Origin: Bdellovibrionales bacterium | GTDB taxonomy: Bacteria; Bdellovibrionota; Bdellovibrionia; Bdellovibrionales; UBA1609 | NCBI GenBank assembly: GCA_965261545.1 | Contig: CBDHDF010000011.1 | Span: 672,001-736,000 of the forward strand | DNA: 64,000 nucleotides | Direction: 5' to 3' | Shown: positions 1-64,000 of the stretch, one piece after another | Layout: every line of letters starts with the position of its first letter | Numbering within the stretch: position 1 is the stretch's first letter | Notes under the pieces: model-generated | What the model was told of the DNA's origin: nothing | Database searches by the model: none | The model's input: only the letters and a program-made list of their open reading frames with translations | Position numbers and translations under genes: made by a program

Positions 1-67
1 TACTCGAACCTCCGAAGAGCCATGAGTCATGGAGAGGGCGCACTCCCCTCACCGATCTTCGTTACTA

Positions 68-691
68 CTACGGTATGAATTGGGAAAAATCAAAGTCAGG
101 TCTGCTAAAAACACATGCATTATTGTTGCTGTCGTCAATTGCACTCACACTGGGTACGATAAATTTTCCCGCAGCCGCCTCTGTGACCTCTAAAGGATTT
201 GAGATAATCCAAGTCCAATCCGTCGACGCTTGTCCTTGGTCTGTTGTTAAGCGTAAAGCTATTCTTTGTTCACTGTCAGCACAGGTGACAGTGGTGCCAT
301 CGGAAAGTGTATTACTAGGTGCTTGTGGATTTTCACAAACATCGTATTCCTGGTCTGTGTCTGCAGTGCAGCCTCCACTACTGGATGCTGTTTGAAATCT
401 AATATGATCAGACATTTCTATGACGACACAGGGGTATGTGCCTATGGGTATCCTGCCGACCCCTAAGTTGACAGCGCCATCGGCACTTATAAGATTGACG
501 GGGCTGGGATTGCTTCCATTATCGATAACAGAGGTAAGGTTCGAACAATCATCGTTTGTACTTACGGCAAAGCTATAAAGCCTTATGCTGAGCTCAGTGG
601 CATCAGCAGCTAGGGCTGAAGAAATGTGGAACCAAAAAGAAATGATTGGAATCGTGATTAAGAATAAGTATTTCATATGCGAGTACCTCAT
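68..691 (-). CDS. Hypothetical secreted cysteine-rich protein
   Basis: 207-aa ORF with signal-peptide-like N-terminus (MKYLFLITIPIISFWFHISSALA-A) and paired cysteines. True start may be the second Met (676). Confidence 0.7.
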   Translation of the reverse strand: MRYSHMKYLFLITIPIISFWFHISSALAADATELSIRLYSFAVSTNDDCSNLTSVIDNGSNPSPVNLISADGAVNLGVGRIPIGTYPCVVIEMSDHIRFQTASSSGGCTADTDQEYDVCENPQAPSNTLSDGTTVTCADSEQRIALRLTTDQGQASTDWTWIISNPLEVTEAAAGKFIVPSVSAIDDSNNNACVFSRPDFDFSQFIP

Positions 692-796
692 ACATGTTGT
701 TAGTAGTTGTTAGTTATTGAGTTGTTATCTTAATTGATTTTTTCATTGACCTCATTAATATGTTTTTAATTCAATGACTATAGATTATTGATAAAA

Positions 797-925
797 CTAA
801 ATCTCATCGTCCCCTTGGAGGGTAAAAGTCACAGTATTGTCATCAGTATTGTCATCATCATCTCCACAGCTGACACAAAAAACCAAGGCGATTGTAGAAA
901 TAAATAAAGCGATATATTTTTTCAT
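797..925 (-). CDS. Small lipoprotein (42 aa), not in the ORF track
   Basis: Manual translation MKKYIALFISTIALVFCVSCGDDDDNTDDNTVTFTLQGDDEI*. AAGGAG Shine-Dalgarno 5 nt before ATG; basic n-region, hydrophobic h-region, lipobox-like VSC followed by G. Confidence 0.7.
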   Translation of the reverse strand: MKKYIALFISTIALVFCVSCGDDDDNTDDNTVTFTLQGDDEI

Positions 926-1187
926 TTTTACTCCTTTTGTTGTTGTTTTGATTGTTTCATAATTTTATGTTTTGCACTTGCCTAGCAAGTCCCTGAATGA
1001 TTATATCGGGTGATATTTGTTAGATTCAAATAAATAATTTTCAAGAAGATAAAGTCTGGACTTATAGCTCGATAGCGGTTTAACCATACAGCATATAGCA
1101 CTGCCTTCCCCAGATTTCGCTTAAAAACCGTATTCCAACTTTTCATGCGAAGAGTTTTCGTGCGAAGGCAAGGCAATTGAAGATTGC

Positions 1188-2378
1188 TTGATGACCAAGG
1201 ATTATTTATATTCTCATCCTATGCGTGTGCTTCAAGTTTATAAAACGGCGTGGCCTGATTCTGTGGGTGGGGTAGAGCAAGTGATGGACCAATTGGCTTG
1301 CGGTGTTGAGCGTCATGGTGTGTTATCTAGCGTCTATGCATTGAGTGAGTCTGTGACTTCTTCAGAGCCAGTTTCTATCAATGGCTATGACCTCTATCGA
1401 GTGAAGCAAAGCTTTAATGTGGCCTCCATGGGTGTCTCTTTTGCATCTTTTTTAAGGTTCGCAGAGATAGCAAAGAGGTTTGATATCATTCACTACCACT
1501 TTCCGTGGCCCTTTATGGATATTTTGCATTTTGCATGTGGTATTAAAAAGCCAGCACTGGTGACATATCATTCCGACATCATACGGCAGAAAAAATGGCT
1601 TTTCCTATATGGGCCCTTGATGCACCATTTTCTCAGTCATATGCAAGCAATTGTGGCGACGTCCTCCAACTATAAGCACTCTAGTGCCATTTTGCAAAAG
1701 TACATAGATAAGGTGGATGTCATACCGATAGGTATAGACAAGAGCCTTTATCCTGCAGCCTCCGAGGCCAGGGTTCAAGGGTGGAAGCAAAAGCTGGGGG
1801 GGCGGTTTTTCCTGTTTATTGGCGTTATGCGTTACTACAAGGGTTTGCAATTTCTTCTCGAAGCCATGGCTCGTGCTCAGTCTCGAGAGGCCACCTTTCA
1901 AGTGGCTTTGGCTGGAGAAGGTCCCATGGAGCCCCAATTAAGAGTTCAGGTGAAGCGGTTGGGCCTTAAAAATGTTCACTTTCTTGGCCCTGTCTCAGGC
2001 GAGGATAAATCAGCTCTGCTCGAGGCTTGTTATGGCTATGTGTTTCCCTCCCATATGCGCTCAGAAGCTTTTGGAGTTTCTCTTTTGGAAGGGGCTATGT
2101 ATGGCAAACCACTTATTTCCTGTGAAATAGGCACGGGGACCACCTATATTAATATTCATGGTCAGACGGGTCTTGTCGTACCACCCCAAGACTCCATGGC
2201 TCTGGACCAAGCCATGCAATATCTCATTGACAACTTCAAAAAATCAGATGCAATGGGGAAACATGCTGAAAGAAGGTATTGGCAGCTTTTTACTGGAGAT
2301 CAGCAGGCAGCCAGTTATGTGAAGCTCTACAGGCGCCTTTTTTCTAAAAAAGATGAGTATTTACCAAAAGGCCATTGA
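1188..2378 (+). CDS. Glycosyltransferase family 4 (GT-B; LPS/O-antigen mannosyltransferase-like)
   Basis: MRVLQVYKT...GGVEQ N-terminus, HYHFPWP, YYKGL, and E-x7-E motif (EAFGVSLLE). True start probably 1221. Confidence 0.9.
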   Translation: MMTKDYLYSHPMRVLQVYKTAWPDSVGGVEQVMDQLACGVERHGVLSSVYALSESVTSSEPVSINGYDLYRVKQSFNVASMGVSFASFLRFAEIAKRFDIIHYHFPWPFMDILHFACGIKKPALVTYHSDIIRQKKWLFLYGPLMHHFLSHMQAIVATSSNYKHSSAILQKYIDKVDVIPIGIDKSLYPAASEARVQGWKQKLGGRFFLFIGVMRYYKGLQFLLEAMARAQSREATFQVALAGEGPMEPQLRVQVKRLGLKNVHFLGPVSGEDKSALLEACYGYVFPSHMRSEAFGVSLLEGAMYGKPLISCEIGTGTTYINIHGQTGLVVPPQDSMALDQAMQYLIDNFKKSDAMGKHAERRYWQLFTGDQQAASYVKLYRRLFSKKDEYLPKGH

Positions 2379-2404
2379 CAAAACACCTAAATAGAGAACA
2401 TAGT
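2375..2404 (+). promoter_or_regulatory. Putative sigma70 promoter of the S10 operon
   Basis: TTGACA (2375-2380), 18 bp, CATAGT (2399-2404), about 280 bp upstream of rpsJ. Confidence 0.45.
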
Positions 2405-2686
2405 CGTCTTTTCTGTGCCTTAGCTATTTCTTGGGCAAGAGGGCCTTCAGTCCTTCCTTTTTTGGGTTTCCTTCCTTATCTGGTTCATATTCAAGGGGGG
2501 CTAAATTTTGGATACTGAGGTTTGTCAAACTCATGGGAAAGTGGGTTGTTGCGCTTAAAATAAATAAAGTTATGGAACTGAAGATATAGTGAGTAAATCT
2601 GAAGACATAGTGACATAGTTATAGAGACGTAGGTTCAAGACACATAAGTTCATAAGTCATTTATATTAAGTGAAGTAGGTGAAACA

Positions 2687-3010
2687 ATGCAAAGCCAGAA
2701 AATTCGCATTCGCTTGAAGGCTTTCGACCACAAGCTGCTCGATCAATCCACTCGGGAGATTGTTGATACAGCTCGTAGGACCGGGGCCTCTGTTGCTGGA
2801 CCCATTCCGCTACCCACCCGGGTGAATCGCTACACTGTGCTGCGCTCTCCTCATGTGAATAAAAAATCCCGTGAGCAATTTGAAATTAGAACTCACAAGC
2901 GTTTGTTGGATATTTTAGAGCCAACTCAGCAAACCATTGACCAACTTATGAAGCTTGATTTGTCGGCAGGGGTCGACGTGGAAATCAAACTATCCGCAGT
3001 AGGTACTTAA
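2687..3010 (+). CDS. rpsJ: 30S ribosomal protein S10
   Basis: [33 protein letters not shown]. Confidence 0.99.
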
Positions 3011-3052
3011 AGCTGGAAAATCCAGGTTGAAAAAGAGAGAAGAGAGAAAAAC

Positions 3053-3763
3053 ATGAGTGAGGAAATAAAAAAACAACCGCTTGAGTCTTCAGATGCTCCA
3101 GGTGCTTCCAAAGAGGTGAAACCTCCAGCCAACCAAGAAATAAAATTAAATGGTCTTTACCTTATTAAAAAGGGGATGTCTTTTGTTTACAGTGACACAG
3201 GCAAAGCAATTCCTGTAACAGTTTTGGAGTATAAGCTCAGTGTGGTTTCTCAAATTAAGGATCATGTAAAAGATGGATATCAAGCCGTGCAAATAGCTTG
3301 TATGCCTAGGAGAGCTGCCACGGAGGCGGAAAAAGGCCACCTCAAAGCCTCTGGGATGGAGAATGGAGCCCGTGTGATTAAGGAAATTCGTCAGCCTCTT
3401 CCCGAGGGAATTTGTGTGGGACAAAGGGTTCTTATCAAGAGTTTATCCAAGGGAGATCAAATCAGTATCATGGGTTACTCTAAGGGGCGTGGCTTTTCTG
3501 GAACTTTGAAACGCTGGGGTTTTGGTGGAGGTCCAGCCTCCCATGGGTCCGGTTTTCATCGTCGTCCAGGCTCCATAGGTAACTGTGCGGATCCCGGTCG
3601 CGTGATGCCCGGTCACAAGATGGCTGGTCAATTTGGTGTTGAGAGAGTCACTATTCCTCGCACAAGTGTGGTGGATGTGCTTCTTGAGGAAAGCGTGGTT
3701 CTTGTGAAGGGTCCTGTACCGGGAGCGATGAATTCTCTCATTCAGGTCATGAAGGTATCGTGA
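3053..3763 (+). CDS. rplC: 50S ribosomal protein L3 (N-terminal extension)
   Basis: KKGMS, DGYQAVQI, SKGRGFSG..KRWGFGGGPASHGS..HRRPGSIG; operon position. Confidence 0.98.
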   Translation: MSEEIKKQPLESSDAPGASKEVKPPANQEIKLNGLYLIKKGMSFVYSDTGKAIPVTVLEYKLSVVSQIKDHVKDGYQAVQIACMPRRAATEAEKGHLKASGMENGARVIKEIRQPLPEGICVGQRVLIKSLSKGDQISIMGYSKGRGFSGTLKRWGFGGGPASHGSGFHRRPGSIGNCADPGRVMPGHKMAGQFGVERVTIPRTSVVDVLLEESVVLVKGPVPGAMNSLIQVMKVS

Positions 3764-4395
3764 TGGTAACTATGGAAGTGGTTGATTGGAATAAGCAAAA
3801 AGTGAGCAGTGTCGAATTGCAAAGCAAGATTTTTGATGTGGAGGTTCGCAAAGATATCCTGCATACTGTTGTTAGGTGGCAGCTTGCTTGTCGAAGAAGT
3901 GGAAACCACCAGGCAAAAACTCGCGCCATGGTCAGTGGGGGAGGCTCCAAACCCTTTAAGCAAAAGGGCACAGGGAATGCTCGTCAGGGTTCTTCTCGTT
4001 CTCCATTGCTTGAAGGTGGTGGAGTGATCTTCGCCCCTCAACCTCGGGATTATTCCTACACAGTGCCTAAAAAACAAAAGCGCAAAGCCCTTTGCTCGGC
4101 CCTTTCCTACTTAAAAGGAGAGGGGAGACTTTTTGTTATTGACCAATTGGATTCCCCCGATGGAAAAACAAAAATTTTAGCCAGTTGCCTTCACTCCCTG
4201 GGAGTCAAACAAGCCCTATTTATTGACAAAGAGGTGAACCCGTTGTTTCAAAGAGCGATACGTAATATACCTAGGGTTCGTTACAATAATGTGGAGGGTG
4301 TGAATGTTTATGATCTCCTCAAGTACAATTGTCTTGTTTTAACTCCAAAAGCTGTGAAGGCTCTGGAGTGTCGTTGTTTAGGGGAGAGTGACTAA
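3760..4395 (+). CDS. rplD: 50S ribosomal protein L4
   Basis: KTRAMVSGGGSKPFKQKGTGNARQGSSRSP. Confidence 0.98.
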   Translation: MMVTMEVVDWNKQKVSSVELQSKIFDVEVRKDILHTVVRWQLACRRSGNHQAKTRAMVSGGGSKPFKQKGTGNARQGSSRSPLLEGGGVIFAPQPRDYSYTVPKKQKRKALCSALSYLKGEGRLFVIDQLDSPDGKTKILASCLHSLGVKQALFIDKEVNPLFQRAIRNIPRVRYNNVEGVNVYDLLKYNCLVLTPKAVKALECRCLGESD

Positions 4396-4678
4396 GATGC
4401 ATAAAGCCTGTTATGTGATAAAACGACCTTTAGTCAGTGACAAGACCCGGGGCATACAAGGAGTTTATGTTTTTGAAGTGGATCGCAATGCCACAAAGGT
4501 AGATGTTAGAAATGCCGTGGAAAAGTATTTTAGAGTGAAAGTAGGGTCCGTTCGTACCTTGGTTTGTCGAGGGCGCTCCAAGAAGACACGAGTGGGGCTT
4601 GGCCCTGTGCGCTATTGGAAAAAGGCCATTGTTAAGCTGGCACCCGGCCAGAAAATTTCAACTTTTGAGGGAACTTAG
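4388..4678 (+). CDS. rplW: 50S ribosomal protein L23
   Basis: IKRPLVSDK, YVFEVDRNATK, WKKAIVKL. Confidence 0.97.
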   Translation: MTKMHKACYVIKRPLVSDKTRGIQGVYVFEVDRNATKVDVRNAVEKYFRVKVGSVRTLVCRGRSKKTRVGLGPVRYWKKAIVKLAPGQKISTFEGT

Positions 4679-4715
4679 ATTTTTGAGAGACGTGGATTTT
4701 TGAGGGAGATTTCTT

Positions 4716-5549
4716 GTGGGTATTAAAGTTTTAAAACCGAGAACAAACGGTCTTCGTAATATGACGGCCTTTGACTTTAAGGAGTTGACTAAATCGACTC
4801 CAGAAAAATCACTCACTGAGGCTAAGCATAAAACTGGAGGTCGCAACAACCGAGGGCGAATCACTATGCGCCATATCGGAGGAGGGCATAAGCGGCACTA
4901 TCGTATTATTGATTTCAAACGCAAGAAAATGGAAATACCAGCTGTTGTTAAATCCATTGAATACGACCCCAACCGCACCTGTCGCATTGCCCTCATCTGT
5001 TATGAAAATGGTGAAAAAAGTTACATACTCTGCCCTGTGGGTTTAAGCGTGGGTGACCATGTTGTTTCCAGTGGATCCGCAGATATTAAACCGGGGAACT
5101 GTCTTCCCCTAAACTCTATTCCCACGGGCACAACTATTCACAATGTTGAAATGAGGCCAGGCAAGGGAGGGCAAATGGCTCGTGGAGCTGGTGTGGGTGC
5201 AACCCTTGTGGCCAAGCTTGGTATATATTGTCAAGTCAAGCTCCCCTCTGGGGAAGTACGGCAAGTCCTTTCTACTTGCAAGGCCAGCATTGGCCAAGTT
5301 GGCAACACAGAGCATGAAAATCTCAATGTGGGCAAGGCGGGGCGCACTCGTTGGAAAGGTCGTCGCCCCAAAGTTCGAGGAATGGCTATGAACCCCATTG
5401 ACCACCCCTTGGGTGGTGGCGAGGGTGTGGGCAAGGGAAATCATCCAATGACCCCTTGGGGTAAGCCATGTAAGGGGCATAAGACTCGCAATAACAAACG
5501 CACAGATAATATGATTGTGAAACGGCGTCGTAAAAAGAAAGAAAGTTAG
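4716..5549 (+). CDS. rplB: 50S ribosomal protein L2
   Basis: [38 protein letters not shown]. Confidence 0.99.
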
Positions 5550-5558
5550 GAGTAGAGC

Positions 5559-5828
5559 GTGGCTCGATCGGTAAAAAAGGGTCCTTATATGGACCATCAT
5601 CTCATGAATAAAATTACAAAGGCCCAAAATACAGGGGATAAGAAGGTCATTAAAACTTGGTCGCGTCGTTCGACCATCACTCCAGAGGCCGTGGGGTTAA
5701 CAGTTGCGGTTCATAATGGTAAGAAGTTTGTTCCCATCTATGTCACTGAGAATATGATTGGTCATAAATACGGTGAATTTTCCATGACTCGTCAATTTAG
5801 TAGTCATTCTGGTGATAAGAAAAAATAA
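5559..5828 (+). CDS. rpsS: 30S ribosomal protein S19
   Basis: [26 protein letters not shown]. Confidence 0.99.
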
Positions 5829-5842
5829 AAAGGTGTTGTGAT

Positions 5843-6178
5843 ATGGAAGTCAAAGCTAAATTGCGTTACGCTCGAATTGGAACTATGAAGGCTCGACTGG
5901 TGGCCGACCTTGTTCGTGGCAAGGATATCAACACAGCCATAAACCTTCTCACTTTTATGAAGCCCAAGGCAGCTCTTATGATTAAAAAGCTTCTTGAGTC
6001 GGCGGTGTCCAATGCAACTTACAAAGAGGTTATTGATGCGGACAACCTTTATGTCAAAAAAATCACAGTGGACCAAGGCCCTGCGATCAAGCGTTTTATG
6101 CCTCGAGCTCAAGGGCGAGCCTTTAAAATTAATAAAAAACAAAGTCATATTAGTGTGATTTTAGATGATGAAAGGTAG
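5843..6178 (+). CDS. rplV: 50S ribosomal protein L22
   Basis: [23 protein letters not shown]. Confidence 0.98.
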
Positions 6179-6186
6179 GATTTGAA

Positions 6187-6852
6187 GTGGGACAGAAAGT
6201 CAACCCGATCGGGTTAAGAGTGGGAGTGATTCGATCTTGGGACTCTCGGTGGTTTGCCAAGGGGCCCAAATACATTGAGAATCTCCACGAGGATTTGCGC
6301 TTGCGCAAGTATATCAAAAATAAGCTAAAGCATGCGGGTGTGGCTAAGATTGAAATGGAAAGGGCGGCCCAAAAGCTCAAGATTATTATTTCAACAGCTC
6401 GTCCAGGTATTGTTATTGGTAAAAAGGGGACGGGAATTGATGCTTTAAAAACAGATATTCAAAAGGAAACTCCCAATGAGGTTTTCTTGACGATTCAAGA
6501 AGTTCGGAAGCCTGATTTGGATGCCCAACTTGTGGCTGAGAATATTGCTCTCCAGTTAGAAAAGCGTATTTCCTGGAGAAGAGTTTTAAAAAAGGCTATG
6601 GCGGCTTCTGTGAGAAGTGGTGTTCGTGGAATTAAAGTCATGGTCAGTGGTCGCCTTGACGGTGCGGAGATTGCTCGGACAGAATGGTACAATGAAAAAA
6701 GTGTCCCTTTGCACACGCTTCGTGCCGATATTGACTATGGAACAGCAGAGGCATTGACAACTTACGGAATTATTGGAGTGAAGACTTGGATTTATCGTGG
6801 AGATGTCCTTTCGACAAAAGAACTTCAGGAGGCCAACCGTGTTAAGTCCTAA
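6187..6852 (+). CDS. rpsC: 30S ribosomal protein S3
   Basis: [33 protein letters not shown]. Confidence 0.99.
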
Positions 6853-7246
6853 GAGAGTCAAGTGGCGGCGGCAACATCGTGGCACTTACGGTGGCTTTGC
6901 TTACCGTGGCTCCAGTCTTAGTTTTGGTGATTATGCTCTTGCGGTAACTCAAGCGGGGCGTATTACATCTCGCCAAATTGAATCCAGTCGTATTGCCATC
7001 AGCCGATCGGTCAAGCGTGGTGGAAATATATGGATAAGAATTTTCCCGGATCTTCCCATTACAAAAAAACCTGCGGAAGTTCGTATGGGTAAAGGAAAGG
7101 GAAGCCCTGAGTTGTGGGTGGCTAAGGTGAAACCTGGTCGCATTATTTTTGAAATGAACGGAGTGACTCGAGAGCAGGCTGAAACAGCTTTTCGTCTTGC
7201 TGCTCACAAGCTACCCCTTAAGACTCACTTTTTGGCGCGTAGTTAA
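6839..7246 (+). CDS. rplP: 50S ribosomal protein L16
   Basis: GTG start after CAGGAGG gives [28 protein letters not shown]. Confidence 0.98.
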
Positions 7247-7279
7247 GTAAGAATAAATTAAAAGGGAAGGTACAAAATA

Positions 7280-7510
7280 ATGAAATTTACAGAAATTCAA
7301 GGCTTAGACTCTGAAGAGTTAAAAAAGAGGTTATTGGCGTCTAGGGAGGATTATTTTCAATCCAAAATGGTGCATGCCTTTGGGCAACTTTCTAACTCCA
7401 ATCATCTTCGACAAGTTCGGCGGAATATTGCGAGAATTGAAACAGCTTTAACAGCCTTAAGAGCTAAGGGCGACTCTTCTCCCTCGCCTTCTACAGAGAG
7501 GTTACAATGA
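7280..7510 (+). CDS. rpmC: 50S ribosomal protein L29
   Basis: GQLSNSNHLRQVRRNIARIET; operon position. Confidence 0.96.
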   Translation: MKFTEIQGLDSEELKKRLLASREDYFQSKMVHAFGQLSNSNHLRQVRRNIARIETALTALRAKGDSSPSPSTERLQ

Positions 7511-7863
7511 GTGAAATTGAAGTTGTGTCAGGGGGGGCTTCACCCCCAGTAGAAGGCTCCTCATCCCCATGTTTCCCCTCGAAGGGGATGGTTAAGGTGA
7601 GAGGTCGTATGAATGAGGTTGTCGGAGAAGTGACTTCCGACAAAATGGATAAGACCATTTCTGTTTTGATCTATCGTTTGGTCAAGCACAAGCGTTATGG
7701 AAAGTTTATCCGTCGAACCTCTGTCTTCAAGGCCCACGATGAGTGCAATACAGCCAAAGTGGGGGATCGTGTGAAGATTTATGAAGTGCGTCCCATGAGT
7801 CGAACCAAGCGGTGGAAGCTTCGAGAGATTGTAAGCCGTGCTGAAAAGGAAACATCAATATGA
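7507..7863 (+). CDS. rpsQ: 30S ribosomal protein S17 (N-terminal extension)
   Basis: [33 protein letters not shown]. Confidence 0.97.
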
Positions 7864-8228
7864 TTCAGATGCAATCGTGGTTGAAAGTGGCCGACAACTC
7901 AGGTGCTCGTGAGGTTCAGTGTATTAAGGTTTTAGGTGGTAGTCAGCGTCGCTCAGCTTTTGTGGGTGATATTATTGTTGTTTCTATCAAGGAGGCACTT
8001 CCTAAGTCGAAAGTTAAAAAGGGAGACGTGGCCAAAGCTGTGATTGTTCGCACTATTCACAAGATTCGTCGTCCCGATGGAAGTTATGTGCGCTTTGATG
8101 ACAACTCGGCGGTCCTTATCAACGCCTCTAAAGAGCCCATTGGAACACGCATTTTTGGGCCTGTGGCCAGAGAGTTAAGGGCTAAGAAATTTATTAAGAT
8201 CATATCTTTGGCACCAGAAGTTCTGTAG
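7860..8228 (+). CDS. rplN: 50S ribosomal protein L14
   Basis: [35 protein letters not shown]. Confidence 0.99.
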
Positions 8229-8267
8229 TGAGCTAAGAGTAAAGAAGTTAGGGGTAGAGGAGTCCAA

Positions 8268-8807
8268 GTGAGTTCGTTGCAAGAGAAGTATAAAACAGAA
8301 GCTGTTTCCGTTTTGATGAAGCAGTTGGGAACCAAAAATGTCATGGAGGTTCCCAAGCTTCAAAAAGTGGTTTTGAACGTATGTATCAGTGAGGCTGTTA
8401 AAAATCCAAAGATACTCAATGTGGCGGTGGAGGAACTCACGGCCATCACAGGACAAAAGGCACAGATCACAAAAGCTAAAAAGGCCATTGCTAACTTTAA
8501 ATTGCGTGAGGGAATGCCCTTGGGGGCTGCAGTGACTTTGAGAAGACAAAAAATGTACACTTTTCTCGAAAAGCTCATCCACTTTTCTATTCCTCGTGTC
8601 AGTGACTTTAGGGGGCTTTCTCCCAAGGGCTTTGATGGTCGTGGAAATTACAATATGGGTTTGAAGGAGCAAATTGTTTTTCCCGAAATCAGCTATGATA
8701 AGGTTGATAAGGTGCGGGGATTGAATATCACTATTTGCACATCCAGTTCCACCGATGCAGGCGGAAAGGCTTTACTAGAGGCTATAGGTATGCCTTTCAA
8801 AAAGTAG
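8268..8807 (+). CDS. rplE: 50S ribosomal protein L5
   Basis: [33 protein letters not shown]. Confidence 0.99.
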
Positions 8808-8892
8808 AAGAAAGCAGGGTGAAGTAAAGCAATCCGAGCACGTAAGAGAAAACAGGCAAAGCCAAGACATAGTAGAAACACTTAGGAGATAT

Positions 8893-9282
8893 ATGGATAC
8901 GATTGGGGACTTTTTAACGAGAATGAGAAATGCAGGTATGGCGAAGCATGACAAAGTGGATGTACCATGTTCAAATATGCGTGTGGGTATTGCAAAAGTA
9001 CTCCAAGATGCCGGTTATATTCGACAATATAAGGCAGCTAAAGACGATAAGCAGGGTGTTATGCGTGTGTATCTTCGTTATGATCAAAAGGGTCGTCATG
9101 TCATTACCGAAGTTAGTCGTGTCAGTCGCCCAGGGAAGAGAGTTTATGTGGGGGCCAACGATATTCCAAAGGTTCGCTCAGGTTACGGTATAGCTATTTT
9201 AAGTACCAATAAAGGTGTTATAAGTGGTGAGCAAGCGGTGAAAGAAAATGTAGGCGGTGAAGTTCTATGTCGAGTTTGGTAG
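8893..9282 (+). CDS. rpsH: 30S ribosomal protein S8
   Basis: DTIGDFLTRMRNA, RVSRPGKRVY, GIAILSTNKG, GGEVLC. Confidence 0.99.
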   Translation: MDTIGDFLTRMRNAGMAKHDKVDVPCSNMRVGIAKVLQDAGYIRQYKAAKDDKQGVMRVYLRYDQKGRHVITEVSRVSRPGKRVYVGANDIPKVRSGYGIAILSTNKGVISGEQAVKENVGGEVLCRVW

Positions 9283-9289
9283 GTCAATA

Positions 9290-9835
9290 ATGTCGCGTAT
9301 TGGAAGAGCAACAATATTTTTTGAAAAGGATGTCAACGTCACAATAGATGGAGACAATATCGTTACAGTGAAGTCTGGTAAGCACACCCAGATGGTTCGG
9401 GTGAAACCAGAGATTAAGGTGGAAGTGGGTGAGGGACAAGTGAACTTGACTCGCTCCAATGATGATCCTCATATTCGCGCCTTTCACGGTCTCTACAGGG
9501 CCCTTATTCAAAATGCTGTGACGGGTGTATCCAAGGGTTGGTCCAAGGAGCTTGAGCTTAACGGAGTGGGTTATCGTGCTTCTGTAAAGGGTCGAATTCT
9601 AGAGTTGAACTTAGGGTATAGCCATCCTATTTCCTATGATATTCCCTTGGGGATTGATGTGAAAGTGGAGAAAAACACCAAAGTTGTGATTGGGGGTCCC
9701 AGCCGCCAACTTGTGGGTCAAGTGGCTGCTACGATTCGAGGTTTTCGTCCTCCGGAGCCCTTTCTTGGCAAGGGAGTGAAGTACAGTGATGAACACATTC
9801 GACGTAAAGCTGGTAAATCAGCCGTAAAATCATAA
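9290..9835 (+). CDS. rplF: 50S ribosomal protein L6
   Basis: MSRIGR, GVGYRA, LGYSHP, RPPEPFLGKG, RRKAGK. Confidence 0.98.
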   Translation: MSRIGRATIFFEKDVNVTIDGDNIVTVKSGKHTQMVRVKPEIKVEVGEGQVNLTRSNDDPHIRAFHGLYRALIQNAVTGVSKGWSKELELNGVGYRASVKGRILELNLGYSHPISYDIPLGIDVKVEKNTKVVIGGPSRQLVGQVAATIRGFRPPEPFLGKGVKYSDEHIRRKAGKSAVKS

Positions 9836-9875
9836 AGTGGGAGATTGAAGTTATAAATCGGAATTGGAGTTTAAA

Positions 9876-10253
9876 ATGAGATTAAAATTTAGTAAGCAAG
9901 CCAGCTTGCGATTAAAGAGTCGGCTAAAAAATAAGGTTCGTGTGCGAAAGAAGATCGCTGGTACAGCGCAAAGACCTCGTCTCGCTGTTTTTAGGAGTTG
10001 TCGACATATCTACGCTCAGTTGGTGGTGGACACAGAGGCCAAAGTGCTAACTTCGGCATCGACTCTTGAGAAAAATGTCCCCACAGGTTCGAGCAGTTCT
10101 GTGGATGCTGCCAAGTGGGTGGGACAAGAACTTGGTAAAAGAGCCCAGGAGAAGAGCATTAAGAATATTGTTTTTGATCGCAGCGGTTATGTTTTTCACG
10201 GTCGAGTGAAAGCTGTGGCCGAAGGAGCGCGTGAGTCAGGTTTAAATTTTTAA
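9876..10253 (+). CDS. rplR: 50S ribosomal protein L18
   Basis: RPRLAVFRS, VFDRSGYVFHGRVKAVAEGARE. Confidence 0.98.
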   Translation: MRLKFSKQASLRLKSRLKNKVRVRKKIAGTAQRPRLAVFRSCRHIYAQLVVDTEAKVLTSASTLEKNVPTGSSSSVDAAKWVGQELGKRAQEKSIKNIVFDRSGYVFHGRVKAVAEGARESGLNF

Positions 10254-10400
10254 GTTTGTGGAAGCATGAGTTTGTAGAGTTAAATTTGCAGAGTTAGAAA
10301 AAAAAGATATAGCCTCCCGTGAGCCTCCGTGGAGGTATAAGTTCACAGAGGTGCTAAATCCATCTCTCCCGTGAAGGCACCTAGGCATTAGGAGAAGTCA

Positions 10401-10868
10401 GTGGAAAAAAAGCAAGAAGAAGTTCAAGAGAGAGTTGTTGCTATCAATCGAGTGGCTAAAGTGGTTAAGGGAGGGCGTCGCTTTTCTTTTTCCGCTCTTG
10501 TTGTTGTTGGAAGTGGCTTGGGAGAGGTTGGCTTTGGATCAGGTAAAGCAGGTGAAGTGCCAGAGGCCATTAACAAGGCCAGTCGTATTGCTAAAAAGTC
10601 CATGCGCAAATTTTTATTAAAAGAGGGGCGAACGATTCCCCATGAGGTGGTTGGTAAATTTGGAGCGGCCCGTGTGATTTTGATTCCTGCGGCCCCCGGG
10701 ACAGGGGTCATTGCTGGGGGGCCTGTGCGTGCTGTTTTGGAAAGTGCGGGGGTGAAAGATATTCTTACCAAGTGTGTGGGCACTCGGAATCCCCACAGCG
10801 CTGTGAGGGCGACTCTTGAGGGGCTAGGACAACTTGTTGACTCTCGTCCTTCAAAGTTTGAGGGTTAA
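10401..10868 (+). CDS. rpsE: 30S ribosomal protein S5
   Basis: [32 protein letters not shown]. Confidence 0.99.
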
Positions 10869-10872
10869 GACC

Positions 10873-10904
10873 AAAGAACTAAAGAACCAAAGAACTAAAG
10901 AACT
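10873..10904. repeat. Intergenic tandem repeat (AAAGAACY)x4
   Basis: aaagaact aaagaacc aaagaact aaagaact between rpsE and rpmD. Confidence 0.85.
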
Positions 10905-10954
10905 AAGAATTTAAGGAGCTAAAGAAAGCTTCAAAAAGACGAGGTGTAAAGAAA

Positions 10955-11140
10955 GTGGCCAAAGAATTTAAAGTGAAGCAAGTGAGGAGCACTATTGGCA
11001 AAACGAGAAAGCAAAAAGAGGCCATTCGTTGCCTCGGTCTTCGTGGAATTGGCAAGGAAGTTATTGTCAAAGATAATCCAGCCCAAAGGGGGCAAATATT
11101 AAAGGTGCAGCACCTTGTATCTGTAACACCCATTCACTGA
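10955..11140 (+). CDS. rpmD: 50S ribosomal protein L30
   Basis: VKQVRSTIG, LGLRGIG, RGQILKVQHLV. Confidence 0.97.
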   Translation: MAKEFKVKQVRSTIGKTRKQKEAIRCLGLRGIGKEVIVKDNPAQRGQILKVQHLVSVTPIH

Positions 11141-11185
11141 ATGGGTTGAATGGATGATTTATGATTGAATTGATGGAGGATAAAG

Positions 11186-11632
11186 ATGAGTTTATTAAGT
11201 GAGCTAAAGTCCCAAAAGGGTTCCACTCACTCCAAGCGTCGAGTGGGTCGAGGTCCAGCCTCAGGTTGGGGTGGGACATCAGGCAAAGGGCATAAAGGTC
11301 AGAAGGCGAGAGCGGGTGCACCTATTCGTCGTGGATTTGAAGGTGGACAAACTCCCTTACATATTCGCTTGCCCAAGTTTGGTTTTACTAACAATCGCTT
11401 TAGAAAGACCTATGAAATTGTCAACCTAGAGCAGTTAAGCCAACTGGATGTTGGTGGAGAGATCACTCCTGAAGTTTTAAAGGAAAAGGGTTTGATTCAT
11501 CATACATCAGCTATTAAAATACTGGGGCGTGGAGAAGTAACAAAGCCTCTGCATATCAAGGCTCACAAGTGGAGCCAGTCAGCTCAAAGAGCTATTGAAG
11601 CTGCTGGTGGAAAGGTTGAGGCTGTTCAGTGA
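11186..11632 (+). CDS. rplO: 50S ribosomal protein L15
   Basis: RVGRGPASGWGGTSGKGHKGQKAR, GFEGGQTPL..RLPKFGF. Confidence 0.99.
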   Translation: MSLLSELKSQKGSTHSKRRVGRGPASGWGGTSGKGHKGQKARAGAPIRRGFEGGQTPLHIRLPKFGFTNNRFRKTYEIVNLEQLSQLDVGGEITPEVLKEKGLIHHTSAIKILGRGEVTKPLHIKAHKWSQSAQRAIEAAGGKVEAVQ

Positions 11633-12948
11633 GTGTATCTGAGAACCTTACCGTTCCTCGCGAGCTACAAAAGAGGATATTGTTTACCTTGGCGATGTTG
11701 GCTATTTATCGCATGGGTATTGCTGTGCCCACTCCTGGTGTGGATGCTGAAGCTATGATGGCTTTTTCTAAGTCTCAAGGAGCGGGGCTATTTGGTATTT
11801 TCAACACTTTTACAGGAGGTGCTCTTGAGCGGTTCAGTGTCTTTGCCCTTGGAATTATGCCTTACATTTCAGCCTCCATTATTTTTCAGCTCTTGCAATC
11901 AGCCGTTCCAAGCCTTCAAGCTTTAAAAAAAGAGGGAGAGCAAGGAAGAAAGAAAATTAGCCAATACACCCGTTATGCCACAGTTCTTTTGGCGGCGGTT
12001 CAGGGCTATGCCATGGCCAGTTTACTCATCAAAACCAGTCAAGCGGGTCAGCCCATTGTCTCCCACCCTATGTTTGGTTTTGTGCCTTTTGAAGTGTTAA
12101 CCGTTGTGACTTTGACGGCGGGAACCTGTTTCATCATGTGGTTGGGGGAGCAGATCACAGAAAGGGGAGTGGGCAATGGGGCGAGCCTTATTATTTTCGC
12201 AGGTATTGCTTCAAGCATTCCCAGTGGGGCGACAGCTCTTTTTCAGAGTGTGTCCAATGGTCATGTGAGTGGGGTTTTAGCTCTTGTTATCATTGCGGGC
12301 TGTCTTTTATCTGTGGCTGGCATCGTGTTTATGGAGGTGGCTCAGCGCCGGATTCCCATTCAATACTCTCAAAAGGGAACTGGTCGTCAAGCTATGCAGC
12401 AGAAAGTAAGTCATTTGCCTTTAAAAATTAATTTTGCCAATGTTATTCCTCCTATTTTTGCCAGCAGCTTATTGGCATTTCCCGCAACAATGGTCAGCTT
12501 TTTTGATACTCCTTGGCTCAATCAAATGGCCAACCAGTTTACTCCCACAGGGGCTATCTACAATGTTGTTTTTATTGTTTTGGTTGTGTTTTTCTGTTTC
12601 TTTTATACAGAAATTGTTTTTAACCCCATGGAGGTGGCAGACAATTTAAAAAAATATGGAGGTTTTATTCCCGGTATTCGCGCTGGAAAAAGCACGGCTG
12701 AGTATATTAAGAGAGTGCTGGACCGTCTTACTGTGACGGGATCTATTTATTTGAGTTTTATTTGTATTGCTCCCACCTTGCTGGTGAGCAAGCTCAGTCT
12801 CCCCTTTGGCTTTAGTGGTACAAGTCTTTTAATCCTTGTGGGAGTGGCTTTGGATACGAGCCAACAGATTCAATCTCACATGTTAACCGCTAAATACGAT
12901 GGGGTCATGAAGGGTGTAAAAATGAAGCGACGGAGGGTTAGTTATTGA
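11629..12948 (+). CDS. secY: Preprotein translocase subunit SecY
   Basis: FALGIMPYISASII, MWLGEQITERGVGNG, NLKKYGGFIPGIRAG, GTSLLILVGV. Confidence 0.99.
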   Translation: MSVSENLTVPRELQKRILFTLAMLAIYRMGIAVPTPGVDAEAMMAFSKSQGAGLFGIFNTFTGGALERFSVFALGIMPYISASIIFQLLQSAVPSLQALKKEGEQGRKKISQYTRYATVLLAAVQGYAMASLLIKTSQAGQPIVSHPMFGFVPFEVLTVVTLTAGTCFIMWLGEQITERGVGNGASLIIFAGIASSIPSGATALFQSVSNGHVSGVLALVIIAGCLLSVAGIVFMEVAQRRIPIQYSQKGTGRQAMQQKVSHLPLKINFANVIPPIFASSLLAFPATMVSFFDTPWLNQMANQFTPTGAIYNVVFIVLVVFFCFFYTEIVFNPMEVADNLKKYGGFIPGIRAGKSTAEYIKRVLDRLTVTGSIYLSFICIAPTLLVSKLSLPFGFSGTSLLILVGVALDTSQQIQSHMLTAKYDGVMKGVKMKRRRVSY

Positions 12949-13589
12949 TGAATATACTCTTATTTGGTCCTCCCGGTGCAGGTAAGGGGACTCAGTCCAC
13001 TTTGTTTGTTCAAAGATATGGAGTCAAGCATATTAGCACAGGGATGTTGTTTAGGCAGGCCATTGATTCAAAGACTTCACTGGGTCTCAGGGCCCAAGGC
13101 TATATGCGTCAAGGTGATCTTGTCCCCGACGCCATTGTCATTGATATGCTCAAGGATGCCTTGTACTCTCTCAAGGGACAGAGTTTTGTTTTGGATGGTT
13201 TTCCAAGAACGGTGGTGCAGGCTAAGTCCCTGGAGCAGCAGCTTCTCAACCTTGACTTGGATTTGGGAAGGGCTATTTTTTTGGATGTCCCTGAGGGTTT
13301 TCTAATGCGTCGTATTCTTGGTCGCCGTATTTGTCGAGATTGTGGTTTCAATTATCATATAGAGTCTTTTCCTCCCAAAAAAGAAGGCCAATGTGACCAC
13401 TGTGGGGGAGAGGTGACTCAGAGGGCTGATGACTGTGAAAGTGCTATTAGAAAAAGGCTTGAGATTTACAGGGAGTCCACAACGCCACTCATGAAGTATT
13501 TTGAAGAAAAGGAGAAGTTAGTATCTTTGGATGGAACGGGTTCAGCGGAAGATGTTTTTGGGCGAATTGTGAATGAGTTGAAAATGTAG
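12948..13589 (+). CDS. adk: Adenylate kinase (Zn-binding LID)
   Basis: GPPGAGKGTQ, LDGFPRT, CRDC...CDHC, QRADD. Confidence 0.98.
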   Translation: MNILLFGPPGAGKGTQSTLFVQRYGVKHISTGMLFRQAIDSKTSLGLRAQGYMRQGDLVPDAIVIDMLKDALYSLKGQSFVLDGFPRTVVQAKSLEQQLLNLDLDLGRAIFLDVPEGFLMRRILGRRICRDCGFNYHIESFPPKKEGQCDHCGGEVTQRADDCESAIRKRLEIYRESTTPLMKYFEEKEKLVSLDGTGSAEDVFGRIVNELKM

Positions 13590-13759
13590 TTGGAAGAACT
13601 TCAGAGCAGGGTTATGCTGGACAGGCCATATAAGACATGTTACAAGGCTTGCTAACTGTGCTCCTAGTATTTATTTATTGTCATGTTGATGGCTGCCCAT
13701 GTTATGGTATTCCATACTTATTGGCTCCATTTTTATTTGGCTTTACTGAGAGGTGTGTT

Positions 13760-13873
13760 GTGAAAGTTAGGGCTTCTGTCAAAGTGATGTGTCCAAAGTG
13801 TAAGGTGATTAAAAGGCGAGGTGTGATTCGTGTTATTTGTGAAAACCCCAAGCATAAACAAAGGCAAGGTTAG
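13760..13873 (+). CDS. rpmJ: 50S ribosomal protein L36 (Zn-ribbon form)
   Basis: GTG start gives the 37-aa [37 protein letters not shown]. Confidence 0.98.
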
Positions 13874-13875
13874 AT

Positions 13876-14250
13876 ATGGCGCGTATTGGTGGTGTGGATT
13901 TACCTCGTAAGAAGAGGTTAGAGGTTGCATTGACTTATGTTTTTGGCATAGGTAGGGCGCGTGCTAAAGAAATTTGTAAGCTCACAGGTTTAGGAGATAA
14001 GATTCGTGCAGATGAACTCACGGAAGATCAAGTTGTCCAGCTTCGTTCGGTGATTGAAAGCAACTACAAAGTTGAAGGTGATTTAAGGCGTGATGTGGGG
14101 CTGTCTATAAAACGTCTCATGGACCTAGGGTGTTACAGAGGCATAAGACATCGAAGGGGACTCCCTGTCCGGGGGCAAAGCACCCGTCAGAATGCTCGCA
14201 CCCGTAAGGGTCCTAAGAAGACGGTGGCAAATAAGAAAAAGGCTGTTTAA
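13876..14250 (+). CDS. rpsM: 30S ribosomal protein S13
   Basis: [37 protein letters not shown]. Confidence 0.99.
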
Positions 14251-14378
14251 AGTTTAAATGACATAAAAACTTAGAAGTCTTTTTTTAAAGGATTTGTTAG
14301 AAATTATTAGAGATTATTCGAAATCGTTGAGAATTATATCATTGGGAATTATTAAGAATCTATTAGGAATCTAAAGGT

Positions 14379-14765
14379 ATGGCAGTTCGAAAGAGTGTTA
14401 AGAAAAAAGTAAAAAAAAATGTTTCTTCCGGTCGGTGTTATGTTGAAGCTGGTTTTGGAAACACCATTGTCTCCATAACAGATGGTGGAGGCAATGTTCT
14501 GTGTTGGTCATCAGCGGGGGCCTTGGGTTTTAAGGGAAGCCGCAAGGAAACTCCCTTTGCAGCACAAATGGCAGCTGAGGATGCGGCTAAGAAGGCTTTG
14601 GGTTTTGGTATGAAGTCAGTGGAATTATTTTTGACAGGCCCAGGGGCCGGACGTGAGCCAGCAGTTCGAGCTATTTCCAATGCAGGTATTCGTGTGGTGT
14701 CTTTAAGAGACGTGACCCCTGTTCCCCATAATGGTTGTCGCCCCCCTAAGAGACGTCGAGTTTAG
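14379..14765 (+). CDS. rpsK: 30S ribosomal protein S11
   Basis: [32 protein letters not shown]. Confidence 0.99.
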
Positions 14766-14818
14766 TTTAGAATCTTATTATTTATTTATTCATTCATTCA
14801 TTATTTTGGAGGAACCCC

Positions 14819-15955
14819 ATGCAGCAGCATTATTACAAATTTTGGCACGATCTTATTCGTCCGAAAAGTTTTGAAGTTGATACAGACAATCTTACGGATC
14901 AATACGGTAAGTTCTCGGTTCGTCCTCTTGAGAGGGGCTATGGTGTGACACTGGGAAATTCCCTTCGTCGAATTCTTTTGAGTTCAATGATGGGATCAGC
15001 TGTTTCAGCAGTGAAATTTGAGGGAGTGCTCCATGAGTTTAGCACGATCTCTGAGGTTCTTGAGGATGTCTCAGATATTGTTTTAAACTTAAAAGAGGTT
15101 CGCTTTAAGCAATATGACTCTGAGCCTAAAAATCTATTCATTAGAAAAAAGGGGCCTGGGGTTGTGACCGCAGCAGATATTCAAGTCAACGACCAAATCG
15201 AGGTGCTTAATCCCAGTCAGCATATTGCAACTTTGGGTAAAAAGGCGAATTTTGAGGCTGAGATCGTTGTGAGTTTTAAGCGTGGATATGTGGAGGCCAG
15301 TGAGGGGAGTTTTCCCATAGGTTTTGTTGCTATGGATGCTTTTCATAGTCCTGTTCGGCGTGTGAATTACAATATTGCCAATGCCCGTGTGGGTCAGAGA
15401 ACAGACTATGATGCTTTGAGCTTAGAGGTTTGGACAGATGGATCTTTGAAACCTGAAGAAGCTGTTTCTCTCGGTTCCAAAATTCTTAAAGAGCAGCTTC
15501 AGATTTTTGTAACATTTGATGAAAGTCTTGGACCTGAAGAAGTCAAGGAAGTTGCACAAAGCACTCAATTGGATGAAAATCTATTTCGCTCTGTGGATGA
15601 CCTTGAACTCTCTGTGCGTAGTGCCAACTGCCTCAAGAATGCCAATATTCGCTATATTGGTGAGTTGGTTTGTCGTTCAGAAGCTGAGATGTTAAAAACA
15701 AAGAACTTTGGTCGTAAGTCCCTCAATGAAATCAAAGAGATTCTTGTGACCATTGGACTGGATTTAGGAATGGCTATTGAAGGGTGGCCTCCCCCTGGAT
15801 GGGATCCAAATACAGTGAAGCCGCCGGCTTCCTCTCCCCTCGGTGGGGGGGGGGCGACAGTGATGGTATCCATGGGAGAAGTTTCTAACACAACATCAGA
15901 AACCTCCTCAGTGGGTGATAGCGGTAGCTTTGGAGCCACTCAAGATGGGAGATAG
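14819..15955 (+). CDS. rpoA: RNA polymerase alpha subunit (C-terminal low-complexity tail)
   Basis: [54 protein letters not shown]. Confidence 0.99.
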
Positions 15956-15961
15956 ACGGGA

Positions 15962-16468
15962 ATGAGACATCGTGTCAATAACCAAGGTTTTGGGCGTAAG
16001 CCTGGCCCCAAGAAGGCCCTTGTTAGAGGGCTTGTCAGTTCGCTTGTGGAGCATGAGCGTATACGGACGACACTCACCAAGGCTAAGTATATTCGCCCTT
16101 TGGTGGAGAAGGCCATTACACTTGGTCAAAGGGAAAACAGTCTTCATGCGCGTCGCTTGCTTTTGTCCAAGTATCCAAATAAAGATACTGTTCACCGCAT
16201 TATGACGGATATTGCCCCCCGATTTCGAAATCGTCCAGGTGGCTACACTCGTATCATCAAGCTGGGGCCTCGTCCAGGAGATATGGCCGATATGGCCTAT
16301 ATTGAGTTTGTGGATTACGCTTTGCCTCCTTTGAAAGACGAGGAAACGGTGGATCCTGAAGAGGAAAAACAAAAAACTCAGTTGATGAAACTTTTGGCTT
16401 CCCGTAAGGAAGCTCACAAAAAGTCCCGCCGTCAAATACAAAGTAAATCTCGACGCATCAATAGGTAG
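15962..16468 (+). CDS. rplQ: 50S ribosomal protein L17 (C-terminal extension)
   Basis: MRHR, ERIRTTLTKAK, RPGGYTRIIKLG.RPGD. Confidence 0.98.
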   Translation: MRHRVNNQGFGRKPGPKKALVRGLVSSLVEHERIRTTLTKAKYIRPLVEKAITLGQRENSLHARRLLLSKYPNKDTVHRIMTDIAPRFRNRPGGYTRIIKLGPRPGDMADMAYIEFVDYALPPLKDEETVDPEEEKQKTQLMKLLASRKEAHKKSRRQIQSKSRRINR

Positions 16469-16733
16469 TTTTCATCGTATTTCTTTGTATCTGCCTATTT
16501 TTTGTTATCATCTCAAACAAGTCTCATATAAAGCCACTGAGGGAACTTATCTATAGATTTTAGGTGGTTAAACTCCCTCTATGAATGTCTAAAGGGATCA
16601 TTATGTAAAAAAAATGTCTATTTTGTGAATTTTTACTAAACATTGTCAAATTATTGGCGATAAATAAATTATCATCACTTTATATGAACTTTTTTTTAAT
16701 GATGAAGGTGTGTGAAAGTAAAAGGAGTGCATT

Positions 16734-18314
16734 ATGATTAATTGGGATGAGTTTGAACATATACATGTCATTCAAAAGTTGAAACATATTTTAAGCTCTT
16801 GGTGGAATGTGGATTTGGTTTTTACCGATGAATATGGTCAAATACGGGGGACCAATTTGCAGGATCAAAGTCAGATGCGTGGAATGAAAATTCAGGAGTC
16901 TGACTTAAGTAACCCCGCCATTCGATATTTTCTGGCCAAGGAAAATGTGCGAAAGAGTCTGGCAGAAGCTATATCCCAATCTATTGATGATTTGAAAGTA
17001 TCAGGAAATCGCTACATTGTTCGCAAGTGGGACACTTCTGGATTTGACATTGTTGTCGTTCCCATTTTGATTGACAATGATTTTATGGGTTCTGTGGTGG
17101 CCTTAGGTTTTCTCAAAGAAGAGGGTCCATCCCGACTGCAAGAGATTCAAGAGCGTCTTGCCTTATTGGGGGCAAGTCCTGATGTGATTGAGAAGTCCCT
17201 TTTAAAGATTAACTATATTAATGACCAAGATCGACAACATTTTCTAGAACTCATTGAGCTTGTGGCTCAAGAGGTTGTGGTGTTGCATCTGGAAATTACG
17301 GCGCGCGAAGATCGTATTAAGGAGCTCAATAAGGAACTTGGAAGTCGCTACAAATACGACAATATGATTGGTAAGTCTAAGCCCATGCAAACTCTCTACT
17401 CACTACTTGATAAAATTAAAGGGGCTGAGAGTACGGTGCTTATTCAAGGTGATAATGGAACAGGTAAAGAACTTATCGCCAAGGCCATTCACTACAACTC
17501 TTCTAGAAAAGATAAGCAAATTGTGATTCAAAACTGCTCGGCTTTTAATGATAACTTGTTGGAGTCCGAGCTTTTCGGTCACGTTAAAGGGTCTTTTACT
17601 GGAGCCGTGAGAGATAAAAAGGGCTTATTTGAAATTGCCAACAATAGTACATTTTTCTTAGATGAGATTGGGGACACTTCGCCGATCATGCAAGTGAAGC
17701 TTCTGAGGGTTTTGCAGGAGGGAACTTTTACACCTGTGGGTGGTCTTGAAATGAGAAAAGTCAATGTTCGTATCATTGTGGCGACAAATAAGAATCTTCG
17801 AGAAATGGTGAAAGTGGGAAGTTTTCGTGAAGATTTGTACTATCGACTCAATGTTATCAATATCTATGTCCCCTCTCTCAAAGAGAGAAAAGAGGACATT
17901 CCCCTACTGGCTGAGTATTTTCTTAACGCGGCCCAAGAGGGAGAAGAGAAGAAGGTTCTTACAAAAAGAGCTTTGGAGAAACTCTATGACTATGCTTGGC
18001 CAGGCAATGTGCGTGAGTTGCAAAATGAAATGGAGCGCCTGTTGGTTCTTTCTGGTGCTGAGAATAAGATTACAGCAGATATGCTTTCACCTAAGATATT
18101 GGATTCCACCGAAGATGCTAAAATTCAGGGGTCTCGGACTCATGGAAGATTGAAGGATGCCTTGGAAGAGCTAGAGCGAGAAATGATTCAAGAAGGCTTG
18201 AGAAGAACGGGGTGGAACAAGTCGAAGTTGGCCAAAGAGCTGGGGATTAGCCGAGCGGGTCTTATCATGAAGGTTGAAAAATACGATTTGGACAAGCGTA
18301 AACTCATTAAATAA
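16734..18314 (+). CDS. Sigma54-dependent transcriptional activator (N-terminal PocR/GAF-like sensor, AAA+, Fis HTH)
   Basis: Walker A GDNGTGKE, ESELFGHVKGSFTGA (GAFTGA variant), FLDEIG, FREDLYYRLNV, WPGNVRELQN, HTH NKSKLAKELGISR; AAGGAG RBS. Confidence 0.93.
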   Translation: MINWDEFEHIHVIQKLKHILSSWWNVDLVFTDEYGQIRGTNLQDQSQMRGMKIQESDLSNPAIRYFLAKENVRKSLAEAISQSIDDLKVSGNRYIVRKWDTSGFDIVVVPILIDNDFMGSVVALGFLKEEGPSRLQEIQERLALLGASPDVIEKSLLKINYINDQDRQHFLELIELVAQEVVVLHLEITAREDRIKELNKELGSRYKYDNMIGKSKPMQTLYSLLDKIKGAESTVLIQGDNGTGKELIAKAIHYNSSRKDKQIVIQNCSAFNDNLLESELFGHVKGSFTGAVRDKKGLFEIANNSTFFLDEIGDTSPIMQVKLLRVLQEGTFTPVGGLEMRKVNVRIIVATNKNLREMVKVGSFREDLYYRLNVINIYVPSLKERKEDIPLLAEYFLNAAQEGEEKKVLTKRALEKLYDYAWPGNVRELQNEMERLLVLSGAENKITADMLSPKILDSTEDAKIQGSRTHGRLKDALEELEREMIQEGLRRTGWNKSKLAKELGISRAGLIMKVEKYDLDKRKLIK

Positions 18315-18355
18315 AATGGTGTTGTTTCAGAGGTCAATCCAGCTGATAGGCCGTT

Positions 18356-21307
18356 TTATTCTTTATTTAGTGGATACTTTCTGGCGACCACATCTTTGGC
18401 CACTTGAAAGGCAGAGGCAAGATGGTCTCTTTGTGAAGCCACACCTTGGGCTGAATCGAGGCGCCCCCCTCCCTTGCCCTTCATGGGAGAGACAATTTTT
18501 TGCAATAATTTGCCTGCGGGAATAGATTTGGCCCAGTCTTTGGTGACACTCACAAGGACGGGGTGCTGCCCCTTTTGGCTTTGTTCACCACTGCCATGGA
18601 CCTGCTGGTCTGAACCAACGATAACGACGACTCCCGATTTTATTTTAGAGCGAAGTTGGTCGCCAATGTCCCTAAGGAGGGCTCGGTCTTCCATATCGAT
18701 GTCCACCAGGACAAGTTTCCCTTCCACCCCATTATGGGCAAAGGGGTAAGCGCTTTTGATGAGGGAGTTTATATCAATAGATTGGCTTTTCAATTCTTTG
18801 ATAGTTTTTTGAAGTTTTTTAATTTCATTTTGTTTTTTGTGAACCCAATCCATAATGGTGCTGGTGCTGGTGCTGGTGCTGGTGCTGGTGCTGGTACAAT
18901 CATGGGTGTCACAGGTGTTGGCACTGGCATGGGTATGGTGTGAATCTTCAAAGCTTTGCCATTTTGTTGGGAGGTGGAGGTGTTCGCGAATCCGCAGGTT
19001 TTCCTCGGTATGTTTGAATAAATAATGGGCAGCTTCATCTCCTGTGATAGCTTCCACTCGTCGGACCCCAGCGCTAATACCAACCTCACTGACAATTTTA
19101 AATAGGCGAATCATCCCCGTATTGGAAACATGGGTTCCTCCGCAAAGTTCTATGGAAAAATCACCCATTTGCACCACTCGAACTTTTTCTCCGTATTTTT
19201 CACCAAACAAGGCCAAAGCTCCTGCGGAGCGAGCCATTTCGGGGGTCATAATTTGTGTTTGAACATCGGTGGTTCTAGAAATAGCTTCATTGACCTGCTT
19301 TTCCACCTGGGAGATATCTTTCATGGAGAGGGGTTGGTTATGGGTGAAGTCAAAACGAAGTCGCTGGGTCTCCACAAGGGACCCCGCTTGCCGAACATGG
19401 TGTCCAAGGACTTGGCGTAGGGCGGAGTGCATTAAGTGTGTGGCTGAGTGATTTCTGGTGGTGCTTCGACGCTTTAACTCTATGACATGTAGCGTGGCCT
19501 GGACTCCCACTTTGATTTCGCCCTTAAGAACTTGGAGGTGATGAAAGAAGATATCATTTTCTTGGGTGCAGTCTATGACCTCAGCCATGCCGCCATCCCT
19601 ACCATCGTTGACCTTAGCCATGCCATTATCGTTGGGAAAAAAAATAGTGCCTGAATCTCCCACTTGTCCGCCCCCTTCGGCGTAAAAACTTGATCCATTG
19701 AAAATGGCAAATCCGCTTTCTCCTGGGGAGAGAGATTCGACGGTTTCGGTTCCATTGGAAAGCAAAAGTAGTTTTTCGGAGTGCTGAATTTGGGTGTGTC
19801 CCACAAATTCTGTGGGTCCAAATTCTTGCCTGATCTGTTGTGCTATTTTGATTATATGGGCTCTGTCATTGGGGATACTTTTTGTTTTCCATGAGGTCTT
19901 AGCCTTTTTCTTGGCTTCTTTCATATGTTTTTCAAAGCCTGCTTGGTCTACATCCACACCGTTTTCTTGGGCGATGAGCCGTGTGAGGTCTACGGGAAAG
20001 CCATAAGTGTCGTAGAGTTTAAACACCACCTCACCGCTGAGAATAGGAAACCCCGATTGAGGCAATTTATTTAAAACCTGTTTAAGGAGGTGATTTCCCT
20101 GATCTAGGGTTTTAAGAAATCGCTGCTCTTCATCTTGAACTCTAGAGAGAATAAGATCCCTTTGATCCAAAAGCTCTCCATAGGGGGAACTCATTTCTTG
20201 AATAACAGTCTGAACCACATGGTGAAGGAGGCCATCCTCTTGGGTGAGTTGTCTGCCATATCGAACCGCTCGGCGAATGATTCTGCGAAGAACGTAGCCG
20301 CGCCCTTCGTTGGAGGGCAGAACGCCGTCAGCAATAAGAAAGGCGGAAGCTCTGGCGTGGTCAGCGAGAACTTTGAGGGCAATGTTGGTCTTGTCGCTGG
20401 TGGAGCCTGGAGAGGCATGGAGTTCAAAGTGGGATGAGGATTTATCACAGGCCGCCGAAATGAGCTTTTGAAATAAATCGATGTGGTAGTTGCTCACTTG
20501 ATTTTGGAGCACACAGGCGAGCCTTTCCAGGCCGGCCCCTGTGTCAATAGAAGGGTTGGGCAGGGGGGTTCGTTTGCCATGGGGACCTTCCACAAATTGC
20601 ATAAAAACGAGGTTCCAAATCTCCATGTAACGATCCCCTTCGCCTCCGAGGGTGTTGTTGTCTACTCCTTTTCCTTTCCTCTGTATGCCAGGTATACGAG
20701 CTATGTTTGCTGGTATGCCCGGTATACTGGGTAGGTCCGGTAGGCCCTCATTCACACCATTCATACTTTCACCGAGGTCATAGTAAACCTCAGAGCATGG
20801 ACCACAGGGTCCCACATCTCCCATTCTCCAAAAGTTGTCTTTTTCGCCAAACCTGCGAATGCGATCTTTGGGAATGCCCTCTTGTTTGTGCCAAATATCA
20901 AAGGCTTCATCATCGGATTCAAACACAGTCACCCAAAGTCGATCCTTGGGAAGAGCGAGTGTGTTTGTAAGAAAGTTCCAGGCGTAGTGGATGGCTTCTT
21001 TTTTAAAGTAATCACCAAAGGAAAAATTTCCCAGCATTTCAAAAAATGTATGGTGTCGATCTGTGTACCCCACCTTTTCAAGGTCGTTGTGTTTTCCGCC
21101 GGCCCGTACACATTTTTGGACGGTGACGGCTCTGGGATTTTTTCGTTCTTTTAAACCAAGGAAGGTATTTTTAAACTGGTTCATCCCCGCATTGACGAAA
21201 AGGAGAGTGGGATCATTTTCAGGAATAAGCCGAGAGCTGGGGAGGTGTTCATGCCCCTGTTGTGCAAATGAATTTATAAAGGTTTTTCTGAGTTCATTGA
21301 TCTTCAT
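18356..21307 (-). CDS. alaS: Alanine--tRNA ligase (with low-complexity insertions)
   Basis: DPTLLFVNAGM, HHTFFEMLGNFSFGDYFK, GPCGPCSE, HSATHL, ELCGGTHV, GKGGGR. Confidence 0.99.
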   Translation of the reverse strand: MKINELRKTFINSFAQQGHEHLPSSRLIPENDPTLLFVNAGMNQFKNTFLGLKERKNPRAVTVQKCVRAGGKHNDLEKVGYTDRHHTFFEMLGNFSFGDYFKKEAIHYAWNFLTNTLALPKDRLWVTVFESDDEAFDIWHKQEGIPKDRIRRFGEKDNFWRMGDVGPCGPCSEVYYDLGESMNGVNEGLPDLPSIPGIPANIARIPGIQRKGKGVDNNTLGGEGDRYMEIWNLVFMQFVEGPHGKRTPLPNPSIDTGAGLERLACVLQNQVSNYHIDLFQKLISAACDKSSSHFELHASPGSTSDKTNIALKVLADHARASAFLIADGVLPSNEGRGYVLRRIIRRAVRYGRQLTQEDGLLHHVVQTVIQEMSSPYGELLDQRDLILSRVQDEEQRFLKTLDQGNHLLKQVLNKLPQSGFPILSGEVVFKLYDTYGFPVDLTRLIAQENGVDVDQAGFEKHMKEAKKKAKTSWKTKSIPNDRAHIIKIAQQIRQEFGPTEFVGHTQIQHSEKLLLLSNGTETVESLSPGESGFAIFNGSSFYAEGGGQVGDSGTIFFPNDNGMAKVNDGRDGGMAEVIDCTQENDIFFHHLQVLKGEIKVGVQATLHVIELKRRSTTRNHSATHLMHSALRQVLGHHVRQAGSLVETQRLRFDFTHNQPLSMKDISQVEKQVNEAISRTTDVQTQIMTPEMARSAGALALFGEKYGEKVRVVQMGDFSIELCGGTHVSNTGMIRLFKIVSEVGISAGVRRVEAITGDEAAHYLFKHTEENLRIREHLHLPTKWQSFEDSHHTHASANTCDTHDCTSTSTSTSTSTSTIMDWVHKKQNEIKKLQKTIKELKSQSIDINSLIKSAYPFAHNGVEGKLVLVDIDMEDRALLRDIGDQLRSKIKSGVVVIVGSDQQVHGSGEQSQKGQHPVLVSVTKDWAKSIPAGKLLQKIVSPMKGKGGGRLDSAQGVASQRDHLASAFQVAKDVVARKYPLNKE
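18856..18897. repeat. In-frame hexamer repeat (TGGTGC)x6 plus one variant, inside alaS
   Basis: Encodes TSTSTSTSTSTST in AlaS. Confidence 0.9.
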
Positions 21308-21390
21308 AATATTTTAGGACTTTCTAATCTCACAAATCTCATTGACTTTTTATACCACTGAATTTTCATAGACTACAATTTTCATAGCAC

Positions 21391-21487
21391 CTATGACTAT
21401 GTATGGTCAATGTCATTCGTCTATGAAAAAGTATGGTCAATGTCATTCGTCTCACCAAAGCACCATACAGATCACCAAAGCACCATA
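21391..21487. repeat. Two adjacent tandem duplications (30-bp and 20-bp period) at the menA 3' end
   Basis: gtatggtcaatgtcattcgtct at 21401 and 21431; tcaccaaagcaccata at 21452 and 21472. Confidence 0.85.
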
Positions 21488-22774
21488 TAAAAATGTCGTT
21501 AGGATGGAGGCCCTGTGGAGCTTCCCTAGGGCGGAAGATAGGGAAGAGTCAATGGCAAGAATTCTTTTTACTAAATAGAAACTCCATCCTAGAACAACTG
21601 CAAGAACAGTCCATACCCATAAAATCGACCACCCCAATCCCAAGGCCTGCTCCGCCCCTAAAGTCATGCTCCCTCCCAAAATCTCCAGGGAGTTGCGTCC
21701 CGGCAAAAATGATTCCAATGAACGAAGTAAATCCAGTGATCCCAAGGAACCAAGGGAATCAAATTTTATGATTCCTTTCTCTATGAAGAAATAAAAATGT
21801 AAAATCAAGCAAAAAAGAGCATTAGCAAATATCTGAAAGCTCAACCACCACTTTCCACGATCAAACCCCAAACGCCTCATCAAGGTTCTCACACCAGCTT
21901 GCTCATCAAGCATTAAATGTTGAAAATGCTTAAAACTTAAGGCCGTAGCTGCCACCCCTCCCCAGAAAAAACCAAACAGGAGGTGCTGAAAATGAAAACT
22001 TCCTGTGGTGGCAAAGGCGAACCCTATCACAGAGAATGGGCCCAAACACAGGTAGATCACAAGCTCTCCTACTCCCAAAGCCTTAAAGCCTCGCCCTTTG
22101 AGGGAGTAACCCACCAAGCCTATAATGGAAAACAGGGAAACAATCACCAGTGTGAATGGGCGAAACCATAAAATAGGAAGACCAGCACCCATACCAAGAA
22201 GCAGCCACACCTTGGCATATTGGTGAATTTGCTTCGCACTCATCCACCCCTTTTTCAAAACAGGGTTGATACGGTATCTTCCTACTCCATCCGTCCCAGT
22301 GATATAATCAGAAGAATCATTGAATAAAAACACAGCCAAGTAAAAACATAATAAACTCCATAGAGACAAAGCCATGGAGAGGCCATGAACCTCCCCTTTT
22401 CTAAAACCCAAGTAAACAAATAAAATGGGGATGCAGGTCAAGGGAAGCCAGCCCCAGCGAAGGGATTTGAACAAAATCACGAACCAAGAAGGACGAGATA
22501 TAGAGGCTATATCCACAACCCTAAATGTGATATGGGAAAGGTAGCCATTTAAACTTGGAATAGGAATCGCCCTTTGTGTTGTGGAAAAAGTGCCTTGAAG
22601 ATAATTTTTGAGCTGGGGGTCCCCCAAGGAAAAAGTGATGTATTTGGAAACATCCACTTTTTTTGGGGGAAGAAGCATGATACTTTTTTTTTCAAGCATA
22701 ACACTTTCTTTTTCAGGTACGACACTTTCTTGGTTCACAGCCACATGGTTTTCCTTCATATTGTTAGACGACAA
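21452..22774 (-). CDS. menA: UbiA-family prenyltransferase, MenA-like (1,4-dihydroxy-2-naphthoate octaprenyltransferase)
   Basis: NDSSDYITGTD (NDxxDxxxGxD), KALGVGEL, DEQAGVRTL; many TM helices; N-terminal extension; start uncertain. Confidence 0.8.
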   Translation of the reverse strand: MSSNNMKENHVAVNQESVVPEKESVMLEKKSIMLLPPKKVDVSKYITFSLGDPQLKNYLQGTFSTTQRAIPIPSLNGYLSHITFRVVDIASISRPSWFVILFKSLRWGWLPLTCIPILFVYLGFRKGEVHGLSMALSLWSLLCFYLAVFLFNDSSDYITGTDGVGRYRINPVLKKGWMSAKQIHQYAKVWLLLGMGAGLPILWFRPFTLVIVSLFSIIGLVGYSLKGRGFKALGVGELVIYLCLGPFSVIGFAFATTGSFHFQHLLFGFFWGGVAATALSFKHFQHLMLDEQAGVRTLMRRLGFDRGKWWLSFQIFANALFCLILHFYFFIEKGIIKFDSLGSLGSLDLLRSLESFLPGRNSLEILGGSMTLGAEQALGLGWSILWVWTVLAVVLGWSFYLVKRILAIDSSLSSALGKLHRASILTTFLYGALVICMVLW

Positions 22775-23313
22775 TTAAAATTGGCCATTTTTATAAGCCG
22801 TCGCCAATGAAAAACGGCCAGTTGATGATGTACTGATTTAGTTATTCTTCGTTCAGAGTTTAGTCAAGTGTCTTTATTTTGTTCATCATTTAACTCGGAC
22901 TATGCTACAAGATTCTGAGGAATGATTTTCTGCCCACCACTTTTGGCATGACCCCAAATGCATCCTTCAGACCTATGGCAGAGTAAATGGAGTATTTTTT
23001 TTCAGGATTCCTTGGAGCAGTTAATGTCTAAAGCTCCGCGAGAGTGACGAGCAAATAGTACGGTAGAAGCCAGTTATCCACAAATTTATCCATGGTGACG
23101 CTGCGTCTGTGACCCCGATGTCTATCAACGCAGCGCTGCCGGTGTGCCCAGCACAATATAGGAGGTAACGACTATAGAAAGCTGACATGATGATGGTGGT
23201 AGGTCCACCGTTCTCGATTTACAGGAATTGGGAACAAACAACCCTAAGCTGCGCAGGGGGCAAGACCTGGGTGGTGAGCGTTAGGGAAAAGGCCAGAATA
23301 ACTGGTCATGTGT

Positions 23314-23998
23314 CAATGCCGTTTCCTTAAGAAAAATCTCTTAAAATCATTAGATAAATCGACAAGAATAAGACTTGTTTTATTTTACACCCAACCCTCA
23401 ACCAAGGAGTAAGTCACATGCAATCCAATATTGATCTCGAAAGCCCCCAAATGACGAGTTCGCGTCACAGATGACCATTTTATTCTACCAAAACTTGATT
23501 CTTCCTTCTAAAGATTTTTTAAAGGAGGGTTATTGTGGGTACCCTTGCCCAAATGAGATGGAAACTCATTTCTTACGTATGTATCTATCTCATGCTTATG
23601 ACGTTTTATCGGGTGTGACATGGAGTAGTGGCACTCAACAAGCCTTAATGGAATATTGCAAGAGCTGTATTCTTATTTTTGGCTCTTCAATTATACAAAG
23701 ATTCAAATGAGCATAAATGAGGATGAAGACAGTGTGAATCAGTTGGTAAAAAATGACTACAAAAAACCTAACTTTAAACTGATTCTTGATTTCATAATGG
23801 ATAGCATCCCTCTTTTTGTTGCGGGGCTCTATCAGAAATTTAGGAAGCAGATAAAGTTGCTGATGAAGATTTCAATGGAGAAGAGGAGGCACTTCAAAAG
23901 AAGCTATGAAAGGTCTATCAAAAGGGCTGGGAGTTCTTTTAAAAGAAATAGCTTAACGCAGAGGCAGAGGGGTGTGGTGGCTTAAGGAAACGGCATTG
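23314..23998 (+). mobile_element. IS4-family element type A, internally deleted (685 bp versus 1417 bp)
   Basis: Terminal IRs CAATGCCGTTTCCTTAAG / CTTAAGGAAACGGCATTG; two internal deletions relative to the copy at 44664-46080. Confidence 0.92.
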
Positions 23999-24235
23999 AC
24001 CACAGACTCATCCATGGCGACGCTGCGGCTTGGCCCTCGGGAGCCACAATAAAGCAGCGCTGCTGTGGGTGAGTCTTGTGGATAACGGCGGGCTCTCCAC
24101 ACAAGTGGTTTGGTAGCCCTGTCCTCCGTGTTTTTATGTACAAATCTTAGAAATAACCTGTACATCCAGTTTTTAGCTATTTCCCTAGGGAATTTGGACT
24201 TTAAGCTCCGAGAAACTCGGATATAGCCGTTTTGT

Positions 24236-24610
24236 TTACCACCACCATTTTGATAGAATACTATTCCATTTAGGCGGTGCTTTATCCTCATTGTTCTCTT
24301 TGAGTTTACGTAAAACCTTGAAGTAGTTTGAGTTGATCACAATAACATTTAATATTAGGAGACCCATTGCAAATTTGAAAAATTGGTCCACCCATAACAA
24401 GTCAGGATATTTGGCCTTGAAAGTGAAGCTCAAAATGACAATCGCAATGGTAATAAAACTACATATCTTCATCCAAGGCTTTTGCATTTTAAATATCTTA
24501 CGCCGAACATATTTTATGTTTCTGTAGCGTTCTCGCCCATCTTTAGTAAAATAATGATACCAAATTGAAACAGCAGTAATGATAACAGCAATGAGACATA
24601 GTGGACCCAT
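24236..24610 (-). CDS. Hypothetical small membrane protein
   Basis: 124 aa, three hydrophobic segments, GGGAGG RBS, AT-rich. Confidence 0.6.
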   Translation of the reverse strand: MGPLCLIAVIITAVSIWYHYFTKDGRERYRNIKYVRRKIFKMQKPWMKICSFITIAIVILSFTFKAKYPDLLWVDQFFKFAMGLLILNVIVINSNYFKVLRKLKENNEDKAPPKWNSILSKWWW

Positions 24611-26980
24611 TTAAAACCTCCCTAAACACTACAGAAAATGAATTTATAAAATAAAAATTTGATGAATCAGACCTCAGCGCAGCACTGCGTTCCATTTTGG
24701 TCAAGGAGGAAGATTGTGAAGGCTCCCCAATGAACTTATCGGATTCCCAAACCAAAAATTAAATCCTACCGACCAATCTCAGTGGACCTCTATGATGATT
24801 TTCTTTTTCATTTCTGGGAAAAATCTTAGTTAGTTCCTGTCCAGGGAAGAAAGTTAAGTAGTTTTAAGTATTTACATGCCTTCCCTTTAGATTTTATGCT
24901 TTAAAATGGAGTCCATCAAACATAATCCGTGTAAATTCAGTTACTTACATAAAACGGAAAAATAAAATAAGTTCCCCCCCCCTCTCTTGACGAACCTTTC
25001 ACAGCCCCTCCCTTTCAGTGACTTATGTGGCTATCAACTGGTTACTTGATATGAGAGGAAGAGTTGGATCAACCTGTGTTTCCACCGTGGTGATTTCAAA
25101 CCTCCTTCAGGGAAATAACATTACGTTGCGCATCAACTTCAAAAAATACTTGACGTGTTTTTTCAGAGAAATAATTTTTGATATTTTATTCTTCATTTAT
25201 TTTTTATGTAGGTTTTAGGAGGCGTGGGAACCTCTCTATGAGGTAGAATTCTTATCCATGTTCTCCGAGAACCTCTCTGATTTTTTTCTTCTTAAAAGAC
25301 ATCCTTGCTCACTTTTTTCCCTCAAAAAAACGTATGTTAATATAAAAATTAAAGAGAAACTTTCACCAAAGGGGGTACTATGCGCCATTTGAAGAAGACA
25401 CAGTTGGGACTCTTTTCCCAATATCCTAACCACCAACTCAGTACAGAATTGCAGCAAATTAATAACATCATTGATCGCCATCCAGAGTTTGCCCATATGG
25501 TTCATGAAGACCTTGTTAAAGAAAAGAAAGATTCTGGTGATATTGGTATGACATCGGAGCAAGTTCTCAAGGTGGCTATTCTTAAATCCATAAGAGGTCT
25601 TTCCTATCGTGCGTTAGCCTTTAATCTTGTCGATTCAGTATCCACCAGAGCTTTTCTGGGCCTTGAATTGGAAGAAAATTACGCTCACTCCACCTTACAG
25701 GACTTGATTGTTCAAATAAGTGAAGAAACTTGGGGAATTATTAGCGCCTCTTTAGTTTCAGATGCAAGAGATCAAAAGATTGAGCCGTGTAAGAAAATGA
25801 GATTGGACAGTACAGTGACGAAATCAAATATTCATCATCCAACGGATGCATCGCTTTTATATGACTGCATAAGAGTTACAGAAAGAGAATTTAAAAAAGT
25901 TCGTAAAAATGTCATGAAAGATTTTTGGCGACTTATTTCAAGAGAAGATCTTAAGAGAGCAAAAACCTTTCTTTACAAAATTAATAATTCCAAAAATGAT
26001 GCGGAAAGACTACCTTGCTATAAGGAGCTTTTAAAAATCGCTACCAAATTGAACAAAGGATTACCTGATACCATCAGAAAGATAAAAAAAGAACAAAAAT
26101 GTGTGAAGATGAATGCTTTGAAAAAGAGTCTAAAACAGTTAGAAAATGTTGCCTTCTACCTGGAAAAAATCATCTTTCAAACTCAAAAAAGAGTTATTGA
26201 GGGGAAAAAAGTATCTTCTGAAAAAAAGGTCCTATCCATCTTTGAACCGCATACAGACATTATTGTAAAGGGGCAAAGAGAAGTCGAGTTTATAGTGGAC
26301 CCCAAAAACAGACTGGTTGCTAAGTTACACCGCAGCGGGTAAAAAGCCCCTCATAGGAGGGGATAATGAGAAAGAAACACAGCGCACAATTTAAGGCCAG
26401 AGTCGCACTTGACGCCATTCGTGAGACTGACACAATGGCAGAGTTGGCCTCCAAGCATGGAGTTCACCGCATCCAAATCCAAGATTGGAAGAAGCAAGCT
26501 ATTGAAGCCATTCCTAAGGCCTTAGCGAGCAAAAAAAAGGACAACAACGAGGTAGAAGAACAAAGAAAAACCATTGATGAATTGTATCGGCAAATAGGGC
26601 AGTTAAAGGTTGAAAATGATTGGTTAAAAAAAAATCTGAGAGCTTCAATGCCTGAGAAAAAAGCCGCTATCAATTGGAAACATCCAAATATTTGTGTCAC
26701 TCGCCAATGTGAGTTGCTAGGACTCTCTAAGGGAGCCTTGTACTACAAGCCCATACCTGAGAGTGCCTACAACTTAAAACTGATGAGTTTAATTGACAAA
26801 CAGTACTTGGAGACCCCTTTTTATGGGAGCCGTAAAATGGCAGCTCACTTAAGACTTAATGGCCATGGGGTCAACCGCAAGAGGATTCAGCGGCTCATGG
26901 AAAAGATGTGTCTTTTCGCTATCTTCCCAGGTCCAAACACCAGTCAGCGAAACCATCAGCATAAGGTTTATCCCTACCTA

Positions 26981-29126
26981 GTTTCTGTCCAGAAAGGCCC
27001 ATTTTTTGTTCTCTGACACTCCCCATTGAGCCTCCCAATGCCTCAATGGGGGAGTGAGAGTTGGAGATTTGCCACACAAACTCTACAGATTAAGGGGAAA
27101 AAGGTCTTTAAGCGACTTGCGCCCTAGTTTTTTCGATTTGAAGACGCACCCCTACCTTTGGAAGATTTTAGCACCTTCGACCTGGTCCATTGCTGTTATT
27201 CCTAATGGATAAATTTAGGTGACAGTTGATAATTCATGTCTTGCCAAGACAACAAAATTATAGGCACAAACGGCATTCTTTACATACCTCTTAAAACCAT
27301 CATGCCCTTTCCAGTAAGCAACTCTCATACCAAAACATCTCTTAAGGAATGAAATAACAGCCTCTATTCCGGCTCTCCAATTGAGAAGATTTTTAAAGAC
27401 CCAAGCACTTTTAACCATCTTTAATATTTTCATTCCTTTTTTTTCTGGGAAGCAAACATCTTTAGCCCCCATCTCTTTGGCCTCTTCAAGATTTTCTTTT
27501 GAAGCAAACCCACCATCTGCACTTACTTTTACAGGGCAAGCCCCATAGGTTTGTGTCACTGAATTCATAACTTTTAAAAACATATCAGAGTCTGCGGGGT
27601 TGCCATCAGGGATCTGACAATCTAAAATCATGTTGCTTTGCCCTGAGGTCAGAAAGATTTTATGCCCAAACTCGACTTCTCTTTGCCCCTTTACAATAAT
27701 GTCTGTATGCGGTTCAAAGATGGATAGGACCTTTTTTTCAGAAGATACTTTTTTCCCCTCAATAACTCTTTTTTGAGTTTGAAAGATGATTTTTTCCAGG
27801 TAGAAGGCAACATTTTCTAACTGTTTTAGACTCTTTTTCAAAGCATTCATCTTCACACATTTTTGTTCTTTTTTTATCTTTCTGATGGTATCAGGTAATC
27901 CTTTGTTCAATTTGGTAGCGATTTTTAAAAGCTCCTTATAGCAAGGTAGTCTTTCCGCATCATTTTTGGAATTATTAATTTTGTAAAGCAAGGTTTTTGC
28001 TCTCTTAAGATCTTCTCTTGAAATAAGTCGCCAAAAATCTTTCATGACATTTTTACGAACTTTTTTAAATTCTCTTTCTGTAACTCTTATGCAGTCATAT
28101 AAAAGCGATGCATCCGTTGGATGATGAATATTTGATTTCGTCACTGTACTGTCCAATCTCATTTTCTTACACGGCTCAATCTTTTGATCTCTTGCATCTG
28201 AAACTAAAGAGGCGCTAATAATTCCCCAAGTTTCTTCACTTATTTGAACAATCAAGTCCTGTAAGGTGGAGTGAGCGTAATTTTCTTCCAATTCAAGGCC
28301 CAGAAAAGCTCTGGTGGATACTGAATCGACAAGATTAAAGGCTAACGCACGATAGGAAAGACCTCTTATGGATTTAAGAATAGCCACCTTGAGAACTTGC
28401 TCCGATGTCATACCAATATCACCAGAATCTTTCTTTTCTTTAACAAGGTCTTCATGAACCATATGGGCAAACTCTGGATGGCGATCAATGATGTTATTAA
28501 TTTGCTGCAATTCTGTACTGAGTTGGTGGTTAGGATATTGGGAAAAGAGTCCCAACTGTGTCTTCTTCAAATGGCGCATAGTACCCCCTTTGGTGAAAGT
28601 TTCTCTTTAATTTTTATATTAACATACGTTTTTTTGAGGGAAAAAAGTGAGCAAGGATGTCTTTTAAGAAGAAAAAAATCAGAGAGGTTCTCGGAGAACA
28701 TGGATAAGAATTCTACCTCATAGAGAGGTTCCCACGCCTCCTAAAACCTACATAAAAAATAAATGAAGAATAAAATATCAAAAATTATTTCTCTGAAAAA
28801 ACACGTCAAGTATTTTTTGAAGTTGATGCGCAACGTAATGTTATTTCCCTGAAGGAGGTTTGAAATCACCACGGTGGAAACACAGGTTGATCCAACTCTT
28901 CCTCTCATATCAAGTAACCAGTTGATAGCCACATAAGTCACTGAAAGGGAGGGGCTGTGAAAGGTTCGTCAAGAGAGGGGGGGGGAACTTATTTTATTTT
29001 TCCGTTTTATGTAAGTAACTGAATTTACACGGATTATGTTTGATGGACTCCATTTTAAAGCATAAAATCTAAAGGGAAGGCATGTAAATACTTAAAACTA
29101 CTTAACTTTCTTCCCTGGACAGGAAC
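26981..29126 (-). mobile_element. ISNCY (ISDol1-like) element, intact inner copy (2146 bp)
   Basis: 10-bp imperfect IRs; 6-bp TSD TACCTA (26975-26980 and 29127-29132). Confidence 0.93.
27215..28579 (-). CDS. ISNCY/IS5-like DDE transposase
   Basis: RLDSTV..NIHHPTDASLL, SIFEPHT, ADGGF, WRAGIEAVISFLKR. Confidence 0.9.
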   Translation of the reverse strand: MRHLKKTQLGLFSQYPNHQLSTELQQINNIIDRHPEFAHMVHEDLVKEKKDSGDIGMTSEQVLKVAILKSIRGLSYRALAFNLVDSVSTRAFLGLELEENYAHSTLQDLIVQISEETWGIISASLVSDARDQKIEPCKKMRLDSTVTKSNIHHPTDASLLYDCIRVTEREFKKVRKNVMKDFWRLISREDLKRAKTLLYKINNSKNDAERLPCYKELLKIATKLNKGLPDTIRKIKKEQKCVKMNALKKSLKQLENVAFYLEKIIFQTQKRVIEGKKVSSEKKVLSIFEPHTDIIVKGQREVEFGHKIFLTSGQSNMILDCQIPDGNPADSDMFLKVMNSVTQTYGACPVKVSADGGFASKENLEEAKEMGAKDVCFPEKKGMKILKMVKSAWVFKNLLNWRAGIEAVISFLKRCFGMRVAYWKGHDGFKRYVKNAVCAYNFVVLARHELSTVT

Positions 29127-30412
29127 TACCTACTTAAGGGGCTTAATATCTGCTCCCCCAACCAAGTGTGGGCTACTGATATTACTTTTATAAGGTTGTC
29201 TGGTGGCTTTGCTTACTTGGTAGCTGTGATAGATTGGTTTAGCCGATTTGTTCTGTCTTGGAGACTTTCTAATAGCCTTGAGACAACTTTTTGTTTAGAA
29301 GTCTTTGAGGAAGCCATAGAAACATTTGGTTGCCCTGATATCGTCAATACTGATCAAGGGTGCCAATTCACTTCTGAGGTTTTCACAAAATTATTGAAAA
29401 ATCATGGAATCTCGATCAGTATGGACGGCAAAGGCAGGTGTTTAGACAACATCATGATCGAGCGGCTTTGGCGGTCTGTTAAGTACGAAGAGGTTTACTT
29501 GAAAGGCTATCAAGACAAATCAATGGTTCAAGCCAACAAAGGTTTTAAAACGTATTTTAATTTTTATAATAATAAAAGGCCACACCAGTCTCTTCAGGAT
29601 TGCACCCCTTATCAGGTGCATATGGGAGAGGTGGATTTAACACATTAACACGGGGCTTCTTTGTGCGCTGTGGTGTAGCTTAAAAATCAAGTTTTTCAGT
29701 CTGACATTGGGGTCCACCTCAGTTTGGGCATAAAATCTTTTTGACCTCAGGGCAAAGCAACATGATTTTAGATTGTCAGATCCCTGATGGCAACCCCGCA
29801 GACTCTGATATGTTTTTAAAAGTTATGAATTCAGTGACACAAACCTATGGGGCTTGCCCTGTAAAAGTAAGTGCAGATGGTGGGTTTGCTTCAAAAGAAA
29901 ATCTTGAAGAGGCCAAAGAGATGGGGGCTAAAGATGTTTGCTTCCCAGAAAAAAAAGGAATGAAAATATTAAAGATGGTTAAAAGTGCTTGGGTCTTTAA
30001 AAATCTTCTCAATTGGAGAGCCGGAATAGAGGCTGTTATTTCATTCCTTAAGAGATGTTTTGGTATGAGAGTTGCTTACTGGAAAGGGCATGATGGTTTT
30101 AAGAGGTATGTAAAGAATGCCGTTTGTGCCTATAATTTTGTTGTCTTGGCAAGACATGAATTATCAACTGTCACCTAAATTTATCCATTAGGAATAACAG
30201 CAATGGACCAGGTCGAAGGTGCTAAAATCTTCCAAAGGTAGGGGTGCGTCTTCAAATCGAAAAAACTAGGGCGCAAGTCGCTTAAAGACCTTTTTCCCCT
30301 TAATCTGTAGAGTTTGTGTGGCAAATCTCCAACTCTCACTCCCCCATTGAGGCATTGGGAGGCTCAATGGGGAGTGTCAGAGAACAAAAAATGGGCCTTT
30401 CTGGACAGAAAC

Positions 30413-30538
30413 TAACTAAAAGAGGCCAATTATATAGACCAGCGAAGCTGTCCACCGAGTTGCTTCGTGCAAAGAAGTGGGGGTCTAGATAAGATTCATG
30501 GGCGTGGGTGGGGAAGCAAGGCGCCCCCATGAATGTTA
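30413..30538 (-). repeat. Hairpin cassette plus IS110 left-end fragment (copy of 53958-54083)
   Basis: Reverse complement is nearly identical to taacattcatgggggcgcc...gcctcttttagtta at 53958-54083. Confidence 0.88.
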
Positions 30539-30839
30539 AGAAGATGAACCTAAAAAGCCCAGCCATAGGCATTGGTCATGTTAAAGAGCGACCTTTAACT
30601 GTTGTAGAGGCCATGAGGGAACTCAAGGAAGTTAGGGCTATCCCTGTTAAAATTCGTGATCAAGTCATTTGGACCCGCACAGATATCACTGGCAATGCCA
30701 ACTCCTTATTTAAAGCCGCAGGCGTCCCCATCCCTCCCAGAATCCTTAATGCCCACAAGTGTGGATAAACAAAATACAACTATATGCGTTAATCCTTTAA
30801 TATCATTCGTTTGACGCAGATGCTGCTGTCAAACTCGGG
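30537..30839 (+). mobile_element. IS1634 3'-end fragment with terminal IR
   Basis: Inverted match to about 33008-33310; encodes KKMNLKSP...NAHKCG; ends TGTCAAACTCGGG. Confidence 0.88.
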
Positions 30840-31102
30840 AGGAGCATTTTCCAACCGGTCTTGAATTAAGAGTGTCCAAATAGACGAATCATAGGAATAT
30901 GTTGTTTTAGAGATGTAAATAAAAAGCCATTAACCATGAAGAAGAAGTGCTAGAAAGAACTTGGTGAGAGATTTCGGAAGGACGGGTGACCGTATGCAGC
31001 AAAAGATGGTAATTTTTTGCAACATGGATAGGTATATTTTCTTGACATACTTTTTCATAGACGAATGGCATTGATGTATGGTGTACTTATGAGAACTAGG
31101 AT

Positions 31103-31882
31103 TCATTTCTTGAGGTCCTTTTTTTTCAAATTTTTCAAAAGCAGTCCACCTAGAAAAATAGTGGTGATAAGAATAAAGGCAGCTATCACCAAAGGGGGGA
31201 ACCTAGAGCTTTGAGTAGGCGTTTGTGATCCTTGGGTCTGGGGGGGGGATCTCTGGGCTGAGAGCTGAGGCGAGGAGGGCTGTGATGGCTCTTTTGTATA
31301 TGACGGAGATGAATGGGGCGGGTTTATGGTGCCTAGTTTTTTAAGGCGAGTGTTGAGAATCACACTTGTAAAATATGGTTTCATCACTTCAAAAATGTCT
31401 TTATGGGCCGAAAGCTGTAGAAGAATGGAGACGCCTCCGTTGACGGTCACCATATATTGAGTGTAGTAATTGGGAACCTCACTTTGAAAGTGAAGGGCTT
31501 CCACCCAAGTCACTCGATTGACACTCACCTTTTTTACATAAATAACCTTGGAGACCAGAGAGCGCCCCGATTTAGAGGTTATATACTTTGAGCTTTTAAA
31601 GTGACCTAAGAAGTTTTCAATGTTTTCTTCAGGCAGAGATTGCTTGGCTAAAAAACTCGCCACCAAACGAGTGTCATAGCCCTTGAGAGTGCTTTGACAA
31701 ATCCACTGCTGGTCTGCCAATTTGCAAGTCCAGTCATCGGGCACTTTGGTGATGAGGTATGAAGTTTCTAGGGGCTTTGCCTGTAGGGAGAGAGATATGG
31801 CTAGGGGTAGTATCCATAGAGAAAATAAGGAGAAAGAAGAGAAGAAAAGAGAAGAGAAGGGTCTTAGGCGAATCTTTCTCAT
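31103..31882 (-). CDS. Hypothetical exported protein with C-terminal membrane anchor (paralog of the upstream gene)
   Basis: Signal peptide, PDDWTC..QWIC, SEVPNYYTQY, Pro/Ser/Gln linker, TM followed by a basic tail. Confidence 0.75.
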   Translation of the reverse strand: MRKIRLRPFSSLFFSSFSLFSLWILPLAISLSLQAKPLETSYLITKVPDDWTCKLADQQWICQSTLKGYDTRLVASFLAKQSLPEENIENFLGHFKSSKYITSKSGRSLVSKVIYVKKVSVNRVTWVEALHFQSEVPNYYTQYMVTVNGGVSILLQLSAHKDIFEVMKPYFTSVILNTRLKKLGTINPPHSSPSYTKEPSQPSSPQLSAQRSPPQTQGSQTPTQSSRFPPLVIAAFILITTIFLGGLLLKNLKKKDLKK

Positions 31883-32691
31883 GGGTTCCTGCCCTTTTTT
31901 TTCTTAAGAAAAATATAGACTCCTCCAGTCATCAATAGCAGAGCGAGAAAAAGAATCACTTCATTGGATTGTTTTTCTTTTCTCTGGTTGGAGGGGTTGG
32001 GGTTTTCAGTTCCTGGAAGATCCTCTATTTTTTGAATTCTTTGAGGGATATTGATGGGAAACCACTGTTGAGAAGGTCCCGAGTGGGTTGTGGAGTTAGA
32101 AAGTGCGTCATTCCCTCGTCCTGACAGCATAGACTTTGAGGCCACCACTTTGAGACTCTCAATGGCTCGAATAAAGTCTGTGCTGTATTGGGTATAGTAT
32201 TTTTTATGGGCACTCATGGTCACAACAATGGCAAGTTGCTTCTTGGTCGTTGCCAAATAGCGAGTGTAAAAGCCGGAAACTTCACTACCTAAATGCATTC
32301 CATCCACCCAGTCATGTTCCGCAATGACCTTCTTTCGAACATGTAAAACCTGAGAGTGTTGAGAGGTGCCATTGGGAGATGTGATAACCTTAGGGGCGGA
32401 TAAATAGGACTTGTAGGACTGAAGGTTATCCGTGGGCCCCATCTCTTTGGCAGTTAAGACAATAATGGCTTGAACTGATTTTTCTTTAAATTCACTTCGG
32501 CATGTCCACTCGGTGCCTTCAAGTTGACACTTCCAATGATTTGGTAGTTCAAAGCTCAAGTAGGCGTTGCTAAAAAGCTTTGCATTCACGGCCCAAGGAG
32601 CCACGAAAACAATGGAGAAGCAGAGCGAGCGCAAGACGATAAAAAGTAAGTTCAGGAGATTTTTTACCATAGGCCATAAAGTACTATACAT
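31879..32691 (-). CDS. Hypothetical exported protein with C-terminal membrane anchor
   Basis: Signal peptide, SFELPNHWKC..EWTC, SEVSGFYTRY, TM followed by KKKK; ATGA overlap with the downstream paralog. Confidence 0.8.
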   Translation of the reverse strand: MYSTLWPMVKNLLNLLFIVLRSLCFSIVFVAPWAVNAKLFSNAYLSFELPNHWKCQLEGTEWTCRSEFKEKSVQAIIVLTAKEMGPTDNLQSYKSYLSAPKVITSPNGTSQHSQVLHVRKKVIAEHDWVDGMHLGSEVSGFYTRYLATTKKQLAIVVTMSAHKKYYTQYSTDFIRAIESLKVVASKSMLSGRGNDALSNSTTHSGPSQQWFPINIPQRIQKIEDLPGTENPNPSNQRKEKQSNEVILFLALLLMTGGVYIFLKKKKGRNP

Positions 32692-33007
32692 GCTAGACTA
32701 TATTAAAGTAATAAATCACTTCAGTAAAGGCTATTTCAGAAATTCCCGCCGAGCTTGAAAAAACATCGAATTGGGTCAAAAATAACGACACCAAGACGCA
32801 TCACATTAAAACACCTTCGTGGTGCCCGGGTTATGGTCCTCCACCTGGCTGGCTCATTATTCCGACACCGAGTTCCCACTTTTCTCTTTTTGAGTCAAAA
32901 ATGTGCGTTGAGGAGACTCCCTCACTCAATAAGACACCGGTTGTTACGCCTTCTAAAACAGATCAGCCGAGCTACCCCTCTGTTGATCCTCTCAGTAAGA
33001 TTGATCT

Positions 33008-34729
33008 CCCGAGTTTGACAGCAGCATCTGCGTCAAACGAATGATATTAAAGGATTAACGCATATAGTTGTATTTTGTTTATCCACACTTGTGGGCATTA
33101 AGGATTCTGGGAGGGATGGGGACGCCTGCGGCTTTAAATAAGGAGTTGGCATTGCCAGTGATATCTGTGCGGGTCCAAATGACTTGATCACGAATTTTAA
33201 CAGGGATAGCCCTAACTTCCTTGAGTTCCCTCATGGCCTCTACAACAGTTAAAGGTCGCTCTTTAACATGACCAATGCCTATGGCTGGGCTTTTTAGGTT
33301 CATCTTCTTATCTCTTAAACATTTTGTAAGGTGGGCCTCACAAAGATAAGTTAAAAAGCATAGAGTTAAATGTCCAATAATCCTCTGGTCTGTCCAATGG
33401 AAAACAGGACGTGTTTTCAAAGTCCCTTTTAACTCACCAAAAGCATCTTCAATTTTCCACAATTCTTTGTAGTTGATAATAATCTCATCTGCCGTCAAGT
33501 CTTTGACATTTGTAAGGACGGCAAAAAAACCATCAATTTTTTCATCTAATTCTATTTGTTCTGCATTTAATTCAGGTTTTTTATTTTTGTCGTCAGCCAT
33601 CTTTACATATTTCTTATAACCTTTATTGGAAACAAAAGTACTAGACTGAACACCTTTAGAAGATAGTTTTCCTTCGATCTTTTCAAGAAGGGATTCTCTA
33701 GATTTTTTATCCCTCTCTGCTCTTTTCCTAGACCAAGTCACAATACATCTATGCCCCCCATGGTCTGTTTCGTAAACAGCAAGCTCATTCTCATATACCC
33801 AGCTAAAACGATTTAAATCATAGACCTCTTGTTTCTTTTCTTTTTTTAAAGATCCAAGCTTCATACCAACAATAAACTCGCTTTGATCCTCACTGAGTTT
33901 GTCAGTATTAGCCTTTGATAAAAGCCCCCTATCAGCCACAAAAATGAAACGGCGTACATTAAACTTTTTTCTCATTTTATCAACAATATCTGAAAGCGTC
34001 TTGCCTTCAAAAGTATTACCAGGGAAAACCTCAAAACCTAAAGGGATGCCATCCCGATTCACCAACAAACCAAAGACAACTTGGGTGCAGTCTGATCGTC
34101 TCTCTTTACTATAGCGAAATTGACGAAGTTTCCCTAAGTCTGTTCTTGTACTCTCGAAGCGTAAGGTTGTTAAATCATACAACACAATGTCTACTTGGAA
34201 ATTAAATAAATCTCGCCCCACCCAATAAAGCGAGTTCTCTATTTCATCCTTATGGGAGGCAAGTAAGTCCATAGACCGATAAATATGCTGGAGACTCAAA
34301 TCACCCTTAATCATGTCTGGGTAAAAAGATTTTTGCCAATACTCAAAAACCTTTAACTTGGAACTAGGAGCAATAAATCGGCTGGCAACTAAGGTAAAAA
34401 TCACCTTACATAAATCAAATTGAACTTTCTCATGAGAATCTTTTATGTCTTTGAGGGTCTTATTGATACCCAGTTGATCAAACAACTTTTGTAAAATCAG
34501 CAAGGGACCCAAAATGAAAGTCTCTTCGATGTAAAGCTCCTTAGCCAATTGACTCACAGTGAGAAGCTCTCGGTGGCGGGATACGGCCTGCGCCAAACTA
34601 TTAATCTTATCCTCTCCTCCTTCTCCAGCCTTACCTAAGGACATGAGCATGCGTTTTTTGGATTTGCCTTTTTCTCTGTAGGACTCCACAAGGTGGTAGT
34701 AGCACTGACCTTTTGAGTTTTTAGTCGTT
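33008..34729 (-). mobile_element. IS1634-family element, 5' end truncated by IS21
   Basis: Terminus CCCGAGTTTGACA at 33008; IS21 end abuts at 34730. Confidence 0.88.
33079..34729 (-). pseudogene. IS1634-family transposase lacking its native start
   Basis: YYHLVESYR, LYDLTTLRFE, FVADRGL, YKELWKIEDAF..LK...RPVFHW; the ORF-track start lies inside the IS21 end. Confidence 0.85.
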
Positions 34730-35633
34730 TGGCCCGGAGGGGAGGGCAAACCAGGCCATTTAAAATTTAATATCTGACAAGGCGTATTGTAAAATACCTT
34801 CTAGAAAACAACCTGGGAGGGAAGGATGAACGTCTTGAATAAACAAAAACAAGAAGAGATATTAACATTAATTATAGCAGGTCACTCATTTCGTAAAATA
34901 GCGAAAAGGCTACATGTAGGTCGATCTACGGTTTCAGAGTATGCGAAAGCCCATAGGGTCATTGCCAAAAAGGGGCGTACAGGAGGTATAGAGCCAAAAT
35001 CTCCAGCCTTTTCGGTGTGCTCAGAAGCAGAGTCATGTTCATCTTCATGTTCTCCTGAAATTTGCTCTGCGGAGCCTCCAAGCCTTCCTGTGGCCCAGTT
35101 CGAAAAGCCCAAGGAAGTTTCGGTCTCCTCCACAGAATTCAATCAGCAGGTTCTTCTAGGGGAAGCCACCCCCCCCCCCCTTAGAAACGCCTCCATCTTC
35201 CCCTATAGGATCAGGCTCAGCATGTCTTGTCGTGTCTGATGGGGCTTCCATGCACTCCTCCGCCTGCCTCACGCGCCCATCCACAACCATGGTGGAACCG
35301 ATGGCTGCTCCCACAGAAACTGGATCCACGGACTGTATAGAACCACCTGGATTGAAAAAATCTCTTAAAGATAAAACCTCTCAACGCCCCTTATGTCATC
35401 AGTCGGCTTGTGAGCCCCACAGGGCTTGGATTGAAAATCAGGCTTTGAACTTAGAGCGCAATCGAATGGCCATCTACCAAGATTTAGTGGAGAAATTTGG
35501 TTTTTCTCACTCCTACGACAGCGTGAAAAAATTTGTAAGGAAGCTGAAGAAGAGTACTCCCAAACGCTATGATCGCTTGGATTTTCCCCCCGGAGAGGAA
35601 GCCCAAGTGGATTATGGCCAAGGGGCTCTGACT
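34730..35633 (+). mobile_element. istA: IS21-family left end with frameshifted, truncated istA
   Basis: 5'-TG end TGGCCCGGAGGGGAGGGCAAACCAGGCCATTT; HTH SFRKIAKRLHVGRSTV; SACEPH, SYDSVKKFV, PGEEAQVDYG; frameshift at a C12 run; cut by IS4. Confidence 0.85.
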
Positions 35634-37035
35634 CAATGCCGTTTCCTTAAGAAAAATCTCTTGAAATTATTAGATAAATCGACAAGAATAAGACTTGTTT
35701 TATTTTACACCCAACCCTCAACCAAGGAGTAAGTCACATGCAATCCAATATTGATCTCGAAAGCCCCCAAATGACGAGTTCGCGTCACAGATGACCATTT
35801 TATTCTACCAAAACTTGATTCTTCCTTCAAGTCAGAGCACCTTGTCGATCCAGAAAAACAAAAAAGGAATCGAAAATTTAATCCTCAAATTTTCTTTTTT
35901 ACCATTATCTATCTTATTTCCGGAACAAATTACGAAGGCTACCAAATCGCTCTTAAGACGGTATGGACTCATTTTGGTGACCTGCTTCTCATGCCAGTCA
36001 AAAGCAGTCTCAGCAAGATACGTCAAAGTATTTCTTACCTATTTTTCAAAGATATCTTTGAATCTTTGATTACAGACTACGAACCATTGAGAAAAACGTT
36101 TCATGGTTTTTATATCTATGCCATAGATGGCGACCAATTAGCACTTCCTCGCTCTAAAGATCTTTTAAAGGAGGGTTATTGTGGGTACCCTTGCCCAAAT
36201 GAGATGGAAACTCATTTCTTACGTATGTATCTATCTCATGCTTATGACGTTTTATCGGGTGTGACAAAGAATCTTTGCTATTCTCCCGCTCTGAACGAAA
36301 TCGCCAATGCTATTCAAATGATAGGTAGTTTTGAGAGTAATAGCATAACTCTCTACGATAGGCTTTATTTATCTACAGAGATTATTAAGGCCCATGCTCA
36401 AGCCAGTAACTTCTTTATTGCGCGTTGTAAGCGAGGCTCTACTTTTATCCCCATTGTAAATTTATTTAATGGCCCAGGTTGGTATTCACGAATGGTTATT
36501 GAGGGGGTGGTCATTCATCTCTATAAGTATAAAAACCCAAAGACTGGGGAGTTCTCTGTTTTGGCCACTAATCTTCCGCATGGCTCCTTGGACAAGAAGG
36601 ATATGGTTGCTCTTTACTCTCGTCGTTGGGAAATAGAAACGACATTTCGTGATTTTACATCGACAATGAAAATGGAGCAGTGGCACTCAACAAGCCTTAA
36701 TGGAATATTGCAAGAGCTGTATTCTTATTTTTGGCTCTTCAATTATACAAAGATTCAAATGAGCATAAATGAGGATGAAGACAGTGTGAATCAGTTGGTA
36801 AAAAATGACTACAAAAAACCTAACTTTAAACTGATTCTTGATTTCATAATGGATAGCATCCCTCTTTTTGTTGCGGGGCTCTATCAGAAATTTAGGAAGC
36901 AGATAAAGTTGCTGATGAAGATTTCAATGGAGAAGAGGAGGCACTTCAAAAGAAGCTATGAAAGGTCTATCAAAAGGGCTGGGAGTTCTTTTAAAAGAAA
37001 TAGCTTAACGCAGAGGCAGAGGGGTGTGGTGGCTT
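35634..37035 (+). mobile_element. IS4-family element type A, right IR cut by an IS91-like element
   Basis: Left IR CAATGCCGTTTCCTTAAG; breaks at ...GTGGCTT, where AAGGAAACGGCATTG is expected. Confidence 0.9.
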
Positions 37036-37043
37036 GTGAATAG
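35991..37043 (+). CDS. IS4-family transposase type A
   Basis: YAIDGD, LYDRLY, YSRRWEIETTFRDF (YREK signature); the frame is open about 70 codons upstream of this ATG. Confidence 0.88.
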   Translation: MPVKSSLSKIRQSISYLFFKDIFESLITDYEPLRKTFHGFYIYAIDGDQLALPRSKDLLKEGYCGYPCPNEMETHFLRMYLSHAYDVLSGVTKNLCYSPALNEIANAIQMIGSFESNSITLYDRLYLSTEIIKAHAQASNFFIARCKRGSTFIPIVNLFNGPGWYSRMVIEGVVIHLYKYKNPKTGEFSVLATNLPHGSLDKKDMVALYSRRWEIETTFRDFTSTMKMEQWHSTSLNGILQELYSYFWLFNYTKIQMSINEDEDSVNQLVKNDYKKPNFKLILDFIMDSIPLFVAGLYQKFRKQIKLLMKISMEKRRHFKRSYERSIKRAGSSFKRNSLTQRQRGVVACE

Positions 37044-38755
37044 GAAGGATAAAAGGTCTTTTTTAGAAATCCGCAAGGCATATCAGTAAAAACTGCAGAG
37101 GCCAGCGAAAGCTCCAATAGGATTTTTGGGCTTAACTGGTGGTTTAGGATGGTGTTGGGCAAAGTTTGAGGAAAATAAGGCCAGAAAAATATGTTGTTTT
37201 ATGGTGTTGAGACGTACCTCTCCATGAACATAGAGGGAGCAGATGATACAGCCCTATGCGTCATTCAGGACAGTCAGAAGTTAAGAAAATGAGTCGAAAC
37301 TCTCACTTTGTGGTGGGCCTCTGGGTGGCCATAGGCTTGGAGGTTGTGAGGTGATGCCGAGATGAGTAAGAATTTTTTCAATGACCTGAGGGTCTTCAAT
37401 GGAAGAAATGACTTTTACTTTTCCACCACACTCATGGCAAGTTTCAACGTCTATGTCAAAAACCCTCCTGAGCCTTTGAGCCCAGGTCATTCCTGAAGAT
37501 TTTTTCTTGTTTGGTCTTGGCTCTGAATCTTCCAAATCTAAGGTTTTTTCCCTTGAGTCTTCACCGATGGAGGCTTCGATTTGGGGTTGCGGGACGATTG
37601 AGGATCGATATTTGAAATTGGGCGCGAAAACTCCGTGGAATCTTGTGAGATTCACTCGTGGTCGAGGGATGAGGGAGGCAAGACGGCTAAGGAAATCAAG
37701 GGGGTCCAGAACGATATGAGTGGTTCCATTGTCATAGGCAGTTTTGAGTTTATAGACGACTTGGCCCCTGGCATTTAATGAAAGCCTTTCTTCACTGAGG
37801 CTGGGTCTTGAAATATACCGGCATACCCTCTCTCGCTTTTTTTTCTCATGGGCTCTACATGCGACTCCTCCATGGAGACTAAAGCCAGAATATTTGGCAA
37901 GAAATTCACTATTAAAACCTTTACCTCTTGGTGATACAGTGTGAAGAGTCAGTGCTTTTTTCCCTTTGTGAGGACCGAGAGCTATTCTATAGGTGACTGA
38001 TGATCCGTGGACTTGGTCCATACTGTCAGAGGCTTCCATAGCCAGATACTCTTGCCCTGTTTCATCCCTTAGGATAAGTCCCTTTTTTTCTAGGTGCTTG
38101 ACCACTCTATGAGCTATGCTCACCAAGATGTGATCCATTTCACTTTGGGTGGGTGGAGTTATGGGGTGAAAATGAGGTTTACCTTCGGGGAATGTGTACA
38201 CTCCATCCAAATACATCATATGGAAATGAATATTGAGATTGATGCTTCCGCCAAATCGTTGAATGAAGGTAACAGAACCCGTCTTGGCTCCTGATTTTTT
38301 GGTGAGGCCAGCTCTTTTGATCAGGTAGGTGGAAATGGCTCGATGAACGATGGCTAAGACCTCTCCCATGACCTTTGGATTTTTGGCAAAGAGGAATCTT
38401 ATTTGAAAAGGAAAGCTAAGGACCCATTGTCGTAGGGGTTTTTGGGGAAAAACTTCATCAACTAAGTGGGCTGCACTTTCAGCCATTCTTCTTGCGCCGC
38501 AGCTTGGACAGAAGCCTCGACGCTTGCAGCTAAAGGCCACAAGCCTTTCATGGTGGCAAGATTCACACTGGGTTCTCAAGAAACCATGGGCAAGAATTCC
38601 ACACTTGAGAAACTCATCGAATTCTTTTTTAACGAACTGGGGAAGGCCATTTTCATGCTCATTTTCTATGTGCCGGTAGAAAGTGAGTAGATTTTCTTGC
38701 ACCAATTTGTAAAGGAGAGTCTTTTCAGGGCGGTGTCGTTGGTATTTGGGAGCGT
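37036..38755 (-). mobile_element. IS91/ISCR-like rolling-circle element, 5' end truncated by IS21
   Basis: oriIS-like end TTTATCCTTCCTATTCAC (minus strand) abutting AAG. Confidence 0.8.
37281..38755 (-). pseudogene. IS91-family (Y2/HUH) transposase, extreme N-terminus replaced by an IS21 end
   Basis: YQRHRPEKT, CGILAHGF..CESC..AFSCKRRGFCPSC Zn domain, NIHFH (HUH), YISRP, RFHGVFAPN. Confidence 0.88.
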
Positions 38756-39653
38756 TGTCCCCGATGGGCGGGTTAAACCAGGCCATTTGTGGGCGGGCAA
38801 ACCAGGCCATTTAGGGCGATCTGACAAGATGGGCTCACCCTACCTTTAATTTTTTATCTTGACAAGTCGGTTTGAAGCTTCCTTCAATCGGTAGCTTTTT
38901 CCCTCAAATTTTAATAGTTGGCTGCAGTGGAGAAGGCGATCCAGGATGGCAGAGGCCACGGTATTATCGCCCAAACACTTTCCCCAGTCCTCAATAATGC
39001 GATTGGAGGTAATAAGAGTGCTTTTTCTCGCTGAGTATCGATCCAGAATGATTTCCTGGAAGTCATCGCAAGCCTCTGGCGGAATGCGCTTTCTAAGAAA
39101 AAGATCATCAATGATCAACAGGTCCACATGGATGAGTTGGGTGTAGAACCTCTTTCTGCGCCCCAGCTGCCTGGCCTCAAAGAGATTTTCAAAGAGCTTG
39201 TGAGCTTCTTGATACAAAACCTTGTAATTTGATATGGAACAGACCTTGGTGGCTATAGCTTTTGCAATGTGGCTTTTTCCAGTTCCAGGGGAGCCAATAA
39301 GCAAGGCTCCCTCCCCCTGCTTGATGAACTTCAAGTTCATTAATTCCAAGATCATTGGCTTGGGTATTTTTGGGTTAAAATTCCAATCAAAGCCGGTGAG
39401 GGTGGACTCTTCCGTGAGCTTGGATGCTTTGAGGAGTCTCTCACATTTTTTGCTTTTCTTGAAATCCTTTTCATCCTGTAAGAGCAATGAGAAGGTCTCT
39501 TGGAAGTTTTGTTGGTTCTGTGTGTGTTGGTAACTTCGAGCCTCAAATGTTTCAAACATGCCTATAAGCTTAAGGCTTTTGAGAGTCTCTTGTATTTCTG
39601 TAGGTGACATTGGCATTGTGATTGCTCCTTTCCTCTAGAAGAGGGGTTGGGGG
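38756..39653 (-). mobile_element. IS21-family right part (istB plus end with repeated binding sites)
   Basis: TG terminus at 38756; AAACCAGGCCATTT x2, the same motif as the left end at 34730. Confidence 0.85.
38846..39616 (-). CDS. istB: IS21 helper ATPase IstB
   Basis: FDWNFNP, GSPGTGKSH, LLIIDD, STLITSNR, AILDRLLH, GKSYR. Confidence 0.93.
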   Translation of the reverse strand: MPMSPTEIQETLKSLKLIGMFETFEARSYQHTQNQQNFQETFSLLLQDEKDFKKSKKCERLLKASKLTEESTLTGFDWNFNPKIPKPMILELMNLKFIKQGEGALLIGSPGTGKSHIAKAIATKVCSISNYKVLYQEAHKLFENLFEARQLGRRKRFYTQLIHVDLLIIDDLFLRKRIPPEACDDFQEIILDRYSARKSTLITSNRIIEDWGKCLGDNTVASAILDRLLHCSQLLKFEGKSYRLKEASNRLVKIKN

Positions 39654-39822
39654 CAATGGCATTCGTTTTTGCAGAAGGTTTTTCCACATTTTTCTGACTC
39701 CCTCTAACATACTGAGTTAAGGGGGCTTTTATCTTTTTTCTTTTTCCGAAAAAAAATACTTGAGTCCACCCCATCGTTGTGTCACATTATATTTGAACCA
39801 TTCCCAAAGGGGAGAGACTCAA

Positions 39823-42105
39823 ATGGACCCACGCATAGAGACATTGCCTTCAACAACTTTTTTTGGAAGACGCTTGACGCGCAAGCAAATTGCCGACATT
39901 CAAAAGACGGTGGCGCTATTTCCTTCTTTAAGTCGCCGTGAACTGGGTTATACAGTTTGTGAACATCTTGGTTGGCTAACTCCCAAAGGTGATCATCGCA
40001 TCCAATCGTGCCTTCGTATGCTTGAGATGCTAGAGGAACTTGACATTCTATCCCTGCCAGAAAAAGACATGTCAAAGCGGAGTGTCCCCTCCAAAAAAAT
40101 CACTTGGACACACCGAACAGATGAAAAGCCTCTCATCAACGATAAACTAGACTCATTGACCCCACTTTCTTTGCAAATCGTAACTGATCAAGAGGCCATT
40201 AAGGAATGGAATGAAGTTGTCGATCGGCATCATTATCTCAATTACAGACGTCCCTTTGGTCCCCATTTGCGCTATTTCATCCTAGATAATTGTGGGCGGA
40301 AATTGGGTTGTCTTTTATTTGAAGCTGGCACATCCACTTTGCCTTGCCGTGATGAATGGATCGGTTGGCAAAATCGAGCTTACAAAAAGCACTTGAATTT
40401 AGTGGTGAACAATAGTCGATTTTTGATCTTTCCCTGGGTAAAGGTTCGCCATCTTGCTTCGATGGCTTTATCTATGGCAACTCGCCAACTTCCCACAGAC
40501 TGGGAGTTAAAACATGCTTTCAAACCTGTACTCATGGAGACTTTTGTCGACCTTACCAAATTTAATGCCACGAGCTATCGTGCTGCCAACTGGCTTTATT
40601 TGGGCAAAACAAATGGAAGTCGTGCCTACAAAAATGTAAAGGGAAAAACTCAAAAAGGTGTTTATGTTCAACCTCTGACAAAGAATTATCAGTCTATCTT
40701 ATTGAATGGCCCCCAATGCGCTATCAAGAAACCCGTCGGGAAACCCACCATCAAGCCACATAAGAACTTGGCTGAGCCTATGCTAGAGGACTCTTTTGTG
40801 CATCTTTGGCAAAACATCATCAAGACAGTGGTTATCATTGCAGATGAGTACGACCGAACCTGGCAAAAGCGTCAACGTGTCTTGAATACATTGTTGATTA
40901 TACTTTTCATCTTCCGACTTGTTTTCTCTAAAGGAAAACAAGGTTATGATACAACTTTGATTGAACTTTGGGAGCAGTGTCGCATATTAGACATTGAACT
41001 CCCTCAACCTAAACCAGTTCGGGCATCCACTATGTGTAGTGCACGGGCTAAAGTAGATGAAAATATATTTAAAGTTTTGCATGATGAAATTCTTAAACAA
41101 GACGGTATATCCAATTCTAGTACCTTATGGAAGGGCCATAAGGTTTTCGCAGTGGATGGATCGAAAATAAATTTACCACGTCAACTCGTAGATAATGGGT
41201 ATCAGCAACCATGGGAAAAAGCATGGTACCCTCAAGGTCTTGTCAGTTGCCTGTACCAACTACAGTCGAAGATTCCTGTGGATTTTGATCTCTTTGCCCA
41301 TAACAATGAGAGAAAGGCTGCACAAACTCATTTCAAAAAATTGTTTGAAAACGATGTTGTGGTTTATGATCGTGGCTATTATTCCTACGAAATGCTTCAT
41401 GAGCATAAGGTGCGAAGTCTGCATGCGGTGTTTAGGATAAGGAGAAATGCCAACACTGTTTTTGATGAATTTATTAATAATGATCAAAAAGACTCAGTGA
41501 TCCAAGTCATTCCTAGCAAGCAAATTCTGAAAGAACTACATAAAAAAAAGCCACAAGACGACTTCAAAGCCTACGCTTTGCGTTTGGTCAAATATAAAAT
41601 TGGACAAACTACTTTTGTTCTAGGAACAACCTTAATGGATCAAAAAAAATATTCCATTGATGATCTGGCCAATCTCTATCATGGACGCTGGAGTATAGAG
41701 GAACTGTACAAAATATCCAAAGAACTGATGACCATTGAAGAGTTTCATTCTCAAAGTGAAAGGGGAGTCAAACAAGAATTGTTTGCACACTTCACACTTA
41801 TCACTCTGACAAGATTATTTTCCAACTACACGGAAGACCGTCTTAATACATCTCAATCCCATAGTAAAAAACAAACCATGCAGACAAACTTTAAAAACAA
41901 TTTACTGACAATTGCAAGAAATATTGAAGGTCTTTTTCTTCAACAAAAGGTAGTGCTTAGTAAAACCCTCAATTGCATCATTACAAATATGAAGACCTGC
42001 CGACAAAGGCTACGTCCGAATAGGCATTACGACCGAGTTTCTAGAAAACCCATCGGAGTATGGAGACCCAGTAAAGAGGTTAGGGGGGCTATGGCCAACG
42101 GATAA
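39823..42105 (+). CDS. DUF4338 (DruA-like) domain fused to an IS4-family DDE transposase
   Basis: N-terminal half HHYL, RDEWIGW, VVNNSRFLI.PWV, ETFVD, YRAANW..LGKT; C-terminal half AVDGS, VYDRGY, YHGRWSIEELYK; start at Met 39823 inferred from RBS. Confidence 0.88.
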   Translation: MDPRIETLPSTTFFGRRLTRKQIADIQKTVALFPSLSRRELGYTVCEHLGWLTPKGDHRIQSCLRMLEMLEELDILSLPEKDMSKRSVPSKKITWTHRTDEKPLINDKLDSLTPLSLQIVTDQEAIKEWNEVVDRHHYLNYRRPFGPHLRYFILDNCGRKLGCLLFEAGTSTLPCRDEWIGWQNRAYKKHLNLVVNNSRFLIFPWVKVRHLASMALSMATRQLPTDWELKHAFKPVLMETFVDLTKFNATSYRAANWLYLGKTNGSRAYKNVKGKTQKGVYVQPLTKNYQSILLNGPQCAIKKPVGKPTIKPHKNLAEPMLEDSFVHLWQNIIKTVVIIADEYDRTWQKRQRVLNTLLIILFIFRLVFSKGKQGYDTTLIELWEQCRILDIELPQPKPVRASTMCSARAKVDENIFKVLHDEILKQDGISNSSTLWKGHKVFAVDGSKINLPRQLVDNGYQQPWEKAWYPQGLVSCLYQLQSKIPVDFDLFAHNNERKAAQTHFKKLFENDVVVYDRGYYSYEMLHEHKVRSLHAVFRIRRNANTVFDEFINNDQKDSVIQVIPSKQILKELHKKKPQDDFKAYALRLVKYKIGQTTFVLGTTLMDQKKYSIDDLANLYHGRWSIEELYKISKELMTIEEFHSQSERGVKQELFAHFTLITLTRLFSNYTEDRLNTSQSHSKKQTMQTNFKNNLLTIARNIEGLFLQQKVVLSKTLNCIITNMKTCRQRLRPNRHYDRVSRKPIGVWRPSKEVRGAMANG

Positions 42106-42116
42106 TCACATGGATC

Positions 42117-44005
42117 GGGACTGTAAAAATAATTGTGTAACTGCAATTTTTTTCTTAAATCTTAAAGCCACTTATGTGGCTCCACTCCTGGTAAAAAGCA
42201 CAGTCCCATATTATTCGTCAATGTATAATTGACATTTTTTCCTTCAAGCGATTTTGTCAGTCACAATGCATTATAAGTTAATGGGGAGGTGGACATCTTC
42301 GCTGGTCTATATAATTGGCCTCTTTAGTTACTCTGGACTTTTGATTGTATTATGGAGCCGTAATGGGATCATATCAGAACTGGAAAGAACTCAAATAAAT
42401 AATTATCATCTTGGTTGAAAAAAAATCAGCAATGGCTCTCTCAAAAAAATGGAAATTCCAATCTCATCAAAGGGTTCATGTGTTTAGGTTCCCATACTAT
42501 ATTACCCCCTTTTTTTTATTTTTTTTAACTTAGGATATTCGAGAAATACCAGAATTGGGATGAAATATGAAAAAAAATGGGAACCCAAATCTGCACCAAG
42601 AGGGCATGTATTTAGGTTCCCATACTATATTACCCTAACCATAGTCTCGGTATTCCAGTACTTCTGTCAACGCCTTAGAGGGGCTTTTAAGCCCCCTTAT
42701 AAGGCAGGTGGTGGACCTTATTAAAAAACTTAGTTGTCAAAACGGTCACCGTATTCAATGGCAAACCTGTTCATGGCTGGCTTCCAGTTGTGTAATGGTC
42801 GTGTCCATCGCTTAGAGGCCATTTTTATCGCTAAATATACAACTTTTAAAGCCGACCGATCACTGGGAAATATCTTACGATTTCTGATCGCCTTGCGGAT
42901 CACGCTATTTAACGACTCTATGGCGTTTGTGGTATAAAAAATCTTTCTGATTTCATCCGGATAATCGAAAATAGTGATGAGATTGTCCCAATTCCTACGC
43001 CAAGACTTTTCAATATTCGGATACTTTGAAGACCACTTGGTACAAAATTCCTCAAGGGCCTTTTCAGCTTCTGTCAGAGTCGTAGAGCCATAAATGGACT
43101 TGAGGTCTTGGGCGACAGCTTTCATATCCTTGGAAGGAACATAGCGAAGGGAATTGCGGACCATATGGACAATGCACAGTTGTACTTTAGACTTGGGAAA
43201 AGCCGCTGAAATGGCTTGAGGAAAACCTGTAAGACCATCTACAGAAAATATAAATACGTCTTTCAACCCTCGATTTTGCAGCTCAGTCAAAACACTCAAC
43301 CAAAACTTTGAACCCTCATTTTCAGAAATCCATAGGCCCAACAAGTCTTTCTGACCCTCCTCTGTAATACCAAGAGCTAGGTAAATCGCCTTATTAATAA
43401 CTCTCTTGTCTTGATGGACCTTCACCACGATACAGTCCAAAAATACGATAGGGTAAGTGCTATCCAAGGGGCGGTTCTGCCAAGCCGTAACTTCATCAAT
43501 AACAGCATCCGTCACGTTGGCTATCACTGAGTGGGATATCTCTGCACCATGGTAGAGGTCTTTGATAGCTCCTTGAATATCCCTGGTCGTCATTCCCCTC
43601 GCATAGAGGGTCAGAATACTGTCTTCAAAGCCCTCAAGACGAGTCTTGCCTTTGGGAATGACTTGGGGCTCAAAGGAGGCACTTCGGTCACGGGGGACCT
43701 GAAGCTCCACCTCGCCTTTCTCTCCCTTTATGGTCTTTCTACTGTAACCATTGCGAGTGTTGGATTTGCGGGTCTCAGACTTCTCATGCCTCTCATAACC
43801 TAGGTGATCGTCCATTTCCGCATTAAGAGCTGTCTCTAAAACAACCTTCATCAGTTGACCCGTTATGTCGGATAAATCCTTTTGGGTCTTGACGTTCTTC
43901 GCTAGTTCCTTGCCTATTGTCTTGATATCCATTTTGCCTTCTCCTTTCAGGATGATAGTTCATCCTAATATGATTCGGCAGTTACACAAAATAGTTTACA
44001 GGCTC
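42117..44005 (-). mobile_element. IS256-family element with about 610 bp of 3' non-coding cargo
   Basis: IRs GGGACTGTAAAAATAATTGTGTAACTGC / GCAGTTACACAAAATAGTTTACAGGCTC; 8-bp TSD CATGGATC. Confidence 0.94.
42730..43932 (-). CDS. IS256-family transposase
   Basis: NTRNGY, VPRDR..SFEP, WQNRPL, NRGL.D, QLCIVH, YTTNAIESLN. Confidence 0.96.
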   Translation of the reverse strand: MDIKTIGKELAKNVKTQKDLSDITGQLMKVVLETALNAEMDDHLGYERHEKSETRKSNTRNGYSRKTIKGEKGEVELQVPRDRSASFEPQVIPKGKTRLEGFEDSILTLYARGMTTRDIQGAIKDLYHGAEISHSVIANVTDAVIDEVTAWQNRPLDSTYPIVFLDCIVVKVHQDKRVINKAIYLALGITEEGQKDLLGLWISENEGSKFWLSVLTELQNRGLKDVFIFSVDGLTGFPQAISAAFPKSKVQLCIVHMVRNSLRYVPSKDMKAVAQDLKSIYGSTTLTEAEKALEEFCTKWSSKYPNIEKSWRRNWDNLITIFDYPDEIRKIFYTTNAIESLNSVIRKAIRNRKIFPSDRSALKVVYLAIKMASKRWTRPLHNWKPAMNRFAIEYGDRFDN

Positions 44006-44663
44006 CATGGATCAAAGAAAAAAACTTGGGGTTAGCCCACCCCCGAGGAGTTAGAGGTTCAAATCCTTAACCGAATGGGATCTCTCACTAAACGAATGCC
44101 ATTGACCACACCCCTCTGCCTCTGCGTTAAGCTATTTCTTTTAAAAGAACTCCCAGCCCTTTTGATAGACCTTTCATAGCTTCTTTTGAAGTGCCTCCTC
44201 TTCTCCATTGAAATCTTCATCAGCAACTTTATCTGCTTCCTAAATTTCTGATAGAGCCCCGCAACAAAAAGAGGGATGCTATCCATTATGAAATCAAGAA
44301 TCAGTTTAAAGTTAGGTTTTTTGTAGTCATTTTTTACCAACTGATTCACACTGTCTTCATCCTCATTTATGCTCATTTGAATCTTTGTATAATTGAAGAG
44401 CCAAAAATAAGAATACAGCTCTTGCAATATTCCATTAAGGCTTGTTGAGTGCCACTGCTCCATTTTCATTGTCGATGTAAAATCACGAAATGTCGTTTCT
44501 ATTTCCCAACGACGAGAGTAAAGAACAACCATATCCTTCTTGTCCAAGGAGCCATGCGGAAGATTAGTGGCCAAAACAGAGAACTCCCCAGTCTTTGGGT
44601 TTTTATACTTATAGAGATGAATGACCACCCCCTCAATAACCATTCGTGAATACCAACCTGGGC

Positions 44664-46080
44664 CAATGCCGTTTCCTTAAGCCACCACACCCCTCTGCCT
44701 CTGCGTTAAGCTATTTCTTTTAAAAGAACTCCCAGCCCTTTTGATAGACCTTTCATAGCTTCTTTTGAAGTGCCTCCTCTTCTCCATTGAAATCTTCATC
44801 AGCAACTTTATCTGCTTCCTAAATTTCTGATAGAGCCCCGCAACAAAAAGGGGGATGCTATCCATTATGAAATCAAGAATCAGTTTAAAGTTAGGTTTTT
44901 TGTAGTCATTTTTTACCAACTGATTCACACTGTCTTCATCCTCATTTATGCTCATTTGAATCTTTGTATAATTGAAGAGCCAAAAATAAGAATACAGCTC
45001 TTGCAATATTCCATTAAGGCTTGTTGAGTGCCACTGCTCCATTTTCATTGTCGATGTAAAATCACGAAATGTCGTTTCTATTTCCCAACGACGAGAGTAA
45101 AGAGCAACCATATCCTTCTTGTCCAAGGAGCCATGCGGAAGATTAGTGGCCAAAACAGAGAACTCCCCAGTCTTTGGGTTTTTATACTTATAGAGATGAA
45201 TGACCACCCCCTCAATAACCATTTGTGAATACCAACCTGGGCCATTAAATAAATTTACGATGGGGATAAAAGTAGAGCCTCGCTTACAACGCGCAATAAA
45301 GAAGTTACTGGCTTGAGCATGGGCCTTAATAATCTCTGTAGATAAATAAAGCCTATCGTAGAGAGTTATGCTATTACTCTCAAAACTACCTATCATTTGA
45401 ATAGCATTGGCGATTTCGTTGAGAGCGGGAGAATAGCAAAGATTCTTTGTCACACCCGATAAAACGTCATAAGCATGAGATAGATACATACGTAAGAAAT
45501 GAGTTTCCATCTCATTTGGGCAAGGGTACCCACAATAACCCTCCTTTAAAAGATCTTTAGAGCGAGGAAGTGCTAATTGGTCGCCATCTATGGCATAGAT
45601 ATAAAAGCCATGAAACGTTTTTCTCAATGGTTCGTAGTCTGTAATCAGAGATTCAAAGATATTTTTAAAAAATAGGTAAGAAATACTTTGACGTATCTTG
45701 CTGAGACTGCTTTTGACTGGCATGAGAAGCAGGTCACCAAAATGAGTCCATACCGTCTTAAGAGCGATTTGGTAGCCTTCGTAATTTGTTCCGGAAATAA
45801 GATAGATAATAGTAAAAAAGAAAATTTGAGGATTAAATTTTCGATTCCTTTTTTGTTTTTCTGGATCGACAAGGTGCTCTGGCTTGAAGGAAGAATCAAG
45901 TTTTGGTAGAATAAAATGGTCATCTGTGACGCGAACTCGTCATTTGGGGGCTTTCGAGATCAATATTGGATTGCATGTGACTTACTCCTTGGTTGAGGGT
46001 TGGGTGTAAAATAAAACAAGTCTTATTCTTGTCGATTTATCTAATAATTTCAAGAGATTTTTCTTAAGGAAACGGCATTG
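44664..46080 (-). mobile_element. IS4 type A complete copy (1417 bp)
   Basis: Perfect 18-bp IRs; 10-bp TSD CAACCTGGGC (44654-44663 and 46081-46090). Confidence 0.95.
44677..45723 (-). CDS. IS4-family transposase type A
   Basis: 348 aa, near-identical to 35991-37043; stop codon lies within the IR. Confidence 0.88.
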   Translation of the reverse strand: MPVKSSLSKIRQSISYLFFKNIFESLITDYEPLRKTFHGFYIYAIDGDQLALPRSKDLLKEGYCGYPCPNEMETHFLRMYLSHAYDVLSGVTKNLCYSPALNEIANAIQMIGSFESNSITLYDRLYLSTEIIKAHAQASNFFIARCKRGSTFIPIVNLFNGPGWYSQMVIEGVVIHLYKYKNPKTGEFSVLATNLPHGSLDKKDMVALYSRRWEIETTFRDFTSTMKMEQWHSTSLNGILQELYSYFWLFNYTKIQMSINEDEDSVNQLVKNDYKKPNFKLILDFIMDSIPLFVAGLYQKFRKQIKLLMKISMEKRRHFKRSYERSIKRAGSSFKRNSLTQRQRGVVA

Positions 46081-47697
46081 CAACCTGGGCCATTAAATAA
46101 ATTTACAATGGGGATAAAAGTAGAGCCTCGCTTACAACGCGCAATAAAGAAGTTACTGGCTTGAGCATGGGCCTTAATAATCTCTGTAGATAAATAAAGC
46201 CTATCGTAGAGAGTTATGCTATTACTCTCAAAACTACCTATCATTTGAATAGCATTGGCGATTTCGTTCAGAGCGGGAGAATAGCAAAGATTCTTTGTCA
46301 CACCCGATAAGACGTCATAAGCATGAGATAGATACATACGTAAGAAATGAGTTTCCATCTCATTTGGGCAAGGGTACCCACAATAACCCTCCTTTAAAAG
46401 ATCTTTAGAGCGAGGAAGTGCTAATTGGTCGCCATCTATGGCATAGATATAAAAACCATGAAACGTTTTTCTCAATGGTTCGTAGTCTGTAATCAGAGAT
46501 TCAAAGATATCTTTGAAAAATAGGTAAGAAATACTTTGACGTATCTTGCTGAGACTGCTTTTGACTGGCATGAGAAGCAGGTCACCAAAATGAGTCCATA
46601 CCGTCTTAAGAGCGATTTGGTAGCCTTCGTAATTTGTTCCGGAAATAAGATAGATAATGGTAAAAAAGAAAATTTGAGGATTAAATTTTCGATTCCTTTT
46701 TTGTTTTTCTGGATCGACAAGGTGCTCTGGCTTGAAGGAAGAATCAAGTTTTGGTAGAATAAAATGGTCATCTGTGACGCGAACTCGTCATTTGGGGGCT
46801 TTCGAGATCAATATTGGATTGCATGTGACTTACTCCTTGGTTGAGGGTTGGGTGTAAAATAAAACAAGTCTTATTCTTGTCGATTTATCTAATGATTTCA
46901 AGAGATTTTTCTTAAGGAAACGGCATTGACTCAGAGAATGACGGGCCGGGAAACGGAGTCGAGAAATAGCGAGGACAAGAAATAACGGGGCTGAGAAACT
47001 TCAGAGGGACTGTAAAAATAATTGTGTAACTGCAATTTTTTTCTTAAATCTTAAAGCCACTTATGTGGCTCCACTCCTGGTAAAAAGCACAGTCCCATAT
47101 TATTCGTCAATGTATAATTGACATTTTTTCCTTCAAGCGATTTTGTCAGTCACAATGCATTATAAGTTAATGGGGAGGTGGACATCTTCGCTGGTCTATA
47201 TAATTGGCCTCTTTAGTTACTCTGGACTTTTGATTGTATTATGGAGCCGTAATGGGATCATATCAGAACTGGAAAGAACTCAAATAAATAATTATCATCT
47301 TGGTTGAAAAAAAATCAGCAATGGCTCTCTCAAAAAAATGGAAATTCCAATCTCATCAAAGGGTTCATGTGTTTAGGTTCCCATACTATATTACCCCCTT
47401 TTTTTTATTTTTTTTAACTTAGGATATTCGAGAAATACCAGAATTGGGATGAAATATGAAAAAAAATGGGAACCCAAATCTGCACCAAGAGGGCATGTAT
47501 TTAGGTTCCCATACTATATTACCCTAACCATAGTCTCGGTATTCCAGTACTTCTGTCAACGCCTTAGAGGGGCTTTTAAGCCCCCTTATAAGGCAGGTGG
47601 TGGACCTTATTAAAAAACTTAGTTGTCAAAACGGTCACCGTATTCAATGGCAAACCTGTTCATGGCTGGCTTCCAGTTGTGTAATGGTCGTGTCCAT

Positions 47698-48976
47698 TGA
47701 GGTGGACCCCAATGTCAGACTGAAAAACTTGATTTTTAAGCTACACCACAGCGCACAAAGAAGCCCCGTGTTAATGTGTTAAATCCACCTCTCCCATATG
47801 CACCTGATAAGGGGTGCAATCCTGAAGAGACTGGTGTGGCCTTTTATTATTATAAAAATTAAAATACGTTTTAAAACCTTTGTTGGCTTGAACCATTGAT
47901 TTGTCTTGATAGCCTTTCAAGTAAACCTCTTCGTACTTAACAGACCGCCAAAGCCGCTCGATCATAATGTTGTCTAAACACCTGCCTTTGCCGTCCATAC
48001 TGATCGAGATTCCATGATTTTTCAATAATTTTGTGAAAACCTCAGAAGTGAATTGGCACCCTTGATCAGTATTGACGATATCAGGGCAACCAAATGTTTC
48101 TATGGCTTCCTCAAAGACTTCTAAACAAAAAGTTGTCTCAAGGCTATTAGAAAGTCTCCAAGACAGAACAAATCGGCTAAACCAATCTATCACAGCTACC
48201 AAGTAAGCAAAGCCACCAGACAACCTTATAAAAGTAATATCAGTAGCCCACACTTGGTTGGGGGAGCAGATATTAAGCCCCTTAAGTAGGTAGGGATAAA
48301 CCTTATGCTGATGGTTTCGCTGACTGGTGTTTGGACCTGGGAAGATAGCGAAAAGACACATCTTTTCCATGAGCCGCTGAATCCTCTTGCGGTTGACCCC
48401 ATGGCCATTAAGTCTTAAGTGAGCTGCCATTTTACGGCTCCCATAAAAAGGGGTCTCCAAGTACTGTTTGTCAATTAAACTCATCAGTTTTAAGTTGTAG
48501 GCACTCTCAGGTATGGGCTTGTAGTACAAGGCTCCCTTAGAGAGTCCTAGCAACTCACATTGGCGAGTGACACAAATATTTGGATGTTTCCAATTGATAG
48601 CGGCTTTTTTCTCAGGCATTGAAGCTCTCAGATTTTTTTTTAACCAATCATTTTCAACCTTTAACTGCCCTATTTGCCGATACAATTCATCAATGGTTTT
48701 TCTTTGTTCTTCTACCTCGTTGTTGTCCTTTTTTTTGCTCGCTAAGGCCTTAGGAATGGCTTCAATAGCTTGCTTCTTCCAATCTTGGATTTGGATGCGG
48801 TGAACTCCATGCTTGGAGGCCAACTCTGCCATTGTGTCAGTCTCACGAATGGCGTCAAGTGCGACTCTGGCCTTAAATTGTGCGCTGTGTTTCTTTCTCA
48901 TTATCCCCTCCTATGAGGGGCTTTTTACCCGCTGCGGTGTAACTTAGCAACCAGTCTGTTTTTGGGGTCCACTATA
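47698..48976 (-). mobile_element. IS3-family element, intact (1279 bp)
   Basis: IRs TGAGGTGGACCCC / GGGGTCCACTATA; 3-bp TSD CAT. Confidence 0.95.
47771..48901 (-). CDS. IS3-family transposase, OrfA and OrfB in one frame
   Basis: HTH, leucine zipper and DDE core in a single 376-aa ORF. Confidence 0.93.
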
Positions 48977-50254
48977 CATCGCTTAGAGGCCATTTTTATC
49001 GCTAAATATACAACTTTTAAAGCCGACCGATCACTGGGAAATATCTTACGATTTCTGATCGCCTTGCGGATCACGCTATTTAACGACTCTATGGCATTTG
49101 TGGTATAAAAAATCTTTCTGATTTCATCCGGATAATCGAAAATAGTGATGAGATTGTCCCAATTCCTACGCCAAGACTTTTCAATATTAGGATACTTTGA
49201 AGACCACTTGGTACAAAATTCCTCAAGGGCCTTTTCAGCTTCTGTCAGAGTCGTAGAGCCATAAATGGACTTGAGGTCTTGGGCGACAGCTTTCATATCC
49301 TTGGAAGGAACATAGCGAAGGGAATTGCGGACCATATGGACAATGCACAGTTGCACTTTAGACTTGGGAAAAGCCGCTGAAATGGCTTGAGGAAAACCTG
49401 TAAGACCATCTACAGAAAATATAAATACATCTTTCAACCCTCGATTTTGCAGCTCAGTCAAAACACTCAACCAAAACTTTGAACCCTCATTTTCAGAAAT
49501 CCATAGGCCCAACAAGTCTTTCTGACCCTCCTCTGTAATACCAAGAGCTAGGTAAATCGCCTTATTAATAACTCTCTTGTCTTGATGGACCTTCACCACG
49601 ATACAGTCCAAAAATACGATAGGGTAAGTGCTATCCAAGGGGCGGTTCTGCCAAGCCGTAACTTCATCAATAACAGCATCCGTCACGTTGGCTATCACTG
49701 AGTGGGATATCTCTGCACCATGGTAGAGGTCTTTGATAGCTCCTTGAATATCCCTGGTCGTCATTCCCCTCGCATAGAGGGTCAGGATACTGTCTTCAAA
49801 GCCCTCAAGACGAGTCTTACCCTTGGGAATGACTTGAGGTTCAAAGGAGGCACTTCGGTCACGGGGGACCTGAAGCTCCACCTCGCCTTTCTCTCCCTTT
49901 ATGGTCTTTCTACTGTAACCATTGCGAGTGTTGGATTTGCGGGTCTCAGACTTCTCATGCCTCTCATAACCTAGGTGATCGTCCATTTCCGCATTAAGGG
50001 CCGTCTCTAAAACAACCTTCATCAGTTGACCCGTTATGTCGGATAAATCCTTTTGGGTCTTGACGTTCTTCGCTAGTTCCTTGCCTATTGTCTTGATATC
50101 CATTCTGCCTTCTCCTTTCAGGATGATAGTTCATCCTAATATGATTCGGCAGTTACACAAAATAGTTTACAGGCTCACTTCAGAGGGAAAAGAAAACGGT
50201 ATGGGGTGTGGCTGGAGTATGACAGATGGCGGTTTGGATCAGGGTGGATAACAT

Positions 50255-51109
50255 TCATGGGAGTTCATAACTGTCGATCTTTCCAGGCATTCCTTTTAAA
50301 AATATGACTTGATCTGTAAAATTATAATATCTGTAAAAGATAAATTCATTCCAAAAGTTTAGATCAGGACCAAATTTCATAAAATTATGAACTTGTTCTT
50401 TAGACACACTATATTCTTTAAAGAATTTCATCCACTCTCGCTTTTTATTCATGAGAACATATGGGGTGGTACTAATGGTAGAGTAACCAAATTTTTCATT
50501 AATATCTGGTAAGAATCGAGTGTACCACAATTGCCCAACTTCTCCCTCGTAGCCACCAGGAGTAAGTTCTCCCCAAAATTCGTCTTCAGTGATCAATTCT
50601 CTTAAAAATAACATCCTATCTCTCTTCTTGCGAATTTCATAAACCCCCATTCTGGAATTACTAAGGTAGGTAGTAATGTCTATTGTTTCCTTATCAACGC
50701 CAAGATATTCGGCGACATCAAGGAAGATTCCTGCTAAAGTTTCCTTCTCTTTGCCAGCGCGAGCATCAAATAATTCCCATTGTGTGTAATAAGATTCGCT
50801 TATGGGACTCATGGGAGGGTAGCTTGGAAGGTAGATATTTTCTCGATCATCCTTAATTTTTGAAAAGTCCTTAAACTCGTTCATTTCAGCCATGGAGTAA
50901 ATTGGATAATAGATAAACTGTATGGTTTGCATATAAACACTATAGAGAGGACTTATCCCATCTCGTTTTAATTCTTCGATCTTATCTTTCAATATTTTAA
51001 CAACTTCATTTGTTCTTCTTTTAGTTTCAATATCAGTAACATTTGAATTATTATTGTCTTCCTTCGATGATGAAAGATTCTTTAAAACAAGTTTAGATAT
51101 TCTACCCAT
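50255..51109 (-). CDS. Hypothetical protein
   Basis: 284-aa AT-rich ORF with GGAGGA RBS; motif PSYPPMSPISESYY; function not recognised. Confidence 0.75.
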   Translation of the reverse strand: MGRISKLVLKNLSSSKEDNNNSNVTDIETKRRTNEVVKILKDKIEELKRDGISPLYSVYMQTIQFIYYPIYSMAEMNEFKDFSKIKDDRENIYLPSYPPMSPISESYYTQWELFDARAGKEKETLAGIFLDVAEYLGVDKETIDITTYLSNSRMGVYEIRKKRDRMLFLRELITEDEFWGELTPGGYEGEVGQLWYTRFLPDINEKFGYSTISTTPYVLMNKKREWMKFFKEYSVSKEQVHNFMKFGPDLNFWNEFIFYRYYNFTDQVIFLKGMPGKIDSYELP

Positions 51110-51605
51110 TTATTCCTCCAAAAAATTTTCATTGATATTCTAAATCCACTGCCACAAGTTCTTCTAAGCCACCTCTGTTGAGAGATGGGTGTAACGTAAA
51201 ACAGTTCTATTCTCGTCGTCTTATTTAATAATTTCAAGAGATTATTCTTACATGGCTTCACAAAGAGGTCAAAGAGCCACCAAGAGACTCCACAAGGGAC
51301 TTACTGAGGCCCCCATGACTCAGAAAATGGTGGGCCGAAAGTGGGGGCGAGAAATAACGAGCTGGAAAATGACGGAGTCGAGCCCCCCAGAAGGAAGCCC
51401 GAAGGGGAGGATAAAATCAAGCAATGAAGCCTCAACTTCTCGGAGGCCCAGAGGGGAGGGCAAAGCCAGACGACAATGAAGCTTCAGCCTCTCCGGACGA
51501 ATCTATAAACTTGACCACCTGACCTTGTCTTTTTTTCAGAGATATTGTACGAGTTTTTATAAGAATAGTTCTGTTTTGCAAATTTTTACTCAAGGACCCC
51601 CTCCA

Positions 51606-52787
51606 ATGGCATTAAAGATTAAAATTTCTTTTCTAACACATAAAAAATTTTCTCAACGACATGAACGGCTTGTTTTATCTATTTCTTTATATTTTCTAAA
51701 TATTCTATGTATTTTCTGCGCAGCCTCAAAAGCGTGGACTCAAACAACTCTGGAAGCGCAAGCCCTTTCGAGTTCGAGGCAAACCATGGCAACCTCCAAA
51801 GTGCAAACCACTGGAACTCATGGGACCCATGGGACTCATGGGACTCATTTTGATTCTTGGCTGAAAGAGGTTCGCAAAGAGGCCAAGAAACGCAAGTTGA
51901 CATCCGTGAAAGTTCGGAGTGTGTTGCAAGACCTCAAGCCTATTGCCAAAGTGATTGAGAAAGATCGTCATCAACTCGAATTTACTTTGACAGTCCCTCA
52001 GTATCTTAAATCAAAAGTGAACAAGAAGCGGGTGCAAAAGGGTCGCAAACTGCTTCATCAGCATAGAAAGGTACTGGCCCAAGTTGAAGCCAAATATGGA
52101 GTCCCTCGGGAAATTATTGTTGCCTTGTGGGGTATTGAAACGGACTTCGGTCGCAAGGGGAGAGATTTTCCCGCAATTGGGGCTTTGGCGACACTGGCCT
52201 ATGATGGGCGGCGCTCATCTTTATTTCGCAAGCAACTGTTCAGTGCTTTACAAATGATTCATGAGGGACATGCTTTACCTGAGCAAATGGTGGGCACATG
52301 GTCAGGTGCTATCGGGCAAATCAACTTTATGCCATCCTCATTTTTGAGTTACGCCGTGGACCATGATGGTGATGGCAAGCGTGACATCTGGAATAATCTC
52401 CCTGATATATTTGCTTCAGCGGCCAATTTCTTAGCTCATGCAAAATGGCAGAAGAAACAAGCTTGGGGCCGAGCTGTCCTCCTTCCTAGGAAGTTCGACA
52501 AAAGGCTAGCCAACTTAAGGGTGAAAAAAACACTTTCTCAATGGCAGGCTCTAGGTGTTAGGAAGGTCAATGGGAGCAACTTATCTAAGAACAATTTCAT
52601 GGGCTCCGTGGTATGGCCTCACAAAGATTTGCATAAGAATTTGAATAAAAAACAGGCACGAACAGAGCTAGATGCATATACAGCCTATGTGGTTCATGAG
52701 AACTATCACTCCATATTGCGCTGGAATCGCTCTGTCTCTTTTGCCCTCGCTGTGGGACTTCTTTCAGATCGCATTTCAGAGAGATGA
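51606..52787 (+). CDS. mltB: Lytic murein transglycosylase (MltB/SLT_2-like)
   Basis: DRHQLEF, YGVPREIIVALWGIETDFG, ALATLAYDGRR, GAIGQINFMPSSF, AVDHDGDGKRDIW, WNRS; start uncertain (51525 or 51606). Confidence 0.92.
   Translation: MALKIKISFLTHKKFSQRHERLVLSISLYFLNILCIFCAASKAWTQTTLEAQALSSSRQTMATSKVQTTGTHGTHGTHGTHFDSWLKEVRKEAKKRKLTSVKVRSVLQDLKPIAKVIEKDRHQLEFTLTVPQYLKSKVNKKRVQKGRKLLHQHRKVLAQVEAKYGVPREIIVALWGIETDFGRKGRDFPAIGALATLAYDGRRSSLFRKQLFSALQMIHEGHALPEQMVGTWSGAIGQINFMPSSFLSYAVDHDGDGKRDIWNNLPDIFASAANFLAHAKWQKKQAWGRAVLLPRKFDKRLANLRVKKTLSQWQALGVRKVNGSNLSKNNFMGSVVWPHKDLHKNLNKKQARTELDAYTAYVVHENYHSILRWNRSVSFALAVGLLSDRISER
51813..51848. repeat. In-frame 9-bp repeat x4 (GTH) inside the transglycosylase gene
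   Basis: ggaactcat gggacccat gggactcat gggactcat. Confidence 0.88.
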
Positions 52788-52912
52788 CTGGGGGAATTAC
52801 GGCCCCCCCCCTAGGTCTCATAGTTGTCTGTGCGCTTCAATCGCTCCCCCAACCGCAGTCAGGGGAGGTAAATGTACCGCATTGGGAAGGTGGATCCTGT
52901 GATGTTTCAATC

Positions 52913-53270
52913 TGTTAGACGACAATTAAAATTGGTGGCGCCAAGAACAAACGAAAGGAGGTGGAACAGGAAGAGTGATCTCGTATATTCTGAGAGAGAT
53001 AAGGGTCGGCCTCCGGCACTGAGGTGACAAGAATCTTGCTCAGGCTCTTTCAGGGAACTTGGGAACCATCCTCTGGATATTAAGGTAGGAGTGCGAGTGG
53101 GAGGTAATCCACAAGACTCAAATGCCGATAGAGGGTGGGGCAGAATGTCTCGTAGTAGCAAAGCTACACTGTAATAGGTGTAGGGCGAAGGGGGCATATT
53201 CTAAATGTAGGCTAGATGCAGAAACTGAAAGGGAGGTAAGCATAAAGTTGGATATACCCGAATTCTTTGG
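52913..53270 (+). mobile_element. Degenerate group II intron 5' part (domains I-III and start of IV)
   Basis: Ordered motifs TTAGACGACA..AAA, TCCGGCA..GAGGTG, CAGGC..GGAACTTGGGAACC, TAAGG..AGTGG..CCACAAG, GGGGCAGA..CGTAGTAG..GTAAT..GCGAAGGGG, GGGAGG, recalled from bacterial RmInt1-like introns; no RT ORF or domain V. Confidence 0.65.
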
Positions 53271-53299
53271 ATAAATAAGAAATAATATTCTTGTGGTTT

Positions 53300-53713
53300 G
53301 TGACGCGAACTTGTCATTTCGTTCGCTCCTTTGTAAATTTAAAATTTTGAAGTCTCCAATGCTCCTTTAAAAATAAAGTCACACACTTTACTTGCTAAAA
53401 CAACATTTTTCTTAGGATAAATTCAACCTTCTTAAACGGTAAATCGAAAAAGATGGTCACCCAAAGTCTCGTTCAAACATACATGCCATATGCAAAAAAA
53501 ATAGTCTTGAGCCTCCGAGTTCCCCAAGAGAACTTCAAGCATTTAAATGTGACTAAAGTACAGAAATCGCTTAGGAACTTGGTTGCCCTCACACAATTTA
53601 GATGTAGACAGCCGATCAAGATGCTTAGCACTCTTTTCCCAGTCCTCAATTATCGTGGCCAGCCGCTCCGCGTCTGTCACTCTAATTGCCGCTTCGCTAG
53701 ACGAATGGCATTG
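53300..53713 (+). pseudogene. IS4-family relic with right IR
   Basis: TGACGCGAACTTGTCATTT resembles the IS4 type A leader; NFKH..CRQ C-terminal-like peptide; ends AGACGAATGGCATTG (also seen at about 31059-31073). Confidence 0.55.
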
Positions 53714-53855
53714 ATCTAAAGGGGATTTACGTCCTGAAACATACCTAGATCGGCGGCACTTCCATAGGTGGGAGTGTGGCATTTTTGAGCAGAAACTAGA
53801 CAATAGCCTATTCATAAAATATATAAATTTCCGATATATAAATTTGTGTCGTAAC

Positions 53856-53961
53856 ACTCATGGGGGCGCCTTGCTTCCCCAGCCACGCCCATGAATGTTG
53901 TGTATTAAAATAGGATTTATTAATAAATTCAGGATTTTAGACGAAAAACATTCATAGTAAC
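53856..53961 (+). repeat. Hairpin cassette A (putative non-autonomous IS110-associated unit)
   Basis: Hairpin aacactcatggg...cccatgaatgtt; ends TTCATAGTAAC, identical to the IS110 right end. Confidence 0.7.
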
Positions 53962-54037
53962 ATTCATGGGGGCGCCTTGCTTCCCCACCCACGCCCATGA
54001 ATCTTATCTAGGCCCCCACTTCTTTGCACGAAGCAAC
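53962..54037 (+). repeat. Hairpin cassette L
   Basis: Hairpin attcatggg...cccatgaat; ends CGAAGCAAC; second copy at about 30459-30534 on the minus strand. Confidence 0.75.
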
Positions 54038-54155
54038 TCGGTGGACAGCTTCGCTGGTCTATATAATTGGCCTCTTTTAGTTACTCTGGACTTTTGATGG
54101 TATTTTTGTCATGTATGATTCCGATACAATAAAGGATAAAGCAATAACATTATTG

Positions 54156-54342
54156 GAAGGTGATAAGATGAGTGGCCGTTGAATAGATTGGTAATTTTAA
54201 TTCCGTGAAGTAACATGGTCTTGAGCTTTGGATCGAACCCACGCATGTACCTGCACTCTGAGTGTATGGACGTATAGTAAGTTGACCTATTTTCGCTTTA
54301 GAATTTATGGCAAAATCCCAAGGCTCTAGTTTTATCACCTTC
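54156..54342 (+). ncRNA. Putative IS110 bridge/guide RNA, copy 1
   Basis: Closed by an 11-bp inverted repeat GAAGGTGATAA / TTATCACCTTC followed by a T-run; internal stems; segments GAAGTAAC and ATAGTAA match the junctions. Confidence 0.6.
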
Positions 54343-54370
54343 TTTTTTTCTAACAGAAAGGAGGAGTCAT

Positions 54371-55571
54371 GTGGATATTATTTATAGTTCTGTTTGTGGA
54401 ATAGATGTTCATCAACATATGTTGATGTGTACGATTGTCAAAGTGGAAGACGGTAAGAAGAAGTTTTTCACAAAAGAGTTCAAGAATTTTCCAAAAAATT
54501 TTCCTAGAATGCGCTCTTGGATGAAGCCACATAAGGTTGAGAGAGTTCTTTTTGAGAGCACAGGGATTTATTGGAATTCTTTATACGATGATTTGACAGA
54601 AAAAGGTTATGAAGTAGATGTTATCAATGCCTTTCATGTCAAAAATATTACTGGTAAAAAAACTGACGTGTTGGATAGCCAGTGGATTGCAGAGCTTGGT
54701 GCTTGTGGTCTTCTAAGAGCTAGCTTCATTCCTCCACGTGAGATTCGTTCTATTAGACTTTTGGCTCGTTATCGTACAAAAACGATCCGCCAAATATCTT
54801 CGGAACAAAATCGTATGTATAAGGTTCTTGAATATTCAGGCATTCGTTTAACCTATGCAATGTCTAAAGCTGACTGCGTATCTGGTATGGCCATGATTCG
54901 TGCCATAGCTAATGGAGAGAGATCAGTTTCTAAATTGATGTCTCTTGCCAGAGGGTCTTTACGTCAAAAGACCGAAGAATTTTCTTACGCCCTGTCGGGA
55001 AAGATGACGGAAGAAAATCGTTTTGTTCTTCAACGCATTCTTGATCGAATAGATTTTTTGAAAAAAGAATGCTCTCAAATTGAAGAAGAACTTTTCATTC
55101 GTATGAAACCCTATGAAAGGCAGTGGCATCTACTCCAGACTATACCTGGAATTGACGAATTAAGTGCAGCGCTTTTGATTGCAGAAATAGGAGGCAATGT
55201 GAAGTCTTTTAAAAATAAAGGAAATTTTTGCTCCTGGATGGGGATTTGCCCATCCAATAATGAGAGCGCAGGAAAAAAAGTCTTCACGAACGAGGAAAGC
55301 GAACACATATGTGAAATCGTTGGTATGTGAGATGGCCAATAGTGCTATTAAGACGAATTCACAATTCAAAGGCAAATACCAATCACTTGTTATAAGGCGT
55401 GGGCACAAGAGATCAGTGATTGCCGTTGGTCACAAAATGATGGGAGTTGTTTATTCAGTCATAAGTAATGACACCCCCTACAAAGACCCTGGAATTGACT
55501 ATGAAAAGCTCATGGTGAAAAAAAATGCACCAAGGTGGATTAGAGCGTTAAAAAAGTATGATTTCATGTAA
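54371..55571 (+). pseudogene. IS110 recombinase, frameshifted (A7 instead of A9 at about 55273)
   Basis: Otherwise matches 55998-57200. Confidence 0.9.
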
Positions 55572-55782
55572 TGTAGGATGATTTAAAAACTCGGACATTT
55601 GAAAAAATTCGAAGAACGGATAGTGGATTCGTGCGTCCAAACTACCCCGGAGATTCATAGTAACTCGGTGGACAGCTTCGCTGGTCTATATAATTGGCCT
55701 CTTTTAGTTACTCTGGACTTTTGATGGTATTTTTGTCATGTATGATTCCGATACAATAAAGGATAAAGCAATAACATTATTG

Positions 55783-55969
55783 GAAGGTGATAAGATGAGT
55801 GGCCGTTGAATAGATTGGTAATTTTAATTCCGTGAAGTAACATGGTCTTGAGCTTTGGATCGAACCCACGCATGTACCTGCACTCTGAGTGTATGGACGT
55901 ATAGTAAGTTGACCTATTTTCGCTTTAGAATTTATGGCAAAATCCCAAGGCTCTAGTTTTATCACCTTC
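55783..55969 (+). ncRNA. Putative IS110 bridge/guide RNA, copy 2
   Basis: Same sequence as 54156-54342. Confidence 0.6.
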
Positions 55970-55997
55970 TTTTTTTCTAACAGAAAGGAGGAGTCAT

Positions 55998-57200
55998 GTG
56001 GATATTATTTATAGTTCTGTTTGTGGAATAGATGTTCATCAACATATGTTGATGTGTACGATTGTCAAAGTGGAAGACGGTAAGAAGAAGTTTTTCACAA
56101 AAGAGTTCAAGAATTTTCCAAAAAATTTTCCTAGAATGCGCTCTTGGATGAAGCCACATAAGGTTGAGAGAGTTCTTTTTGAGAGCACAGGGATTTATTG
56201 GAATTCTTTATACGATGATTTGACAGAAAAAGGTTATGAAGTAGATGTTATCAATGCCTTTCATGTCAAAAATATTACTGGTAAAAAAACTGACGTGTTG
56301 GATAGCCAGTGGATTGCAGAGCTTGGTGCTTGTGGTCTTCTAAGAGCTAGCTTCATTCCTCCACGTGAGATTCGTTCTATTAGACTTTTGGCTCGTTATC
56401 GTACAAAAACGATCCGCCAAATATCTTCGGAACAAAATCGTATGTATAAGGTTCTTGAATATTCAGGCATTCGTTTAACCTATGCAATGTCTAAAGCTGA
56501 CTGCGTATCTGGTATGGCCATGATTCGTGCCATAGCTAATGGAGAGAGATCAGTTTCTAAATTGATGTCTCTTGCCAGAGGGTCTTTACGTCAAAAGACC
56601 GAAGAATTTTCTTACGCCCTGTCGGGAAAGATGACGGAAGAAAATCGTTTTGTTCTTCAACGCATTCTTGATCGAATAGATTTTTTGAAAAAAGAATGCT
56701 CTCAAATTGAAGAAGAACTTTTCATTCGTATGAAACCCTATGAAAGGCAGTGGCATCTACTCCAGACTATACCTGGAATTGACGAATTAAGTGCAGCGCT
56801 TTTGATTGCAGAAATAGGAGGCAATGTGAAGTCTTTTAAAAATAAAGGAAATTTTTGCTCCTGGATGGGGATTTGCCCATCCAATAATGAGAGCGCAGGA
56901 AAAAAAAAGTCTTCACGAACGAGGAAAGCGAACACATATGTGAAATCGTTGGTATGTGAGATGGCCAATAGTGCTATTAAGACGAATTCACAATTCAAAG
57001 GCAAATACCAATCACTTGTTATAAGGCGTGGGCACAAGAGATCAGTGATTGCCGTTGGTCACAAAATGATGGGAGTTGTTTATTCAGTCATAAGTAATGA
57101 CACCCCCTACAAAGACCCTGGAATTGACTATGAAAAGCTCATGGTGAAAAAAAATGCACCAAGGTGGATTAGAGCGTTAAAAAAGTATGATTTCATGTAA
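55998..57200 (+). CDS. IS110-family DEDD (RuvC-like) recombinase/transposase
   Basis: GIDVH, FESTGIYW, KTDVLDS (DEDD); LQTIPGID, GICPSNNESAG (catalytic Ser loop); GGAGG RBS. Confidence 0.96.
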   Translation: MDIIYSSVCGIDVHQHMLMCTIVKVEDGKKKFFTKEFKNFPKNFPRMRSWMKPHKVERVLFESTGIYWNSLYDDLTEKGYEVDVINAFHVKNITGKKTDVLDSQWIAELGACGLLRASFIPPREIRSIRLLARYRTKTIRQISSEQNRMYKVLEYSGIRLTYAMSKADCVSGMAMIRAIANGERSVSKLMSLARGSLRQKTEEFSYALSGKMTEENRFVLQRILDRIDFLKKECSQIEEELFIRMKPYERQWHLLQTIPGIDELSAALLIAEIGGNVKSFKNKGNFCSWMGICPSNNESAGKKKSSRTRKANTYVKSLVCEMANSAIKTNSQFKGKYQSLVIRRGHKRSVIAVGHKMMGVVYSVISNDTPYKDPGIDYEKLMVKKNAPRWIRALKKYDFM

Positions 57201-57405
57201 TGTAGGATGATTTAAAAACTCGGACATTTGAAAAAATTCGAAGAACGGATAGTGGATTCGTGCGTCCAAACTACCCCGGAGATTCATAGTAACTACTCAA
57301 TCTTTCCACTTTGTGTGAGGAAGAATAGAGGGTTGCGAATCCAAAGCCTCCCCTATGAAGCTAATGGGGGGTGAACATTTACAAAAAAATTTAGACATAT
57401 ATTGA

Positions 57406-60204
57406 TTGGTTATAAATTTGGAATCTAATGAGATAATTAATAATTTTAAAAAAGATTTCGAATATTTAATGGGGTTTTCTCCATTTGAGTGGCAAAGAGA
57501 TCTTTTTTTTCAGTATTTTATTGGTCAAAACAATAACAATATTCCAAATATTCCTTCATTTATTGATATTCCAACCGGTCTGGGTAAGACTTCAGTGATG
57601 ACGATTTGGTATTTGGCTTTGAAATATGGATATATTGTACCTCGGCGCTTGATTTATGTCGTCGATAGGAGATCTGTAGTGGACCAAGCTACGTCAATTG
57701 CCAATGAGATTAGAATTAAAGCTCAAGATGAATTAGAAGAGCATAAACTTCTTGTAAGCACATTGCGTGGTCAGTATATAGATAATCGAGATTGGCTGGC
57801 TAACCCTGCGAATCCCTCCATTATTGTTGGTACTGTTGATATGATTGGCTCAAGAATTCTATTTTCAGGCTATGGTGTGTCTAATAAAATGAGATCCTAT
57901 CATGCCGGACTTATGGGAGTAGACTCACTCGTTGTTCTTGATGAAGCGCATTTGGTTCCTCCCTTCGAAAAAATGCTTCAAACAATTGTAAATAATAATA
58001 TGTTTGAACCTTCTAAGAAAGAGATTTGCAACTTTATGCCACCATTTAAATTGCTATCACTATCAGCCACAGGGTATGAGAGCAATGAAAATAAAGAAGG
58101 AGTATTTCAGTTAACCTCGAAGCACTGCAAAGATGAGTTGGTCAATAAGCGTCTAAACGCATGTAAAAGTCTTATTATCGAAAAAACTAATGATAAGGAA
58201 GATGTTGTAAGTGCGATAACTAAATATGCTTGGGATCTTAGTCAGGAAATGTGTGATTCTCGATCCACTTGTCGCATACTTATTTATTGTAATCTCCGAA
58301 AGAATGCCATAACAATTAAAGATAAGATTCACAAAAAAATTAATAACGAAAAAAAAATTCATTTTGTGTCTGAGCTTTTGGTTGGTAGTCGTCGAGTGCT
58401 TGAACGGCAAGAATTATCTTCTTGGTTGAGTCGTCATGGTTTCTTAAAAGATAACCAAGAATCAATGAAGAAGATAGATATTCAAAGAAATGAAGTTGAG
58501 CACCAGCCACAAGTTGCTTTTTTAATTGCGACATCAGCAGGTGAAGTAGGTATTGATCTTGATGCAGATCACATGATCTGCGATTTAGTTGAGTGGGAGC
58601 GTATGGTGCAGCGTTTTGGTCGAGTTAATCGCCGAGGTGAGAGTAAATCCTGTATTAAAGTCATTGTTAACTCAAAAAATGGCGATCTAAGATTATTAAA
58701 TCCATTGAGATTCTTTACGAAGAAATCTCAAATTTATGAAACAAAGAATGAAGAATGGAATCACCAAGAGTTATCCATATCTTTCAACGAGAAGGGAGTA
58801 AGCCCCAGAAACATATTGAAACTTAAAGAGTATGCAAAAAAAGATGAAAATATTCAGAATATGATTAAAGATGCTACGACAAAGTCACCGTTATGCCCAT
58901 ATTTGACTCGATCACTTGTCGATGCTTGGTCGATGACTTCACTACATGAACATACGGGTCGTCCCAATGATATTCAGCCATGGTTGCGTGGATGGGAAGA
59001 AAAATCAAATGCGCAAACTACGATCATCTGGCGTAAATATTTACCGATATGCAGAGGCGAACAAGAAGCGACTAAGAAAGATATTGAATCCTTCTTTGAA
59101 GCAGCGCCACCACATATCAGTGAGAAAATTGAAACCAAGACAATTGAGGTTGTTAATTGGTTTATAGATCAATTTAATAATAATAAATGTGAGTATGGCA
59201 CAAATAATAAAAATATTATTGGGTATATTTTTTATTCTTCCATGAAATTATATGAAAAAATATATACAAATGATATCAGAAAAGAATATAAAAAAGATTT
59301 AATAAAAAAACTCTCAGGAAATATATTAATTTTAAATAGTTCTTATGGAGGTCTTTCTGAGAATGGTATGCTTGATGCAACGCCTAATATACCTCTACAG
59401 CGTGTCATTGATGGTGATGATGAGTGGATGCCTAATTATGATGGCCCACCGACTATTCGATTTCGTATTCAATCTAGTATAGGGGCAAAGAAGATAGGTC
59501 TATTCAAAAAGACCTTATCTGATAATAGTAAATGGATAGAAGGCCATCGCTTTAATGTTGAGATAAATCAAGATGCTGAAGTCACACACTGGCTTGCTAT
59601 TGAAAAATGGTGTAGTGATTCGCAGACTGAAGAGGATCGGTCTACAGGATTTCCTCAATTATTAGAAGAACATCATGTTTGGACTGAAAAAAAAGCAAGA
59701 GTCTTGGCGAAGGCTCTTCATTTACCAGAAATTTATACCAAAATGCTTATGATTGCTGCCAAACTTCACGATGAAGGTAAGCGTTACAGGTATTGGCAGA
59801 GAGCATTCAATGCTCCATCTGATGGTGAGATTTATGCTAAAACAAAGGGACCTATAAGTTTAAAGCGATTGAATGGTTATCGTCATGAATTTGGTTCATT
59901 GCCATATGCAGAAGAAAATGAGGAGTTAAAGAGCTTGCCAACTGAACTTCAAGACCTTGCTCTACACTTAATTGCTGCACATCATGGTTGGGGGCGACCT
60001 AATATATCCACTTCAGGCAATGATAGTCCTCCTTCTGTTCTTGAGGATCGTGCATTAAATGTAGCGTTGCGATTTGCACGGTTACAGAAGCATTGGGGAC
60101 CTTGGGGTCTTGCTTGGTGGGAGTCCTTGTTGCGATCAGCAGATCAGCAGGCATCTCGTGAAAATGATGAGCGCAGCGTTGATTCTATAGGGGAGGTCTC
60201 GTGA
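57406..60204 (+). CDS. cas3: Type I-G (I-U) Cas3 helicase with C-terminal HD nuclease
   Basis: IPTGLGKT, PRRLIYVVDRR, DEAH, LSAT, EVGIDLD, QRFGRVNR; C-terminal HDEGK, YRHEFGS, AAHHG, ESLLRSAD. Confidence 0.95.
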   Translation: MVINLESNEIINNFKKDFEYLMGFSPFEWQRDLFFQYFIGQNNNNIPNIPSFIDIPTGLGKTSVMTIWYLALKYGYIVPRRLIYVVDRRSVVDQATSIANEIRIKAQDELEEHKLLVSTLRGQYIDNRDWLANPANPSIIVGTVDMIGSRILFSGYGVSNKMRSYHAGLMGVDSLVVLDEAHLVPPFEKMLQTIVNNNMFEPSKKEICNFMPPFKLLSLSATGYESNENKEGVFQLTSKHCKDELVNKRLNACKSLIIEKTNDKEDVVSAITKYAWDLSQEMCDSRSTCRILIYCNLRKNAITIKDKIHKKINNEKKIHFVSELLVGSRRVLERQELSSWLSRHGFLKDNQESMKKIDIQRNEVEHQPQVAFLIATSAGEVGIDLDADHMICDLVEWERMVQRFGRVNRRGESKSCIKVIVNSKNGDLRLLNPLRFFTKKSQIYETKNEEWNHQELSISFNEKGVSPRNILKLKEYAKKDENIQNMIKDATTKSPLCPYLTRSLVDAWSMTSLHEHTGRPNDIQPWLRGWEEKSNAQTTIIWRKYLPICRGEQEATKKDIESFFEAAPPHISEKIETKTIEVVNWFIDQFNNNKCEYGTNNKNIIGYIFYSSMKLYEKIYTNDIRKEYKKDLIKKLSGNILILNSSYGGLSENGMLDATPNIPLQRVIDGDDEWMPNYDGPPTIRFRIQSSIGAKKIGLFKKTLSDNSKWIEGHRFNVEINQDAEVTHWLAIEKWCSDSQTEEDRSTGFPQLLEEHHVWTEKKARVLAKALHLPEIYTKMLMIAAKLHDEGKRYRYWQRAFNAPSDGEIYAKTKGPISLKRLNGYRHEFGSLPYAEENEELKSLPTELQDLALHLIAAHHGWGRPNISTSGNDSPPSVLEDRALNVALRFARLQKHWGPWGLAWWESLLRSADQQASRENDERSVDSIGEVS

Positions 60205-61085
60205 ATCAGTTTTCAATTTCTGTCAATCTCTTTAACCCAGGGCAGGTTTTTGCTTGCCTTGGATTTCTAGAAGCTGCAGAGGTGCTAGTGGGCCATGTTC
60301 AAGGAGGTTTCATTTGGAATCAAGGAACCAAAGCAAAATTCTATTTAAATGTAGAGAGTGATAACAATCCTTTTAAAATCATACTGGAATTCTTAGTGAG
60401 GGCCAAGCTAAAGAGATGGGCCCCGATTGGCTATTCATATAAATCATCTAATAAAGCATCTGAATCAAAAGAAGATAAGAAAAATGACCTAGAGTTGCGC
60501 AAATTTTCTCCATTTTATTTTGATCATAAAGTTAAATCAAAGGAAATGATCTTGCCTATTTACTTCATTGGTGAGGACAATACATGTATTGATCTTAGTC
60601 ATTGGGCTGATGAATCTAGTCGTTACAATTTTAAGCTCTATGCAGGAAATCGCTCTGCATATAAAATTGCCAGAGATATGATTGAGAGCATTAAAGATCT
60701 TTGGAAAGAAAATCAGACTAATCTAATCAAGGACCCTTTTATGACTACTCATATGGGAGGAAATTTCAATTTTGATTCCCGAGGAAATTGGACTTCCATA
60801 AATGTGGGGTATTCACTAAACGATCAAAAACATCAAATTGTTTCTTCTCCAGTCGTTGAGCTTCTTGGAGCTTTGGGTTTGGAAAATGCTCGACCTAGTA
60901 AAGATGAGTGTGAAGATAGGAAAATTCATTATGCGGTTTGGAAGATTCCTCTTTTTCCAATACTAGCGCGTGCTGCACTTTGTGGAACTATTCCAAATAT
61001 TCCTATGCAAAAATTTTATTTTAAGTTAGAAAAATCTGGAAAGAATAAGATTGTTACTTTTGCACAAAAGGAGGATTCACTATGA
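60201..61085 (+). CDS. csb3: Type I-G large-subunit-type protein Csb3/Cas8g
   Basis: VNLFNPGQVFACLGFLEAA, FKLYAGNRS, FNFDSRG.W...VGYS, PVVELLGALGLE; overlaps the cas3 stop. Confidence 0.8.
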   Translation: MNQFSISVNLFNPGQVFACLGFLEAAEVLVGHVQGGFIWNQGTKAKFYLNVESDNNPFKIILEFLVRAKLKRWAPIGYSYKSSNKASESKEDKKNDLELRKFSPFYFDHKVKSKEMILPIYFIGEDNTCIDLSHWADESSRYNFKLYAGNRSAYKIARDMIESIKDLWKENQTNLIKDPFMTTHMGGNFNFDSRGNWTSINVGYSLNDQKHQIVSSPVVELLGALGLENARPSKDECEDRKIHYAVWKIPLFPILARAALCGTIPNIPMQKFYFKLEKSGKNKIVTFAQKEDSL

Positions 61086-62320
61086 ATGATTTGAAGGAAG
61101 AAGAGGTAAATGTAAAAAAAACTGAAGAAATGATTGAAAATTGGATTGATGATGAGAGTGATATTGTTGCATTACATTTGAAACAAGAACTATTACCTGT
61201 TGGAGGAAAAAAAGGTGAGAAGAATGTTATTTTCCCTCCTACTTATGCTGATATTGGTTATAATATTGATACACTGAGGGATGGGACAAAGGTTGCTCTT
61301 GTTGACAGTGTTGGTTCTCAGGCCAATCGCATGGAGCGAATTTTCAAAAAAAAATCCTACTCAAAACTTGTTCCTCAAATTGAAATAAATTTAGTAAATG
61401 ATGAAAAAAGAGAAGAAAAAGAAAAAAATGTTAATGAAAATAATAGTATTCGTAAAATATCTCTACTAGATTTAGCACATAGGGGTGCGGATGCTACTGT
61501 TTATTCATGTCCAGGTCTTGCGCAAGAAATGACAAAGGCTTTTCATGAATTGAAAATAAATGGTAATGCGTGGAAATTATTTAAATTATCTCCAACATCT
61601 TTGGTTTTTGGATTTTGGGATTCCCGTGGTGGTTCAGGTGAAAAATCTCCTCGTTTAGTTCGGTCGATTATTCGTGCATGGGATGTTGAATCCATCCATA
61701 GTGCAGCGCAATTTAATTCAATATGGAAATATCTCAGTGAAAATAATAAGAATGAACTTAAGAAATCAGGAAATAATGACAAGAGGTCTGCTGTAGGTCT
61801 TGCTGATGTTCCTTCGGTATTCCGGGAAAATAAACTTTCTAAAACACTTGATGATAGAATTTTTAATCTTGAGACAAGAGTTCTTGGAGGTATCCTAGTC
61901 AATGGAATCATTGAAAGAAATATCACTGTCAACTTGGTAGCTCTACGCAATATTTGTGGTGGCAATTCAGATAAAACTAAATCTATTCAATCTTATCTCT
62001 TAGCACTCTCCTTAATTGCAGCAACATATGAAATTGATTTATTCCTTCGTGAGGGTTGCCACCTTCGTTATACTCATGATGATTGTTGGGAGCAAATTCC
62101 TCGGAGAGGCGAAGGTAAGAAAGTTCAATTATTATTAAAGGATATATCTGAGTATGCTCAGAAGAAGGCTAGATCTTTCTATGAAAAAGGTGTAAATTGG
62201 ATTGGCCCTAAGCAGCTGATTTACAACTTTGATTTGGCTGAGGCCAAAAAACTGTCTAAGAAAGAAGTACAAAAGGACAAGAGTAAGGAAAATAAGAAAG
62301 ATACGAAGGGTGAGACTTAG
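61082..62320 (+). CDS. csb1: Type I-G Cas7 (Csb1)
   Basis: IFPPTYA, VDSVGSQANRME, HRGADA, PTSLVFGFWDS, LFLREGCHL. Confidence 0.92.
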   Translation: MNDLKEEEVNVKKTEEMIENWIDDESDIVALHLKQELLPVGGKKGEKNVIFPPTYADIGYNIDTLRDGTKVALVDSVGSQANRMERIFKKKSYSKLVPQIEINLVNDEKREEKEKNVNENNSIRKISLLDLAHRGADATVYSCPGLAQEMTKAFHELKINGNAWKLFKLSPTSLVFGFWDSRGGSGEKSPRLVRSIIRAWDVESIHSAAQFNSIWKYLSENNKNELKKSGNNDKRSAVGLADVPSVFRENKLSKTLDDRIFNLETRVLGGILVNGIIERNITVNLVALRNICGGNSDKTKSIQSYLLALSLIAATYEIDLFLREGCHLRYTHDDCWEQIPRRGEGKKVQLLLKDISEYAQKKARSFYEKGVNWIGPKQLIYNFDLAEAKKLSKKEVQKDKSKENKKDTKGET

Positions 62321-62322
62321 AT

Positions 62323-63870
62323 ATGAAGTATTCACTTCTGTTTTCAATATATTTCCATGAAGGTCGCTATCACGGTGAATGCGATGGAAGAAGCGAGTGG
62401 CCACCATCACCATTTCGTTTTTTTCAAGCTTTGGTGGCGGCTACGGCAAGAGGTGTTAAGATTTCATCCCAGTATAGGTATGCACTTGAGTGGCTTCAGG
62501 ATCTTGATCCACCTACCGTTCTTGCTCAAGTTGCTTGTGAGGGTCAGAGTGTCAAAAATTATGTTCCGAACAACGATCTTGATAAATATGGAGGTGATTT
62601 GAGAAAAATTAATAAAATTCGAACTCCAAAGAGTATTCATCCACATATTTTTGATGAAAAAATTCCATTGATATTTATTTGGACATTTCATGATACGAGA
62701 GAAAATAAAGATAAAGCAAAAATTATTTGTCATGTTGCGAAAAAAATATATCAACTTGGTCGAGGTGTGGATATGGCTTGGGCTCAATCAAAGGTATTGG
62801 ACTCAAACACAATGAAAACATATATTGAAGGGTATAGAGGTACTGTATATCAACCTAGTCAAGAGGGTTTTCTGGGCACTGGAACACCGTTATTTTGCCC
62901 AACCAAAGGTTCTCTTGAAAGCCTCGAAGAACGATACAATTCTAATCGTATTACAACATGTATGGATAAGAATAGCAAGGTTGATTATATTTTTTCTCAA
63001 CAACCAAAACCTTATTTCACCAAGGTTATATATAAAGCACCATCTCACAATTTTTTGTTTGAGTTGCGTACAGTGACTTCTGATGAATCTTTTGTGAAAT
63101 GGCAGTCAATTAAAACTTTTGATCTTGTAAAGAAAATCCGGAGTATAGCAGCGAGTCGCTTGAAAAAAAGTTTACCCAAAGAAACTGAAATTATTGATCG
63201 TGTGCTTATAGGTTGTGGTGCTACCGAAGAAGATAAAGAATGTCGAGTGCGTATCTTACCCCTTCCTTCTATTGGCCATTTTCATGCGGATATATTTATT
63301 CGACGTGTGCTGATTGAGGTGCCTTCTAGGTGTCTGTTGAAGGCAGATGATTTAGCTTGGGCATTCTCTGGCATTCAAGATATTGATTGTAAAACTGGGG
63401 AAATTTTTTGGAATCTTGTGTGCACAAACGATCGAAGGATTCTCAAGCACTATGGCGTTGAGAATAGTAAAAAAGATAATTTTCATATTTGGCGCACTAT
63501 AACTCCAGTGGTACTTCCATCTATGAGGGTGAAACGTTTAGGAGGGTCTCATGAAATAGTTGGGGCTAGGGAGGGGATGTCTAAGACCAGTAGAAGGAAC
63601 AATCGCATAGAAGGTGAAGTAGAGTTGGCTTGTACTGTGAAGCAAGCACTTCGTCATGCAGGAGTATTTACACCTGTAAAGTCTATTCTTATTCAAAGGG
63701 AGCCGTTTGATTTGAATAATGTAAAATCTAAAGACTTTATTGTTCCTAAAAGATTCAAAATGAATGAATTACGTCATTTGGAGATTAATTTTAATCATGC
63801 ATTATCGGGACCTCTTGTTCTTGGTGATGGGCGTTATTTTGGTTTAGGTTTGATGGCTCCTAAAACTTAA
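62323..63870 (+). CDS. csb2: Type I-G Cas5/Cas6 fusion (Csb2)
   Basis: GRYHG..EWPPSPFRFFQALVA, YVPNND, LGRGVD, LPSIGH, WRTITPVVL, GPLVLGDGRYFGLGLM (Cas6 G-loop). Confidence 0.93.
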   Translation: MKYSLLFSIYFHEGRYHGECDGRSEWPPSPFRFFQALVAATARGVKISSQYRYALEWLQDLDPPTVLAQVACEGQSVKNYVPNNDLDKYGGDLRKINKIRTPKSIHPHIFDEKIPLIFIWTFHDTRENKDKAKIICHVAKKIYQLGRGVDMAWAQSKVLDSNTMKTYIEGYRGTVYQPSQEGFLGTGTPLFCPTKGSLESLEERYNSNRITTCMDKNSKVDYIFSQQPKPYFTKVIYKAPSHNFLFELRTVTSDESFVKWQSIKTFDLVKKIRSIAASRLKKSLPKETEIIDRVLIGCGATEEDKECRVRILPLPSIGHFHADIFIRRVLIEVPSRCLLKADDLAWAFSGIQDIDCKTGEIFWNLVCTNDRRILKHYGVENSKKDNFHIWRTITPVVLPSMRVKRLGGSHEIVGAREGMSKTSRRNNRIEGEVELACTVKQALRHAGVFTPVKSILIQREPFDLNNVKSKDFIVPKRFKMNELRHLEINFNHALSGPLVLGDGRYFGLGLMAPKT

Positions 63871-64000
63871 ATCTTGTGTGAAATGTTCATTGACAATCTA
63901 CCTACCCTTCTGCCACATTGGTGCACTCTTAGAAAATTCGGAAGTTTGCTTCTTTTTACATTTACTTATTTACCGAATATGTTGCGACCCACCGTGCTCG

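Follow-up and report, generated by a model that had tools for sequence, protein, structure and literature searches.

A head-to-tail stack of a gene-less miniature and two IS110 copies in a Bdellovibrionales genome, with target-restoring insertion as a candidate cause

What makes the units of an IS110-family element accumulate head to tail at a single chromosomal site, and where does each unit begin and end? The question is raised by a locus of a Bdellovibrionales genome (contig CBDHDF010000011.1; the window, that is, the whole stretch of DNA that was analysed, comprises 64,000 nucleotides) in which a gene-less miniature, denoted here unit A, is followed directly by two copies of an IS110 element (Table 1). 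The explanation that we favor, with a probability of about 0.62, is target-restoring insertion of both IS110 and A, which would form stacks by re-targeting the restored site. The unit limits, the core, the target and its restored form, the guide matches and the ends of A, from which this explanation is built, are read directly from the sequence.

The units and their junctions

Re-reading of the sequence located G(T/C)AAC junctions at positions 53851, 53957, 54033, 55660 and 57289 and confirmed lengths of 106 bp for A and 76 bp for the segment, denoted L, that follows it. The preliminary description had counted four units, namely, two hairpin cassettes and two autonomous IS110s; the actual count is three because 'cassette L' forms part of the IS110, as its left end. 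The hairpin common to A and L (54 nt, 91% identity), the lack of a target duplication around the chain (the end at 53851 has no 8-bp partner) and the IS110-type joining at a short core without duplication were all described correctly. By contrast, the chain had been said to lack inverted repeats, but A and IS110 each hold a matched sub-terminal inverted repeat. Joins between a right end and a left end were found only as chromosomal tandems, and no circle joint was present among the matches listed from read-derived contigs. Neither an empty site nor a close DNA relative was detected in 383 other genomes of the order, which yielded short, weak matches only.

Table 1. Coordinates of the stack, its predicted functional parts and its junctions within the window
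Feature	Position	Strand	Remarks
Left junction: two target-derived letters and AA core	53851..53854	+	Junction comparison
Unit A, 106-bp gene-less miniature	53855..53960	+	Six copies at five sites
Left sub-terminal repeat copy of A	53889..53899	+	Partner 53947-53957, 10/11 letters
'L', left-terminal 76 bp of the IS110	53961..54036	+	Precedes 38/40 body starts
IS110 copy 1, full length	53961..55663	+	1705 bp with 9 A
Internal AA site where L meets the body	54029..54043	+	Right end joined here at 55662 and at C2:233.5 kb
Predicted bridge RNA	54170..54290	+	Guide matches, 12-sequence alignment
Predicted right target guide	54180-54186		7/7 complement of IS66 end
Predicted left target guide	about 54207-54214
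Predicted right donor guide, short	about 54245-54248
Predicted left donor guide	54274-54280		7/7 to right end
Recombinase gene, copy 1	54371..55571	+	Frameshifted as assembled, 7-A run at 55273-55279
Junction of copy-1 right end with copy-2 internal site	55660..55664	+	Junction comparison
IS110 copy 2, without first 76 bp	55664..57292	+	Retains bridge-RNA region and right end
Intact 400-aa IS110 recombinase, copy 2	55998..57200	+	PF01548 and PF02371
Putative right target arm	57293..57299	+	Guide match 6/7; IS66 end absent here

The assignment of L to the IS110 follows from its distribution across the genome, which largely refutes its status as a separate cassette. All but two of the 40 IS110 body starts are preceded by the L end, and the two exceptions, at this locus and on C2, adjoin a right end; 25 full-length copies run from L through the right end, with varied left flanks. 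Moreover, one IS110 copy is nested in another in such a way that both junctions and the empty site are readable, with only the short core in common, so L moves with the element. Besides the hairpin, L contains the donor right arm and the left sub-terminal repeat (53995-54004). Of 33 relatives hand-picked from alignment-scan matches, 14 have a hairpin motif ahead of the gene, as against none of 33 control stretches; the hairpin represents the left-end box of the element itself. A 65-nt piece of the left end (54040..54104, + strand) recurs, at 95% identity, in the non-coding arm of an IS256-family element that is present in multiple copies.

Unit A consists of the left-end hairpin, an AT-rich interior that matches neither IS110 nor IS66, the right-end tail and the core. 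It had been credited with exactly the right-end sequence of IS110, although only the last 12 letters are common to the two. The A copies are 87-96% identical, and A is thus older than the nearly identical IS110 copies; their junctions and target are of the IS110 type, with the junctions of two of the six decayed. With IS-type ends, no gene, several sites and the same junctions and target, A qualifies as a miniature, and its description as a non-autonomous unit with the ends and targets of IS110 stands; it would be mobilised in trans by the recombinase. On C6 and C3, A has an IS66-type miniature as its site, and on C10, a decayed IS66 end. An IS110 has A or an A remnant on its left at three places, among them a 12-letter remnant on C10, but A was not found after any of the 35 IS110 right ends. 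We also considered A as an IS66-type miniature and rejected this candidate given that its ends are direct rather than inverted and that there is no 8-bp duplication.

The two IS110 copies of the stack differ solely in the length of an A run, and neither can be called autonomous as it stands: the recombinase gene of copy 1 is frameshifted, as assembled, at 7 A, and copy 2 is devoid of the left end. Across the assembly, 18 copies have 7 A, 14 have 9 and three have 8; the short-read contigs, which merge variants, include the in-frame 9-A form only. The two-peaked distribution could be real. The 400-aa recombinase scores 245.5 bits with the NF033542 model (cut-off 140) and is homologous to the IS621 recombinase (E 2.7e-15), with D12, E62, D99, D102 and S299, which we take to be the catalytic residues, conserved and aligned. 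Thus, the element encodes a recombinase with the DEDD RuvC-like and Tnp domains of the IS110 family; short-core insertion without target duplication is documented by the insertions inside IS110 copies. The protein was matched in 9 of 41 genomes including G000, the others at no more than 41% identity, a locus scan with this one protein gave no hits, and the relatives employed below come from alignment scans at identities of at most 48%, a range that leaves out the left ends of relatives at 65-80%. A promoter scan of positions 53700-54400 returned no hits, and an Rfam scan gave no match in the unit.

Predicted bridge RNA, end geometry and the IS66-end target

The non-coding left end contains matches that would serve as donor and target guides of a bridge RNA, as in other members of the family. 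The two 7/7 guide matches are unique in the left end (chance of 0.03 and 0.04, respectively, in shuffles), and both fall in the two loops that are conserved among 12 aligned left ends. The donor guide is a perfect match to the relative's own right end in 12 of 20 distinct relatives, compared to a shuffled mean of 2.3 and maximum of 7 (31 loci examined, 27 with anchors), and the target-loop strand that comes second is significantly matched by the left junction (121 against 95.4 after shuffling). The right-target guide shows no significant covariation with the right flanks in the relatives (83 vs 81.7 shuffled, n=20), in a test for target guides in which several zones were mis-anchored and kin were not independent; hence the proposed dominance of the right arm is argued from this element only. 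Single-sequence folding gave a z-score of -2.5 and reproduced the two loops poorly. Taken at face value, these matches suggest that this IS110 is RNA-guided.

The sub-terminal inverted repeat of the IS110 matches in 9 of 10 letters (left copy in L, right copy at 57280-57289 of copy 2), and the repeat pairs of A and IS110 differ by compensating changes. The repeat covaries in the relatives as well, where 51 of 78 variable positions match compared to 30.1 after shuffling (13 distinct end pairs from 31 loci, 20 of them with both ends, and with kin that are not independent). With a left end of 410 bp and a right end of 92 bp, the element displays the long left and short right ends of the IS110 group, the arrangement described, along with a two-loop guide RNA, a dinucleotide core and insertion without duplication, for IS621/ISEc21 (PMC11208160, PMC11187229; for the mechanism of the family, see also PMC13626964). 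However, the IS110 group has either no repeat or one of 2-3 bp and a target guide in which the bottom-strand match comes first, whereas here the repeat is 9-10 bp long, with the left copy about 35 nt inside the element, and the top-strand match apparently lies 5' of the bottom-strand one, which is the IS1111 order and not that of ISEc21 (PMC11187229). Assignment to the IS1111 group fails in turn on the RNA region upstream of the gene and on the inward position of the left repeat copy. The element thus belongs to the IS110 family but is a clean fit to neither subgroup, and the IS1111-like guide order is a prediction from this single element.

A REP-like hairpin had been suggested as the target, but the main target is the terminal repeat of the resident IS66 (1715 bp). 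The right flanks of the 35 right ends comprise 15 IS66 terminal repeats, eight left ends of another copy and 12 other sequences. The same dinucleotide precedes the core in 20 of the 22 distinct left flanks (background, 2.8%); beyond these two letters, the left flanks deviate from the predicted left guide. The 11-letter target consensus has 36 copies in the genome, 33 of which are IS66 ends. In five composites, the 8-bp IS66 duplication is located outside the IS110, and the IS110 lies between this duplication and an intact IS66 end; the 21 other left-type ends have no duplication partner within 14 kb. There was no sign that composites had moved as units, the copies being too alike for such movement to be traced.

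The right end of the IS110 finishes with the same two letters that precede the core at the targets, so the right junction is a full IS66 end and, at the same time, a full consensus target. The consensus is restored exactly where the right flank is an IS66 end, and to this extent the proposal that the right end of a unit regenerates a target is borne out. The site in the window is a look-alike that agrees with the right arm at 6 of 7 letters and with the consensus at 10 of 11 overall. We found no report of an IS110 element targeting IS66 ends in the titles and abstracts listed by literature searches.

Growth of the stack and competing explanations

Under the scenario that we favor, a bridge recombinase would join IS110 and A at the AA core, preferably to the terminal inverted repeat of the resident IS66 and of its miniatures, with recognition mainly via the arm right of the core and the two letters left of it. 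The insertion would spare the IS66 end and provide, at the newly formed right junction, a target as good as the original, on which later copies would land, so that the stack would extend rightwards. At the locus analysed here, A would have inserted first, at the look-alike site, followed by IS110 at the right junction of A; both this order of events and re-insertion as the cause of stacking are what we infer from the arrangement of the units. Copy 2 may have lost its 76 bp via the internal AA site, presumably used as a half-match site: it agrees with the left guide at four of six positions, both mismatches being wobble-compatible, and is among the better, albeit not the best, of the 192 AA sites in the element. 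The loss could have occurred through insertion at the internal site with subsequent collapse of the duplicated left end or, else, through deletion from the junction to the internal site. By the former route, the copy-2 junction would not come from right-end regeneration. For IS621, matches to one arm are reported to be enough for insertion (bioRxiv 10.64898/2026.08.31.748434).

The same elements and target could also yield tandems by homologous recombination (integration of an excised circle into a resident copy, unequal exchange) or as side products of copy-out excision, an explanation that we regard as unlikely but worth serious consideration. The 25 near-identical 1.7-kb copies offer ample homology, recombination of a circle gives an identical tandem structure, and crossing over of an A circle within the shared 49-bp hairpin could create the A-to-IS110 join; in addition, CazIS110-1 is reported to have produced tandem repeats as by-products in 3 of 96 colonies (bioRxiv 10.1101/2025.10.25.684509). 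Yet an IS110 circle crossing over in the hairpin of A would place IS110 before A, the order that was seen at none of the right ends, and the A remnant in front of the IS110 on C10 suits a site-specific join. Tandem neighbours are often of different variants, which excludes simple local duplication although not circle integration. The left-truncated second IS110 could, furthermore, be an error of the long-read assembly, which is improbable. The length of a homopolymer run is the sole difference between the copies, and among the matches listed, no contig bridges the junction at 55662, but the same right-end-to-body join occurs independently on C2, there with the right end of A, the join falls exactly on the AA core, and the depth of the IS (107.7 against about 4 for single-copy sequence) suits roughly 27 copies. 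The junction between the flank and A is bridged by short-read contigs with 0 differences; these contigs probably come from the source sample and hence are not independent.

Two further possibilities concern the hairpin. The hairpin units might be IS66-type miniatures that are moved by the IS66 transposase, one of which was captured by IS110 as its left end. Two 51-bp hairpins that stand alone show perfect inverted repeats at their termini as well as 8-bp duplications, the left junction resembles an IS66 end, and some IS66-type ends carry hairpin-type letters. This origin appears improbable all the same because, in both of the two cases tested, the solo hairpin is the exact collapse product of an inverted IS110-IS66-IS110 composite over a 9-bp direct repeat, the frequency of the motif among the relatives indicates that it is ancestral in them, and the ends of A do not conform to an IS66 miniature. 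Finally, L might be an independent cassette after all, with IS110 targeting hairpin cassettes in the way that other elements target REP sequences. The two bodies without L and a diverged L-like piece on C10 (92% over 76 nt), with no body after it, speak for this view, but L precedes nearly all bodies at varied flanks and has neither a right-end tail nor a partner for its sub-terminal repeat, and none of the 53 hairpin matches is an identical solo L bounded by both cores, so that we deem it very improbable. Neither REP targeting nor mobilisation of the hairpin by IS66 is needed to account for the data.

Known systems and implications

Chains of a miniature and an IS are already known as such. 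An integron cassette array includes a tyrosine integrase, attC sites and gene-bearing cassettes; here, the recombinase is of the IS110 type and the units are gene-less, and stacks of IS110 modules and miniatures have been described before, so the term 'integron-like', applied in the preliminary description, was an overstatement. IS4321 and IS5075, of the IS1111 group, provide a precedent for an IS110-family element with sub-terminal inverted repeats that is aimed at the terminal repeats of another element, in this case, Tn21. IS4321 interrupts the Tn21 repeat; in our case, the target is IS66, the RNA region lies upstream of the gene and the end of the host element is rebuilt.

In its plan, the stack appears to work like ISPpu9/MITEPpu9 (the ssr9 module) of Pseudomonas putida KT2440 (PMC12288879). 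That system shares with ours membership in the IS110 family, a dinucleotide core, a left box of ~43 bp with an internal inverted repeat together with a short right box, a gene-less miniature with slightly diverged ends that is found solo, in tandem or joined head to tail to the IS, and an end-truncated hybrid unit; modular circles have been demonstrated for it. The differences are that our miniature stands to the left of the IS and is not known to encode a small RNA, that AA serves as the core and that IS66 ends, not REP sequences, are targeted. A recent survey of expanded IS110 loci (bioRxiv 10.64898/2026.08.14.744561) lists complete modules in tandem (n=437) as well as tandem arrays of non-coding units next to a transposase (n=468), with one-sided donor matches at the unit borders, as seems to be the case here. 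Insertion is said there not to regenerate the target, whereas the effective target described here is restored in every letter. The main text of that survey does not mention IS66.

Among the relatives, a deltaproteobacterial genome (G384; 37% identity) contains 55 matches to a miniature of its own of roughly 100 bp; all seven loci chosen from 25 hold at least two adjacent units with differing interiors and no recombinase nearby, and miniatures lie directly to the left of an IS110 at three places. Upstream short repeats were detected at 4 of 86 related loci and 2 of 65 controls, and genuine left-end miniatures are limited to two of the 86 (L057 and L077), so that such a chain is no general feature of the clade. 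A broader proposition is that there is a clade of bridge recombinases with an upstream RNA and IS1111-like ends and guides in which a self-renewing target stacks interchangeable cassettes, insertion being polar and repeatable owing to the overlap of donor and target arms. In this genome, such an element would dock on IS66 ends without harm, and its left junction would resemble an IS66 end closely enough for the IS66 transposase to carry the entire stack to other sites. This proposition is doubtful.

The novelty lies in the targeting of IS66 ends with restoration of the site, as well as in the end geometry. Judging from A, ends of about 100 bp may suffice. The arrangement would be a natural case of an IS110 insertion that restores its own effective target, contrary to the general statement of the recent survey, and of one element docking on the end of another without destroying it. 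The restored target offers a testable reason for the stacking of IS110 elements. For bridge editing, an overlap between the donor and target arms would predict repeated insertion, which may be a hazard or a means of iterative cargo loading.

Hairpins and element ends in the genome

The two solo 51-bp hairpins are probably scars of IS110-IS66-IS110 composites, because the copy on contig C2 is identical in sequence to the product expected from the collapse of inverted composites of this kind across a 9-bp direct repeat. Such scars resemble the nearly precise excision of composite transposons. Three IS66-type ends start with the letters of the IS110 left end, and these ends possibly arose by IS110 deletion between similar G-runs. 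Elsewhere, the stretch of one IS110 copy that encodes the predicted donor guide is interrupted by another IS110, and this insertion is a natural donor half-match.

Coordinates of the features discussed
Feature	Location	Remark
Solo 51-bp hairpin	C2:618569-618619	terminal inverted repeats, 8-bp duplication
Solo 51-bp hairpin	C6:99928-99978	terminal inverted repeats, 8-bp duplication
IS66-type ends with IS110 left-end letters	C2:856129, C6:298118, C2:284802
Donor-guide stretch interrupted by IS110	C10:1020987 / C10:1009960
G384 loci compared	L057:2044-2300, L077:2150-2300
Recombinase A-run	window 55273-55279, 56900-56908
65-nt piece, IS110 left end / IS256-family arm	window 42288-42351, 47177-47240, 54040-54104	95% identity
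Interrupted CRISPR array	C11:752146-755219	10 repeats
Type I-G cas operon	window 57406-63870
Group II intron domain D1-D4-2	window 23195-23310	Rfam match

Guides, recombinase gene and shared sequence

In the deltaproteobacterial relative G384, a reading by eye at the two loci compared pairs the predicted left target guide with the right end of the relative's own miniature whereas, at the related locus L071, the same kind of reading places the match at the genomic site instead, so that a retargeting of the guide onto miniatures is possible. Within the IS110 recombinase gene, an A-run varies in length (7, 8 or 9 A), and the frame is lost at the same position in three related recombinases (P0005, P0006 and P0015), which would reflect either a slippage site or long-read error. 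A 65-nt piece of the IS110 left end also recurs, at 95% identity, in a multi-copy IS256-family element, within its long non-coding arm. An Rfam match to a group II intron domain lies in the window as well.

CRISPR loci

The CRISPR array on contig C11, in which the first repeat-spacer is present in duplicate, is interrupted by a 2.4-kb insert that contains a distant IS110-like ORF. Across 17 nt, the repeat of this array is similar to the right end of the IS110 (in a post hoc test, 50 of 5000 shuffles), a likeness that is possibly due to chance. A cas operon (cas3g, cas8g2, GSU0053, GSU0054) starts approximately 110 bp to the right of the IS110 stack, and its promoter may be affected by the adjoining elements.

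Follow-up and report, generated by a model that had tools for sequence, protein, structure and literature searches.

The window analyzed here, the whole stretch of 64,000 nucleotides of Bdellovibrionales DNA, contains two copies of an IS110 element. Read from left to right, the order is a target arm, a 106-bp mini-element, copy 1, copy 2 minus its first 76 bp, and the target arm CTACTCA. The two copies had been described beforehand as a tandem insertion; with the first 76 bp of copy 2 missing, the tandem is not a clean one. The features of the locus are as follows.

53851 to 53854, plus strand: GT-AA, left arm plus core of the site first inserted into; the junction motif is the same as at the other left junctions.
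53855 to 53960, plus strand: 106-bp non-autonomous mini-element with both IS110-element ends; its right end adjoins the left end of copy 1, and seven related units occur in the genome.
53959 to 53960, plus strand: core AA at the true left end of copy 1 (TT on the guide-read strand), a donor-type junction.
53961 to 55663, plus strand: IS110 element copy 1, 1703 bp as assembled and 1705 bp with an intact A9 run.
53962 to 54004, plus strand: left-end hairpin, the distal arm of which, ATGAATCT (53997-54004), forms an 8-bp inverted repeat with AGATTCAT near the other end, on the right.
54030 to 54037, plus strand: internal half-site GAAGC-AA-C, which matches the 3' target guide; truncated copy 2 breaks here, and two right-end-to-CTCGG junctions occur in the genome.
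54156 to 54342, plus strand: predicted bridge RNA, closed by an outer stem.
54371 to 55571, plus strand: IS110 recombinase gene of copy 1, with a frameshift in an A-run near 55272 as assembled.
55662 to 55663, plus strand: core AA between the right end of copy 1 and the internal half-site with which copy 2 starts.
55664 to 57292, plus strand: IS110 element copy 2, without its first 76 bp; its copy of the RNA lies at 55783-55969.
55998 to 57200, plus strand: intact 400-aa IS110 recombinase of copy 2, in which D12, E62, D99, D102 and S299 align with the IS621 catalytic residues.
57293 to 57299, plus strand: CTACTCA, the original target's right arm, in which six of seven positions are complementary to the 5' target guide.

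The ends of the element were located with a probe of 30 nt from position 53962, run against the whole genome, which returned 50 left-end matches. GAAGCAAC lies 76 bp inside the element in 36 of these, and the flanks ahead of the matches vary. The true left end of copy 1 falls after the AA at 53959-53960, 76 bp to the left of the boundary drawn in the preliminary description, and GAAGCAAC (54030-54037) is therefore internal to the element and not a target flank. The match of GAAGTAAC (54207-54214) to GAAGCAAC had been reported at the correct positions; it is the reading of GAAGCAAC as an insertion flank that fails. The non-coding end upstream of the recombinase gene, formerly given as 333 bp, is 410 bp long (53961-54370), and the right end is about 90 bp. 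The sub-terminal inverted repeat is 8 bp long and stands 36 bp and 3 bp from the cores; the matching pair of the mini-element differs from it (9 bp, 53891-53899 and 53947-53955). Judging from junctions at off-target sites, the crossover appears to be confined to the AA.

The 65 bp between the hairpin and the RNA (54040-54104) are about 95% identical to part of another repeated element of about 50 copies, in which that part lies downstream of an opposite-strand transposase, presumably IS256-like; this interval looks like captured DNA. A type I-G CRISPR-Cas operon (cas3g, cas8g2, csb1/cas7g and csb2; 57406-63870) starts about 110 bp past the right junction of the element. Two more transposase-like genes, of 376 and 392 aa on the minus strand, lie at 47771-50103 in the window, and we take them to be IS3-like and IS256-like, respectively.

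The recombinase carries the domains PF01548 and PF02371 and scores 245 bits against NF033542 (cutoff 140), which places it in the IS110 family with a DEDD RuvC-like domain and a Tnp domain bearing the catalytic serine. The residues used for the alignment with IS621 were those named in passages of PMC11208158. The protein is distantly related to that of IS621 (E 2.7e-15) and, by pairwise comparison only, about 22-24% identical to remote IS110-family hits on plasmids. The frame of copy 1 is broken in an A-run (55266-55272) that follows the catalytic serine codon and is A7 in 18, A8 in 3 and A9 (intact) in 14 genome copies; three homologs (P0005, P0006 and P0015) break at the same position. Two short-read contigs (X1 and X2) have two more A at the copy 1 run, i.e., A9. 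The differences in run length are probably long-read homopolymer error, and slippage may occur at the run. A regulatory role for the copy 1 frameshift was considered and set aside, as the short-read contigs have the intact run, though rare variants drop out of contigs.

Dozens of near-identical copies and fragments of the element are present in the genome. A right-end probe gave 35 right junctions, comprising 16 with CTATTCA, one with CTACTCA (that of the window), one with CTATTTG, eight into a left end and nine elsewhere; the modal target is GT-AA-CTATTCA (16/35). Among the 34 distinct real left flanks, GT is the only common feature ahead of the core (G in 29, T in 31), and the core is AA in 32 of the 34. 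Such site-specific insertion around a short core, in an element that lacks terminal inverted repeats, is in keeping with the IS110 family. The genome contains 36 GTAACTATTCA sites, 16 of them after a right end and 20 empty. Most are the ends of a 1715-bp element with terminal repeats of at least 13 bp and 8-bp direct repeats, the protein of which matches PF03050 (IS66). On sequence grounds, insertion is preferentially into the terminal repeat of an IS66 element. The left junction in the window (53957-53972) is itself like an IS66 terminal repeat (GTAAC, ATTCA and a run of G), and an IS66 transposase might therefore take it as an end.

Six mini-elements were seen elsewhere in the genome besides that at 53855-53960; the left-end hairpin is present in all seven and a right-end-like motif in six. 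Several begin with CC, not CA, after the core, and two lie within a GTAACTGCTCAGGGGG-type end; a relative with a different handshake may have given rise to them. The left-end hairpin also occurs alone, in short units of about 50 bp, at C2:618582, C6:99965, C10:577782 and C2:345448-383708. Some of these are perfect palindromes with the core on both sides, and seven stand in a repeated context on C2.

The predicted RNA was examined by folding and by comparison with homologs. The 187-nt block first proposed holds at its coordinates, with a perfect 11-bp inverted repeat (54156-54166 and 54332-54342) followed by seven T. The T-run, although present after the block, was not scored as a terminator and is absent in 19 aligned homologs. 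The block folds with a minimum free energy (MFE) of -52.3 kcal/mol (z -2.79), and none of 200 shuffles was as good. Of the two inner stems noted earlier, GCACTC/GAGTGT is found in both the MFE structure and the homolog consensus, and ACATG/CATGT in neither. The MFE structure of the single sequence leaves the target loop unclosed, and holding the four loop strands open costs 4.5 kcal/mol.

Homolog loci fetched by alignment query numbered 159 (79 + 80), all 32-48% identical; the closest homologs (65-80% identical) enter without flanking DNA, and the loci used are the 32-48% set. A single-protein query for related loci confirmed none of 12 candidate stretches, and a search of related genomes at E 1e-60 found the element in none of 60. 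The upstream DNA of 28 hand-chosen closer loci was aligned with that of this element (L033, which did not align, was dropped), and a profile from this alignment matched upstream of 53 of the 159 loci. The consensus comprised 11 pairs with 28 rows and 27 pairs with 20 hand-picked rows, of which 9 and 20, respectively, had changed on both sides. In the 27-pair structure, 90.3% of cells are paired, compared with 32-45% for slid partners, and it beat 500 of 500 shuffles in five measures, a result that leans in its favour because the structure was tested on its own source alignment. Two domains are predicted within it.

54174 to 54220, plus strand: target-binding loop with an inner hairpin, closed by a stem of 54174-54178 with 54216-54220; helices 1 and 2 have 97.5% and 92.5% of cells paired.
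54223 to 54326, plus strand: donor-binding domain, a multi-branch loop closed by 54223-54231 with 54318-54326; helices 3-7.

The outer stem is outside the consensus; when the 20 rows are folded singly, each joins its two ends by 12-19 pairs (without a shuffled control). A conserved two-loop structure is thus located in the non-coding end upstream of the gene. The order put forward earlier, a 5' target loop followed by a 3' donor loop as in a bridge RNA, is supported. The plus strand folds better than the minus strand (z -2.79 versus -2.11), and a U-G pair found in 20 of 20 rows would be a mismatch in the minus-strand equivalent. An RNA from the minus strand was rejected for its weaker fold and because its cores would fall at the 5' ends of the guides. 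An Rfam scan of the block gave four weak matches, none near the gathering score, and a scan of plus-strand positions 53700-54500 for sigma-70-like promoters gave none.

In IS621, as set out in parts of PMC11208160, a loop consists of 7 + 2 guide bases, a hairpin, and then 5 guide, 2 core and 2 handshake bases. The following segments were assigned on this template.

54180 to 54186, plus strand: 5' target guide TGAATAG (equivalent of the IS621 LTG), complementary to the right flank CTATTCA at 7/7 positions.
54207 to 54215, plus strand: 3' target guide GAAGT, core AA and handshake CA (equivalent of the IS621 RTG/HSG), in the pattern RRRRRCCHH.
54240 to 54249, plus strand: where the 5' donor guide would be expected; it matches the left end in part, without covariation.
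54274 to 54282, plus strand: 3' donor guide ATAGT, core AA and GT (equivalent of the IS621 RDG), identical to the right end of the element.

The 3' target strand follows the pattern of five guide, two core and two handshake bases, and the two segments first noticed are therefore right-guide equivalents in an RNA that reads the strand opposite the gene. They bind the arms left of the core in the direction of the gene, and only in that frame does their earlier label of left guides hold; in structure they form the 3' strands of their loops and equal the right guides of IS621, with handshake positions. The right-hand guides had been left unplaced; the partner in the target loop was found upstream (54180-54186), not downstream. 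AA or AG on the gene strand corresponds to a TT or CT core on the opposite strand, AG being the complement of the canonical CT.

The assignments were tested with 52 homolog loci and one single-copy locus of this element, which together gave 43 distinct RNAs. Ends were taken from DNA motifs and loop strands from RNA motifs, and the true pairs were compared with 20000 shuffled pairs; as the elements are kin and not independent samples, these shuffle counts make the significance look higher than it is. Each test omitted the rows in which no end could be parsed. L002, the flank of which is its own right end, was excluded from the tests of target-loop guides against the left side and from the 3' target guide test, and two apparent mis-parses (the donor guide of L001 and the left end of L026) were counted as misses.

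The 3' target guide agreed with the left flank at 3.63 of 5 positions, against 1.88 when shuffled (n=30, z 10.3, 0/20000), and the target-loop handshake agreed with the first two bases of the left end at 1.90 of 2, against 0.92 (n=30, 0/20000), being exact in 28 of 30. The 3' donor guide agreed with the right end at 3.85 of 4, against 2.49 (n=27, z 10.8, 0/20000). With one row per distinct guide (n=25 for the 3' target guide and n=11 for the 3' donor guide), the covariation was kept (0/20000). The core of the guide equalled that of the end in 30/30 and 27/27 rows, AG cases included, an agreement that is partly built in, the ends of single-copy homologs having been called by motifs containing the core. 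The covariation of the 5' target guide with the right flank is weaker, at 3.38 of 7 against 2.84 shuffled (n=26, 66/20000, z 3.0), and without this element 377 of 20000 shuffles were as good. Within this genome, TGAATAG occurs once in the upstream region and matches 16 of 35 right junctions at 7/7 and one at 6/7, the chance of that 7-mer at three registers being 2.5e-4; nine of the 35 match at 4/7 or less. Its core pairing is unclean, with AT where TT is expected, and only the GT of GAAGT matches real flanks in this genome.

Both segments singled out in the preliminary description are thus guides that track the left flank and the right end among 43 related RNAs, ATAGTAA (54274-54280) being the right end of the element as first stated. 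The two target-loop guides covary with the two target arms, as in a bridge RNA. In a relative from sequencing run X6, both target guides and the handshake are altered, at 54187-54188, 54207-54208 and 54215 at least, among other places in the target loop. Eight homologs (L007-L009, L016, L017, L019, L022 and L043) are multi-copy, with U-rich 5' target guides and varied right flanks, and the specificity of the lineage therefore ranges from strict to loose.

The map drawn in the preliminary description kept the IS621 order in the frame of the gene. It took GAAGTAAC and ATAGTAA for 5' left guides and read GAAGCAAC as the target flank, so that right guides would be expected further downstream. Both segments are indeed identical to the arms left of the core in the direction of the gene, and the internal GAAGC-AA-C has been used twice as a breakpoint. 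However, with GAAGCAAC inside the element in 36 of the 50 left-end matches its boundary is refuted, both segments are 3' strands of their loops, and the IS621-order pairings in the frame of the gene were all flat (z -0.9, 0.5, 1.1, 1.3 and 0.7), which leaves this map very improbable. The block might instead be a regulatory 5' leader or a terminator of the recombinase gene, its short matches being protein-bound DNA repeats or chance: it ends 17 nt before the ribosome-binding site with seven T after it, and a given 7-mer has a probability of about 0.01-0.015 in 187 nt. As a loop segment changes with host DNA outside the element in 30 RNAs, which neither chance nor a fixed protein site can explain, we give this reading hardly any credence.

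The 5' donor guide showed no covariation with the left end in three scorings (2.94 of 7 against 2.86 shuffled, n=32, z 0.7), in a test limited in power because this donor arm varies little, and the donor-loop handshake gave no signal in the homolog guide test (z 1.1). The lack of a 5' donor signal would suit a mode like that of seekRNAs, in which the main agent is a short processed RNA with only the target loop (about 54170-54225), the protein recognises the donor mainly through contacts with the sub-terminal repeats, and the donor loop helps with one arm. The end motifs, which are conserved, and an inverted repeat that changes in step from element to mini-element point the same way, as does the predominance of short target-only RNAs for ISEc11, ISEc21 and CazIS110-1 described in passages of PMC11187229 and 10.1101/2025.10.25.684509. 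Against this, over 11 distinct guides the 3' donor guide and the right end change closely together, and conservation extends to the donor domain and the outer stem, so that the long RNA is under selection; such a mode is therefore unlikely here.

On this evidence, the 187-nt block very probably encodes the bridge RNA of an IS110 element with many copies, an RNA that reads the strand opposite the gene. The RNA would be transcribed on the gene strand and fold into a target loop and a multi-branch donor loop. Read opposite the gene, the target would be TGAATAG-TT-AC and the donor ATGAATG-TT-ACTAT. Pairing would join the 5' target guide to the 7-bp arm, the 3' target guide to the core and the remaining arm, and the 3' donor guide to the right end of the element, after which the CA handshake may capture the donor strand once it has been exchanged. 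With a right end of AGT-AA, each insertion would rebuild a usable target and the IS66 repeat and so permit head-to-tail stacking. Transcription, binding, the order of strand cleavage and the route to the tandem and deleted copies we infer by analogy with IS621.

With AGT-AA at the right end, both target guides would again find their match at the right junction and the IS66 repeat would be restored; eight head-to-tail junctions in the genome fit such rebuilding. The AGTAA shared by the two segments had been offered as the cause of tandem insertion, and it plausibly makes the right junction a fresh target. Ends of array members, however, lie at good targets in 8 of 11 cases and single copies in 6 of 11, with no useful difference; since arrays are not clearly commoner there, target rebuilding is not shown to be the cause of the tandems. 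Recombination with a circle is another possible source, and tandem copies of other IS110 elements are reported in parts of 10.1101/2025.10.25.684509 and 10.64898/2026.08.14.744561.

At 55662-55664 a right end meets the internal half-site; the contigs of X1 and X2 speak neither for nor against this junction. A second one of the kind, on C2, stems from a mini-element the left flank of which is not GAAGC. None of the 50 left ends follows GAAGCAAC. The simplest route to the odd junction would be excision of 76 bp between the donor-type junction and the half-site, and half-match reactions are reported for IS621 in passages of 10.64898/2026.08.31.748434. The match in the preliminary description is therefore not without meaning, though what it marks is an off-target site and not a flank. 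Elsewhere (C10:1020989 / C10:1009967), a copy was seen inside the donor-loop guide of another copy (ATAGT-AA, equal to window 54274-54280), a donor half-match event.

Bridge RNAs were predicted in 85.7% of IS110 elements (Durrant et al., in part of PMC11208160), and a 2026 preprint presents, in the portion available, 86 models over 32,190 loci (10.64898/2026.10.21.760802). The present lineage may lie within those published sets. Bridge RNAs are expected in most IS110 elements, so the RNA itself is no surprise and it is the guide map that matters. A motif search of the Durrant supplements for a named ISfinder relative gave, among the matches listed, ISArsp3 and two unnamed rows, without group or guide data. 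A search of the running text of openly available papers, including passages of PMC13626964, 10.1101/2025.10.25.684509 and 10.64898/2026.08.14.744561, returned no text on the IS1111 order in an upstream RNA or on IS66 ends as a target, which is weak evidence of absence.

The system resembles IS621, as described in parts of PMC11208160 and PMC11208158, in having an RNA of about 180 nt in a long left end upstream of a DEDD/Ser recombinase, with the target loop before the donor loop. In both, a 5' guide of some 7 nt precedes an inner hairpin, after which comes a 5-nt 3' guide with core and 2-nt handshake, and the second core base is T on the strand that is read. In contrast to IS621, the 5' guide here is directed at the right flank and the 3' guides at the left flank and the right end; the core is TT, or CT in some homologs, on the opposite strand, whereas that of IS621 is CT on the gene strand. 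The donor guides lie in a multi-branch loop, an outer stem closes the RNA, no covarying 5' donor guide was found, and the 400-aa protein is only distantly related.

The long upstream non-coding end is that of the IS110 group, but the order in which the bottom-strand match comes first is reversed here. The complement of the top strand comes first in IS1111 elements with downstream RNAs, ISEc21 having the reverse order (Siddiquee et al., passages of PMC11187229), and multi-loop donor guides are described for IS1111 in part of Durrant et al. (PMC11208160). The predicted guide order is thus of the IS1111 type and the position of the RNA of the upstream IS110 type. Guide order and multi-loop donor guides recall ISEc11, ISKpn4 and ISPa11, with the RNA here upstream, not downstream, of the gene. 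The 8-bp repeats at 36 bp and 3 bp differ from those given for IS1111 in the sources consulted (11-13 bp, 7 bp and 3 bp from the ends) and fall outside that definition.

By the published rule, an upstream RNA has the IS621/ISEc21 order and a downstream RNA the reverse. The lineage breaks this link, which bears on the origin of the IS110 and IS1111 groups; in practice, where guides are sought for new recombinases, an IS621-style design would here put each guide on the wrong arm. We tentatively propose, as a possibility we rate at somewhat below even, a widespread uncharacterised lineage of bridge recombinases of about 400 aa that is a living IS110/IS1111 intermediate, having an upstream RNA in the IS1111 order, one donor arm guided by RNA and the other read via the left-end hairpin and sub-terminal repeat. 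This member would be a parasite of IS66 ends that stacks on itself and rebuilds its own target as well as the host repeat. For a single RNA, its genome brings together on-target, half-match and tandem junctions as a natural data set.

A target in the sequence of another transposon is known from IS4321/IS5075 (Tn21 terminal repeats) and, from passages of PMC11187229, from ISEc21 (codons of an IS3 transposase). Unlike in those cases, the target here is an IS66 terminal repeat that the right end of the element rebuilds. Such an insertion contrasts with the statement, in part of a preprint (10.64898/2026.08.14.744561), that IS110 insertion does not rebuild the target.
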